64,000 bases of DNA from Perkinsus chesapeaki ATCC PRA-425 (Eukaryota; Protista; Perkinsozoa): NCBI GenBank assembly GCA_013115145.1, contig JAAPAO010000015.1:1-64000 (forward strand), in the 5' to 3' direction. The position numbers and the translations under genes are program-made. Shown here piece after piece: positions 1 through 64,000 of this stretch (within the stretch, counting starts at the first letter, position 1; each line of letters starts with the position of its first letter). The notes beneath the pieces are model-generated. The model was not told the origin of the DNA and made no database searches. It was given only the letters and a program-made list of their open reading frames with translations.

Positions 1-689
1 ATTTCAACACTCTCAGCTTATCAGATACATCTGTATCAATACCACGCAAAAATTGGTTACGAGCGAGTGCATCAGCAACCTCAGGTACCACAGAGCTTCC
101 ACCAACCATGAGCATACGTTGCGATAGTTGCTTGAGATCATAACTGAAGTCAAGAAAAGATTCGTCATTATTCATTACTCTAGCGTTGAAGGCCTCAAAA
201 GGGTCTTGCGTCAAAAGGCTATGAATAAGTGATGCTTTAACTTTGGCAAGATCAGTACGGTCACGTTCAGGAATACTGTCATAAGCGACTTGAACTTTAT
301 CCTCCAGAAACAGGGGAACATACTGATACGCCTTCTCACCCCAGCCGTAGAATTTGGCGATCGTCTCGAACTTCTTGAACCACCCTTCAATCTTTGCAAT
401 AGTCAATCTTTCCCCCGACAGTGGGGCTGGCGAAACCTTCAGCTGCATACTACTAGTAGAATCACTCATAGCGTGTCGTTTAAAGTGAATGCCGTTAACA
501 AGATATAACTAGGGGCACCGCTTTAGAAAACAAGGAGCTGCTACCAAGTTATAGGCCCAGTAGATATAATAAACCAAACAGATGGATTATAGAAGGATCC
601 AATTGATTATATTAACCAATAGAAGTATGCAGCATTAGCTAGGCTTAAACATCATATATAACACAATGGAGACAAGCTTTGTGTCAGAC

Positions 690-1310
690 TTATCCTACAA
701 GAATAAGCCTCGCTACAGCTGCATAAGCATCAACACGTCCGAATGGGAGAGTAACTTTTCCAGTCACATCCTTGAGGCCCTTCTTGGCGGTATCCTTGAG
801 AATGTTCTTCACGTCACGAGAAGACAGACCGGGTGCAATACTGTAGAGTATCGCAGCAACACCAGCGATAATCGACGCCGCTGCCGATGTTCCTCCGAAT
901 TCCGGATACGTTTTATCCCTGCCCGTAGTAACGATGTCAACGCCTGGTGCAGCGATGTCAACATAGTCAGCGAAACTCGATAGCTCGGACAACCTCATCC
1001 TCACCTGCTCGGTTGCCGCGACACATAGCATTCCATTAAGTTCTGTAGTCAGAGCACAAGGGAACCTTTCGTTGATGGTAGTGTTACTTCCTGTATTCCC
1101 AGCAATAACTATCATAAGTATGCCCGTCTTGTCAGCTTCCCTGAGCTTTTCAATAAACAACGGCCTCTCTAGCTCGGTTGAGAAAGGCATGATCAGCATT
1201 TTGATGCCTTTTCCTTTCTGGTCGCGGATGGAGTAGTCGATCGCGAGAGACTCCATCTGCTCCGTGAAATATTTACCAACAGAAATGGGCTAAATATTTA
1301 CAAGGTCCAA
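690..1310 (-). pseudogene. 5'-truncated subtilisin (S8) copy A
   Basis: C-terminal half only (AGN oxyanion motif, DIAAPG, GTSAAAS). The paralogous ATG codon in 'SIMPISVG' is an in-frame TAG at 1290-1292. Homology stops at ~1310, so the catalytic Asp and His are missing. Confidence 0.85.
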
Positions 1311-1390
1311 TGTCATAATCCGCGAAATTGATTTCCATATCCGACCCCTACCCCGAAAATGATCCTCCTTATTCGCAAAAAAGATTCACT

Positions 1391-1440
1391 CGCGAAATTG
1401 GTAGCCTTATGCGCGAAATTGGTAACCTTAAGCGCGAAGT
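1391..1440. repeat. 21-bp tandem repeat CGCGAAATTGGTARCCTTAWG (2.4 copies, plus an isolated CGCGAAATTG at 1321)
   Basis: Read directly from the sequence; lies next to the truncation breakpoint of subtilisin A. Confidence 0.75.
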
Positions 1441-1519
1441 AGATTTCTGAGAGGTATACAATAGTTCTTGCGTTTTCACTCCCATGTGTTGCACATCTTT
1501 GGGCCGCTGCGGGTACTCT

Positions 1520-1690
1520 TCGTGCCACTTGGCCCAAGTCCCTATGTCGAAGACTCAGGACAATTCTCAGTTGTTCCACTGCAGATACTTGAGACTCTCA
1601 ACTCAGAAAGAACTCTGTCGAACAGAAACTGTAGTCATCCCGCGGTTCCATCGGCGAGTGAAAATCCTCAAAAGTGTAGAAACAGTGGCC
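1520..1690. repeat. Diverged duplicate segment shared with ~12380-12530
   Basis: Shared blocks such as CCACTTGGC, ACTGCAGA and CGCGGTWCCATCGGMGAGTGARAATCC in the same order; both copies lie upstream of a minus-strand subtilisin. Confidence 0.6.
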
Positions 1691-1984
1691 GCAAAGAAGT
1701 GAAACACACAAAGCGTAAACTATACATCGTTGCGTCTGCTGTCATAATACCATTTCCATCATGGAAGTTCCATATCACGCTTAAACCCCTATTGGTTGTC
1801 ATCAAATGGTAACTGTTAAAACCGCTCTACATTAAATGTAGTACATTTCATGCCATGAATTCTGACACAACGTACCCCGAGTCGGGGTCCCCGACAGCAT
1901 TAAGCAAGTCTGTAAAACTTCAACTTGGCGTCACCGAGGTACATATTGTTTCGTTTGTTTTGTTCTCGCCTCGGATAGTTAGTA

Positions 1985-2301
1985 TAAGCCTGAGATCAAC
2001 GATAATAACCAGTTATTAAAGAGAGCGTCAACGCATGCTCCATAGGGCTACTGGACACGCAACAGACCAACTATAAAAAACGAATGGTAATCATTCGTTG
2101 GTTCTAGATAAGCCTCTACGAAGTCAACTATGTTAACATGCCCCTGAGTTATGGGTCATGGTTCATTGACTTGTGGAAATAATAGCGCTATTAACTGCAA
2201 TATGAATGACCGATGATCTTCATCAGAGCATACATACTGCTACGGTGCTGACTAAGCAGTATACAGTATAAGCGTATATCATAGGTCACTTATGATAGGT
2301 G
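1985..2301. repeat. Duplicated 3' flank of subtilisin B (near-identical to 4318-4633), containing a relic of the ARFRP1 5' end
   Basis: About 315 bp are nearly identical between the two copies. The block AACCAGTTATTAAAGAGA...ATGCTC...AGGGYTACTGGACA...TATAAAAAA also matches 17062-17140. Confidence 0.85.
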
Positions 2302-3297
2302 TTATGGGATTAGCTTTGCCACAGCCGCATCAGCATCAACACGCCCGAACGGGAGACTAATCTTTCCAGTCACATCCTTAAGGCCCTTCTTGGCGGTATC
2401 CTTGAGAATTTTCTTCACGTCACGAGAAGACAGATCGGGTGCAATACTGTAGAGCATCGCAGCAACACCAGCGACAATTGACGCCGCTGGACACGTCCCT
2501 TGGGTACCTGTATACAGGTTATCCCCTTCGGTAGTGACAATCTTATACCCTGGTGCAGCGATGTCAACATAGTTAGCGAAACTCGAGAGCTCGGACAACC
2601 TCATCTTCACCTGTTCGGTTGCAGCGACACATAGCATTCCATTAAGTTCTGTAGTCAGAGCACAAGGGAACCTTTTTTTGATGGTAGTGTTACTTCCCCT
2701 GTTACCAGCAGTAACTATCATGAGTAAACCCGCCTTGTCAGCTTCCCTGAGCTTTCTAATAAACGAAGGCCTCTCTACTTCGCCTGAGAACGGCATGATT
2801 AGTATTTTGATACCTTTTCCTTCCTTGTTGCGGATGGCGTAGTCGACAGCTAGAGACTCAGTCTGTTCCGTGAAGTCTCTACCAACAGAGATGGGCATAA
2901 TGCTTACGAGGTCCATAACACCGGCTAAACCAATAGAGTTGTTGATCGTGGCACCAAGGATACCAGCCATAGCGGTCCCATGCCCAATTTCGTCGTCAGT
3001 ATCACTGTTGCGCTTCACCACATCGTAGCCCTCGACAAGGTTACCAACTAGATCGGGGTGGTCCTTTTTCACCCCAGTGTCTACGAGTGCCACAATAACT
3101 CTGTGCCTCTCCACTCTGGTTGATGCAAGACGCTTCCAAGCTCCCGGAAGGTTGATGGCTTCCATGTATGGTTCCTGATACAAGTAGAGAGGGTCGTTCA
3201 CAGGAAGGGAATTACCAGCATAAGATAGACCTTCAGCGATCCTCATAGCCATTGCCGCTGTAAATAAGAAGGAGTATTTGTGGAACCTTTTCACCAT
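2302..3297 (-). CDS. Subtilisin-like S8 protein B with Cys nucleophile (GTCPAAS), no evident prodomain
   Basis: Intact 331-aa intronless ORF with VNDP, VDTG (Asp), GHGT (His), AGN (oxyanion Asn) and DIAAPG; the nucleophile codon at 2492-2494 is TGT. Confidence 0.92.
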   Translation of the reverse strand: MVKRFHKYSFLFTAAMAMRIAEGLSYAGNSLPVNDPLYLYQEPYMEAINLPGAWKRLASTRVERHRVIVALVDTGVKKDHPDLVGNLVEGYDVVKRNSDTDDEIGHGTAMAGILGATINNSIGLAGVMDLVSIMPISVGRDFTEQTESLAVDYAIRNKEGKGIKILIMPFSGEVERPSFIRKLREADKAGLLMIVTAGNRGSNTTIKKRFPCALTTELNGMLCVAATEQVKMRLSELSSFANYVDIAAPGYKIVTTEGDNLYTGTQGTCPAASIVAGVAAMLYSIAPDLSSRDVKKILKDTAKKGLKDVTGKISLPFGRVDADAAVAKLIP

Positions 3298-4317
3298 ATA
3301 CCAAAAGAAAGAGCCTTGAAATTTTCAAGTTGAAAATAGAACACCATTCTACGGTATGCCCACAAACTTGTAGGGTCATGACTCGCGGCTCACAAGGTTT
3401 TCTTCGAAGGAGCCCTCCAATAACCCTGGCTCCCGAACGGCTATGCTCGCTCTTGAGTTCTCGGCTTCACACGAATGGACTGTTGATGAGATGTCAAGTT
3501 AAGAAGTCAACTCGGTAAAGTTGAAAGATTTTCACGAGCCGTAATCGCACTTGAAAATGCTAAAATGCCACCGAAAACTGACCTGACTTCTGGTGCAGAC
3601 TTTGCGCGTGTCTCTACTGTAGCAGTAGTATACTCTTGTGCGTTGGATGAACGGTGAGAGAGACTAGGGAACTGTGATTCGACGATTAAGGGGATGTTCC
3701 GCTTTGTCGAGCTTAATCCTAACGAGGCCCAAGGAGGGAACTTTGCACGCTGGTGATCAAGGATGAAAACTTCTTCAGAAATCTTCGGTATCTTGCACAG
3801 CGCTCGGCAGACACTGCCGGAATTGTACAGGAGGCTCTCCTGAATTCCTGTTCTCTTGGGAAGAGCCGGAGGTCGGAAGTTTCACATGACAGTAAAAGCT
3901 AACAAGGATGATGAAGAAGAGCAATTGAATCGACGAATGAGTTTTTGTTGTATGAGCTTTGCTGTCGGGGACTGACTCAACCGCCGTTCTCCAACGAGGC
4001 GTAAGTTCAACCCACTTTGTACAGTTCGAGCTTCAATCATCTGCCTTGAAATCAGGCGGCGTCGCGCTCCTATTCCAGAGATTATATCGGTAATGTTTTG
4101 TCGGAAAAATGTTCTGAGCCTTTGTCATAGAATTCAACTGGCAAGCTACTGTGAAATCGATGTCGAACCTAGCAGGGTACTGCTCCACATTTTCTTGCCT
4201 TTCCACTCCCATTGTGTTGACGTCTCTGCGCTACACACGAGAGATGCAATGTTGTCCACCGGTCTATATAAGGACCTCACCGGACCCGACTATGCGGGCA
4301 TTTGGAGCTCATAGTCT

Positions 4318-4633
4318 GAGCCTGAGATCAACGGTAACGACCAGTTATTAAAGAGAGGATCAACGCATGCTCCATAGGGCTACTTGACAACGCAATAGAC
4401 CAACTATAAAAAACGAGTGTAATCATTCCTTGGATCTAGATAACCCTCTACGAAGTCAACTATGTTAACATGCCCCTGAGTTATGGGTCATGGGTCATTG
4501 ACTTGTGGAAATAATAGCGCTATTAACTGCAATATGAATGACCGATGATCTTCATCAGAGCATACATACTGCTACGGTGCTGACTAACCAGTATACAGTA
4601 TAAGCGTATATCATAGGTCACTTATGATAGGTG
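4318..4633. repeat. Duplicated 3' flank of subtilisin C (copy of 1985-2301)
   Basis: Direct sequence comparison. Confidence 0.85.
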
Positions 4634-5662
4634 TTATGGGATTAGCTTTGCCACAGCCGCATCAGCATCAACACGCCCGAACGGGAGACTAATCTTTCCA
4701 GTCACATCCTTGAGGCCCTTCTTGGTGGTATCCTTGAGAATTTTCTTCACGTCACGAGAAGACAGATCGGGTGCAATACTGTAGAGCATCGCAGCAACAC
4801 CAGCGATAATTGACGCCGCTGAACATGTTCCTCTAACTTCCGTATACATGTAATCCCTATCCGTAGTAACGATGTCAACGCCTGGTGCAGCGATGTCAAC
4901 ATAGTTAGCGTAACTCGAGAGCTCGGACAACCTCATCTTCACCTGCTCGGTTGCAGCGACACATATCATTCCATTAAGCTCTGTAGTCAGAGCACAAGGG
5001 AACTTTTTGTTGATGGTAGTGTTACTTCCTCTGTTACCAGCAGTAACAATCATAAGTATACCCGCCTTGTCAGCTTCTCTAAGCTTCTTGATAAACAACG
5101 GCCTCTCTAGCTCGGTTGAGAAAGGCATGATCAGCATTTTGATACCTTTTCCTTTCTGGTTGCGGATGGAGTAGTCGACAGCGAGATACTCGGTCAACTC
5201 CGTGAATTCTCTACCAACAGAAATGGGCATAATGCTTACGAGGTCCATAACACCGGCTAAACCAATAGAATTGTTGATCTTGGCACCAAGGATACCAGCC
5301 ATAGAGGTACCATGCCCAGTCTGATCATCAGTACTACTATTGCGCATGACCACATTGTAACCCTCGACAACGTTACCAACTAGATCGGGGTGGTCCTTCT
5401 TCACCCCTGAGTCTACGAGTGCTAAAGTAACTTTGTGTCTATCCACTCTGGTTGAAGTCAGACGTCTCCATGCTCCTGGAACTCGGATTGCTTTCATATA
5501 TGGTGCCTGATGCAAGTAGAGAGGGTCGTTCACATTACCAGCAGAAAACAGGGTTTCGTCGTTGGGCTTACTAGCCTTTGCCGCCATCATTAAGAAGGAG
5601 AGTTTGTGAAGCCTCTTCAACAGACACCAAGAGGGAGCTGAGGTTTGAGCACAATGCACCAT
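4634..5662 (-). CDS. Subtilisin-like S8 protein C with Cys nucleophile (GTCSAAS); start codon uncertain
   Basis: Intact ORF with VDSG, GHGT, AGN and DIAAPG; the nucleophile codon at 4823-4825 is TGT. The ATG used by copies B and E is CTG here; ATGs exist upstream (5662) and downstream (LMMAAK). Confidence 0.88.
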   Translation of the reverse strand: MVHCAQTSAPSWCLLKRLHKLSFLMMAAKASKPNDETLFSAGNVNDPLYLHQAPYMKAIRVPGAWRRLTSTRVDRHKVTLALVDSGVKKDHPDLVGNVVEGYNVVMRNSSTDDQTGHGTSMAGILGAKINNSIGLAGVMDLVSIMPISVGREFTELTEYLAVDYSIRNQKGKGIKMLIMPFSTELERPLFIKKLREADKAGILMIVTAGNRGSNTTINKKFPCALTTELNGMICVAATEQVKMRLSELSSYANYVDIAAPGVDIVTTDRDYMYTEVRGTCSAASIIAGVAAMLYSIAPDLSSRDVKKILKDTTKKGLKDVTGKISLPFGRVDADAAVAKLIP

Positions 5663-6699
5663 TTGACAGTATGTTTCGGAACCTATAGAGCTGCGAGGAC
5701 GACCTTCCAAGGCGCCATCCAGCAGCCCCGGCGACCGAACTGCGAGACTCGTTATTGAGTTTTTAGCGTGTTACGAATTGACAGCGGTCAGTCGACAAGT
5801 TGGCAAATAAACAATTCGTGCCACTTAACTTAGCCGAGCTACTGCCACGTGCTGTAATGACCGAAAATACGCTCAACGATCCGTAAATACCATCCCAAAC
5901 TGATACGAATCCTGGCGCAACCTTTGTGCGGGTCTCTAGCAGGAGCAGATTACTGTACTCTTGGACGTACGGTGAGGGATACCAGACTGAGGTTATTTGC
6001 TCCAACTTATCTTTGTCACCTTCTCTGTGCCATCTTAGGCAATGCCTAATAGGCATCTTCGGCCTGTCTCGGCCTAGTAAGCGTCTCTGCCAGAAATTCT
6101 TTTCTGTTCCCTCTAGTACTTGTAGTTGATAGGGAGAGGATCTGCCAGAATACACAAACCGTAGCGGGAAGAATATATCGGCACGCGAAAATCCCAAGGA
6201 GCGTATTAGTAAAGTACCTCTGGAAGGCATGTCAGGCGTGAACGGCCATATCTGGTCTCATCGCACCACCGCCGCACCGTACTCTGACTCCCACCCGACA
6301 GGAATTCGGCGACCGAAACTGTCACCAGGGCAAATCCAGCAGGAACCAGAAATTTGGTACATACCAATAAGCATCGAAGTGATACAACGACTTGATAGTA
6401 GTGAGGCGTCCGAAAAGTGTTTACGAAGTCTAATAGCGTCGAACTGCAACGTCTGCATCTCCTTCTGCCATAAACTTCCCGTGTTAAATTGTGGTGCGTG
6501 CGGAGTACGCACTGCGTACTCCTGGCCCCGGTGACCAAGGCGATGCGAGCTCGATAGGAAAGAACCATATATGGTGAAGGTCGGGCAAATTCGTCATTCC
6601 CAGTGACATATTGTAAGAGATAGGAGCTCATTCTGTAGACTACTTTCGTCTGATGGGGCTCTTTCCGCGGCCCAATTGTAGGCACCTATCACTCTTCGC

Positions 6700-8048
6700 A
6701 TGACCTACCCCACATCGGTCGCTCTATTGCTCAACCTGCTATCACTGACCGGTGCTCTCCAGAACCGTATTATAATAGCGGCTACGCAGGACAGCATAAC
6801 CTTGGATGCGCGTAAGGTGCCTCTTATGATGGCTGATGCCGGCGCGAGAACTGTATCAAGCCGTGAAGACCTCTTATGTGAGGAATGCTTATTGAACTCA
6901 GACATGGTTGAAGACCTCGCGGCCATCGGAATACAAATTGTGGATCCGAGTTGTGGGGCAACAGTTACCGAAGTGCAAAGCTACCTCAAGAAGGCCGAAG
7001 CCGTGCTAAACATTGTAGTTAAATGTGATCCAGATCTGGAGTTCTATGTCGAGCCACTACCTACGGAATTTTCAGGTCGAGGACAACAATCTGAATGTAC
7101 TGGAGGCAACCCTAGACTTGGTACGAATGGCCCAGGGTCCTCTTGTCAACAAAGCTTGGAGATTATACGCGTCGGTCCCGCATGGCAAAAGTTGAAGCAG
7201 GCCAACAAAACGGTTGAAGTTGTGCTGGCCCTTCTTGATGGTGGAGTGGACACAAAACATCCCGACCTTATTAATCAGTTCTGGAAGAATCCGAAGGATG
7301 GTTCCATCGGTTATAATTTTGCCTCCAACACTACGTACATAACCGATTTCAACGGGCATGGTACCCACTGTGCGGGAATAGCCGGGGCTCAGATCAATAA
7401 CAGTCTTGGAGTCGCTGGTGCAGCTGATAATATCAAACTAATGATATTACAGATTGTAGATGGTGATTACCCTGGGATGATACATGGAACCATAGGCGAT
7501 ATAATACGAGCACTAAATTTTGCTGTCGAACATGGTGCGGCAGTTTCCTTGAGCTCGTATGCTTTCCACAAGAAAGCTGATACGCTTAAGCAGGCCATTG
7601 TAAACGCAGCCAGTAAAGGGCATGTTTATGTTACGGCAGCGGGAAACGCTGGTTCTTCTGTAGACAAGGTGCCGGTCTACCCTTGTGTTTATGCTCCTGA
7701 TATCCCATCTATGCTATGTGCTGCGGCTTCCACTTCGGACAAGGACGCGCCGATTGATGTCGCCTCTTTTTCTAATGTTGGCTCTATGGTCCATATAGCA
7801 GCTCCTGGTGTCCAGATCCTTTCTACGTACTCTACTGGGAGATACTGGCGCCAAAGTGGTGCGTCAATGGCGGCCCCCATATCGCCGCTGTTGCTAGCCT
7901 AGTTGCCTCTCTTGACCTGGAAGGTCAGCAAGTAGCAGACGCTATTATAACGACAAGTAAAAAGATTAACAGTTCTCGTGCCTCGAATTTGGGTGAGTTG
8001 GATGCTCTAGGAGCGGTGTCTGTCGCGCTCTTGCTAGGGGAGAGTTGA
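6700..8048 (+). pseudogene. Canonical prepro-subtilisin D with a -1 frameshift just after the catalytic Ser (or a homopolymer sequencing error)
   Basis: Signal peptide, ~140-aa pro-region, LDGG, HGTHCAG, AGN and GASMAAP. A run of 5 C at 7874-7878 needs 6; restoring one C gives HIAAVASLVASLD...GELDALGAV...ES* ending at 8048. Confidence 0.85.
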
Positions 8049-9052
8049 GCGTATCGACACGCTACAGGGGGCGGATTGCGAGGCATTTGGGCGTTTTGTT
8101 GACAACCTTTTTAATTGTGTTGTCCAGTCTTTGAGATATAATTGTTAAATGCTGGTCTACCGCTAGGCACTATCACTGCTGCGGCAACCTTGAGTGATCT
8201 GCCGTCTGGATAGCTATTTTATATTCACATTGTGAATTTCACAAGCTGAGTCTTTGTAACTATGTGTCACTTCATAGTGAGATGCCCATAACACCAGCCT
8301 ATATTGATTTCTGTCAGTAAGAACAAGTCTTAAATTATATCTCTAGAATATGTCGAGTAATCCAAGTTTATCAAAATGTGCGCTCAAAACTCAAGTCCGT
8401 TTATCAATGATATATTATGATGAATTATCATCGTACGCGCAACGTGTCTGGAAGGCTAATAGTCGCACCGAGTTAAAGCGTGTGTAAAGAGCGGATCGAA
8501 GAACCACATTCCTACTTCCTACTGATGCTGCTTCGGTGGTACTGTGCCATATAAAGGCCAGCTCTGCGCTGGCTCTGTTCTATTGTACACCCGACGCAAG
8601 AGTAGATCAATGGCTACAATCACTGCTGTCATTCACAGACACGTCTCTAGAGAGGGATCTCGTTCGGTTTGGAAACACGCCTATTGTAATTCGAGTATAT
8701 CTCGAAGTGTACGAACAATGTAGCCTCCATCGCAATGCAGGCTTCGACGAAGACGAAGCCGCTTCGTCGGATGCAATGTAGGGAGCTACGAACGGTTAAC
8801 GTACCACACTAGGCCACCATAACAGCGCCACCCTACTGTATGTGGTAAGGTCGACATAGCACTCTGTAGTAGCGATCAGCACATTGCGTAGTCAGCGACT
8901 ATTTTTAGTAATAGTAAAGATATGCTACATGTATATAATAATACATGTCAATATGTAGGATGTTATGTATATGCTAATATAGTAAATAACTATTATGTCG
9001 TTCACCATGCGGCGCTACTATGCGATATGTCTTCGCGGGGAGTACGCCACTC

Positions 9053-9943
9053 AACAACACAACAGTACTGGTGGAGGGGCAATGTCGATTAGTCTGGTGT
9101 GTGCTTCGATCGGGGCTCTTCATCCGAGGTGACAAAATTACGAAAGGACTAAATTGGCAATTCTTGTATCATAAAAAGCAGATTGGTACTTACTGTACGA
9201 ACAGTAGAGAATAAAGGCTTAAACCACGATAGGCCAGTGAAGACAGATATTAGGAGGACAGTAGGAGGATAATAGTAGGCGTAGGTGTAGGCATTATAGG
9301 GATCCCCTTCGATCGTATAAAATGCTGAAAGGGTAAATATAGGATAGCGAAGGCGATGTTGCTGCTGCTGGTTACCTTCATGAAATCCTACGCATTGGAA
9401 ACCGAGCTTCTCGTATATCCTAGTAGCAGGTTTTATTATAGTCGATGACGTGAAGGAACATCGCCCCACAATCAGGGTGGTTTACTACCTCACTAGCTGG
9501 TAACGCGTTCGGCAAGTCGGTTTTGTTACACAGGAGCGCGAGCGGCTTCCCAGCTAACCTCCGATCAGATAGCACCTGTGGCACCGGTTATCCTCTCCAT
9601 AAAGGCGCACTATTGCCTGATTCAAAGCTGTTCTGACATCGGCACGCAGCCTTTCCCCATCTGACGAGTCAACCACGAGAACTATGCCGTTGCATTCCTG
9701 ATTGCAATATAGTATCCATCTCATCTCAATGGCTCTAACCTCGTAATAGCTGCTCCGTCCATGGTTATTCGACCTACTAAGCCAGAGCCCACTACTTTCT
9801 GACACCTCTAGCTGCCCCTCACCGTTGAGCTCGACACTCGGTGGTATCCTAATGGGATAACCCTATCTGTATCCATTCCCTGTCCTGATAATTTCGCTTC
9901 AATTGCTCCAACATCTTCGTCTTTCCTATATCCTCTAACAGCT
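9053..9943 (-). pseudogene. Chimeric duplicate of NAA60 3' half (9053-9479) fused to ARFRP1 middle exons (9481-9943)
   Basis: High similarity to 14736-15160 and 16471-16978. About 1.3 kb between those segments is deleted, and a further ~55-bp deletion removes the ARFRP1 WDVGGQ (G3) motif. Confidence 0.88.
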
Positions 9944-10823
9944 GGCTCTGTGAGAGCGTCTGATCTCCGACAATCTCAGACAATTTGTGGTCTAAGTTTC
10001 CTCTGCGATAACTATCTGTCTTTTCGGAAGACTTCCTTGTATAATGGAGTACAATCCACTTCACTTCTCCTTCTAATGTACTCTTTCATCGGATGTCCGC
10101 AATCAACTATTTGGCGCCTACCGCGGAACTCTAATATTCCTTCGATTCTAACAGTTCCAGGGTAAAATTTGACAGGTCCAATCTCACGAAGTACCGTCAC
10201 TTCGTTTGATCCATATTGTCGCTCGATATACCAGACTGCGGCAAGGTCTTTGTAGGTTGGAAATTCTATCATATGATGCATTCCAACCATGCACTGTAAA
10301 CGCAGCATGTGTGTTCTTAGTGAAAACTTTCAACGCATTACCGCTAAGGTATCCACGGGCACTTACCAAATAGAAATTACATGAGTATCTGGCATTGTGG
10401 CACATGGTGGCCGTCATAGTATGACCGTCATAACTCCTAACGAGCAGACCGCATGTGCGTTTCCGTCAAACGATAGCACATAAAGTGCAAAAGAAAGAAC
10501 TTGGTTCGAGATATCCGTCAGCATGAATACATATCATCACAAATATAAATGTTATAGTAAAACAAGTATCAAATACTTAATATTATGACTTATAATAAGC
10601 TGATACTAATGAATCCAGCATATATTAATCTAATATTCACATATAATTATAGTAATATTCTAGCGAGTCCAACGATATTACTTGAAGTCAAAGCAGAGAT
10701 ATGGAGGATGACTAATGATAACTTTGGGCTAAAGTCTTTAGCCCTATTAGCTCGAATCCAAAAACCTCTGAAGATCCTCACCACGGCCTACCGTTACAGT
10801 ATAGGCTGCTTGTAAACAGTATT

Positions 10824-11837
10824 TTAGTATCGTAGATGATATGAAATGGCCTTTGCTACTGCCGCATCAGCATCAACAAGCCCGAACGGGAGCGTGACTT
10901 TCCCAGTAGCATCCTTGAGGCCCTTCTTGGCGGTATCCTTGAGAATGTTCTTCACATCACGAGAAGACAGACCGGGTGCAATACTGTAGAGCATCGCAGC
11001 AACACCAGCGATAATTGACGCCGCTGAAGATGTTCCTTCACCTTCCGAATACGTCTTATCCCTAACCGTAGTAACGATGCCAACGCCTGGTGCAGCGATG
11101 TCAACATAGTTAGCGAAACTCGAGAGCTCGGACAACCTCATCTTCACCTGCTCGGTTGCAGCGACACATAGCATTCCATTAAGTTCTGTAGTCAGAGCAC
11201 AAGGGAACCTTTTGTTGATGGTGGTGTTGCTCCCTGTATTCCCAGCAGTGACTATCATAAGTATGCCCGCCTTGTCAGCTTCCCTGAGCTTTTCAACGAA
11301 CAACGGCTTATCTTTTTCGCCTGAGAATGCCATGATTAGTATTTTGATATCTTTTCCTTCCGTGTTGCGGATGGCGTAGTCGACAGCTAGAGACTCAGTC
11401 TTTTCCCTGAAATGTATACCAACAGAAATGGGCATAATGTTTACAAAATCCATAACACCGGCTGAACCGACAGAGTTGTTGATCTTGGCACCAAGGACAC
11501 CAGCCATAGAGGTACCATGCCCAGTCTGATCATCAGTACTACTATTGCGCATGACCACATTGTAGCCCTCGACAAGGTTACCAACTAGATCGGGGTGGTC
11601 CTTCTCCACCCCTGAGTCTACGAGTCCCACAGTAACTCTGTGTCTCTCCACTCTGGTTGATGTCAAGCGCCTCCAAGCACTTGGAACATTTATTGCTTCC
11701 ATATATGATGCCTGCTTCGAGTATAAAGGGTCGTTGACAGGCGGTACACCCCCAGCATAAGATAGACTTTCGTTGGCGGACCTGATCGCCACTGACGCGG
11801 TGATTGAGAGGGAGAGTTTGTGAAGCTTTTGCCACAT
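10824..11837 (-). CDS. Subtilisin-like S8 protein E with Ser nucleophile (GTSSAAS), no evident prodomain
   Basis: Intact ORF with VDSG, GHGT and AGN; the nucleophile codon at 11028-11030 is TCT. The ATG at 11837 aligns with the copy B start. Confidence 0.9.
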   Translation of the reverse strand: MWQKLHKLSLSITASVAIRSANESLSYAGGVPPVNDPLYSKQASYMEAINVPSAWRRLTSTRVERHRVTVGLVDSGVEKDHPDLVGNLVEGYNVVMRNSSTDDQTGHGTSMAGVLGAKINNSVGSAGVMDFVNIMPISVGIHFREKTESLAVDYAIRNTEGKDIKILIMAFSGEKDKPLFVEKLREADKAGILMIVTAGNTGSNTTINKRFPCALTTELNGMLCVAATEQVKMRLSELSSFANYVDIAAPGVGIVTTVRDKTYSEGEGTSSAASIIAGVAAMLYSIAPGLSSRDVKNILKDTAKKGLKDATGKVTLPFGLVDADAAVAKAISYHLRY

Positions 11838-12899
11838 ACAAGAAGTAAAATATGAAGGCAATGGCGTTAGCGACTGGCGCGTTAAAATGCGGTAGGTCTC
11901 TCCGTTGCGGCAATTGTAGATTATGCGAACTGTTATGAGGCCTTATTCGTGACGCTCCTTGCGCTCCATGCGTCATGCTTCCTATTTGATCTATTTAAGC
12001 ATGGCCCGTTCATTCCCCAAACTCAAGGCCTGAACCGCGCTCTCATTTTATGGGTAATGGGTGATGTATATGAACAATGTTCTTGTCGAACGGAATCATG
12101 TCGCATCCTTTCGAAGGATGCGCAAGTGGCGCAGTGCAACCGTTCCACATGAGAGGTTGAAGGATGTTGAGACTAAGTGATACTTCACACGAGTTGGCAA
12201 GTCGATCGGGTGGAAATCGGCGTACTTGAGAGATGATCTCCTGCAGATCGATGCCGTTGCTGCACTGAACTTCAGTAGCTGAAGATCATCAGCATGGAGT
12301 GAGTTTAAATAGTTGGGTATCTCTTCTGGGGAAGAAGTACTACTGGCGCGGCGCCACAGATGAGTCATTGTGAGTACAATTTGTCCCACTTGGCAACGGC
12401 CCTCAGCAGAATACTACTAGTTGAGATTATCAACTGCAGAGACTGTGCCGCACAAAAAACTGTAGTCTCGTAGTCACGCCGCGGTACCATCGGAGAGTGA
12501 GAATCCCAAACGGGATAGTAGTGAACATGAAAATGAGAAACTTGCGATTGGTAAACCTCATATCGCTGCACTCGGTGTGCTTGTGTGTGTGTGATTATAG
12601 TCCAACGCCAAAAATGGCTTGGTTAGACTACCTCTTCTATCTGCAACTGCCGGGAGAGCTTTAATGCCCATACTGTTTCGGTGTCATAGCACCGCTCGCA
12701 TATCATCCCAAAGCTCCTATTGCTAGAAGGTCGCAGTGATTTGGTGACAGAAGCACCCACTAGAAGCAACTCAGTCGAAACGAAGTAAACGGTACACAGC
12801 AATCAGTCTCGAACTGGTATGCATGTGTGGTACTAGCTAGACTCGCTATGTATGTTTACGACGCCTGATAGCATCTAACTGCTTCGTTGCGTGAAGGCC

Positions 12900-13510
12900 C
12901 TGATCCCGCTGAGCTCTGAAGTCAAAAGCTGAGTGAGAAGTATATACCGCTCGTAGATGTGGTTGAAGACATCTCGGCGGTCGGAATACTATATTTCGGG
13001 TTCCAATTTGTGACAAATTGTACGCTCAGCTTGCGGAGCAAAACCTACCAAAATGCATAGCTCCCCGAAGGGGGCCAAGATGTGCTGGAAGTTGTGTTCG
13101 AGTGTGACCCAGATATGGAGGTCTATATCGAACCAGTCCAACTTAGGGCCGGCGACTGTAATCTGAGTGTAGTGGAGCCTCCACCGTGGAGGCAGCTCTG
13201 AACTTGGTACAAATGAACCAGAGACCCTGGTCCACAATCATCTTTATAAGGGATCATGCGCACTGCTTCCGCATAACAAAAGGTTATGCAGCTGGGCAAG
13301 GCAGGTATGCTGGCCATCCTGGACAGCGGAGTTGACACAATCCATCACGACAACACTCAATCTTGTAACACTACGTATAACACCTATTTTTATGGGTGCC
13401 CTTTGTGCCCAATAGCCGGAGGCTCCGGCCCGGAGCCAAGATCAATAATAGCCTCGGAAGTCATGATACTACTGATGTGAAACTAACGATACTGCAAATG
13501 GTGCGGGTAT
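12900..13510 (+). pseudogene. Degraded prepro-subtilisin F (paralogue of copy D)
   Basis: Fragments DVVEDISAVGI...CDPDMEVYIEP, LAILDSGVDTIH and GAKINNSLG...VKLTILQMV match copy D; stops and frameshifts are present and the C-terminal half is absent. Confidence 0.75.
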
Positions 13511-13830
13511 TGCTTATTTGGTATAGCACTCAAGCTCTAAGCCGTCGAACATGGCGCGACGTTCTTTTTAAAATATTATGGTCTTATTGCCACTAGACTA
13601 AGGCCGAACTATATAGGTTCCTGTACTGTGAGACTACTCCGCCACGAAGCGTTTCATCTCACAGCTGCCAGCGCTCGCTTCACGGCCAGTCACCTGACCT
13701 TCAAATACTTCTCAATCGGCATCATGTCGCATAACGGGCCCTGCGTTCTTGCATTACTGACTCAATTGACATTGAGGTGGCCAGTGGAGAGAAAAATAGC
13801 GATTCTTTCTTTCATCCTATTTTTCTTTCC

Positions 13831-13909
13831 GAAAAATACGAAGAATACGAAAAACACGAAGAATACGAAAAATCTGAGAAATAAGGAAAAATACGAAAAA
13901 TAAGGAAAA
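13831..13909. repeat. 9-10 bp tandem repeat (GAARAATAC/GAAAAATAAG), ~8 units
   Basis: Read directly from the sequence. Confidence 0.8.
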
Positions 13910-13963
13910 ATAGAAGAATCATGGGAATTCTGCTGAAATGGAATTGAAGACTTCATCGATGCG

Positions 13964-14000
13964 CATAATTTATGACTTGAATTTGAAGTCATAAATTATG
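13964..14000. repeat. Perfect 15-bp inverted repeat with 7-nt loop
   Basis: CATAATTTATGACTT-gaatttg-AAGTCATAAATTATG. Confidence 0.85.
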
Positions 14001-14771
14001 GGTTGATCTCTGGTAGGGTCATAGCAAAGCTAGCTATTTTTATGGTTTCTTCTCAACCTCATGAATAGTAGATTCGTGCCGAGCATTATAAGAGTATTGC
14101 GCTATTTGTGAGAGCATTCCTACGTGCTATGCCTTCTGTTTCCGGAGTGGCTATTTTTCCTATTTTTGCGAGGAAAAAAAGACATCCTGCAAACTCCTTT
14201 GCGACACGCAACTCAACAGCAGTTGTGGGGGAAAGATGGTTGGGTAGATTCATTAAGTAGAGACACTTTGCCAGAGAAGAGGAGATTGGTCAACATCGCA
14301 GTGCTTGTGGGAGAATAAGTTTATCACCGATATTCTCTCGCAAGGACTAATCACTGTGAGTAACACATGATGTGCCATCACAGTGCTCCTCCACTCGGCA
14401 TTGAAAGAAAAAAATTCATAGTCAAGTAGTATGATTCACTGATGCACTGCTTGCTTGGGGTCTAGCTAAGCTGCAGTACCTTCGCGCACACACGCTTGTT
14501 GTGTGCGTTGTCTACCGTTTTGTCGCTTGGTCGTTTAAAGGTCACTTCTGCGCCGCAGAGTTCGGCTTCCGGAAGAAAGAATGAAAAACCGGCCACCCAG
14601 CTCATTGCTGACCAGCGTATCACGTGCAGTATTCAGTGTGCCATTTCCAGTCGCTCACTTTTATTTATTGTTATTTCGTTTACCGACGCGGACCGTATCC
14701 AACGTATGCAGTACTTCTCGGGTATTGCTGTTCGTAACAACACAACAGTACTGGTGGAGAGGCAATGTCAA

Positions 14772-16019
14772 TTAGTCTGGTGTGTGCTTCGATCGGGGCT
14801 CTTCATCCGAGGTGACAAAATTACGAAAGGACTAAATTGGCGATTTTTATATTTTAAAAAGCAGATTGATACTTACGGTACGAACAGTAGAGAATAAAGG
14901 CTTGAACCACGATAGGCCAGTGAAGACAGATATTGGGAGGACAGTAGGAGGATAATAGTAGGCGTAGGTGTAGGCATTATAGGGATCCCCTTCAATTGTA
15001 TAAAATGCTGAAAGGGTAAATATAGGATAGCGAAGGGATGTTGCTGCTGCTGGTTACCTTCATGAAATCCTACGCATTGGAAACCGAGCTTCTCGTACAT
15101 CCTAATAGCAGTTTTATTATAGTCGATAACGTGAAGGAACATCGCCCCACAATCAGGGTGATGTTGCTTCACCTGATAAATAAATAATACCAACATTCTC
15201 CCTTTGGAACCCTACGTCCTCCAAAGCTCTCAAGACCAGCTCCGAGGCCAGGCCTCGCCCTCGAACCTCATCCACAGTGCCGAGGGTAAGCATGTATGCC
15301 AATGACTGCTCGCGAGATCGCATTGTCGAAAAGAAGTCGGGACTGATGCGAAGCTGCTGATAAGTCAGATCGATGAAGGGGGTGCCTACTTATGGCGCAT
15401 AACCTCCAAGAACACTTCAGGATCTTCCGTCTCTGCAGTTCGCCCGGTTGAAACCGTTATGATACCAAGAATTACCTATACAGGGATATGCAGCCCTAGT
15501 CAGACCTCAGTGGGCTCTACATCCTCTTCGCTAGTTGGTGAGGTAGATTCGGTCGGTCCCCGCGAGACTCCAGCGGCGGCGGCCAGCGAATAGCAATCAC
15601 CGTTAGTGGCTGCTTTAAAAAAGCCTTGGTCGTAGTGTACCGGAAACCATTCGTTGTGCAGCTGTTCGACCTGATGGAAGCACTCAGTACCAGACTCCAG
15701 GTGCCCGAGTCCTGCTTCCCTTCACCTACCTCATCATAATCGTCTGGCTTCAATTGACGGAAGATAAGGTCGTCGATTCTCATACGGGAGATATTGATCC
15801 TGTCACTTAAATGAGTCTACAAAGCTTGGCTCGGTATTATTACTTCCCGGACTGCACTAGATGATGTACCCGAGCTGTTAGTGGTGGCTTGTCGAACGTC
15901 GAAGGTATTGCTGATGAGGAGGAAGGTGCTCCGCGCTCCGGTTCTTCTTTCTCCTGTTGATGGTCCCTATGATGGTGATGCCTCTGATGGCCTTCCTCTG
16001 GGGGCCTTTCTCTGTACAT
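14772..16019 (-). CDS. NAA60: N-alpha-acetyltransferase 60-like GNAT (multi-exon; start approximate)
   Basis: Exons give EWFPVHYDQGFF, YILTLGTVDEVRGRGLAS, CGAMFLHVIDYNKTAIRMYEKLGF and FYTIEGDPYNAYTY, matching NAA60 motifs; the C-terminus LSWFKPLFSTVRTSFRNFV looks amphipathic. Confidence 0.8.
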
Positions 16020-16096
16020 GGCCTTCGTGTCGACCATTGGTGGTGCAAACATGTAAACTCCTTCCCAATAAAAAGTACCTTTCGTTTTCACCGACA

Positions 16097-16156
16097 AATC
16101 CGAAACTCCGAAGAGCAACACCAAACAATCCGAAACTCCGAAGAGCAACACCAAAC
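16097..16156. repeat. Perfect 30-bp tandem duplication (2 copies)
   Basis: AATCCGAAACTCCGAAGAGCAACACCAAAC x2, lying between the ARFRP1 stop and the NAA60 start. Confidence 0.9.
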
Positions 16157-16242
16157 CGCGGAAATCGCTTCTTTGAGTGTTGACCCATTTCTACTACTTT
16201 TGTTGGGAATGCGCAACACCGGCTGTTTCTGTGAAACTTATC

Positions 16243-17083
16243 TTATTCACCTTCATTTTTATTATTAACATACTTTCTCGCTTCCCGGAGTACCCAATGC
16301 ATCGCCTCATCGATACCCTCACTGAGGACGAAATGCCTTCCGGCGCCACTTTGCCTTTGTATTACTTTTTTAAAGCGCTAACTGAGAACACCTTCATCGG
16401 TCTGTCTACTCGTTCTGTGATGTCTAATATATCTTCCACCTGCTCCACTATACCCTCATTCCCTCCACTCTTTACTACCTCACTAGCTGGTAATGCGTTC
16501 GGCAAGTCGTTTTTGTTACACAGGAGCGCGAGCGGCTTCCCAGCTAACCTCCGATCAGATAGCACCTGTGGCACCGGTTATCCTCTCCATCAAGGCACAC
16601 TATTGCCTGATTCAAAGCTGTTGTGACATCGGCACGCAGCCTTTTCTCGTCTGACGAGTCAACCACGAAAATGATACCGTTGCATTCCTGATAATAATAC
16701 ATTATCTATCTCATCTTCATGGCTCCACCTCGTAATAGCTGCTCCAAAGATCCCTAAGAGCTATCTGTCCACCAACATCCCAAAACACAGCATCAACACC
16801 GTCCATGGTTATTCGACCGACTAAGCCAGAGCTCACTACTTTCTGACACCTCTAGCTTCCCCTCACCGTTGAGCCCGACAGTCGGTGGTATCCTATCTGG
16901 ATCCATTCCTTTTCCTGTGTTATTTCGCTTCAATTGTTCCAACGTCGTCGTCTTCCCTATAGAAATGCTCTAACAGCTATTGCTTCATTATTTTCTACCT
17001 GCATTATCCACTCCCACTATTATGAGTCTCCGTTCCTCGCGCTCAGTAAGCCATCGGTAAAAACCAGTTATTAAAGAGAACAT
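16243..17083 (-). CDS. ARFRP1: ADP-ribosylation factor-related protein 1 (Arf-family GTPase, multi-exon)
   Basis: MFSLITGFYRWLTEREERRLIIVGVDNAGKTT, PTVGLN, FWDVGGQ, CNKND and FSVSAL motifs; the N-terminus is characteristic of ARFRP1/Arl3. Confidence 0.88.
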
Positions 17084-17246
17084 CAGCAGATGCTCGTCAG
17101 GGTTACTGGACAACTCAACATACCAGATATAAAAAATGAACGCTTTTTGATACTGATAATGATGCGGTCGATCTAGAGAAACACACTCCGACCTTCTACG
17201 TAAAAATTTGACCAGGTCACAAATCATGCCTCATTGGGAAGCATCC

Positions 17247-20019
17247 TTAAAGCTTGGATGGGGCCCGCTGGCGACGAGCCTCCTTCTCCTTCTTCATCCA
17301 GAAGTCTGATAACTTCATATTAGCTTCAACACATTCCTCTAATAGTCGGCTCGGCTCGCAGTACCTATCGGAGATACCACAACTTCAGAAGGCCTCAGTG
17401 GCTACTTAGGCTTGCGATAGTTTTTATTTTTAGCGCATCGCTCCGCCGCCTGGTTGTCGTAGAAACGTAGCCGTTCTAAGAGGTACTTGAGCCCGATGTA
17501 GTTGTCTGCCCAATGCATAGGACCGCCCTATATCGGTGATGGAAGTCGGAGCGGTAGTAATGATACAGGGAAACTACCTTGACCGGAGGGAAGCCATAGC
17601 CGTATATCCAAACGATGTCAACATCACTGGGACGTTGAGCCATGCCTTCCTCTAGGATCTGATTAAAATGCCGATCATGGGAATCGACCCAGGGGCCTTT
17701 CGATTACCTTGAAACCCTCGTTAACAAGAGGGAAAAGCATTCTCTCGAGCATCTCCTTATCATCTATCTGTCTTGGCGTGACACCTAACTCCACGCGTCA
17801 TCCCATTAATCGCAGTCCATACCGACCTTTTCTCTTCTGAATCTCCTTGACCCCCTCCAAGACCTCCTTATCGAGCTTCTTTTCACCCCGACCCTTACCG
17901 TAGACGTATATGCCTACCAAACTGCATGAGCTTACTTCACAACGGTCATCTTACCCTTTCCAGCTTTCTGACCAAAGCGGCCATTGTCGCACAGCCAATC
18001 GGTGAGGTCATGAGGACCGATAGCAACGGCGGTTTCAAGCTTCATGTTACCAGCCATCTTCCTGACACGATTAAACAATAGAGCCGTATGAGCACACATG
18101 CACTTACCTCGCCCTCCAGAAGAGATCCTGGCCAACCAGATCAGACATCGACAGCGGTCCCATGGCCATACCGAACCCAGTCGCAATGGCGTCGAATTTA
18201 GACAAGTCACCGCCTGGGAAGAAAAGATCCACCATCTTCTTCGACACCGCGCCGACCTACCCTCTTCGACCATCTGACGGACTTCAGCGCCATATGGACC
18301 CAACATTCTATTCCCAACAAAACCGTCACAGTTACCGACCAGAACGGCAACCTGTGAGGGTAAGCCTGGCCACCTATACCTCTGCCAAGCTTTACCTTGT
18401 TAATGAGCTTGCCCATGGCCATCACCGTCGCTATGGTCACGTCTGAGGCCTCCTTCGTTCGAATATTCTCCAGGAGCTTCATAACATTGGCTGGCGAGAA
18501 GAAGTGCCTAAGGTACACATGAAGTTTCATCGCTACTAATGTTTCCTTACGTTCCCACGACATTCTTGGCCCTATTTGGGACAGAGGCCGCAATGGCGTC
18601 AATGTCCAAGCTGGAGGTGTTGGTACAAAGGAGAGCATCTGGCTTGGCAACCTGAGCATTTAACATGACCAACCGAGGGGATAGGCCTTGGACCTACCTT
18701 GTCAAGCTGCTTGAAGATATCTTGCTTGAGCTTAAGATTCTCGAACACAGCTTCAATGATGATGTCACAGTCGGCGAAGTCGGTGTACTCCAAAGTAGGT
18801 TTGATAAGCTTTAGCCTCTTCATGGCCTCCTCGGGCTTCATGCTCTTCCTTGCCACACTGGTCTCGTAGTTCTTCTTTATCAGGCCCATTCCCTTTACTA
18901 AAAACTCTTGCTTAGCATCCAATAGCACCACTTTTATGCCCTGAAAATGATACTCAAGACTAAACCATCCGAGAACATCCTTACCTTTGCCGCAAAGCAC
19001 ATGGCAATTCCACCGCCCATCAGCCCAGCACCAACAATACCGACCTTTTTGATCGGCAAAGGCTTGGCCCTGACACCGGGGACCTTATTGGCCAGTCGCT
19101 CAGCGAAGAACAGATGCCTAAGGGCTCCGGACTCCTTAGAGTAGAGCAGCTTGTCGAACTCCTGCTGCTCAACCCGACAGCCTTTCTGGAAGTCAGCACC
19201 GCTCTCCACTGCGGCCTTCACGCACCGACCGATCGCCTCCGGGGCAATCTGTTGCTTACGGAAGCGATCGATTTGGTTGACACCCATCTCGATGGCACCA
19301 CCGACGATCATCACTTTATCAGCGGTAGAGCACACCATTTCACTCGTCCTCCTCACAGGCTTCGACAATGCCATGGCAGCAGCGGCGTCGATGAGCTTAT
19401 CAGCAGGAACGATCTCATCAATCATCCTCTGACGCTTGCCAACAGGAGCAGGAATGGGCTGACCGGCCAACATGGTCTGTAAAGCGACCTGTACCCCAGC
19501 TAACCTCGGCAATCTCTGGGTGCCTTGGCCACCAGGTAACAGGCCTAGGTTGACTTCAGGAAGACCTATCTTGGCGGTAGGGACAGCTATACGGTAGTGG
19601 CTGGCCAAGGCTACTTCAAAGCCGCCGCCTAAAGCCATACCGTTGATAGCAGCCACAACAGGCTTGGTAGAGCTGTCGATGGTGTTCATAACAATGTGGA
19701 TACCGGAAGACATATCGACCTTATTGCCACCAGCTCTCCGAATGTGGTACTCGAACTCCATGATCTCAGCGCCGCCAGAGAAGAACTTGCCTTCACCGGT
19801 AATGACAATTCCCTTTACTGAGGGGTTGGCCTGGAGAATCTTCATATTCTGAACCAAGCTCTTGCAGTGAGCAGAGCTTAGAGAGTTGACGGGAGGGTTG
19901 CGAAGGGTAAGGACAGCAACACCATCTTGACGAATGTAGATGGAGGTAGACATGGTTTGGGTAATGATGCTACTGAAGACAGGATTGAGACGGTTAAGTT
20001 GAACAACCAAAGTTGCCAT
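17247..20019 (-). CDS. Peroxisomal multifunctional enzyme (enoyl-CoA hydratase + 3-hydroxyacyl-CoA dehydrogenase), C-terminal PTS1
   Basis: Crotonase motifs ([29 protein letters not shown]), Rossmann [11 protein letters not shown] and [11 protein letters not shown]; the last exon ends RRQRAPSKL*. The start is either 20019 or 19953. Confidence 0.9.
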
Positions 20020-20626
20020 TGAAGCACCTATATAGATATAATGCATGTGTAGTTGGTCGAGATAACAAAGGTCTGACTAAGCGAACATTAAAGTAACGCA
20101 GGGTAGTAGGCTTCGCGAGCCCTACAGAAGTATTACTCGATAAGCGCCACGAGCGAGACGATAAGGAGTAAGTAGAGGTAAGGGAGTAAGGTATGAAAGT
20201 TACGTACTGGAACGAACCGCGTATAGATAAAACATAATGGAGGCAGGAATGGCTTTGATATACATGCTAATTGATTGTATATAGAATCCATACAGGCACG
20301 GTTATCTGTTTGATAAGATTCGGGTAATCCACCGACGTCTTAAGAGCCGTCTTCCGGTGGGCAATCTTGCTCAATCTTGAGAATCTTGCATTTCCTCAAC
20401 GGTTCCTGACTTTATTTTTGCCGCGTAGCCCCTAGCGCTACACCTTTTTAAGGCACACTTTAGTGCTAGCGAATGTCCAGGTATTATTACTAAAGTTACC
20501 TTCCGGTTGACGTCGGTCATGAGTCTCGTATTGTTTAGGATTCAAAATAGGTTGATTTGGCAAAGATTTGTTATTAGTTGACGTTGTTGTATATCTTTAT
20601 TCCTCCTCCTTCATAACGTACACCCA

Positions 20627-23600
20627 ATGGACCAAGGCCAACTGAATCAGTTCTGTGAGCTGCTAAAGGCTCTTATGTCTCCTAATAACGAGATTAGGAA
20701 ACCTGCCGAACAGCAATACCAAACCACTAAGGCACAGAATCCAGATCAGGTCACTCAAGCTCTATTGGCGGTGATAAGCAGCGCTCAAGGGGATATAACC
20801 TTGAGACAGCAGGCTAGTATTCTATTAAGGCAGACCATGAGGGTCCTCAGGGAAAAGGACTTCATATGGCCCAAGCTATCGGAGCAGACTAAGCAGGCGG
20901 TGAAGTCATCACTATTGTCGTTGGTTGCTAGTGAGCCTAATAAGAATATGCGACATAAGATATGTGATTGCATCGGCGAATTGGGTGGATATCTTTGCGC
21001 TGATAATAGCAATAATCAATGGCCAGAGGTAAGCATTCGACCTATAAAAATATCTTTCACTCCCCTTTAGCTTCTACCTACTCTCCTTCAAATGATAGCA
21101 TCTAATGACGCTGCCCCCAAGGAATCTGGACTCCGAGTAAGCCTTGCCATTCTTCAGCTAGGCATCCCTCCCCTCATCAGATCCTCGTTGACCTCATCCC
21201 TGCTGTTGGAAGCATGTTGATGCAGAGCTCTGCTAATGATGTTGTCGCCGTCTTGAAGGGTGCTATGAGCCACAGTGATGTCCAAGTTAAAGTGCAGGCT
21301 GTTAAGGTAGCTTGGATGCCCCTCATCATCTTTGTTAGTTCCGCTTATAGGTTATATGCTCCATAGTGGAGAGTCTTCCCACTCGTCACTGGAAGCCAGT
21401 TCAACCGTTGTGCCCTATGGTCCTTAGTACCGTCCAATCTCTATGTACCGGAACTATGGATGATGAGGTTGGAATGCATGCTTCGAGATAAGATATCATA
21501 TATTTTATATAGGTTAACGATTGCCTCGAGAGCCTTATCGGTGTTGCTGACGAGGAGCCTGCCTATTTCCGACCATACCTCGCGGAGCTTTGCAGTAGGA
21601 AATATGATTCAGTGTGTACCGTACTATGGCTGTAGGAACTGGCTTTGGTATCGCCCAGGCCAAGGATGCAATTGAGGACGGTCCACGTCAGTTGGCGTTT
21701 GAAATGATCGCGTCACTTGCTGAGAAGAAAGCTAAGATGTGCATGAAGGTATTTTTAGGTCGGATTGAGGCTTCCCGTCTAAGCTGCTTAGGTGCCTAAC
21801 TTCATTACCGATGCTGTAAAGACCTGTCTTATCGTCATGCTGGAGATTGACGGTGATGGAGATGACACCGAGGCGTGGTGCAAAAGGTAGTTCAGTCTCA
21901 AAGGAGCACTGTGTTGAGCTAGTGGCAGATTCGCTGACCAAGATGATGATGAGGATGTTACCAACTACGAGGTTGGCGAGGAAAACATTGATAGATTCGC
22001 TCAGGTAGGAAGTGACTGGATATGTCCTTGTTGAGACTCTTATGGGTCAGGCACTCGGTGCCGAGAAGACTCTCCCTGTTGTGTTCCAAGCCGTTGCGGA
22101 GTTCATCAGGATAGGCAGCTGGAAGCATAAGGTTGCTGCTATCATGACTTTAAGTCAAGTTGCCGAAGTTGTTGAAGAGGAAACTCATATGGATGAGATT
22201 GTCAAGCTGTTACTGCGTAGGTGTCCCGTCTATAAACACTCCTTATTCCTATTCCCTCATCAGAGCATATGGCCGATCCTCATCCCCGTGTACGGTATGC
22301 AGCCCTCCACGCTATGGGTCAGACAGCAACAGACTGCACGCCGTATGTGCAGGAAGCCTGGCATGAGGAGGTAGCAATGTGGTGGATGGGGGCTTATCTT
22401 GACATTGTGGAATAGTCCCCCTTTTGCCATTAAAAATGTACTTATATACAAATTGTATAAGAATCTGTATGGATATGCTACACTTCAGTTTCCTTTTATT
22501 AGAGTATGTGTTCCACAATTGCATCACGTGTCGACAGGAGAGCTCAGCTGTGTTTGATAGGTGCTCACTGCCCTCGAGAAGGCGATGGATGATCCTATCC
22601 CACGTGTGGCTTCCCATGCCTGCGCGGCCTTCGTCAACTACGCCGAAGATGTAAGCTAGCACGGCTAATTTGAATTTGTTATTCTCCCGATTAGGTAGAG
22701 CAGGAGGCTCTCATACCCCATATCAAAACCCTTATGGAGAAGCTTTATCGCAAACTGCAAATGGATCAACCTAGACAGGTAGTAGGGATCGTCCACGTAG
22801 CTCCGAGAGCTGCTATTGTTGTTTACTGCAGATTCGGGAACAGGCCATCACGGCCATTGCGGTCATCGCTGGGGTATCTGAGTCACATTTCGTGAGCTAC
22901 TACTCGCATATCATGCCACTATTGAAGGTAAGATACTTTCTAGGGTAACGCACTATAAAGATTACTTGTCCTCAGCAAACTGTACAGCAAGCATCATCTA
23001 AGGAGGAGAGGACCCTTCGTGGCAAGGCATTCGAGTGCCTGTCTTTACTTGGCCTGGCAGTCGGCAAGGAGGTGTTTGCCAATGATGCGGTGGAGGCGAT
23101 GCAGGCTATTGTGTCGATGTTGAGGGAGCCCGAGAAGCACTTTGAGAGTGATGATCCTCTTAAGGGGTTTGTGTTGGAGAGCCTTCAAAGGATATCTAGG
23201 GTAATAATACTACTAATAATAGTTATCATGTCTTGTTGTTGCAATTCCGTATTATTTACTTGTCCAGCAGCAGCTTGGACAAATCTAGAAATTGCTCATG
23301 GTTCGACGACGTCCTAGGACAACCCGTTCGTGCGTCCATCTACGGTGTTCGCTATTTTTGCTGTTAATTCCACTGTATGTTTAATATAAGCTTCTTCTTG
23401 TAATGCTTGTTGCCAGCTTTGCATGTCGGTGTCCACGTTATAGCGTTCCTTCTTCAGACCCTCGGCCCAGACTTTGGTCAGTTCTTGCCCACTTTATTGC
23501 CGCTTATTCTCAATCAGTTCACCCTCACTGCAGCCGAGGTACTACCGTGCAACTCCCTATTCCTTCCACTCCTCTTTGATTAGGTTGATGATGCTAGTGA

Positions 23601-25572
23601 GGAGCAGGACATGACAATGATAATGCTGGCGGAGGTAATGCCTCGTCGGTGTGCTCCAATTCACTATTGGTCATTACTCTAGGGCAAATGTGTTGGCCTT
23701 AAAACCAGCGCTATAGAGGATCTCGCATCAGCCTTGCAGACCATCAGCTGCTTTGTAGAGAACTGTGGCCCGGCTGTATTCAACCCGTAAGCGTATCTTA
23801 TCAATATTTAACCTCAAGAATCTTTGTAGATACGTGAAAGATACTGCATTAAAGCTTCGACCACTCCTAGACTTCCAATTTGATGACGAGGTTAAGTCCC
23901 TTGCTGTGAATGTCTGGTCTGAGCTAATATCCTGCGCCAGACGAGCTAACGATGGTGCCACTGTTAAGGTAGTAATAGCCGTATTATTAACACCCACTTG
24001 TTGTTATCTATGCGCTGTAATATTGCTAGTGGTAATCTTAATATGGCATTTGGTTGATATGTTGTCGACTAATTCGCTAATAATGGTTATTTTAGTACAC
24101 TTTGCTGCTTCTACTACTCGAAAAATTGTTGATATTCTTATTGTCTATATTTCTATACATATTACTAATTTACTACCGGGATATTTTCACGGGAGTAAGC
24201 GTATTGATAGCATCATTTATTATCTCTTAGTAGTGCTTGTAAGAGAGGAGTACATTGTCGTCTTTCTCAGGATCTCCTTAATACCTTCATCGAGTCCATG
24301 CTAAAGGCCATGTCTGAAGAGGACGAGCTTGAGGTATATCAATCAACCTTTATGGAATCTTAGAAGATATCTTCTCAGTTGCTCGAAGCCGAGGCTCGTG
24401 GTATTGCGAACTGCGTGAAAAATGCCGGTCCCGGGGTTCTCACTGAGCAAGCTGTAAGAGCTCAGTTATTGCTAGCTCAATGGATTTCTATCCTATCAGG
24501 TCTCGAAAATCGTCGAAGTGTGCTTCACTCTGTTGAAGGAGTCTTTCAACCGTAGAGCTGACGCCACTGCAGAGGAGGAGAGTGGTGAGTGTGATGAGGA
24601 TGAGGTAGCCAACTGTTGATTGGTAAGTGCCGTCACTATTGGCCTGTAGGTTGATGAGATACGCAATATTAAGGAGATGGACGAATGTGTCCGAATTGCC
24701 ATTACTGAGATCGGCGGTGCTCTTATGAGGGAGCACAAGCAGTTGTTTGTGTCAACTGGTGGCCTGCAAAAGTCCATTGAATTGGTCCAAAAGCTCATCG
24801 ACACCCGCTGTATGACCCAAGACAGGTAGTACTTAGTATTAGTATACCCCCATCGCTTCAGTATTCCTGTCAGGTGCCTTGCCCTCTACATTGCCTGTGA
24901 CTTCATAGAGTGCCTCGGAGCTGATTCGGTTCAGGCTTGGGGTATCTTCATGGAGCCCATGATCGCCGCCATTACCGATAACAATCCGTCACTTAGACAG
25001 GCAGCGGCCTATGGTGCCAATGTGGCCTGTAACATCCCCCAGTTTGGCGATATAGCAAACACCGCTGCGGCACAGCTGTATCGGGCAATGCAGAGACCTG
25101 ACGCCCGGGCGAAGGATAATATTGCGGCGCATGAGAACGCAGTTGCTGCCCTCGGCAACATATGCGAGAAATTCGAGCAGAGGCTCGGCAATGACGCTGG
25201 AAACTACTGGGCAGCATGGATTAAGAACTTACCGATCAAGCAAGATGAGGATGAAGGAAAGAAGACACATGCTCAGTTGGTCCGTCTTGTGAAGGAGCAA
25301 CGACCAGGAGTAGGGATCGATCCCGGGCTAGGGTATTTTTATGTTTTTTTTCTTCGTAGGTTCTTGGCCCTAACAATAGCAATCTTGGATCGATTGTCCA
25401 CGTGCTTGCCTTGGTGTATAAGAAGGACTACAGCAATGCTGTGATCGAGAGAGCCATTTGTGAAATAATTGCTGGCCTTGGTGAGGCTACCATCAATAGT
25501 CTACAAGGGGCATTGAATGACAAGTCTAAAAAAGGTGTTATGAGAATTATTAATGATGCAAAGAGCATGTAG
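20627..25572 (+). CDS. IPO5: Importin-5 / karyopherin beta-3 (multi-exon HEAT-repeat protein)
   Basis: N-terminal [72 protein letters not shown], and C-terminal [33 protein letters not shown]. Confidence 0.9.
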
Positions 25573-26013
25573 ACGCTACTGAGGAGGAGGCTGCTGCTGC
25601 TGTTGCAAGGATCCTCGGTGTCCCTCACCAACACTTAGTTTTATGGCTGCTTCTATGTCCTCTACAGTTACTACTGTCTCTTCTTCCCCGTTTCCTTCTA
25701 TCCTTTCCTAGTAGTAGCTTTACACCTGAGAAGGAGTATTATAGGCATCATTACACTACTACTACCACTACCACTATCTAACGTACGTTCCATCATTACC
25801 AATATGACTTGTGTTAGTAAGCACTATGAGACGACAAAGACGCTATTATCGATTCGGGCGTAAACAGGTGAACATAGTTGTCTCGCCCTTGACTGGAAGA
25901 GGCGAATGTGGATGGGCGATTTCTGTGTCCTGCTCCTCCGCGTTGGGATAGACCTAAGCTTGGAGAAGGTGTCTTCTTAATTCATATGTTCATGTCGTTG
26001 AAGCTTTATTAGA

Positions 26014-27007
26014 ATGACAATAGTAAGAACAAACGATATAGATAAAGGAGAAGATATGAGGATAGAAGATATCATGATAATATGTGAAAAGCAAGAACTC
26101 TTTAAAGCCCCACATTTGAATACAAAACTGCTACTGCACGGTCAAGGCTTCAGGAGAATGTGTGATCTAAGTCAATACTACAACGTGAAGTTCCTAAGTC
26201 TAGACTTGAATATGATAGAGGAGATACAGGGCCTGGAGTATCTGATAAATCTCACATCACTTCACCTCCAAGGCAATCGTATTACTAAGGTATCTGGACT
26301 AGATCGAAATGTGAATCTGAGGGTACTTAATTTAAGCGATAATCATATAGCAGAGATCGGAGAGGGCTTGAAACATCTAACCAAGCTGACTAACCTCAAT
26401 TTGGCCAAGAACCACCTTGTGGACTTCCGTAAGGTGGTGGATGATCTCAATACGTGCCCCTTGACAAGCCTCGATATCAGCAACAACAAACTAGATGACC
26501 TCGAAACTCCTCTTGATGACTTCTGCGACAAACTGGCCGGCTTACGCTGTCTCTACTTGCATCGAAACCCAGGCACACGAGGAGTAAAGGGCTTAAGAAA
26601 GAAGCTGATCTCGAAGCTACCCGATTTGAACTACTTGGACGACAGGTAGTCGAAGGTGCCGTAGAAAGCACATGCCCAGTTAGACCTGTATCGATATACG
26701 AGCGCCGAGGGGATGAGATTAACCGTAGAGACTTGATAAAAGCCAACGAGATGAGGGACGATGCATGGGAGGAACGACAAAAGAAAATTACTGAGTACCT
26801 GGACCGAGCTGCTGCTGCTGCAGCTGCCGGCGAACCTTCCTTAGACGTCGCAACATGGCACTGGAGCGGATCGCTAGGGAAAGCCTCGCCAGAGGGTTGA
26901 ACCAGACGATACGGAGTATGCCGACTACGAGAGATGAGACGGGTGGAAGCGATGACCGCGGTGATACGCTCATGAGGACACGAGAAACGGCGGACGAACG
27001 TGCGTAG
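26014..27007 (+). CDS. Leucine-rich-repeat protein, DNAAF1/LRRC50-like
   Basis: LLLHGQGFRRM, SDS22-type LRRs, LYLHRNP...LRKKLISKLPDLNYLDDRPV LRR-cap, then a charged helical tail. The 3' exons are inferred. Confidence 0.7.
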
Positions 27008-28027
27008 GTGTGGGTGTTGAAGACCCGAGGAGACAACGAACCATACACACACCATCAACAGGCCAAGCAGTTACAGAGGTAAAACAGACTCTTACCAAGC
27101 TGATTTAATGACATAGTTGAGAATCACTGAGTATCTAAATTTGTCGATCTTATAGATATTTGACACCTTAATAGGTACCATGGAATGATGAACAATTATG
27201 GCAGTCAGTCGAGGTTAACAGGGAAGCTATTATTGCCGATGCTAATCTCATGAACAACTCGAGTCATCCTACGTCTGTGAGCAACCACTATCAATCGTTT
27301 GTTTGAAACTCCTTGTCACAAGTAACGTGTGTGATTAGGGTGGCATGCATGACCCTCCGACATCACCAACATCTAGAACTACTACAGTTCCTAATGCTAG
27401 CGATCTCGGTGACATGGACTGATAGTAGAATCTGCTCCTGTGCATGACAAAACTTGAACACGTTGCCACTTTTGTTTTCATAATATATATTCAATTAATG
27501 TTGTTGCTACAGGCAGGCATGCATGCAAAGCGATATATTCGAGCTCTGAGCTTGCCTTGCAGAGAGAGTAATTCAACAGCTTTATCCGATTTAGTGTTAC
27601 TCAAACCTTTCTACTGGCCGAATATTAACAAACATTGAAACACAACTGAATATATCTCTATAGAGAACGAGATGCTTATCGAACAGTTACTGGCTTAGGC
27701 GGCTATCCTGTTCGTGCTGCTCATCTAGGATGAGCCAACAGAGAAGCGTGAAGAGGATCTAGCATCGCCAAACATAAGGCACCTCTACTGAAACGCGCCA
27801 ATTGAAGGGTGATAGCAGATCATCTTGGTTAGCATCTCGTCACTTGTTAAGTACAAAAATAAACCTTTTGTGGAGTGTGATACGGGCAAGGTTCGACATA
27901 CCACTCACAGAAGCGCGTGAGGTATGGCGACTCTACTCCTACTGAGTTGCTGCGAATAATAATAGTACGCAAGAACAAATAATGCTTTTACAGAATTGTT
28001 CGCTTGTGGGGGCAAGGACTGCCCAAA

Positions 28028-29139
28028 CTATTGAACCCTGAGGCTACCAGCAGTGTCGAGTCGGCTCATCGAACGTGTAATAACGCGTACCATAGATAAA
28101 GGGTTAGTGGGTGGTAGATCCCCATCAACAGCATTGACACCCATACCAAGTAGATCATACTTATCAACGATCGTGGCTTTCCTTTCGATTTGATAGGGAG
28201 AGTGGAAAAAAGTTCCATTGAATGTGCCATTTCCTCGAGGGTCGGCACCACCTTGGATAAGTTCGTAGTATCTTCTTACTACAAAAGGGGATGCGTCAGG
28301 GGCTGAGTAGCCATAACATTGAAGCTGAGGATAATAATCCATCATTACCTCAGATAACGAAGTTCTTACTATGAAACTTAGTTTGGACCCATCCCCTGAA
28401 GCTTCAATGAAGCGGTCGGCAATATCTCTAGCCCACTCGTAGCTAGTCCGAACTTCATCTACGCTGAAAATTAAGGCATAAGCATAGTCCGCATTGAGCC
28501 AAGGCTGAGACTTTTTGAGATTAAGCCAAAATGTTGGACCTGGGTTGAAGCCATCGAACCTGAAGCGAGGACTAAATACAGTCAGCCAGGTTATTCGCTG
28601 TTCTCCTACCAGAATCCAGTCAGAGCACGCCGTCCATTACGACCTTTGAGTGAACGAATTGAAGCCATCATCTTGTTCAACAACCGCCAATACTTATATG
28701 CCTTCCCATCTGTTCTTTCCATGTAAGTGCCGAAGAGCACCCCAGCGGCCCCGGTCGCATCAATAAGAGCTTGAGCATCCCGCCGAAACTTAGGTAAGTT
28801 GGAATCATAATAATGGCTGAAACATAACAGCACCCTGGCCCGATCTCCTACAAGTTTACTTATGCTTTGGATATATGTAGCATTCGGATAAAGATGGAGG
28901 TCACCCGATCCATAGAGATCCATGTCACCGGTGAAGATGAACTGTGTTATGCCAGCGTCCATGTAGGCCTTGTAGTCTGACGGCTGGCTTAGGACAGAGT
29001 ACGGGTGCTTATACGGATTGACGTCTCGAGGATAAACGAACACAGTAGCTTGTTGAGAAGCTCCGACACCCGACAGGCAAAGAGCGAGCAGGTTGTAGAT
29101 GAGGAAAGCAACCCAAGTTTCACAGCGGAGGGGCGGCAT
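28028..29139 (-). CDS. Secreted GH18-like (chitinase-like) protein lacking catalytic acids
   Basis: Signal peptide and about 3 exons; the C-terminal ADPRGNG...FFHSP..IERKA.IVDKYDLLGMGVNAVDGD resembles the end of the GH18 barrel; the DxxDxDxE region reads GAAGVLFGTYME. Confidence 0.6.
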
Positions 29140-30517
29140 AAACGAGAACAGGAAAGCCTTGCGAAACACGATTAGGCCGAATCAACACTCGTTCGCCCAG
29201 CGGAATCACGACATGTGTCTAGTGAAACCCGAACAGTCAGGGTGTCTGTGTGTGAAGGGAAGAACCTCCACAAAGTGTTAGTTCAACGTCATGCATTATA
29301 TCATCGGACACGAGTCAGTCGCGCCTTCTTGAATGATTGGATTCTAAGACTCCAAGGGAAGCGCTATTTTAGCGAAAGGTTATCCCGCTGGAATTTCTAG
29401 GACTGTGACGCGTACCTCAGATCCCCTCTAGTGCATTGTCAGTGAGTCGTTGCTGCGAACTAAGAGCACGAAGAGCACCTTTGCTTTTTCGTCAATCTGC
29501 TGATATTTACATTTCGAGTGCCGATAGTTGTAATATGCAAGAAAGAACCTCCGGCTACTAGATTTGCAATCGAATTTTCAAAGCTATTTGCCTCAAGTGA
29601 GAAGGGAAGCTCCGTCTTCGACTCGAAGGCTTCAAGATGTCTGGCCGAGGGTCCTGACACGGAGATATGTGCCTGAGGAAATCTGTGTGAGGGCCATGCC
29701 ATGCTATTGTTGGCTAGTCTGCGAAGCAAGGGGACCCTGACGGGAATATTGCCTACAACCACCTTGTGTGGCTACCAATTATTATCACAGAACGTCACTA
29801 ACGCAAATCAGGACGGGAAAGCATTCATTGGCAACATTATGTCAACATCTTTTATCGGTCTCAAATCCGAACTCTTAGAGAGGAAGGCTCGTTTACACCT
29901 CAGAGTTATCCGATTTTTTTCATTAAGTGTCACGCGTAGAGACGCGGGAGAGAGCTCGCTGCTCGTAGCAGACCGTAACCAATTTCATAAGCAGGCTCTG
30001 TGCCGTTAGCAACACACCTAAATTAGGTGACTCTATATAGAAATCTTTGTACATGAAGCCCCCGGAAACATAGGGAAAAGCCTGACGTTATAGAGGGTAA
30101 TGTAGTATGAAGTGTTATGTACGTTTTAGCCCTGACACAAGGCACGGCCTCGTACCAAATACGATCGGACGATTTTTAGGTTGAATGTACATAATTAACT
30201 CTATGGAGTATATTGCAAGGCTGTGAATTATTTCATAAGTTACTATATTACCTGAGATCCGGAACACCACTCGATGAGTTTTCCCTTCCCGACTCATTCA
30301 AAACGCCTACTGTGCATACGAAGGTGTTTATGAGCCGGCCTCTTCAACGAATTCTCCGCAGCTTCAACGCGTGTGGTGGTAGCATATTACATGGATCCAT
30401 ATCATTTAACGGTTGTGATAAAAGTGTTGTATTATCAGCTCTTGGAGCAGCCAAGGGCGGTGATGTTGTTACCTGTAATCCTTAAGAAAAAGCTATTAGC
30501 CGAGTCCCCTCGTTTTA

Positions 30518-33500
30518 ATGCAACAACTTATTCTAATTTATCTTTTGTTGGGCCAGTGCCAGACACAGTTCTCCCCAGCTGTTCTGCCTGACTACTGTGC
30601 AGATTCAGAGGAAGTCTGCAGTATGGCTCACATTGGTAAGCGGTTTGCGTGGTACCATTATCTGACTCTCCTATACAGATGCACCCAGCTCAAGTAACAT
30701 CTCGGAGATTCCTCGCTCGCGTGATGACGACTATCCTCCGTGTGTTGCGGCGATGTTTACCCAAGCGGATATATATAGTGTGTGAGTCATCCTAACTCGC
30801 TTGCCTTCCCCCACGAGTGCACCTTTAGACTTTGCCCTAGAACGGTCCTGAGCGAAACTAAGGAATATACGGACTGCCTCGAAACCCAGCCGTGCTATTC
30901 ATGCCTCAAGTAGTAGCTCAGACGGTCAAGGACTAATATGCACAGGATACCGCTCAGATACATCGCATGCCCTCGCGACACATGTGGCTTCAACTGGGAT
31001 AGGCTAAGTATTGCCAGCTGCCTAAGCCAGACTTCCGGCACATCCCTTCCTTGTTGTTACGGTGGCAGAGCTGCTGTGCGCGTGGGTGGTCTGCAAAGGT
31101 CAGTGTGGTCGTGTAGGGGGAAGGATTGTCGGTATAAGAAGTATGTGAATAATAAAGACAATCCATAAATAGCAATTGTATATCTCATTCACTGGCTGCC
31201 TAGGGCGAGTATACTTCAGGCTAGTTGACACCAACCTTGGAGGCACAGGAAAAGACTTGTTGGCCGGCAGTGTGCTTATCTGCCACGACTGCCGAGATTT
31301 TGAGGTACTCTAGATTAGGCTGCTTTCTATTCATCATACCATCAACTCAGTTGCCAGAAGAGCCGACTGGCGCGGTCTGTGGCGACGATTGTGCGGTTCC
31401 CACCTCAGAACACTTCATGGCATCACTGCAACTAGCCGGAAGCCTATGGTAGATAACCGCGGCTCATCTACTGATAGAATTGTTGCAGGTTTTCAGCGGT
31501 CGCTGGAAGCATATTCCTCTTTATTGCCCGTAAGAAGATATTCACGCAAGAAACAGGTGCCATCAGTAGCAGGATCGTTGCACTTAATAATACAGTCTTG
31601 GCGAGCATTAAGTAGTTCTCTACAAGCCTGTGAGCAACGGCAGCATCCATCTGCATGATCATGTCTCAGATATAACGGTGCATTGATTTTTTTCTGTTCT
31701 GCTTATTGTATCCTTTATATTATGAGGGTTCAGAAGGAAGCAGTCTATGAATACGAATACAACCTCGAGTTAATTATATGTATAGCCCTACTCTTCTTTT
31801 CCTTACTCCAACTGGTCAGTAACCATCCCTCTCACTCCAGAATGTGACTACTCGCTAAGCAGGTAGCAGCTACTATAACAGGGCTTGAAGCTGCCATAAC
31901 TGTGTGGTTTTCTGCACTCATTGTCGATGCTCTTATTATATCATCAACAATAGGTTTATCTAGTATCGAGGTAGCGCTCAATTCTATCCACTGCCAACTG
32001 TGTCGGACAGGCATCAGTCCTTGATGAGGATAGGTCTGCTCCTGGCCAGGTAGAGTTCGAGAATAAGAAAACATGGTTTTCTCTCTGCTTCTTGGCATCT
32101 ATTCGGTGAGCTTCTTCATCTGGAAAGTCTGGCCTCTAAACATTTGCGCTCCTCAGCATTGCTCTGTTATGGAGAAAGAGGCAAGAGATGGTGGCAGCCT
32201 CTGAGGGTCTGGAGAATCTTAGGTCACATGTGAGTTCATTTCATGCATTCACCAATATCGTCTTTATAGGTCTTCAGTATCGTAATCTCCTGTTTTGCAG
32301 TCTTATTTTGTTTCACTTGTCTGATCCACGTTGTGGAGCTGATGGGTGATCGCAGATTTCTACTATCGGCCAAAGAGGAGGCTTTCAGAAGAGGGCTCGA
32401 TCCAGACATGCTTACTGAAGAAGAACTTTCGGTTAGGCTTTACTGCCCTATCTTCAACTCCTCTCTAACTGCTTACTCTCCCTTCTTTCAGACACTGGGG
32501 ACAGGTTCTGTGTTTTGGGGAAGCAGTTTGCTTGAGAAGTGAGTTCCTTACTCTACATACGATGCTAGTGGTATTCAATCAGTTATCCAGCCTATGATAA
32601 ATGGGGTGTGGTCACTGCTGTCTATTTTGTGTGTGTCACAGTATCTACTGTTGGCTACGGTGATATATCCCCTGATACCGTCCTTGGTCGCCTTTTTACT
32701 ATGCTTTGTGTGCTAAGTGGTATCATAGGCTTCTCGATCGCCACTCACCATCTTGCACAGGTAATGGCTACTGCATTGAGGATACTTGTTCACCGTTGCG
32801 TTCAGGTTTATATGCTCAACAAGAGAGGAGGTGGAAGCTACAAAGGCATTGGAAGCGGACACATAGTCATCACTGGTTAGTGTCCTATGAGTATCAGTCA
32901 AGCTGAATAATGGCACCAGGAAATCCTTCTGCTGCAAATTTGAAAGCAGTTCTGCTGGAGATCTTTCATCCTGACCATTGTGTTGGGGAAGAACCAACGA
33001 CGACTCAGCCAAATAAGTGAAAGATATATGATGGTTGCGTCCGAGCTCTGTTTATTAGAGGGCCATCTCCGGCAACAGCACAGAAAGGGGGAAAAGCTGC
33101 CGTGGAGCAAGAAACCGGTGAAGATAGTAACGCAATTGGCTCTGCCATTGGAAAATGGTTGCCGAAGGCCGCCGCTGATTGGGCTGACCGAACGCCTGAT
33201 GTTGTAGGGTCCTACTACTCCGTACAACTGAGCTTAAAGGTCAGATTATCCTACTTCCTCATAATAGCAAAGCCGAGCCTGCCATACGATCATGGCTCAA
33301 GGAAAAGAGACAGCAGAACATATCCAGCAAGGCATAGCATCAACCGATACATCTCACTCTTCAACGCCGGCATTAGGTTTGGGTGCTGAAAGGATCGGTT
33401 TATTCAGCTGTCGATATGGATCAACGATGCTTCGCTCACCGTGCCAAAGCGTTTTTGATTCTACCTCCGGAACTGATGGAGATGGACGCTGCCGAGGCCA

Positions 33501-36500
33501 TTCGAGAAGACACTGAAAATGTTGTAGGTATTATCCGATTGGCATCGCCGATGAGGCTCCTACGGTCAGGTCCGATGTGTGTCAGTGAGACGCCATGCTT
33601 GGCAAAGCCATATCGTTATAATGCTGCTGCTGAGTGAGCATAAGGAGCTCATCACTGCTGCTGTTCTTCCTTCCGAAAGGATTGATACTGTCCGTCACTC
33701 CTCACCTGTTCGCGAGAATAGCTTATTCAGATTTGTTTGGATACCCTGCAATTGGGTATTATCGGTAAAAACTGCCAGATCCCAGGATTCATGACGATTG
33801 TTTCTAACTTGTGTAAAACATTTGGTGACGATGACTTGTTGCTCGATGACTGCGTAGACGAATACGGTAATCCTAGAGCTCCTATTAATTGGCAGGTAGC
33901 GCGGTGCATCTTCTCCTGTCCATACGAGTGGTCGCCACATTAGGCCGAATACGATAGAGGTCTCAGCATGGAGCTGTACGAGGTCATACTCTCCCGTGCT
34001 TACACTAATAAAACTTTTATTCAAGTGGCTGATGATATATACAATAGAAATGATAAAGGCTCGGTAAGCTCCTAAGATAGACAATCAGCAAGTAACGGTG
34101 CGTAGGTCATCCTAATAGGCCTGGTGGAGTTTGAGGAAGGGGATGGCCGAGCAGGAAAAGAAGTGATACTCAACCCAAGCTATCATCACAAAATCGACGG
34201 AGAGAAAAGAGTCTATGGTGTTTTTATAGCCCCGAGTGTCAAAGGTATTCGGCAACTTATGCCGGAAAAGAACGCGAAAAAAAGAAAGTAGTTGAAATAA
34301 AGGCATACCAAAATGCCTACGAAATGTCCTACTAGTATAACTGCTCTTCTTGCACCTGCATATGACCCATCAGATGAGTATGATGATGACATCGAGAAAG
34401 GGAAAATCCATAGGTCACACCAGCGGTACATATCCCAGAACATAGTCTTGCTTTAGGCGTCTAGATCCTCCTCCACAAGAGATCGATCTGGAAAGGGAGG
34501 AAATTGAAACACTAGTCGTTGCTAATTTGGACAGCGAAGCTCGCGCGGAGCATCTCAATCGTTCACTGACCCGCGGATACCCTGTCTGGGACTCGGCCTT
34601 GGCTCGGAAGGTAGCCCTGCTAGCTCTTTCTTGTTAGGAGTCTATTTTGTTAGGTACGATCGAAGGAACAGTTCCTAAAGGAGGAAGGTGCCAAAGAAGG
34701 CGCTCTCGAAGCCGCCCTCAACGTCGTTCGGGCCGGAAAGATGAGTCTGCAGGAGGCAGCTTTGGCATGCGGAGCCCCGCTCGATCGACTTGAGGAAGTG
34801 AGCTCCGGACACGCTGCCCATTTTTTAGCTGGAGGACACAGATATATACGGATGAAATGGCAGATTTGAAAGAAAGTGTGCTAGCTGAAGTGAGCGCAAC
34901 CAAACCTGTCTATGACAATGGAGAGAGCGGTGCTGTAGGAGTAGACGGGAAGATCCAATAATACTAGCGCTCATGATCAGGACAGAGTGGATGGGGAGAC
35001 AACTTTCGTACCACCTGCTCCCGAGATCCTTGTCAAGGGAGGGCACATCGTGTTTCTGTCTGTAGCAGGGACTGGTGACTCCGGAAAGAGCTCGAGCATA
35101 CCTCTCGGAATTAACAACTTCATACATCCTTTGCGAACCCGTTACACTAAGGAGCCCAGGCCGATAGTTGTGGTGGCATCGTCTCTGCCGAAGGATTGGC
35201 ATGAGGTTTCAATCACCGTGCACGTCAGCCGCAGTGCATCAGCCTATTTAGGTCAGTCACATTCCACATGTCTACTTTGTTGAAGGCAATCCTGTGTCAC
35301 CGTTTGATCTGAGCAGGGCTGGTGTCCTAACAGCATATGCTATCGTTATTCATCAAGTAAGGACTTTCACTTTCCTTATATTAATCATCACCAAGGTTAT
35401 AGGCACCAGATAGCAGTCAGGGCGGCAATGAGGGAGGAGACGGTGAGAGCGCAGACAATGATTCTGGGGACGCCGGGTAGGGCGCCAACTTCTTGCTGGT
35501 CGAAGACGAACGGCTGGGGCCTCAGATCATCCGGAGGAGGGCTGACAGGCTTTGTAGAGGATGAAAACGCAGATATTGTAAGCTGAGGTGTCTCCATCAG
35601 AGTCGACCCTTGTCGTGAGTTCAGAGTGGCCATATGGTAGATGCTGATGCTATATTCGTTGTCAAGTTACTAGAAGCGCAGCTCGACAGAGCAGCTGCAG
35701 CCGTTACCGATACCAACAGGTTCGATAAGCGTGGTGACACTTCTGTGGAAGGGCTTTGAAGCTTAGGCCGCCACGTCCAATGATATTCGTGGAGCTAGTT
35801 AATGGCGAAAATGCTAAGTTCATTCCTCTAGATCCGACATCTGCTCCAACAAGGCCAACTGATCTGAAAGGCAGCAACTACCAGCTAGGCCTCGAGGTCA
35901 GTTCCCGCCCCCCAAGGAATCATCGATGTTGTGCTATTCTCAGGTGTTCCGAAGTCCACGTTATATGTCTGGTCGTATGTTCCTCAACTCAGTTTTCTCA
36001 AATCTATGTGTTAATATATTATATAACACTTCTCTATTAACTCTTGTCGAAGAGCTAATAGCAGCCCCATGCCTATCGATCCAGATAAGCTCAGAGTGGG
36101 CTGGCCGACCATTCCACGTACTCTACTCGTAGGGACACTCCTGGAGCTCTTCCTCTTAGTAGCTGTACCTTATTGCAGTTTCTTACTGCATCGCCACAAC
36201 CTTTCAGCGATCGCGCTCAAGAGAGTGACGCCTAAACGTAGAGGATCACCGAGCAGGAGACGAAGTTCAAGTTCAAGTTCCGGTCGACGCCGTAGGGTGG
36301 TAGATGTCTTGGACGGTGTTATATCCCACTGCTGATAGGCTCATCTGTGAGAAGGCGTAACAGAAGGAAAAGCTATGGTTGGATCGATACTGATTACGAT
36401 GATGGATTTGATTTCGACGTGAGAGCTTGTTTGCTTTAATGCAGACTATTTGCTCTTACGAATGCTCTCTAATTTCTCCCTCTAGATCGATTCATCCGGC

Positions 36501-36789
36501 GACGGAAATATACTAGAGTCTCTCGGGCTCAGACTCAGACGGTACGCGTCTGCTGTGTGGTAAAAGCTACGGCGCGGCTTGATCAGGGCGGTAGGAGATC
36601 TAGTCGACACAAGAAGGAGAAGGAAGGCTGAGCCTGCCCCGGGCGAGTTTATAGTCACAGCGCCATACGCTGATGTCATCCTTAGTGTAGGAGCCTTTAA
36701 AACTACATTAAGCAATCATAGAGTGCCAGGTAAGGGACAAAGTCGTCTGTGTAGCAGGCAAGGATCAATTCGATCAGCAGACATTGTGA
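30518..36789 (+). CDS. Slo/BK-family K+ channel with N-terminal signal peptide and Cys-rich ectodomain (multi-exon)
   Basis: Pore VTVSTVGYGD, S5/S6, RCK1 (GHIVITG, LKGS, KAFLIL), LGIIGKNCQIPGFMTIVSNL, RCK2 (GHIVFL, NFIHPLR, EGNP, VELVN) and C-terminal FIVTAP..DKVVC. Pore and RCK domains are certain; linkage of the 5' exons is inferred from splice phases. Confidence 0.85.
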
Positions 36790-37255
36790 TGATGATAATG
36801 ATGTCCCACGTTATATGTTGCTTGTCGTGTTTCTTATTGATCAAGACCAAACATTAATAGGCATTAGACGTACCATGAGCGAAAAGTGTCATTGCCAATG
36901 ATTCACGTATAGACGTAGCAAATGAGGGAAATACTATAAACTAAACACACGGGGGAGACCTACTGTTAGTAGTTCAGTTAGCCGTCCGCATACTAGCAAC
37001 GCAACAGGCCGTGTCTGAACGAGTATAACTGTGTACATACGTACAACTATGGGAGTAATCGCTCACGCTACAATAATAAGGGCACCCCATGTTAATCGAT
37101 ACCATTAGACAAGAGAATTAGGCTGACACTGACATTGTGGCGCACACGTGCCTACATCTAGTGCAGCCCTACACAGCACTTACTAAAAAATTGGAAGCCG
37201 ATAAGCGTGGTACACTTATCAAAATGGCATGAATGCTACAACTTAATGACAAATA

Positions 37256-37329
37256 ATAAAATCCGATACAGTATCGGATTTTATGAAGGTACATGATAGC
37301 GTACATGAACTCGCTATCATGTACCTTCA
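37256..37329. repeat. Two abutting perfect inverted repeats (14-bp and 18-bp arms)
   Basis: ATAAAATCCGATAC-a-GTATCGGATTTTAT followed by TGAAGGTACATGATAGCG-tacatgaact-CGCTATCATGTACCTTCA; the two share T37284. Confidence 0.9.
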
Positions 37330-37401
37330 GTATTTTTACTCTATCAGAAAAAATAAACCATCAGCTCATGATTGGCATTGTAGACCATGTCCAGTACAAC
37401 C

Positions 37402-37842
37402 CTACTCTTCGCATTTTATAGCATCGTACATTCGCTCGGCGGTGCCATGGTTTATAAGTTCACCCACAGCAGTCCTGCGGCCTATGTCCAGCTCGCTAAC
37501 ATCCGATCGAAATATTATGTAAGTTAAACCATCAGGACGTACTTCTTCAGGAAAAATTCCGGCATTGTTCAACGCTTGTCTGAAGCGTGTGCGAACATCT
37601 TCGTGTCGCCAAATGAATTGAAAGTATACAGCATCATGTACTTCGTAAATGTACGGTAGTGGAATGCATATACCAGTAGAAATTGTTAAGTAGGCAGGCC
37701 TTGTATCATCATCAGGACATAGGATTGTGAGTTTTTGGGCACCATTTTCCCACACTCCACCGTACACCAACCCTTTCACATGTGATATTTGTATCCAAAG
37801 TAGTACGGATAGTTCAAGGAAAAGACCATAGGAGAATTTCAT
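37402..37842 (-). CDS. Small intronless secreted protein of unknown function
   Basis: 146-aa ORF starting MKFSYGLFLELSVLLWIQISHVKG (signal-peptide-like). Confidence 0.65.
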   Translation of the reverse strand: MKFSYGLFLELSVLLWIQISHVKGLVYGGVWENGAQKLTILCPDDDTRPAYLTISTGICIPLPYIYEVHDAVYFQFIWRHEDVRTRFRQALNNAGIFPEEVRPDGLTYIIFRSDVSELDIGRRTAVGELINHGTAERMYDAIKCEE

Positions 37843-39639
37843 TTGTTCCAACGAGTAATAACCTATTAAAAACTCTGGTTGACGGATTCGCACCTGCACA
37901 CTCGTCCCCCGCACTAGTAAATCCTGTGGGCAACAGCACGGACAAAAGATTCCAGCGATTCTTCTTTTGAGACTCCATCGTACGCGTGCTCTCTCAGCTA
38001 CTCTGCAAAAAAGGCTCCACGTCTGTGACCGACCACAATAGCAGGAAAATGACTCGTAGCTACATGTAGCCGATTAGATCCTTCCGATCCGGCGAGTGGG
38101 TCCGAGTGTAGGAAAGTTAGTTTCCTGCACGTCAAAGGGCCGAGATCGCAGATCGGTTAGGTGCTTACGCAAGGGGGGGGGAGACAAGGGAGCAATTTAA
38201 GGAATTTCTATTTGTCTCCTTCCCAGGAAATGGCAATCTGATCAAGCGTGTGCACCCGCATGACGCGGCGTAATCGAACGTAATCGCAACGCGTGCGCCA
38301 GTCTGTGTTTGCGCCCCCGCGGAAGGTCCGTACTACGGACGACCCGATAGTGGGGGTGACTTCAAGTCGCTGACTTGGACCTCGACGCGCGCCTTCCGAT
38401 GGTGATGCGGGGGCAGACTTGGCTGCTAATCATGGGGCATTTTATGGTGAAGCAGTGGGTGCGGAGGTTCCTCCTAGTTATATTAGGAATATTATTAAGG
38501 ATTCCTTGAGGAAGAAAGAGCGGGCGGTTGGTTGGAGAAATGTAAAGAATGTACTGTAACTATATACTAATTTTATTACGTGGGACCGTCATCTTCTAAT
38601 TTTGAGGAAGATGATGAGGTTTAGGGCCAGACGAGGCTTGATTAGGGCCATCTTATATAGATTCATCATAGATAGAAATTCGTTGAGACGCTACGAGTTG
38701 GATGCTCGAACACAACAACCGACGGGTTGCGGATAATATCTTAAGGCAAGGGGAATTGTTCCAGAGTTCCACGCCATCTCGCCCAGGAAACAGCACACTC
38801 ACTTTCACTGAGAGTACAGGGCTCGTTGGCTGTAAACGATCTCGTCCTCGTTCGAGCTGTTGTACAATGATCACGCAGCTCATCGCGAAACATGCGTTTG
38901 CCACTTCGATGTGAAACAGTTTCACGCGTTTTAGTGGCTACTCTTCCGTGTATATGCGTGCATCTTCATAATATATAAAGCGTCTGCGGGGATAAATTAC
39001 ACCGGATCGGCAATTTTCCATTCTTCTGCTCATGCATCGTGCTCCAGTGGAACCCAGGGTGGCCAACAATGCGTCCCAGCCGCTACTTGGGGGTGTGAAA
39101 CTTAGATTAACTAATTAAACGACTAATCTGAAATCGTGAGTCATTTAGATAGTGATAACTGTAGCCGTTTTGGCTGAATGCTCTTTTTTGATTCGTTTAA
39201 CATCTTTACATTCCCTGCTTTCGTTATTGCCCCCCCCTACGTTTCCACAACAACTGGGTCTGAGTTCCCCCAGTATTGAGAGTAGTCTACTCCCGATATA
39301 TGTGACGTATGCGGACTCAGCTAGGACTCTTCAATATTACCCCCCCCCCCTTCGACGACCCTTCACAGTTCTCTCACGGCTGCCCGCGATAGTTCATAAC
39401 GGTTCTGCCATGTCTTGTGACCACTGCGAGTGTATAATTCAGCGAATTCTCGTCTCCTTGCCGTGGGACCATAGTGCGACTTCTCGGCCCCAATTTAGCA
39501 CCTTTTCATTGGGTGGATGTTCACGTCTTACTGAAGTGGTCCGCACTTGATCTTGCCAACTTGCCCACTCTTACGTCTTCTAAACTCCGGCGCACTGTAG
39601 TTCGGAACGACTCGTTCCCAACAGCCTTTTGTAGAATTG

Positions 39640-42600
39640 ATGGCTGATAACTTTAGAGTTAATGAGATAACATTCCTACAGCAGCAGAATGCCTCAGTAG
39701 GAGGAGTAAGTCATAACCTAATTTGAAGGTTGAGTTAGATATTCCTACGGATGGAGAAGTGTGAGCATGAGAGGGATGAGGCGTTGGCACTGGTTAAGAG
39801 CTGGAGAGAGAGGAGGGCCGACTTTGAGAAAAGTGAGTTTGACTTACGGTCTATCTGCGTGGGAGTGGTAGGGTCCTGCCGGATCAGGCTTCGAGCTTAC
39901 CAAGAACAAGCTCAAGTCGGTTAAAGATATAATGAACAATAACTCCTCGGAGATGTCCTTAAAAGTGGAGCATCTCGCTCAAATGGCAAAACAGAACCAA
40001 GTATAGTGGCAGAGATCCCACTCCGGGCCAATGGCGTGCTCAGGGGCTGCTTACAGTACTAGAGCAGTTGGAGACATCAAAGAGGGAAATTGAAGTGGCC
40101 GAAAGGGAAAGAAAGGAAAAGATGACCCGACTCGCGGTGATTGAAAGGGAATTCAAATCTGCCAAGGAAGAGGCCAGTCAACGGGCTCAGGATGCCAGGG
40201 TATTTTACACACCATTCCAAGCTCTATCATAGGCTTTACTGTCAGGCACAACTGTTGAAGCTGAAAGAGAAATTACGGAGTGAAGGGGAGAAAGGCAGCC
40301 AGAAGAGGTAGAGTTGGTTTTGGTGGGGAAGCGGCGGAGGCGGAGGAGGATGGTCAACGGTAGGACGGATCTGATGAATCTCGAAGCTCGGGTTAAAGTG
40401 GATATTGAGGCATTAGAGCAAGCTGTACAGGTGGTGAAGCAGAAGAATCTGGAGTATGTTACGAGGTAGGATGAGGGCTATGATGGAATGAGTGATGTGG
40501 TGATGGTAGATGTAACCGTGATGACCAAGTGCATGCAGCGTTGGAGAGTGAGAGGGTAGAGCTTCAACGTGAGTTGGATGAACTAAGAGAGCTCAGGGTG
40601 GCAAAACAGAAGGAGGTAGAGTTATTAGTGTTATGCGATAACCTAGTGTTAATGTGGTCAGCTAAAGACGGAGCAGGATACTAGAGACCAGTTTGGTAGG
40701 GGTAAGGCGGTCCTGATGAAGGAGATAGATCAGGAAGTACTACCGTCGCGTGGATGTACCCTTAGTGGTAGTGGTTGTGGTTAGGAATCGCTATTGCTAT
40801 CGAGGAAGAGTGCATTGGCCTCGGCCGAGACTACAAGCGAACAGATTCAACAGTCTCTTAGGGCACAGGATAGGAATATACGGGAAGTGGGTGAGGAGTT
40901 TCGTGGCGCGTGACGATTGATTTCAGGCAGCCGACAAGACATATGCTTTGATGGACTCTCTGCGTGCTGAGAACGTAAGTTTAGTTTGCGCTACTGGGGA
41001 GGGTATCTTAGAGTAGGTTGAATACAAAAAGGCAGAGTCGGAAGATACGTCTCAAGAAAAGAGAGTGAGGAATCTTGAGAAGACCTGCCAGAACCACACT
41101 GCGAAGATTAATATTGAGATAACTGGGCGTGAAGCAGCGGAGGCAGAGGCAAAGTAGTTGACGTGGTATTAGGGAAAGGCACGACTTTGTAGGGTGAAGG
41201 ATACGGAGTCCGGTGGGATAAAGAGGAAGAACAAGAAGCTAGAGGAAGGTATAGCAGAAGCACAAAGAGCAGCTGAGAGGAAGCAGAAGGAGATAAGGGG
41301 GTTGCTGGCTGAGGTTAATGCGGTACAGGCTAAGGTAGTGATGGGGTTTAAGGGGCGATAGGCTAGGGTGCTTTAGAATGCCACTCTTTCAAGTAGAATA
41401 GATGCTGGAGAGGAGGAGATCAATGGTTCTAGAGGTAATAGGAGCAGGATGTTGGGGTAGGGCTGGGATGGTGAGCAGGACAATTGGCTGGCTTGGAGGA
41501 GACATGTAAGGAGTTGACGGAGTCATGCTCTGACTTGCGGAGCCGCATATCTATGGCTAACGCGTCGAATGGTCAGCATAGGGCGAAGGTTCAAGTAGGG
41601 TGATGGAGAGGGAAGAGTGTGGTGATGTTGTGGTGTGGTGTTATCAGCAATTGAAGAACGAATTGGCATTCATAAGACGGGAGGATGGTCTGGATGAGAG
41701 TGGCAGGCAGAGGCCTATATTGATACATAGCAATGACAGTACATTAGTGGAGAAATTACAGGTTAGTAGTACAAGGGAGAGGAGGAGGGGGAGGAGGAGG
41801 AGGAGGGGAAATGAGACTTGGGGGACCTTTGGCAGTTGTGTGCAAAGTTCATAGGACAGGAGATCATATAGATGCAGAGCGCCGTAGCCAGATGGTCTGG
41901 CTCAGATCAAACACTCCTCTATCGGGAACAGCTTCCCCCTTGCTAGAAGCTCCCCGCTACGGGAAGCATCTCTATCGTGTCCTTTAAAGACGACGATAGA
42001 GGAGGGGGTCATACTTTTCACGGTCTCGAGTGGAAAGTATCACTGTTATAGCTGTGGTATGTCTATGGGAATGTCTATGATGTGTTTAGATCAATCACTT
42101 CCTGTACGAGGCTCAGCAACAGCGTAATCCTGTACCGATGTTAATAGAGAAGATAGCACAGCTCTTGGAGGTACTGCATTTCGAGCAGAAGTCGGCAGAT
42201 AGGTCAGCTGCGATGGGAGGGGAGGCGGTAAAATGGCAGTTCAGTTACCTTGGCGATTTGGCCAAGTCAAATTCGTTAGTGGCAAACTTGAGGCAACTTA
42301 ACCTGGACTTAACCGGAAAGAAGAGCACTATGACCAGCTTTAAGACGGAGCTCATAGGCAATGTGGTGCAGGTAGGAAATGAGGAGGAGTACGGCTAAGA
42401 CTGGTGGGCCTGCAGAACCAAATAGAGGCATCGGCAGCCACGGAGATGGTATTGACAGGATTGTTGATGCAGGATGGTGACCTGCATGATGTACTAATGT
42501 AGGCTGGGAACGGGGGGTAGTGGAGGGGTTGGTTAGGTTATGGGGTTAATAAGAGCCAATGGCTGCCAGGATCAGATCTATGGCGTACATTTGGGCAAGA

Positions 42601-44050
42601 ATCTTATTGACGATAATGGTGAGTGTGCTCCTGCCGAGCGGACCGCTGCTGTGTTGGAGTACCATCGGCAGTGTATTACTAAAATCATTTCAGCGACGAC
42701 AACGCTCCTTACAATGCTGCATGAGCTGTCATATCTCAAGTACATAGACTTGAGAGAAAACCAATTATCGAAGTAGGGATGGTGGGCTTTATTAGAGTTA
42801 GGGGAAGTTTTGGTAGGGAGGCATTGAAGATGGTGGAGTCACAACTGAGAGCGATGGATGGAGTTACACAGACGGCACATACTGCAGGTGATTGGGAGGA
42901 AGCAGGGGGAAGGGAGAAGGACAGCATTTGCAGCATTCAGATGGCGTATTGGAGGTTCGATCGGGCAATCAGATCAGATTGAAGGTTAATATAGGAGAAC
43001 AGGGAGTGTGCCGTCCCGAGGCTACAGCTCAATTAATTAATATAATAGATAGTATAGAGCGAAAAGCTATCGAAGGTAAGAAGAAGGGGAGGAGGGATGC
43101 CTGCAACCGAATGGGCCAGTTGTTAACTCGGGCTGAGGTAGATGAGGCGGACTAGATTCCTGAAAGTCTAGTCTCGCCGGTCCAGCTCTGGTTGTTAGGT
43201 ACAGGAGGCGGACAGCAGCAGCAGTTGAGGACACAAAGGAGTGATGAGGAGGTTAAGAATTATCTAGAAGGGCCTAGTGGGGTTAGACTATCAACACTGG
43301 GAGTGAAGGGACAGAGAGCACACAATAACAACAACTCAGCAGTGGGTCCCAGGGATCGGGGGCATCCGATGTATCCATTTGCTCTGGGACCGTATCTTAT
43401 AGCTAAATTGTATAACCTGAGAAATCGGTTTGATCTAGTCATAAGGGTGTAGTTGTTAGTTTGGTCAGTCATCTACCTGCTGGTCGGGACAGCCTAAGGT
43501 ACCATGCTTGAACAGGTCCCAGTGGGCTTGGGCGGCCCGGGAGATCTTTCTGCGTTGGACCATCAGAGGAGCGCTGTAGCATCACAAGAATCATCGGTGC
43601 TGTCTGGTGGCCGAAGATATAGTGGAGGCAAAGATAGAAGTGTGAGTCGGAAAGGTACGATAGCAGCTCGTGGAGTAAGGTTTGATGGAACGTTGTAGAG
43701 TCTTTTCCTAAACCTAAGCGGAAGGCAACTAGAGAGCAGCTGCCGCCTGTAGTGGAGCGGGCACCTGACCCCAAAGTGCTTGATAAATGGCAAGCAGGTA
43801 ATGATAGGGTGTGGGGTGAGATAGGGATGTTGCGGAGATAGGAACGTACACTAAATCCTCGGCTCCTGAATAGAAGGTGCAGGGGAACATGTATAATAAT
43901 GTGTAAAATAAACGATGATGTTACTATTGGAGAGATGAAGCTGTTGGTGTTGTTAATTAGAAGGCTACTTGCTAGAAAGTTCGGGGGTTGGAGGGAAATA
44001 CGGTATGACGGAGCTGCGTTCTTTGAGAGTCGATCTGCTTGGGATGTCAT
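39640..44050 (+). CDS. Large multi-exon coiled-coil protein with C-terminal LRR-like segments (ends approximate)
   Basis: Spliced reading MADNFRVNEITFLQQQNAS/IFLRMEKCEHERDEALALVKSW..., many E/K/R-rich exons, then HLGKNLIDDNG and LSYLKYIDLRENQLS; short GT-AG introns throughout. Confidence 0.55.
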
Positions 44051-44560
44051 ATTCTGCGGGTTGTTGACTGGTGTTTATTGTATTGTTAATCCCCCCCCCC
44101 CCTTCACTGAACTGCTTCCTTTGGAAGCATTTTCCTCTTTGTGTACTTCCTGTTTAGTAATACTTCGGTATGAGTATATGGATAAGGTAGGCTTCATAGG
44201 GGAAGGAAGAGCGACAATCGTTCAAGTCCGTGACATTGGCAATAAAAGCACTATTAGTGGTTATCTCACTTAATAGTATATTATCTACTGGCAATCTATT
44301 ACATCTTCTTGCGCTTCTCAACCTTGTCACAAGAGTGACACTCAGTGTCGTTTACCGGCCTGGCAAAGATCATCATCATTCTTCAATCTTTTACGGACTT
44401 GGCTACTGCTGCTTCCTCGTGGGTTTCGGAGTTAATACTGCAGCTGACATCTCTTGCTGATATCACTTTGGTCCATGAAGTGGCCAGTGTATTGTGTGGA
44501 CTTCACGAGCCATCAGTTGTTGTTGTTGTGATTCTTGTGAAGGTTTAATTAGCAACAGTA

Positions 44561-46731
44561 ATGGTAGCATCATTACCTAGTACAAGAACAAAGGAGATAG
44601 AGGCAGTGATTGATAAGAAGGATGTAGGTGTGGGGTTATGGTGGTGGTGGTGGTCATGTGTTGGAGTGTTGTTGTTGTCGCTGTAGGGGGCACACAGTAG
44701 GACGGTGAGAGAGCATCTAACTAGGGTCATAGAGGCTATAACAATATTGCAGCCAGAGGATCCATTGGACGCCTTTGAAGAGGTTAGTCGAATGGTTCGA
44801 GCAGGAGGTGACGGCTCTACTGCTGAGGATCAAGTAATGTGGTACTGAGGATGTATGTGAAGGGATAGTGTTGTTATTGGTAGGAGCAAGCGAATGTGGA
44901 GGGAGATCACCGAGTGTTGAAGGGGCTGGTAGGGTGGTTGTGTGGTTGTTGTGGTTGTTGGTATGTTCAATTGCATAGTTGGCAATGCCTGTAGATGAGG
45001 AGGGCAACACTAAGACGGAGGGCCCAGGTTTGACGGACGTGGTGGCAGAGCAGCATTTGCTGAAGTAAGAGGGCGGTAGGGTGTTCAGAGAGATGGTGGT
45101 ATCAGCTCGGCTGGTATGGGTGTCCCTCCGACTGAGGCTGTAATGATAGGAGGTGGGTTAAGGAGATTGGCGACTAGTGTGGAGGGCATTACCAAGGCAA
45201 GGTTCTGGGGCAAGGTGAGAAGAGGAGGCCGGCATGCTTGTAGGAGTGCAGATGAAGAATGATCGCTCTCTTTGGGCTGAGCTTGATTCACTGGGCGTGA
45301 TTCTATTTTGTAGGTTCTCTGTGACAGCCCCGCAATCGACTATCTTATAGCAGAGGCTGAGATGGATGGTGGTGGAGCTCCTCTTAGCGAAGAGGAGGAA
45401 GCAGCAGGGGCCGATGCTCCTGGGAGACTTGGTGGACCTAACTGCTATACGTAACGATTATTTGGGGCGCGCGGTCATGATGAGTCGGCGGTATAGGTAT
45501 TTTGTGAGTAATGATGGCGGGCGAGGGTGGCAAGCACTCCCTCATGTGCTTCCCGCCCAGATAGCCTCAGCTAGGTTGATTAAGAAGATCTTCACTGGAG
45601 TGTTGGAAGCTCCGGTCACCACCTGGCCGCCCTTCCCAGGTAGGGCTGCTGCTTCTACTGTGCGCCTGCCATCTGTGGTGGTTGGGAGAAATTTCACAAA
45701 CTCCTATTATCGCTGTTAGTATTGAAGAGTTCATTCGCATAGCGAGACTGCGCGGCGCAGGTGTTGTTTCAGGAAAGGAGAGGGAGCTGCTACGTGCTCA
45801 GATAGCCCGAATTAGTCATGCAACGTGTTTGGTGCCGGTGGATTATTATATAAGGGACGAGGAGACCTCGGAGGTGCTGGCCGATCACTGGTGAAGGCGA
45901 TGAAGGCTGCGGAGGCGGTTTAGGTGTCTGTGAATTCCGAGTATGCTGGGGCGAGTCCGGATACGAGCAAGCTGTTGAACGTGACGGGATATTGGAGACA
46001 TGGCTGTGATTATATTATCAATGCTAATGGGCGTAGGAGGGCTGGGAGAAGGGGGTGTAGTGGGAGGTAGGTACTGTATGGCCGGAGATAGCTGAGCTGG
46101 AGGAGGGGGAGGAAGAACCACAAGAGGCAGTGGTACAGAGGAAAATGATGGCACGTGATTCGGAGAAGTAAGGGGAATGCTTGGATGTGTTGATGGCCAT
46201 GATGCATCAGGCCAATGGTCGGTGGACCGATAGGCTCCGGGGAGGCGTCAACGTGGACTGGTAAGTGCCATGGTGACTGTGCACAGTATGCTACCTATAA
46301 ACAAGTAAGTTGGAGGAAGGAGCGGTATGAGTAATGGTAAATAAGGTCGATGGTGCTGCTGTTAAGTCGTATGTAACCTACGGGACCGTAGCCCTGCAAT
46401 CGACGCAATGGCCAGGAGCTGCAGTGGTGGTGGGTAACGGAGGGAAGCACCTACACACGTAAGGGGGAGCCGGTGGCAGGGGTGGTATGCTGCCAGCGAA
46501 CAGGTACATAGGATACGGTATGAAGGCTGGCCCTGGAGGGAGGGTCGCCGGAGGGCCTGGGGAGATACGCCCTACCCCTCCTGTCGAAGCTGAGGCGGAT
46601 GATCCCATAGAAGAACCGGTAGGGAAATAAGCTCAATGCGCCCGCCCCGCTGCTGGTGCCCGGCAGCACGTATGCGTTTTCAGGTCAGAGAGGAAGTCGA
46701 TGCTGGCGAGGAGGATGCAGCAGCGGAGTGA
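44561..46731 (+). CDS. RSPH4: Radial spoke head protein 4/6-like (flagellar)
   Basis: REHLTRVIEAITILQPEDPLDAFEEVS, ARFWGKV, GGPNCYTYFVSND, WQALPHVLPAQIASARLIKKIFTG..PPFPG, LRAQIARISHAT, LQSTQWPGA and YIGYGMK. Confidence 0.85.
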
Positions 46732-47125
46732 TCGGTGATGCTGTTACATGACAGTTGTGACCCATTAATGTTGTGTTTGTATAGTAACAGACAACAGTAT
46801 CTACATCCGCACCACCAAAGCCGCCGCCGCGCGCGTGCAACATCTGATGGGAGGGAAGTTGCTAGGGATAATGGCCTATCACTGTTAAATCTTCGGGAGA
46901 GTCTAAGCTGGTTTGTGCGGCTCTCCAGCAGCCAATAAGTCTAATCTAATTCAAGTAGCCCTTTCCATTCACAAGGGCAGGGGCGGTCATCAAATCTCTT
47001 TTAGCTACCCAACAGCGTTGTACGCATGCACATGAAGTTTACGTCTTGTTGATCATTGCACTGCGCGATTGAAGTGATATGATATACCGTTCGCAACAGT
47101 TCCGCTCTTCGGGTCTCCATCCCCC

Positions 47126-48725
47126 ATGTGTTTCATCTCCCTCAACAATCATACCGATACCTCTGCCTTCCCGCCGCTTGTCAACCGTTGGACTGAATTT
47201 GATCCCTTAGAGGAAGTAAGCGCCTCCCTGCACTTCCTCTGATCGTTATCTCAGATAGTTGTGGGTAGGGCCGATGGCGGCTGCTTCCCTCCCCATGAGC
47301 CAGCCTGCCAAGCCGAGTTCCAAGACCAGTGAGCATCACTATCATCTGTGGACGTGGTGTCCGATATAATGGCAGGTACACTCCCCAAGGCCCCACTATG
47401 TCTCATCCGTTCTCGGAATACATTCCCTGGCCGACCGGTCCTAAACTTCAGCGTACTATAGATGCAGCTAACGAGCAAATGGACGGGCTGCAAGAGGTAG
47501 ATTAGACTCCCGTTTCGTTTGCCCATTTGCCTTTGAAGGTTCTCGAAGGGGAAGGTGTGGTTGTGAGGAGGCCGGACGCCGCTCGGTGCAACTTTAATGT
47601 GTTCACCAAGACGCCGGACTTCAAATGTGTTAACCAATACGGTGCAGGTTGCCCAAGGGATCTGATGATCACTGTGGGGAACGAAATTCTGGAGGCCCCG
47701 ATGAGCAAGCGGTCTCGGTAGGCCTAGGAGGAAAGTTCCCCTCACCAGACGACGGTTTCAGATTCTTCGAGTATCGCCCGTACAGGAAACTATGTCGCTA
47801 CTACTTTGACAATGACCCGAGGATGGTTTGGTCATGTGCTCCAAAGCCTCTTATGGAAGATGCTTCCTATAACGCAGGTTTCTGGGAGCTCAGTGATGAG
47901 CAGCGAATTGTGAGACTATCGCCCGTCTGTCGCGCATGAGCGTTCCCTTCAGGCTCAGCGATATGAGTATAAATATTGTTGTAACGAAAATGAGATATTC
48001 TTCGACGCCGCTGACATCTTGGTGATTGGTGATGTCATTTTCGTACAACATTCAATGACCACTAATCTGACTGCCATCCGATGGCTTAAGCGACATTTCG
48101 AGCCAAAAGGATTTACAGTACCACATTGTCATTGCTATCTCCCCTATGCTTCGATCAGGTCCGCACTCTGCACTTTCCGTACGATCTTTATCCGGCACAT
48201 ATCGATGCTACTTTCGTCTGTCTACGTCCTGGGCTTATGCTCACTAATCCCGATAGGCCGGTTGTTCGAGAGGAGGCTCAGATCTTCAAACAAAATGATT
48301 GGCGTATGGTGGACGTAAGTTTGCGCGCCGTCCCCAATTGTGGCGTATTCCCATCCTTTCAGGTGCCAATGTGGTCTGCCAAGGAGGAACATCCAATTCT
48401 TTGTCAATCCACCCGATGGCTTTCAATGAACGTTCTATCTGTGACTTCTGATAAGATTATTATTGAAGATGGCGAAGATGCCACGAAAAGGTTCTTCGAG
48501 GAAGATCTCGGCTATGACGTTATCGGCGTTCCATACCGCAAAGTTTTCGAATTCGGAGGTTCCCTCCACTGTTCCACGTGGGATGTCCGCCGCAGTGGAA
48601 GCAAGAGGAGCTTCTTCTCGGAGACTCTCGGTAAGCTACACCGCGCCATCGAGTACACTGCGGGAGATGTTTCCTTAGGTTGTGAGGAAGATATCGGCAT
48701 GACCAGTTTGACTTCACTTCCTTGA
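47126..48725 (+). CDS. L-arginine amidinotransferase (AGAT/CyrA-like family), multi-exon
   Basis: WTEFDPLEEIVVGRA, EGVVVRRPD, PRDLMITVGNEILEAPM..RSRFFEYR, FDAAD (Asp), HIDAT (His), WLSMNVL and GGSLHC (Cys). Confidence 0.92.
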
Positions 48726-49066
48726 AAAGTTTGACCCCGAGGTTCACACAATGATTCAAATAACTTTCTCTTTTTTCCCCACCAATTCTGGAACACGAGG
48801 ATGCTCATGCGAAGTTTTACGTAGCGTCTGACACCATCGTGCTGGCTGCTTTCGTCTTAACGCATTCCTTTTTACTCTGTCACACCTCGCACTGTTCTTG
48901 TGTTTACAAGTATTTATCGAGGCGTCAATGCCGATGAAGCAACTAGGGAGTCCGACCTATTACAGAGTGACAGCGGTCATCTAACCAACCCGATTCGATG
49001 GCATTGGGTAACTCCTCCGCCCATAGACTCATCACACACAACAAGTATAAGAAAATAAAGTACGGC

Positions 49067-50450
49067 TTAACATGTACATTTGGTAGATGCTTGCCGCCTA
49101 ACTAGGCGATTAACTTCACGCGATAGGTAATTAGCTTCTTCGGCAAGTAAATCACTAAGTGCTCTGCGATGCTTCAAAAGTCTCTGCGACGACACGAAGT
49201 GAATACAACAGGGCGAAACGATGATACCTGATGACGAGCGTCCTTTAAGGAGAGGTCCTCCGCAGCTCGGGCTTTATAATCTTCATCAATCCTCTCTCTA
49301 CTTCTATTGAACTTTGTATGTTTCTCCGTCCACTCAATTCCCTATTCACAATACCATTGCCATAATACACCATCACTGTTGCCAACACTCTGTTGGTTAC
49401 ATGTAACGTCTGGAACAAGTGTCTTTCCTTTGCTTGTCTCTCCTGCCGCCGGAGGGCCGATTCCTCTGCTGCCAGCTGCCGGGCGAAATGGTCAATCGAA
49501 GTGCTTTCAAGTGCCGCTTCTCGCTCCTGCCGAGCCTTCAATGCACTTACGTGTTTTGGAATATCTGATCCGGCTTGAATTTCCTGCTTCTCGCCCTTCT
49601 TCTAGCCCACCTCGCCCAACCAATGCCGCCCATCTTGCAGATCTCAGCTGCACCAAATTTTCTGCCGTCCGATCCTTCCTGGAAAGTCCATCCCCGACCC
49701 GTAGGCGGAAGTCTGCTTCCAACGAGTTTGTCTATGCGAGAGCTAATAGTCCTTTAACTGCTGCCTTTAGCTCACCCGCTGCAAAGCCTTCTGGTGTCGA
49801 CCACACCATCCTTCTTGGCCCACCCTGTTGATTATCGAACGCTCGAGTGCCATCCTCTCCTGCCATGAACTTCAATGGAATGCAGAGCCTGATGCTGGCA
49901 GGCTACCTGTCTGCGAATGGCCTGCATCTCCTTCTTGGCTATCTCCACCTCCAACTGCTTCAAGCATTGTTCTTTGGCTTCCTCTTGTACTTGTAAACTC
50001 CGTATCTGCTTCTTGTGCTCCATTCGACACAAGGAGGCACGCAACATCTGTCATGTAACGTACACTATTCAACCGCTTTAAGGATCGCCTCCTCTGGATC
50101 TGCCACACCTCGGCCGGCGCTGTCGAGTAGAACAGAGAAGGCATCGGAGAATATCAATGACAACCAAAGCAGCTTAATTGACAACCCAAATGAAAACAAT
50201 CTGGCAGAAACTAACGCATGGCAACGGTGACATTATCAGTGCCTTGAAGACTCTGGAGGAGCAGGAGCAAACTTCTGCGTGCTCACGTACTCCTTATCGA
50301 TGCTATGATAGACGGGAAGCTCCGCCAACTTAGCCGCGTCATCGTCATCGTCATCTGAAGTAACGATATGAAGCGTATTAAGCGGGGAGGGTTACCTCTC
50401 CCAGCGACCGGCAGCCACCACACCATAGAGAGAACGAATATCATTAAAAA
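49067..50450 (-). CDS. Multi-exon coiled-coil protein, unassigned (TPH-domain/ciliary-like); start uncertain
   Basis: R/E/Q-rich helical exons (EADFRLRVGDGLSRKDRTAENL, ARQLAAEESALRRQERQAKER); the last exon ends RALSDLLAEEANYLSREVNRLVRRQASTKCTC*. Confidence 0.45.
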
Positions 50451-50699
50451 GCTTAAATAATATAAGGCGAAGGTCCTGAGGGTTGGTGATGACGGATTGT
50501 AATGGACAAAGGATGTATAATAGAAAATAATGAGACTCTCGAAAGTGAGGAATGCCGAGGGAAGTGAACTGGATGATAAGTAAAATCATTTTTAACATTG
50601 TCTAATAGTAATTCTCAACAAGAACGCTTGTGAGGCGATACCCCCGTTAAGTGTAGCCTAATTCGTCCCTGTTTGGCATATAAGAATGCAAAGGATCCC

Positions 50700-51861
50700 T
50701 CATCGCTTGGAGCCTTTAAGGACTAATTGAAGCTTTATGGTGACGATTAAGATGATAACGTTTATGGATACTTCCTCAGTAACAAGTCCGCACCATTATC
50801 ATCGTGTCTCCATTACCCTATCTCATCCTGCTTCTGAGCAAACGACTCGAACTTCCAGTACTCAGCCGGATTCACCATACTGAGATCGTCAATAGTATGC
50901 AGCTTTCGTCGACTAAGCCGCCCCTTTAAGGATCCAACCATCCTTTTGTCCGATGCGATCCCCTCGGCGCCCTCGCTAGACGTGGAGGCTTGCTGAGGAG
51001 CTTGCCTTCCGAATCGATGAACACGTGACGAGAACCATCGAGCAGGAGCTGAGCCAACAGTGTTTCATCACCGGCCACTTGTGGGGCACGCTTGAATTTC
51101 GGATTTTTAAATGACCGGGTAGCACCCCTCTTCACTACCTCTGCCTATTGCCATGCTCCGCAAGGGTAACATGAGGAGCAACTAGGGAGGGATAACTGTT
51201 GAATATTGCCCTTAATACCGAACCTTCAACAACCCTCTCAACAAAACAAACTGTTTGGTAATGACATCGTTTGTACAGGATTGCATGGTTCACGAATGTC
51301 CGAGTATCCTACTGGTTGTGGCTCGGTCTCGCTGTCGGCTGAGCTCCGCTGAGTAACTGAGTTGAATATCTGCTAATAGAGGTGGTAGGGACCTACTCGT
51401 CGGCAACCTTCTTTTGCCGGCGGGACAAATTAGTTTCCCCATCGGGCGAGGCTATGTAATTCCCTCGCAACACTGATAACAGGAAGCATTCTTAAACACC
51501 GTTATTTCCTATTTACATATATCATTTTCCGCCAAGCCATTGGTCGATGTTCCGCCCGGTTCGAGTGTGTTAGCTGCATTAGGATCGGTTGATACGAACG
51601 GTTGGTTGTGGGCAACGGCAGTACTGAGCACAGTTTCAGTAAAGAAACTGGTTGATTGTTGAATCTTACAAGCCTTCTTTAGCCATACCACGTGGGCCCG
51701 GTACGACCCCACATCCGATATGATTTGGTGACGCGTAGCAATGGTTCCTCATAAGGGCCAGTATTGTGGAGAGGAGGCAAGATGGAAAAGCCACACTGTC
51801 CGGGTTCGAACCCGAGTCGCTCGAAGGCGAAAGGGTTTCTCACGCGCCCTAAATTAACCAT
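50700..51861 (-). CDS. Hypothetical multi-exon protein
   Basis: ATG at 51861 (MVNLGRVRNPFAFERLGFEPG), followed by short ORF blocks separated by GT-AG-like segments; no family recognised. Confidence 0.35.
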
Positions 51862-51885
51862 TTCGTACGCAAAAACAAATTGGTC

Positions 51886-52665
51886 ATGAGCAGCATGTTA
51901 CTTGTTGTGATTATCGCCGCCGCTTTGGGTGTGAATGGTCTCAGTGGTAAGGCTAACGACGAGACCATCCTCCGATTACTGGCCGGTCCTGTACCGTTCT
52001 CGTTCCCACCAAACTGCACCAAGGCCCATAAACCAGCAGACTCGCCATTCTGTGCAACTGGATTTTTGGATATCGGGCTTAAGTGGGTCCTAAACTTTGA
52101 TACCTACATATTTGACGTATTTGAACCAGACAAGACAGTCCTGTTCGGCTTGAATGCAACCATTAACAGAGGTATGCCCGAGGGACTAGACGTCCGAACT
52201 GGCGGTTGTGCGGTGCCAGCCTACTATGATGCACTCGATTTCTTATCCCCTAATCTTTGGCAAGTTGCTAGCAAAGTGTGTACAGCAGATGGCGGCCCTG
52301 GCAAGTATGATCCATCAACCAAAGGTTATACGGCCGAATTCGTTGTCTCTGGTGATACGGGTGTGTACAGCTACGGTAAAAGATCAGCATTGCCGTTCAT
52401 ACCTTTCAATGCTACTGGGCACGCCTATATCAATCCACACTTCGACGTGGGATTGAATGTGACGGTCGCGGACTCAGGCGGTAGCCCCGAGCTACTCCAG
52501 ATCACTCTCAAGCTCACCAATACTATTAACTCCGTGAATGGTTCTCTATTCACTTGGCATTTGTTCAGCGGATTTAGCTTCGATGTTTACAGCACTCAAA
52601 CTGGGCATAGAACATACAGTAGGACATTGTTTGATAAAACTATACAGATCAAGTCTCCTTCATAG
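51886..52665 (+). CDS. Intronless secreted protein of unknown function
   Basis: 259-aa ORF with signal peptide MSSMLLVVIIAAALGVNG, 4 Cys and beta-strand-like periodicity. Confidence 0.75.
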   Translation: MSSMLLVVIIAAALGVNGLSGKANDETILRLLAGPVPFSFPPNCTKAHKPADSPFCATGFLDIGLKWVLNFDTYIFDVFEPDKTVLFGLNATINRGMPEGLDVRTGGCAVPAYYDALDFLSPNLWQVASKVCTADGGPGKYDPSTKGYTAEFVVSGDTGVYSYGKRSALPFIPFNATGHAYINPHFDVGLNVTVADSGGSPELLQITLKLTNTINSVNGSLFTWHLFSGFSFDVYSTQTGHRTYSRTLFDKTIQIKSPS

Positions 52666-53264
52666 AATGGTCCTGACGTGATCGCTACCTATAGCTTTAT
52701 AAAATCCCAGAGGTCCTTACATCCAATATGGTTCTTAAACTTCCCCTCCCTCCTTCAACTATGGACCCTTCATTTCTGCGGACCCACCTTTTCTCTGATC
52801 GAAGAGATAGTAATGTATTATGTTGTCGTGGTCTTAGTACGTTTTTCATCGGCAGTGGGTATCTCCATTAAGAGCATTTGTTGCCAACTGTTCGTCGCGT
52901 CCCTTAATTATTTTCAGTCTAGATCTCATCGTGTTGCGCTAACCAGTTGAAAGTCATGTTATGATTGGCGTCGAAATCTCCTGCCCTACCGTCACATAAA
53001 ACGAAGATGCTAATGTACCGATGTCTCGGCAGTAGAGCCTCAGGCAGAAAGATATTATAAACCAGCGGCGTACTACGAGCCTATTTTTACTAAGATATGG
53101 CGGTTGACAGTGTTACCTCCCACAGAATCCTCTGGATATGTATTCCCCTAGACAGGAATTCTAACTCGCCAAAACACAATACGAGTACATAGAGAAATAG
53201 TCAATTGACTATTGGCCGAGACAGCCTGGATATATACGAATATACTTATAACGACGAGACAGGA

Positions 53265-54140
53265 TTAGGGAGCGGGTGAAGTTGCTTCACACACGCTAGG
53301 TCCACAATGCTGATCACCGTATAGGCAAGTTGGGACTGTAAGCCACCACTTACAGTACGATTCACGATCACCATTAACAGTGGGATTCTTCTCCACACAA
53401 TAAGAATCACAAGCTGGGCTATGCCCACTGTGTGCATCCTCCGGAACTTCTGGAGGAGCAGATGTACCCGAGGGGCAGTCGCCGACACCGCAGGATTGGT
53501 TACCAGCTTGGCAAACGGGTTCATCCTTCCACCATTTACAGTATGATCCCTCACCATTCAAGCTTACACAGTACGCATTGCACGGGGCCGACTCATAAGG
53601 ATGAGATCCAGCAGGTCTAGAGGGCTTAGGAGCTGGGGGCCAAGTTTGAGATGTGCACACAGAGTGATCGCCACATGCCTGATCTCCTCCAAGGCAAGTC
53701 GGTATTGGCATCCACCACTTGCAGTAAGAAGCTTCGTCATTCAGGCTCTGGCACATCACATCACAAGCCGGTTCGAAGGAACCATCACCAGCTGGAGCGT
53801 CCACAACAGTCGTTGGGGTAACCGTGTCACCACATAGCTCGAAAGTTCCGCAAGGCTGGTCACCGATGAAACATGAGGGCGCGGCGATGGTTGTTTTGCA
53901 GTAGGACTTCTCGCCATTCAGCTGCTGGCAGTAGGCGTTGCAAGTGTTTTGCAAAGCGGCAGGATCAGGGGTTGTTGTAACCGAGGCGGCCGTCGAAACT
54001 GCAGAGGTTACGGTCGACACTTCAGCGTCAGTGGTAGAGATCGAGGAGGTGGTTACTAAAGTAGTGGTCGTGGCATCTTGCAGCAAACGTCCGCTAGCCG
54101 ACGCCAAAGCAAGAGTGAAGGAAAAGAAGGACAGAGTCAT
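53265..54140 (-). CDS. Secreted mucin-like protein with four 6-Cys repeats
   Basis: Signal peptide, Thr/Ser-rich stalk, then 4 repeats of C-x3-C-x3-N...SYCK(WW)-x3-P-x-C-x2-G(D/N)Q-x-CG-x2-3-C separated by Pro-rich linkers. Confidence 0.85.
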   Translation of the reverse strand: MTLSFFSFTLALASASGRLLQDATTTTLVTTSSISTTDAEVSTVTSAVSTAASVTTTPDPAALQNTCNAYCQQLNGEKSYCKTTIAAPSCFIGDQPCGTFELCGDTVTPTTVVDAPAGDGSFEPACDVMCQSLNDEASYCKWWMPIPTCLGGDQACGDHSVCTSQTWPPAPKPSRPAGSHPYESAPCNAYCVSLNGEGSYCKWWKDEPVCQAGNQSCGVGDCPSGTSAPPEVPEDAHSGHSPACDSYCVEKNPTVNGDRESYCKWWLTVPTCLYGDQHCGPSVCEATSPAP

Positions 54141-54306
54141 TAGATACGAAAGTGTATATATAAAATATCTGCAGGAGATGGAACAGAGCGAATATGGAAT
54201 TACAACAAGTATTGTATCGTCATATCTTTTACTAGGGGTTTCAGAGAAATAAAACGCCCGAAAGATACTCTAAAGATACCCCGTGCATGCGCTCGCCACA
54301 AATCTT

Positions 54307-57300
54307 TCAAGCGCGAAAATCATGGCTCCGTAGAGCCCTTTCGACACCACCATATAAATTCGCAGTGAAATCGACCCCTAACGTGACGCAGAAAACATGT
54401 GGGTGACCGTTATTTCGAAACACGTTTGTCACGAGTATGTCGCCTACTCTGTCTTGTACTAAACCCGATACCAGAATCGATTGACATGGTCTGTCCAAAA
54501 ACAGGCCGTTGCACTTTCGTGTAGGGGAAGGCTGTTGCGACCTGATAAAGATATCTGTCTGACGCAACTCTGAGACGAACTACGTCTGTCGTGGCGTCAC
54601 AGTGTATCGTTTTCTCCAAATCGATAACATCGGTAATCATTTCCTCCGTAGCGCGTCCTTCTGCACGAATCCGGTCGAAAGCCGTGGACAGCGTGGGGAT
54701 CTGAAAGCATCATAGCAAATGTGGTACAGTCAATAGTGTGCAAGTAAGATTGCTAATCAAGTCCCGCTGTAAGAGCGGCAGCGTTGAGACGAGAGACATA
54801 CCCAAGATTCCTCCAGGAACTGGCATGCTCCGTACACTTGTCTCCTGAAGAAAGGAATGTGAACAAAACCGAAACAAGTGGCGGCATCGAAAGTTTCTGG
54901 ACCAGAAGAACTACTTATGACGATTCGCACATCGAGGACGATGCCAGCGTGCGGGAAGTATAGTCAGCTGGCTCCATTTTGCGTCTGACACGTACCTTAA
55001 TTCTGCATTATTCTCCCTTAGGGATTCTATTTGCTTTTCAATCTCGGTGATGGTGGGGCCTCGGACCCTGCTATCGGCACATTTGATATCTATTTCGTAT
55101 AACTCCGCAATGAAAGCAGCAAGATACTAAAGAAGAGCAACCCCGTCCCATCGTGCCTGGCATGCCCGAAGCTTACTCGTTCTGCGCGCTCGATGTCGTA
55201 CTCGGCAGCTTTGGTTTTCTCTTCGGCCTCCTTTGCTTCAGCCGCGGTGGCTACTTGCCACTGCTGCCGGTCATGACATGTTTTCTGCATCTCTCGGTCA
55301 ATTGCCTGGATCTTCTCGCGTGTGTTCGATTTATCTGAATATGAGTAGAAAATGACTGAGTCAAGTCGCGCGTGCTCTACGGCGTTCTAAAGTGGATATG
55401 TCTCCCTTGATTCTGATCTGCTCGTCCATAATTATCTCTGCTCTTTCGCTGCCTTTGACACTTTTCATCTTCATGTTCCTCGTGAACCAGGAAAGATCAG
55501 TCTGTGGACGACCAAACGCATAAACAAGCAAATCGAGTTAGTAATTCACTTTGAAGTCCGAAAGAATATCTTTCAGTTTCTTGAGCTTGCTCACTTGACG
55601 GTTCAACTCGTATATGCATTGCCGTGTCTGCCACGCGACGCATTGCGGCTAACGCATCCAACGCTAGCGTACCACGTGCCGCTGGTGACGAACCCATTTC
55701 TCATCCTCGTAAACTCCTAACATCTTCAACGTGAAGTCCTTCAGTTCTCCGAGAGCTGCAGTATAACCAATGCAATGAATTTGGTTGTTCATCCGAAATG
55801 CACACCCCTTTGCCGCGGCGTCACTGTAGTCCCCAAAATGTAGTCCTCCCACTGTTTGCAAGCATGCAGGAACTTGCTATCCCAGCCTTTCATTCGCCCA
55901 CTAGGATCACCGAGGACATCTCGCTCTCTTGCCAGTTTAGAGAGGACTTTCTTCAAGTCGTCAAATGCGTGGTCTACAAATGTGAAACCACGAGGTGGGT
56001 GTGGGAGAAGCGACGAATGCCCCGAGAGGCTGCGGCAAAATAGACGAGTAGGCGGAATATTCAACTGGCATCCAAGTCGACCGAGGGCGTACAACTGGGC
56101 TGGAGCAATAACGCATCCACTCACCAGTGTCCGCGAAGAGGTCGGTGTCTTCGGCTATGCTACCACCACGCGACGAGGTAGGCTACACAGCAAAAGGAAC
56201 TTTGGGAGGCAACTAGCATCTTGGGGACAACTATTGGAATTACTTTGACCATCTTGATTAAATGCATGAGATGGTGGAATTGAGCTCTGTCTACCTCGGT
56301 ACAAGGCCTGCAAGAGGGTTGCAGAAATTGACCTGACGGACTAAATTTTCTTATTATACGGGGTGATGTGGCCACCAAGGTCACTGTACTGGCGATCAAT
56401 GCCCGCGTCTGTGCACGCTGATGGCGGTGCCCTCTCCTTGCTGGTTTGAACTTGACGCATCTAAGTCATATGATGGATACGATATGATGGATTTAGCATC
56501 CCCCCCTTTTCACTGTCAGCTGCTCAGCGGTGTTAGATTCTTACCAGGTCGGTAAGCATCGGCTGAGTTATAGTATCAAAAGGGTGCTCCCCCAAACTGC
56601 GTATTAACGACCCCAACTCAAATGCATCCAGCGAGTTCGACTTGTCAATATCGAACAGGTCGAAAAGGTCGTCCCACTTCTTCCTCGTTTCGGGATCGAC
56701 ATCGTTCCTGCAAAGTCATACGCTAGAGCCTTCGGATTCAATCTACTCTAGAGCATCGCTACTGTGAGCATCCTCATCCCTCGCCTCCGCGTTCTCTGCT
56801 TGGTTGTTATCACGTAGGATGCTTGCCACGGCCTGATCGAGGGCGCTCCGCCTCAGACGCTTAGTTCCCGTTATTGAAACGTGAAGTCATATGAGAAGTT
56901 CATATAGTGTTTGCCCTCATGGTTAACAAAGGCCCTTTGTTAAAGGGTACTACTCACTTCTAGTGGTGAGATGTTTGCCTGTTGTTCATCGTCTGACATT
57001 TGGTTGGCAAGGTCCGTATTACTGAGTATCCTAATATCGCTACAGCATCGAATGTGTGTTTCTTATCCGTATTCGACTCTGTGCAACCAATCGTGTTCTA
57101 CAACATTTCATGCGTAACGCAATTCCTTGAAACTCATGAACCTTTTCAGTCACACTACGAGGGTCGGTTACGACCACCACATCCGATATCATTTGCAATG
57201 GCTTCTCATGAAGGCCAACAACTCGATTCTCTTCGTAACAACTAACGCAACGGCGGTACGGTGTTAGGCACAGGAATCGTTTGGTAGAGGGGGGCCAACC

Positions 57301-57500
57301 CAATGGTACTTAGAATCAAACAAATGGCAATAAAACGGGCAGCAACATGTATCGCTACTTACACTATGTAGACACTCGGGGCAAGTGGAGCCAGGTGACA
57401 GTGGAGAACGAGGCACCTGCAGCCGAAGCGATGACAGCTCGTACATCAGAGCCTTCCTTACCACCACCTCTACTATGCCACGTATTGTTAGCACTCTCAT
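54307..57500 (-). CDS. Multi-exon protein with a calmodulin-like EF-hand and coiled coil (5' extent uncertain; may be more than one gene)
   Basis: The exon at ~56545-56710 reads WDDLFDLFDIDKSNSLDAFELGSLIRSLGEHP; downstream exons are helical; the last exon ends GVERALRSHDFRA*. Confidence 0.45.
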
Positions 57501-58247
57501 GAAGGCAGGACGATACCGAGGCTTGCTGGGCCGGACTGGGGTCTGCTGGGCCTAGGGGTGGGTCTAGTTGCTATGTGGCGTACCTCTCTTACCTTTCTTT
57601 CGGGAATCCGGGGGTCGGAGGCTGAATCGTGGTCGCTAACCTGGAGGGTAGTAAAACTGATTATGTAGCTCCGAGTAAATCATGTCTCACATCCACAGGC
57701 TTCTCTGCCACCTCCGTCGCCCTACTAGGCGTGGGAGTACGGGGTGATTCTGCCAGGTTCCTCTTTGCCGCGGCGTGAGCGACATGCATGCCTGGCGTCT
57801 CCGAGTTCTGAAGTTGATAAGTGTATGTGGCTTGTTGACTACGTGTACCTTGTTCGCAAATGGCGGTGGCCCAGTTGCAGGCTTTGGTGGTTTATCAAGC
57901 TCTCGAAGATGTTTCCCATTCACACCAGAAGGTGGCTTTTCCGGCTCCGGAGCGTGCTCACCTCGAGTCAGGTCGGGTTCCTAAACAAAGGATCTTCGCC
58001 AATCACAAGCACTCATGTCTGAGTCATCCTTGGTCGACAGACCGGTAGCTCATAACTAACAGTTCGAATGACATCCAATTGCCAAGGATAAGAATAATAG
58101 ATAGGAGGTTCATCAGTTATACTAATTATTATAATATGAGACTAGTTAAACATAAGCATTTATAGAAGATATGATACTGGGTATTGAATAATAACATAAC
58201 TTAGTTTATTTAGTATTATATCACATACGTGCTATGGTACGAAAAGG

Positions 58248-61200
58248 TCATTGCTCGGTAACAGTGGTGAGGCGTAACAGGCAGCTAGAAGGATACTTGC
58301 CGTCAATTATCCTGCTAAAACAGCTGACCACGGATATGCAGAGGACCATACCACATCCCGAGAGGACAAAGGATACGAACAACAACAACTCAAAGAGGTA
58401 TCTTACTAGACGTAAAGCTAGTGACGAGCTACCTTGCAACACAGCTAAGCTATAGTTAGTAGCCATGACCAGCTTCCTCCTCACCTGGTCTCTTGGACTT
58501 CGAAGTTCTAGAGGATGTGGTGGCTTCACTGGTCTATCACTATTAGAGGTTCTCTTCACCGGGCTAGTGGCTCCTCCCCCGTTGAGGCTTTCCATTCTAC
58601 TGCTACTAAGGGAGCTGCTCTGAAGCACCAAGAACTTCAATAAACTCGTACCAGATTTCCCTCACATCGTAGCCAACCGGATGGTCATTGTTACGATGCA
58701 GATAATCAGGGGACCGGTGAGAATTGTGGTAACTCATGCGGACCTGAGGAACGACAAGCAGTTTTTTCAAAGGCGCTCCCAGGCGGCAGACTCGTTGCAG
58801 GAAAACATTAGGAGGCAGCGAACTCACCTCAGGAGAATCTTGCGCTGGTGAAGCTCGGGTTTGCCGCGGACTTTGCGACAAACGACTACTCATGGCAGCA
58901 GCAGACGATGCTGGATGAGACGGCACACGGTTATCAGCGGTCAGTCCGTGACGATTATTAATTGTACTTCGCTGGAATACCGCAGCGCTGACCGCCTGTG
59001 GCGATGACGTAGCTTTCGTCTGAGCCGGTTCAAACGTCACTCGCCGTTCAATTCTGCCATTCTGTCTCAGGGCTCTCGTCGCGCTCTCACTAGGCCTCTC
59101 AACAATCGGTGAATCACTCATAGTCGGTGGCCTGGTAATTGATAAGCCAACAGCTTGATGATGCTCGGCAGCAGCAGCAGCAGCCGCCATGACAGCCTTC
59201 CTTGTGACAACAGGAGCACTGGCTCCAGCTCCACCGGCTCCACTACTCTGGGCCACCACGGTCTCCTCATGGCGAACGCTACGATTGATGTATTTCGGGG
59301 CTTTCCCACCACCAACAGCGGCCTGTGGAGCGCCGGCCTGCTGACGTGTAAAGGTGACATTCGGTACGGTGGCCTTCCCACTGCTGCTGCTGCTGAGGTT
59401 GGCCTTTGGTACGGTGGCTTTAGCATTGCTACGGATGCCATTGGGGCCGGAAGCCTTTGCGCCCAAGTTGACGGTGGCCTTCGGTGCTGCCGCCTTCATT
59501 TGGGCTCGTTGTTTTTTCGTTAATTGTTGCCAAGTGTGTGGCATGGCCATTATAGGCACTGCAGCAGCCTTCCCACCTGGCATCTGAAACACTTATGCCC
59601 ATGCTCCTATGCTAAACAACTCCTCACAGATTTGGGTCGTGTCGGCGGCACCAGCCTCATCTTGGTAGCTCTGCCACCAGCTGCTGCTGCTGCCTTAGCC
59701 AAGCTCGGTGTGGTGACGATGTTGGCAGTGGAGTTTGCAGCCACCGATACAGTCTTCGGAGCCTGTGATAACACTGGGGCCCTTCCTGAGCGTTTGAGTA
59801 GACCTACGGCTACAGTTGGCCGCTGTGGACGCTCTTGAGGCCTCTGCTCCTCACCAGGGAACTCGTAAGCCACGGACTTGGAGCCTGAGGAGCAGCAGCA
59901 CTTAGGCCGTACACACTTGAAAGCGATGTCGCTGTCGAGCACGGAGCTTACCGGAACTTCCACCGGCCGACTGCTGCTGTTGCTGCTGAAGTCCTTCAGC
60001 CCATTCTTCGAATGCACAAGCGTGAAAAGGACGATGGCAGAGCTGAAGCGTAACGAATGAGCTGTGTGTATACATATTAGTAGGGAATGCTCATCACCGG
60101 GCCTCTCCAGGTGCAACCATGCTGGTAGTGGGAGCACCTAGCGTTCCTCTCAAGTAGCTTCTGAAGTGTCTTCACATCGTAGGTTATGAGGCCGATGTCA
60201 GACCAAACTCGACACTCTGGACAACATATCGAATCCACTTCCAAGGAGCCAGCAGCGCTGGGCTTTTGCTCCATCTGATGAGCCAATAACAAGACACTCC
60301 AACTGGAGAGCCTACTTGGGCAACACAATCAGCACAATACCGATGGGGACAAGGAAGCTGCTTGAAGACTGGCCGCAGCTGAGGGAAGTGAGACAACTGC
60401 AATGTGGCAATGGTGACCTACTGCATAGCATATCTTGCATTCGAGGAGATCATCGATCTCATCATTAGTCCAGGAATCCAGGACGGCACTGGAGGCGTCG
60501 GGCTGGTCAAACTCTCTTAGCGGTGGGAGAAGACCAATGAGAAAACTGAACGTAAGTAGCATTGTTAAATGCCATCGAACATCGCTGGCGTTACCTAATG
60601 AGAGTGTCAGTGTTGGCATTCTCCATCTTAAGTGTCTTATTCTGCCTCTTCCACTCCCTTTCTATCTGACAACAAGCCAAGTCCCACCAACTCTAGCCGA
60701 GGCCGTAACGACCTTCTTCCGCATCTTCTTGTTACCAATACGTGTCGTCTCAACAGCCAATCGCTGGATAGAGACGCCGCCGCTGTCCACCGATACGATC
60801 TGACCGTTGACAAGCATCTGAAATATAAATTCATAAAGGCCCCCGGCAGCTCTGTCACCTCCTTCTTCCGCGCCGCAATCCGCTCATTCTCGCTGCACCA
60901 CTCACCTCCGGAAGAGCATCCATGGGCTCTATCAGATGCATCATCATCAAGGTCGGCAAATCTGAGGAGACCTTCTTTCCCCGCTTCACCAACCGAGGTC
61001 AGGTGTACATATTATCCTCCCTGCCCACCACCCGTGGAGGGTGTATCTGCCTTCTCTTAGGCATCTGATCCAGACTCCGCTTCTTCTTTCCCACTTGACT
61101 CCACCCAGGCATTAATAAAACTTTCAATCCAGCTCGTCCCCACCCGCCGCAGCCACTGGCACGCTGCTACTCAAATCTATGAGGTGCGAAAATGTTCGAG

Positions 61201-61370
61201 AATCTTCGGAAAGTTCTTCAAAATCTATGTTGGCCGCCAGCGTATTCAAACAACAGTATAAATATCCAAGGGAAGTCTCTGTGACGAATGCTGCTGCTGC
61301 TGCCCTCGGAGGAGGACTTCCTTCTACATCCAACTGTGGTGGCAGCAAACAATTTCGGGAGGGTGAATTC
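58248..61370 (-). CDS. RING-finger / TRAF-type zinc-finger protein with long low-complexity region and hydrophobic C-terminus
   Basis: LLECKICY...LPCPHRYCADC...CPECR (RING), CSHYQHGCTWRGP (TRAF/SIAH-type zinc finger), an Ala/Ser/Pro-rich 328-aa exon, and a terminal LFELLLFVSFVLSGCGMVLCISVV stretch. Confidence 0.65.
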
Positions 61371-61594
61371 AATTCCCAGTAGTGCCACTAATGGGTGGCA
61401 GCCATGGTAGCTACACGGCCCTATTATCAAGGAGATGCTTTCAGATCAAGCCCTTTGTTCGGCTGCTGTCTCAGTCCTCCCTTGTATAACTGTTGAACTC
61501 AGAGCAACTATTAACATAACTGTCTTATTTTGAGACTGTTAACATGATGATTAACTCTATACATTTAATATACTCTTCAATTAATAACCGCCAG

Positions 61595-64000
61595 TCACCG
61601 AATAGAGTACGATGCCAATGACTTTGGGGTGCTGCCAATCTCCAGCGATGAGTTATTGCTCATCTGTGATGACAGCCGTCCACCTGAAAGGGGGCGGGCC
61701 ACTTCAGTAGGCCAAGCCCCTTCTTGGACGCACTCCTCTGCATCTCCACTGAAGCGCTCAAAACTGGCGGACGCCTTGCTGGCACGTCTCTCTTGCCATT
61801 GCCAGCTGCACAAAGGGCCTGTCCCCTTCCTCCAACAGCAGCAGCCAAGACCTACCATCCCTGTCCCCGAGGCTGTTAGGCCTTGATGCACCAAAGGATT
61901 CAATACGCTGGCGAGTACCATGGAGGGGCTCCCCTCGAATGCCAGTTGCCAGTGGCAATATAGAGCTACGAAGGATATCGCAGTGGAGCGGCACGTACTA
62001 CACTGACTCTGAGTTGACTCTAGAGAGCCCTCGCCTAGTGCCTGTCCTCGAAGCAGCATCTCCTCGTGTAGCTCTGCCACCACTGCCTCCTGAGCTATCT
62101 GAGAAGGGCCAACAAAGGAAAAGTACGGGCTTTGCCACATCACACACCACCATCGCGCCGAAGCATAGAGCCCCCGCCAGCTGCCTTGGCCCTAGGAGTT
62201 CCAGCAGCACCTGTCGGATAGAGCCTGGATGCCAGAAATTGATCAAACTGCTCACCAGCATCAGCAGCGGTTCGCATGGATCGACTGGCCTGCGTGCTTC
62301 TCATGAATGAACTCTCCAGGCCACCAGTATAGCCGCTCCGAGAAGGAGGAGGACGCTGCCGTCCACACAAACGACTTGAGGAGCGTGAAATCAGTGAAGA
62401 CAACGAGGGATCCTGAGGCCTCCTTCAATCACAGCAATCAATAGCATACCATGCCAGGTCATACCGTAATGAGCCTCCTCTGTGGGACCTTGCCAACGCC
62501 ACCACCGGCACCAGCTGACCTCTCCCCCTCCGCCTTGGTGAGTTGCTGATTCCATTGTGTCTGGAAGAACTCACACTCCTCCACTTTAGACTCATAGTCC
62601 TCTAAAAGCTTCTGGAAGTCATCCGAGAGCTGCTGATAGCCCGATGACACCAGCCTGCCACTGCCATTATCAACAACGGTTCTACACAGCACTACTCCAG
62701 CTCTATCAAAAGCCTCTTTAATGTCTCCTTGGTGCTCCTCAACAACACCCCTTCCTCATCACCGCCTACCACCGTTGCCAGCACTGGACAACTGAGATCT
62801 CCCTCCCACCTTCCTCCTCGCCAAGAATCTCCTCCATAGTAGGCAAAGCTGCACTACTAGCACTACCAGTGATGGCAGCTGTCCTCGGACTCGCTGTGGT
62901 AACCATATGCCCCGTTCTCTCATCAAAGACCGATAGCTCCAGCTCCGATATAGCATGTAGGCTCATGGTGCTCTTGTTCCTGCCCAGCGGCTGCTGCCCT
63001 ACTCTTAGGCCCCAAAGGCTCCTACCTTAGGAGGGAGCTAGCAGTGTTGGCATTACGGGATAGGGTTCTGGTCTGCTCCCTAGAGGCAGCCGGAGGCGGT
63101 CTGAAAGATTCGTCTGAGGTCACTTCGACAACCCCCATACCCTCGGCCTCTCTTGTCGAGAAGTGAGCTCAGATGTGGTGTTGATTGCACTGATGACAGA
63201 CCTGCAAAGGTTTGCATCCCCGCCAGCCGCCTCCACCATCACCTTTAACCTTAGCCGCCGCCATACCTCCAGCCTTCCCTCCTGCAGCCATACCACCACC
63301 GCCTCCGTTCAGCACCGTCGCTGCTGTGTACCGCATTATCCGGCTCATACTGGCACTCTGTGCCAACTGCCTCGTAGGAGAATCATTCAATGCCTCCGGA
63401 CCTACGCCACCCGCGACCCTGTAGTTCCTCGAACTCCGGAGCGGTACCCCTGTTAGAAGCATCCTCGTCCAGCAGCCATGGGCTCTTCTTCAGGCTCTTC
63501 TCAACATCGATCTCCTCAAAGTCGTCACCCTACCCAATCACCCTCCCCTCGCCAATGCCTGGCTACTACCGATGATGACCGGAGAACCACTGCGGTGTCC
63601 GCCTGTCGTATCTTCTCAACAAGGGTATCCACATCCCGACAAAGCGAGGCCACCTGCCACCAGCTGCCTCTACTTCAGACTCCACCACTCTACTACTTCT
63701 CGAACCAACTCCGGATCAATCCTGGTCTCCCTCTTGAGTTCCTCCTCACCATCACTTGACAGGCACTCGTTGCTTATCGGCACCATAGCACTCCATGCTT
63801 GCGGCGGGGACGCTGATGGCACAACCGTGTCCCCCCCAGCCTCACCTCTGCCCACCTTGAGGGCTCTGCTCCCTATGAACCCTCATTAAGGCTGGGGTGC
63901 CAGAGGGAGAGAGGCCCGGCGAGGCTTGGATGATCTCCCCGAATCTATACTCTGGTGAAGGTGCAACCTAGATACCTACTCCACACTGTCCACAGCTTCC
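61595..64000 (-). CDS. Hypothetical low-complexity/coiled-coil protein (partial, may start outside the window)
   Basis: Minus-strand exons such as QQLSDDFQKLLEDYESKVEECEFFQTQWNQQL and EAVVAELHEEMLLRG, with GT-AG-like breaks. Confidence 0.4.

What the first reader, a model, noticed from the sequence alone, without database searches (positions are those of the whole stretch)
2302..5662. Natural thiol-subtilisins: two intact paralogues with a Cys nucleophile that resemble the engineered peptide ligase subtiligase
Seen: copies B and C keep the Asp (DTG/DSG), His (GHGT) and oxyanion Asn (AGN) motifs, but the nucleophile codon is TGT (Cys) at 2492-2494 and 4823-4825, giving GTCPAAS and GTCSAAS. Sister copy E has TCT (GTSSAAS), a single C>G difference. 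The same change in two copies whose flanking codons differ argues against sequencing error, and both ORFs are intact. In BPN' numbering (G219-T-S221-M-A-S-P225-H) these enzymes are S221C plus P225S, and copy B is also M222P. Established: subtiligase is subtilisin S221C/P225A, which favours aminolysis (ligation) of peptide esters over hydrolysis. From memory, to be verified: M222 changes including Pro were used in later engineered ligases. Inference: these may be natural S8 peptide ligases/transpeptidases or thiol-esterases. Alternatively they are low-activity decoys that bind host subtilisin inhibitors.
Basis: partly seen in the sequence, partly recalled or inferred. Interest (0 to 1): 0.9.

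Follow-up and report, generated by a model that had tools for sequence, protein, structure and literature searches.

The report
Natural cysteine-nucleophile subtilisins in Perkinsus
Two neighbouring protease genes of the clam parasite Perkinsus chesapeaki really carry cysteine where every ordinary subtilisin has its catalytic serine; the swap recurs in this gene family, whose active-site helix already looks like that of engineered peptide ligases, but whether the proteins are made and what they do is untested.

Summary
Copies B (2302-3297, minus strand) and C (4634-5662, minus strand) have TGT at the subtilisin nucleophile position. Asp, His and the oxyanion Asn are intact, and sister copy E has TCT. 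Contigs from two DNA samples show no variant at either codon.

The window is from Perkinsus chesapeaki. The genes belong to a family of about 30 short thermitase-like S8 paralogues without a prodomain.

They are the family-wide state: position 225 is Ala or Ser in 58 of 62 domains, and position 222 is Met in only 1 of 62.

I found two more Cys copies. One is in P. chesapeaki (TGC, frame-shifted locus). The other is an intact gene in P. marinus (TGT). Cys is the only replacement ever seen at this site in the family (4 of 62 domains, against 0 of 294 other S8 domains). A canonical-motif Cys search found 0 hits in 185,579 prokaryote genomes.

B and C sit in a six-gene clade whose nucleophile codon reads TCT, TCG, TGT, TGC and AGT. 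That is Brenner's Cys bridge between the two serine codon sets.

B and C evolve under purifying selection, but transcription is not shown, and C has lost the family's start codon. A dedicated ligase role is unsupported. The scan had noted another thiol-subtilisin candidate elsewhere in this genome.

The parts
2302..3297 (-). Copy B: an intact single-exon ORF of 331 aa (the annotated product, 316 aa, starts at an internal Met). It is a prodomain-less thermitase-like S8 with the motif GTCPAAS.
   Evidence: ORF. Pfam PF00082 at E = 1.7e-34. Aligns to mature thermitase from residue 4. AlphaFold model has pLDDT 94.8 and TM 0.91 to 1thm.
2491..2493 (-). Copy B nucleophile codon, TGT (Cys, residue 269 of the ORF), equivalent to BPN' S221.
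   Evidence: No variant reported in contigs of two DNA samples.
2497..2547 (-). Hypervariable loop just before the nucleophile (about BPN' 203-218, lining the prime-side pockets).
   Evidence: Between C and E this loop has 9 nonsynonymous and 0 synonymous differences (p = 0.011 against the rest of the gene). B's loop is divergent at both kinds of site.
2110..2499 (-). Tract 98 % identical between B and C (its counterpart is 4442-4831). It covers the 3' flank and the last 190 nt of the CDS and ends at the Cys codon.
   Evidence: about 8 mismatches in 390 nt, against 8-12 per 30 nt in the 60 nt just beyond it and about 13 % across the whole CDS. repeat D6, 97 %.
4634..5662 (-). Copy C: an open reading frame counted from the upstream ATG at 5660-5662, with the motif GTCSAAS. 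The annotated product (318 aa) starts at a later Met.
4823..4825 (-). Copy C nucleophile codon, TGT (Cys).
   Evidence: No variant.
5621..5623 (-). CTG in copy C at the position of the start ATG of copies B and E, so the conserved start codon is lost.
   Evidence: Alignment of the 5' regions.
10824..11837 (-). Copy E: the Ser-nucleophile sister gene (GTSSAAS), with TCT at 11028-11030.
693..1343 (-). Copy A: a 5'-truncated remnant with no Asp or His region and an in-frame stop at its start. Its nucleophile codon is TCG at 885-887.
6700..7902 (+). Copy D: a divergent S8 gene (32 % identity to E) on the other strand, with an N-terminal extension and a more canonical SGASMAAP motif (Met, Pro and the Ser nucleophile kept). 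It is context only.

Best explanation
B and C are genuine natural thiol-subtilases. They are prodomain-less, thermitase-like S8 paralogues of Perkinsus chesapeaki in which the nucleophile Ser has become Cys, while Asp32, His64 and the oxyanion Asn155 are kept.

The change arose in a gene family whose active-site helix had already lost Met222 and Pro225. In engineered subtilisins this is the background that makes room for the larger sulphur and rescues thiol-subtilisin. That permissive background explains why Ser-to-Cys recurs here and is essentially absent from canonical S8 enzymes.

Selection keeps a nucleophile at this site. Only Ser and Cys are ever seen there. Within the six-gene clade that holds B and C, the codon has moved among TCN, TGY and AGY, with Cys as the one-step bridge.

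Inferred, not shown: the proteins work through a Cys-His-Asp triad and a thioacyl-enzyme intermediate. They would have weaker amide hydrolysis and relatively better ester cleavage and acyl transfer than their Ser sisters. I read them as altered but working hydrolases in a fast-turnover, probably secreted protease array, not as dedicated ligases.
For: Real sequence:
- TGT sits in both copies, and two DNA samples show no variant.
- The S8 fold is complete, with D, H and N intact.

Permissive background:
- In 62 Perkinsus short-family domains, position 225 is A52, S6, G2, P2 and position 222 is P21, G16, A15, S5, M1.
- In 294 other S8 domains, position 225 is Pro in 246 and position 222 is Met in 210.
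- P225A restores thiol-subtilisin activity by shifting Cys221 by 0.5 A, and Ser at 225 performs better than Ala (PMC7921005).

Only Cys replaces Ser:
- Cys is found in 4 of 62 family domains. In 294 other S8 domains it is found in none, and the non-Ser residues there are P, A, L, D, Q and G.
- The pattern GTC-M-[AS]-x-P-H-V-x-G has 0 hits in 185,579 prokaryote genomes.
- The only metagenome hit is split over three reading frames.

Recurrence:
- P0006 in P. chesapeaki has TGC, and P. marinus XP_002775635.1 is an intact gene with TGT.

Clade and codons:
- The six-gene clade has 100/100 support and reads AGT, TGC, TGT, TGT, TCT and TCG. The 18 other family genes sampled are all TCN: 17 P. chesapeaki paralogues and P. 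marinus P0262.

Constraint:
- Changes on the terminal branches give nonsynonymous:synonymous counts of 36:30 for B and 30:21 for C. The neutral expectation is 3.26:1 (p = 7e-5 and 0.004), and the Ser copy E gives 49:28.
- The P0006-to-B comparison gives dN/dS 0.23 at dS about 1, similar to Ser-Ser pairs.
- Between C and E the loop next to the nucleophile has 9 nonsynonymous and 0 synonymous differences.
Against: - There is no evidence that B or C is transcribed or translated. The only RNA contig is 190 nt, differs from C at 9 positions and does not reach the Cys codon.
- Two of the four Cys copies look damaged. P0006's locus has a frame shift at a homopolymer, hidden by an annotated intron. 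C has lost the conserved ATG and has a weak signal-peptide core.
- The dN/dS evidence is soft. The truncated remnant A shows a similar ratio (20:13). Gene conversion among the copies is evident and can mimic constraint.
- Engineered S221C/P225A subtilisins are very poor amidases (PMC7921005).
- The four Cys copies represent only two or three independent events, so the association statistics are inflated.
- The Asp-His-Cys geometry could not be measured because model coordinates are not exposed.
Confidence: 0.5

Rival explanations
1. The Cys copies are tolerated intermediates or decaying duplicates. The family is large, redundant and under birth-and-death turnover, so a slightly harmful Ser-to-Cys change can persist for a while. 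It then either reverts to Ser, through TCT or onward to AGT, or the copy dies. On this view B and C are crippled proteases with no function of their own, and the codon pattern is a by-product of relaxed selection.
For: - The array holds a truncated remnant (A), and copy C has lost its start codon.
- The third Cys copy, P0006, is frame-shifted.
- dN/dS among the window copies is raised (0.4-0.5) compared with 0.2 against the outgroup.
- Other catalytic deviants exist in the family: D32E in P0016 and N155H in P0028/P0033.
- Serine codon-set switches through harmful intermediates are a described general phenomenon (Rogozin 2016, as cited in PMC6872785).
Against: - Relaxed selection should also give Pro, Phe, Thr, Ala or Tyr at this codon. 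Only Cys is seen in 62 domains, while other S8 groups show P, A, L, D, Q and G.
- D, H and N are intact in all four Cys copies.
- B's and C's own branches are significantly constrained, at least as much as Ser copy E.
- An intact Cys gene also exists in a second species.
Confidence: 0.3
2. The Cys copies are inhibitor decoys. They would be low-activity proteins that still bind the host bivalve's standard-mechanism subtilisin inhibitors and soak them up, protecting the active Ser paralogues.
For: - The binding cleft and fold are intact.
- The loop beside the active site is hypervariable, as expected for an arms-race surface.
- From general knowledge: bivalve hosts make subtilisin inhibitors aimed at Perkinsus proteases, and S221 variants of subtilisin still bind protein inhibitors.
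Against: - A decoy does not need a nucleophile, so Ala or Gly would serve as well, yet only Cys is seen.
- No expression or secretion evidence exists.
- The Ser copy E shows the same loop variability.
Confidence: 0.08
3. The Cys copies are dedicated natural peptide ligases or transpeptidases. The trio of Cys221, Pro222 and Ser225 would be an evolved ligase active site.
For: The residues match engineered subtiligase, peptiligase and omniligase solutions (PMC7921005).
Against: - Pro222 and Ala/Ser225 are ancestral and shared by about 58 Ser paralogues, so they did not evolve for the Cys.
- Engineered ligases need activated ester donors, and no such substrate or partner gene is evident in the window.
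- C has Ser rather than Pro at 222.
- Nothing distinguishes the Cys copies from E outside the nucleophile.
Confidence: 0.07
4. The Cys codons are an artefact: a sequencing or assembly error, or a rare somatic or allelic variant.
For: The assembly is a draft. P0006's frame shift lies in a homopolymer and could be such an error.
Against: - TGT occurs in two copies with different neighbouring codons.
- Contigs from two samples of different studies show no alternative letter at either codon.
- The same substitution is present in a different species' assembly.
Confidence: 0.02

Closest known systems
Subtiligase, peptiligase and omniligase (engineered subtilisin BPN' variants: S221C/P225A, then M222P/L217H, then A225N)
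   Same: Cys sits at the nucleophile, with a small non-Pro residue at 225 (Ser in B and C) and Pro at 222 in B. The subtilisin fold and the Asp/His/Asn residues are the same.
   Different: B and C are natural, and the 222 and 225 states predate the Cys and are shared by Ser paralogues. B and C are about 26 % identical to BPN'-type enzymes (the aligned BPN'/Carlsberg-type entries). They have a Cys pair (FPC...LCVAAT) and no prodomain. Ligase activity is untested.
Thiol-subtilisin (chemically converted Ser221 to Cys, 1966)
   Same: The same single-atom change, O to S, at the nucleophile.
   Different: Thiol-subtilisin keeps Pro225 and Met222 and is nearly dead as an amidase. The Perkinsus background lacks both residues.
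Thermitase (PDB 1thm) and bacterial thermitase-like S8A enzymes
   Same: Thermitase is the best sequence match (E = 3e-30) and one of the two best fold matches (TM 0.91 by target length; deseasin 3vv3 has the lower Foldseek E-value). The alignment begins at residue 4 of the mature enzyme.
   Different: Thermitase has Ser, Met222 and Pro225 and is made with an I9 prodomain. The Perkinsus genes go from a signal-like N-terminus straight into the catalytic domain.
S8 pseudoproteases such as Clostridioides difficile CspC and CspA
   Same: They are S8 paralogues with a changed catalytic residue that are retained in the genome (PMC7200643, listed).
   Different: Those have lost the nucleophile function outright. 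B and C swap one nucleophile for another and keep the rest of the triad.
Brenner's 'two serines' idea (1988) and serine codon-set switches (Rogozin 2016)
   Same: TCN and AGY serine codons cannot interconvert in one step, and Cys (TGY) or Thr (ACN) is the bridge. Here one well-supported clade carries TCT, TCG, TGT, TGC and AGT at an active-site serine.
   Different: Those works infer intermediates. Here the Cys state is extant in paralogues. The direction of change is not resolved: the probability of a Cys ancestor is 0.5 to 1.0 depending on the assumed rates. Both references are cited from memory or from a reference list, not read here.

Membership tests
Peptidase S8 (subtilases), Pfam PF00082 | Significant match to the family profile above the curated cut-off | tested here: met
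   B scores 119.9 bits and C 108.8 bits, against a cut-off of 21.8.
Peptidase S8 (subtilases), Pfam PF00082 | Subtilisin alpha/beta fold | tested here: met
   The model of B has pLDDT 94.8. Foldseek gives TM 0.91 to thermitase 1thm and E = 2.6e-25.
Peptidase S8 (subtilases), Pfam PF00082 | Catalytic triad Asp-His-Ser in that order, plus the oxyanion Asn | tested here: not met
   Asp (DTG/DSG), His (GHGT) and Asn (AGN) are present, but the Ser is replaced by Cys. B and C are homologues of the family, but they are not serine peptidases in the strict sense.
Thermitase-type secreted subtilisins made as pre-pro-enzymes | N-terminal I9 inhibitor/chaperone prodomain | tested here: not met
   PF00082 is the only Pfam match. 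The alignment to mature thermitase starts about 33 residues into B.
Subtiligase-like peptide ligases (engineered) | Cys at 221 with a small non-Pro residue at 225 | tested here: met
   The motifs GTC-P-A-A-S (B) and GTC-S-A-A-S (C) align to GTS-M-A-T-P of thermitase. The definition comes from PMC7921005.
Subtiligase-like peptide ligases (engineered) | Aminolysis of peptide esters favoured over hydrolysis | not testable with these tools
   This needs recombinant enzyme and ester substrates.
S8 pseudoproteases (Csp-like, non-catalytic) | Catalytic residue(s) replaced by non-catalytic ones | tested here: not met
   Cys is a nucleophile, and D, H and N are intact. A truly dead paralogue of the same genome (P0156) reads G/N/D/P at the four sites.
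Serine codon-set switch through a Cys intermediate (Brenner-type) | TCN, TGY and AGY codons at one homologous site within one monophyletic group | tested here: met
   The six-gene clade has 100/100 support and reads AGT, TGC, TGT, TGT, TCT and TCG. Outside it, the 18 other genes sampled are all TCN.
Serine codon-set switch through a Cys intermediate (Brenner-type) | Cys state ancestral to the Ser states reached by different codons | tested here: inconclusive
   Parsimony needs 5 steps for a Cys ancestor and 6-7 for a Ser ancestor. The single-site model gives P(Cys) of 0.5 with free rates and 0.8-1.0 if Ser-to-Cys is rare. An exclusive Cys clade is marginally rejected (AU p = 0.048).

The most novel reading that the evidence does not exclude
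The ancestor of the six-gene clade was a working thiol-subtilase. Cys has been kept by selection in B, C (and until recently P0006), while Ser was regained twice by different codon routes (TCT in E and A, AGT in P0004). That would make this the first living example of Brenner's cysteine intermediate at a protease active site. It would also be the first natural S8 enzymes to use a Cys-His-Asp triad, possibly with acyl-transfer or inhibitor-evading properties useful to the parasite and to enzyme engineers.
Probability: 0.25. Interest if true: 0.85.

Novelty: new variant of a known kind. Interest (0 to 1): 0.66.

Why it matters
Subtilisin with a Cys nucleophile has been a laboratory construct for 60 years and is the basis of commercial peptide ligases. 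I found no report of a natural one, though the library search is limited.

This family shows that nature reaches the same state repeatedly, and only on an active-site helix that already lacks Pro225 and Met222. That is a natural experiment on the epistasis protein engineers discovered by design.

The family also offers an extant, testable case of the long-debated route between the two serine codon sets at a catalytic residue.

If the proteins are active, they are ready-made scaffolds for ligase engineering. They would also be a new element in how Perkinsus proteases meet bivalve protease inhibitors.

Tried and rejected
- **RNA evidence.** Two run searches and one read-laying gave only Logan contigs. 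The single RNA contig (190 nt, 5180-5369) is nearer to C than B or E are, but it has 9 mismatches and misses the Cys codon. It does not count as evidence of transcription.
- **dN/dS as a decisive test.** I rejected this because the truncated remnant A gives similar values and the copies are recombination mosaics.
- **B and C as independent events.** Rejected.
- **An exclusive Cys clade {B, C, P0006}.** Marginally rejected by the AU test.
- **A small Cys-rich partner ORF between B and C** (suggested by another scan note). Nothing convincing turned up.
- **Rogozin 2016** (PMC5135333) could not be opened. Brenner 1988 is cited from memory.
- **A full ancestral codon reconstruction with selection.** I did only a one-site Markov model, and its answer depends on the assumed rates.
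Full report
**What is there**

The first 12 kb of the window hold five subtilase (S8) copies:
- A (693-1343, minus strand) is a 5'-truncated remnant with an in-frame stop.
- B (2302-3297, minus strand).
- C (4634-5662, minus strand).
- D (6700-7902, plus strand) is only 32 % identical to E.
- E (10824-11837, minus strand).

Read on the minus strand, B has GGG ACG TGT CCA GCG GCG TCA, with TGT at 2491-2493. C has GGA ACA TGT TCA GCG GCG TCA, with TGT at 4823-4825. E has TCT at 11028-11030.

HMMER aligns B to mature thermitase from residue 4. The Cys lies opposite the catalytic Ser of GTSMATPHVAG, B's Pro lies opposite Met222, and B's Ser lies opposite Pro225. Asp, His and the oxyanion Asn are present in both copies. 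An AlphaFold model of B is confident (pLDDT 94.8) and superposes on thermitase at TM 0.91.

**Organism and family**

The nearest proteins are all from Perkinsus chesapeaki (assembly GCA_013115145.1), a parasite of clams, and then from P. marinus. B, C and E belong to an expansion of about 30 short (300-340 aa) thermitase-like genes, mostly single-exon. PF00082 is their only Pfam match, and they run from a signal-like N-terminus straight into the catalytic domain, so there is no I9 prodomain. P. marinus has a similar expansion.

**Is the Cys real?**

Contigs from two DNA samples of different studies (2020 and 2022) cover both genes. They report variants at 2587-2623, 4742, 4911 and 5000 but none at either Cys codon. 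A loose end at 2478 reads ...RKGTSAASA on the minus strand, which matches paralogue P0010 and is not an allele.

RNA evidence is lacking. The only RNA contig laid is 190 nt (5180-5369), has 9 mismatches to C and does not reach the Cys codon. It is nearer to C than B (24 differences) or E (20 differences) are, which is a hint and no more.

**B and C are one event, not two**

B and C are 87 % identical overall. From 2110 to 2499 (3' flank plus the last 190 nt of the CDS) they differ at only about 8 of 390 positions. The Cys codon sits at the inner edge of that tract. The four window copies are recombination mosaics whose branching order is unresolved.

**The 'ligase-like' neighbours of the Cys are ancestral**

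I read the active-site columns from an HMM alignment of every protein fetched.
- In 62 Perkinsus short-family domains, position 222 is P21, G16, A15, S5, V2, E2, M1. Position 225 is A52, S6, G2, P2.
- In 294 other S8 domains, position 222 is Met in 210 and position 225 is Pro in 246.

So M222P and P225S/A are the state of the whole family, nearly all of whose members keep Ser. They did not arise with the Cys.

- Subtiligase is S221C/P225A.
- Peptiligase and omniligase carry M222P.
- P225A or P225N shortens the helix and shifts Cys221 by 0.5 A to make room for sulphur.
- Ser at 225 gave a better synthesis/hydrolysis ratio than Ala.

My inference is that this family's helix is a permissive background for a Cys nucleophile.

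**Cys recurs, and nothing else does**

Besides B and C there are two more Cys copies.
- P0006 (FOL47_007618, on another contig) has GTCPASA with codon TGC. Its locus changes reading frame at a T5/A6 run, and the annotation hides this with an 'intron' that deletes 33 conserved codons. This is either a pseudogene or an assembly indel.
- P. marinus XP_002775635.1 (P0122) is an intact single-exon gene with a strong signal peptide, D/H/N intact, and GTCGATG with codon TGT. A copy with 96 % identical flanks (P0262) has TCA, and 8 nonsynonymous differences are clustered in codons 254-280.

In the family the nucleophile column reads S58 and C4. In the other 294 domains it reads S281 and C0, with P5, A4, L, D, Q and G as the non-Ser states.

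A direct census of 185,579 prokaryote species genomes for GTC-M-[AS]-x-P-H-V-x-G gave 0 hits. The single metagenome hit is a gene split over three frames.

From a TCT codon, Cys is one of six possible amino-acid changes and needs a transversion. Two or three independent changes that all give Cys would be unlikely under neutral decay (roughly p = 0.03 to 0.005). This is my arithmetic and it treats the events as independent. The pattern argues that a nucleophile is being kept.

**The codon story**

I read the nucleophile codon in 24 family genes. It is TCA in 13, TCT in 5, TCG in 1, TGT in 3, TGC in 1 and AGT in 1.

All non-TCN codons of P. chesapeaki fall in one clade, supported at 100/98 on proteins and 100/100 on DNA with the codon itself excluded. 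Its members are P0004 (Ser, AGT), P0006 (Cys, TGC), B and C (Cys, TGT), E (Ser, TCT) and A (Ser, TCG).

TCN and AGY serine codons cannot interconvert in one step, and TGY (Cys) is one of the two possible bridges. This is the situation Brenner discussed in 1988 for active-site serines (cited from memory). Codon-set switches through such intermediates are described in general by Rogozin 2016, which I know only from the reference list of PMC6872785.

The direction of change is not settled:
- Parsimony needs 5 steps for a Cys ancestor and 6-7 for a Ser ancestor.
- A one-site Markov model gives P(Cys ancestor) of 0.5 with free rates and 0.8-1.0 if Ser-to-Cys is rare.
- An exclusive clade of the three Cys genes is marginally rejected (AU p = 0.048). 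B and C as sisters is not rejected (p = 0.47).

Either way, Cys arose at least twice or persisted for a long time.

**Constraint**

Nei-Gojobori dN/dS is 0.39 for B-C, 0.41 for B-E and 0.50 for C-E, and about 0.2 against P0004.

Changes private to each copy give these nonsynonymous:synonymous counts, against a neutral expectation of 3.26:1:

| Copy | Nonsynonymous | Synonymous | p |
|---|---|---|---|
| B | 36 | 30 | 7e-5 |
| C | 30 | 21 | 0.004 |
| E | 49 | 28 | 0.007 |

So the Cys copies are at least as constrained as their Ser sister. P0006 against B gives 0.23 at dS of about 1, similar to Ser-Ser pairs of equal depth.

Two caveats apply. Remnant A shows a similar ratio (20:13), and gene conversion can mimic constraint.

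The loop just before the nucleophile (B 2497-2547, about BPN' 203-218, prime-side pockets) is hypervariable. Between C and E it has 9 nonsynonymous and 0 synonymous differences (p = 0.011 against the rest of the gene). That is one of six pairs tested, so it is only suggestive.

**Signs of decay**

At the position of the ATG of B and E, copy C has CTG (5621-5623). It must start at an ATG 13 codons upstream of that position (5660-5662) or one 11 codons downstream of it, and its hydrophobic core (LSFLMMAAKA) is weaker than those of B, E and P0006. Together with remnant A and the frame shift in P0006, this shows an array in birth-and-death turnover.

**Verdict**

There is a recurrent natural Cys-for-Ser swap at the subtilisin nucleophile. 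It is confined to a Perkinsus family whose helix already resembles engineered ligases, and it sits in a clade that also carries both serine codon sets.

My best reading (0.5) is that B at least is a working thiol-subtilase with altered chemistry. The main rival (0.3) is a tolerated or decaying intermediate. A decoy role and a dedicated ligase role are possible but have no specific support.

I found no paper describing natural thiol-subtilases. The scan's notes list another thiol-subtilisin candidate (s1-225867) and prodomain-less subtilisins (s1-221333) elsewhere in this genome.

Noticed in passing
window 693-1343 (-): Copy A is a 5'-truncated subtilase remnant. Homology starts at ...LDLVNI*PISV with an in-frame stop, and the Asp and His regions are gone, yet a 188-aa ORF remains and its dN/dS looks like that of the intact copies.
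   Followed up: partly
window 6700-7902 (+): Copy D is a divergent S8 gene on the opposite strand, with an N-terminal extension of about 170 aa and a more canonical SGASMAAP motif (Met, Pro and the Ser nucleophile kept). The ORF stops about 11 residues after the nucleophile, so it probably continues past an intron or is truncated.
   Followed up: no
L002 10230-10400 (P. chesapeaki contig JAAPAO010000456.1): The annotated 'intron' of FOL47_007618 (P0006) removes 33 codons that are coding in every paralogue. It masks a change of reading frame at a T5/A6 run. This is either a pseudogene or an assembly indel.
   Followed up: partly
L129 4001-5008 and L130 4001-5005 (P. marinus GG679899.1 and GG681723.1): These are an allelic or very recently duplicated pair (flanks 96.5 % identical over 8 kb) that differ at the nucleophile (TGT against TCA). 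Multi-nucleotide codon differences are clustered in codons 254-280, which looks like an imported gene-conversion patch.
   Followed up: partly
Perkinsus short S8 family (P0001-P0035, P0262-P0288): The oxidation-labile Met222 of ordinary subtilisins is absent from 61 of 62 family domains (Pro, Gly, Ala or Ser instead). This resembles bleach-stable engineered subtilisins and could be an adaptation to the host's oxidative burst.
   Followed up: no
P0156 (FOL47_004194), P0016, P0028/P0033: Other catalytic deviants occur in Perkinsus S8 paralogues. P0156 is a fully dead copy reading G/N/D/P at the four catalytic sites. P0016 has D32E. The P. marinus proteins P0028 and P0033 have N155H.
   Followed up: no
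P0123, P0124, P0128, P0133, P0167 and others: Among the best matches to B in the representative library are giant proteins of 1,000-5,400 aa with 2-8 subtilase domains each, several with dead catalytic residues. Their organisms are unknown.
   Followed up: no
window 40001-46000: This stretch has strongly positive GC skew (0.28-0.40 over 6 kb), with almost no long ORFs and no tandem repeats.
   Followed up: partly
window 1980-2110 and 4312-4442: The sequence downstream of B and C (3' of the genes) is also duplicated at 90-97 % identity. The repeat unit of 2,332 bp therefore includes the flank and not only the coding sequence.
   Followed up: partly
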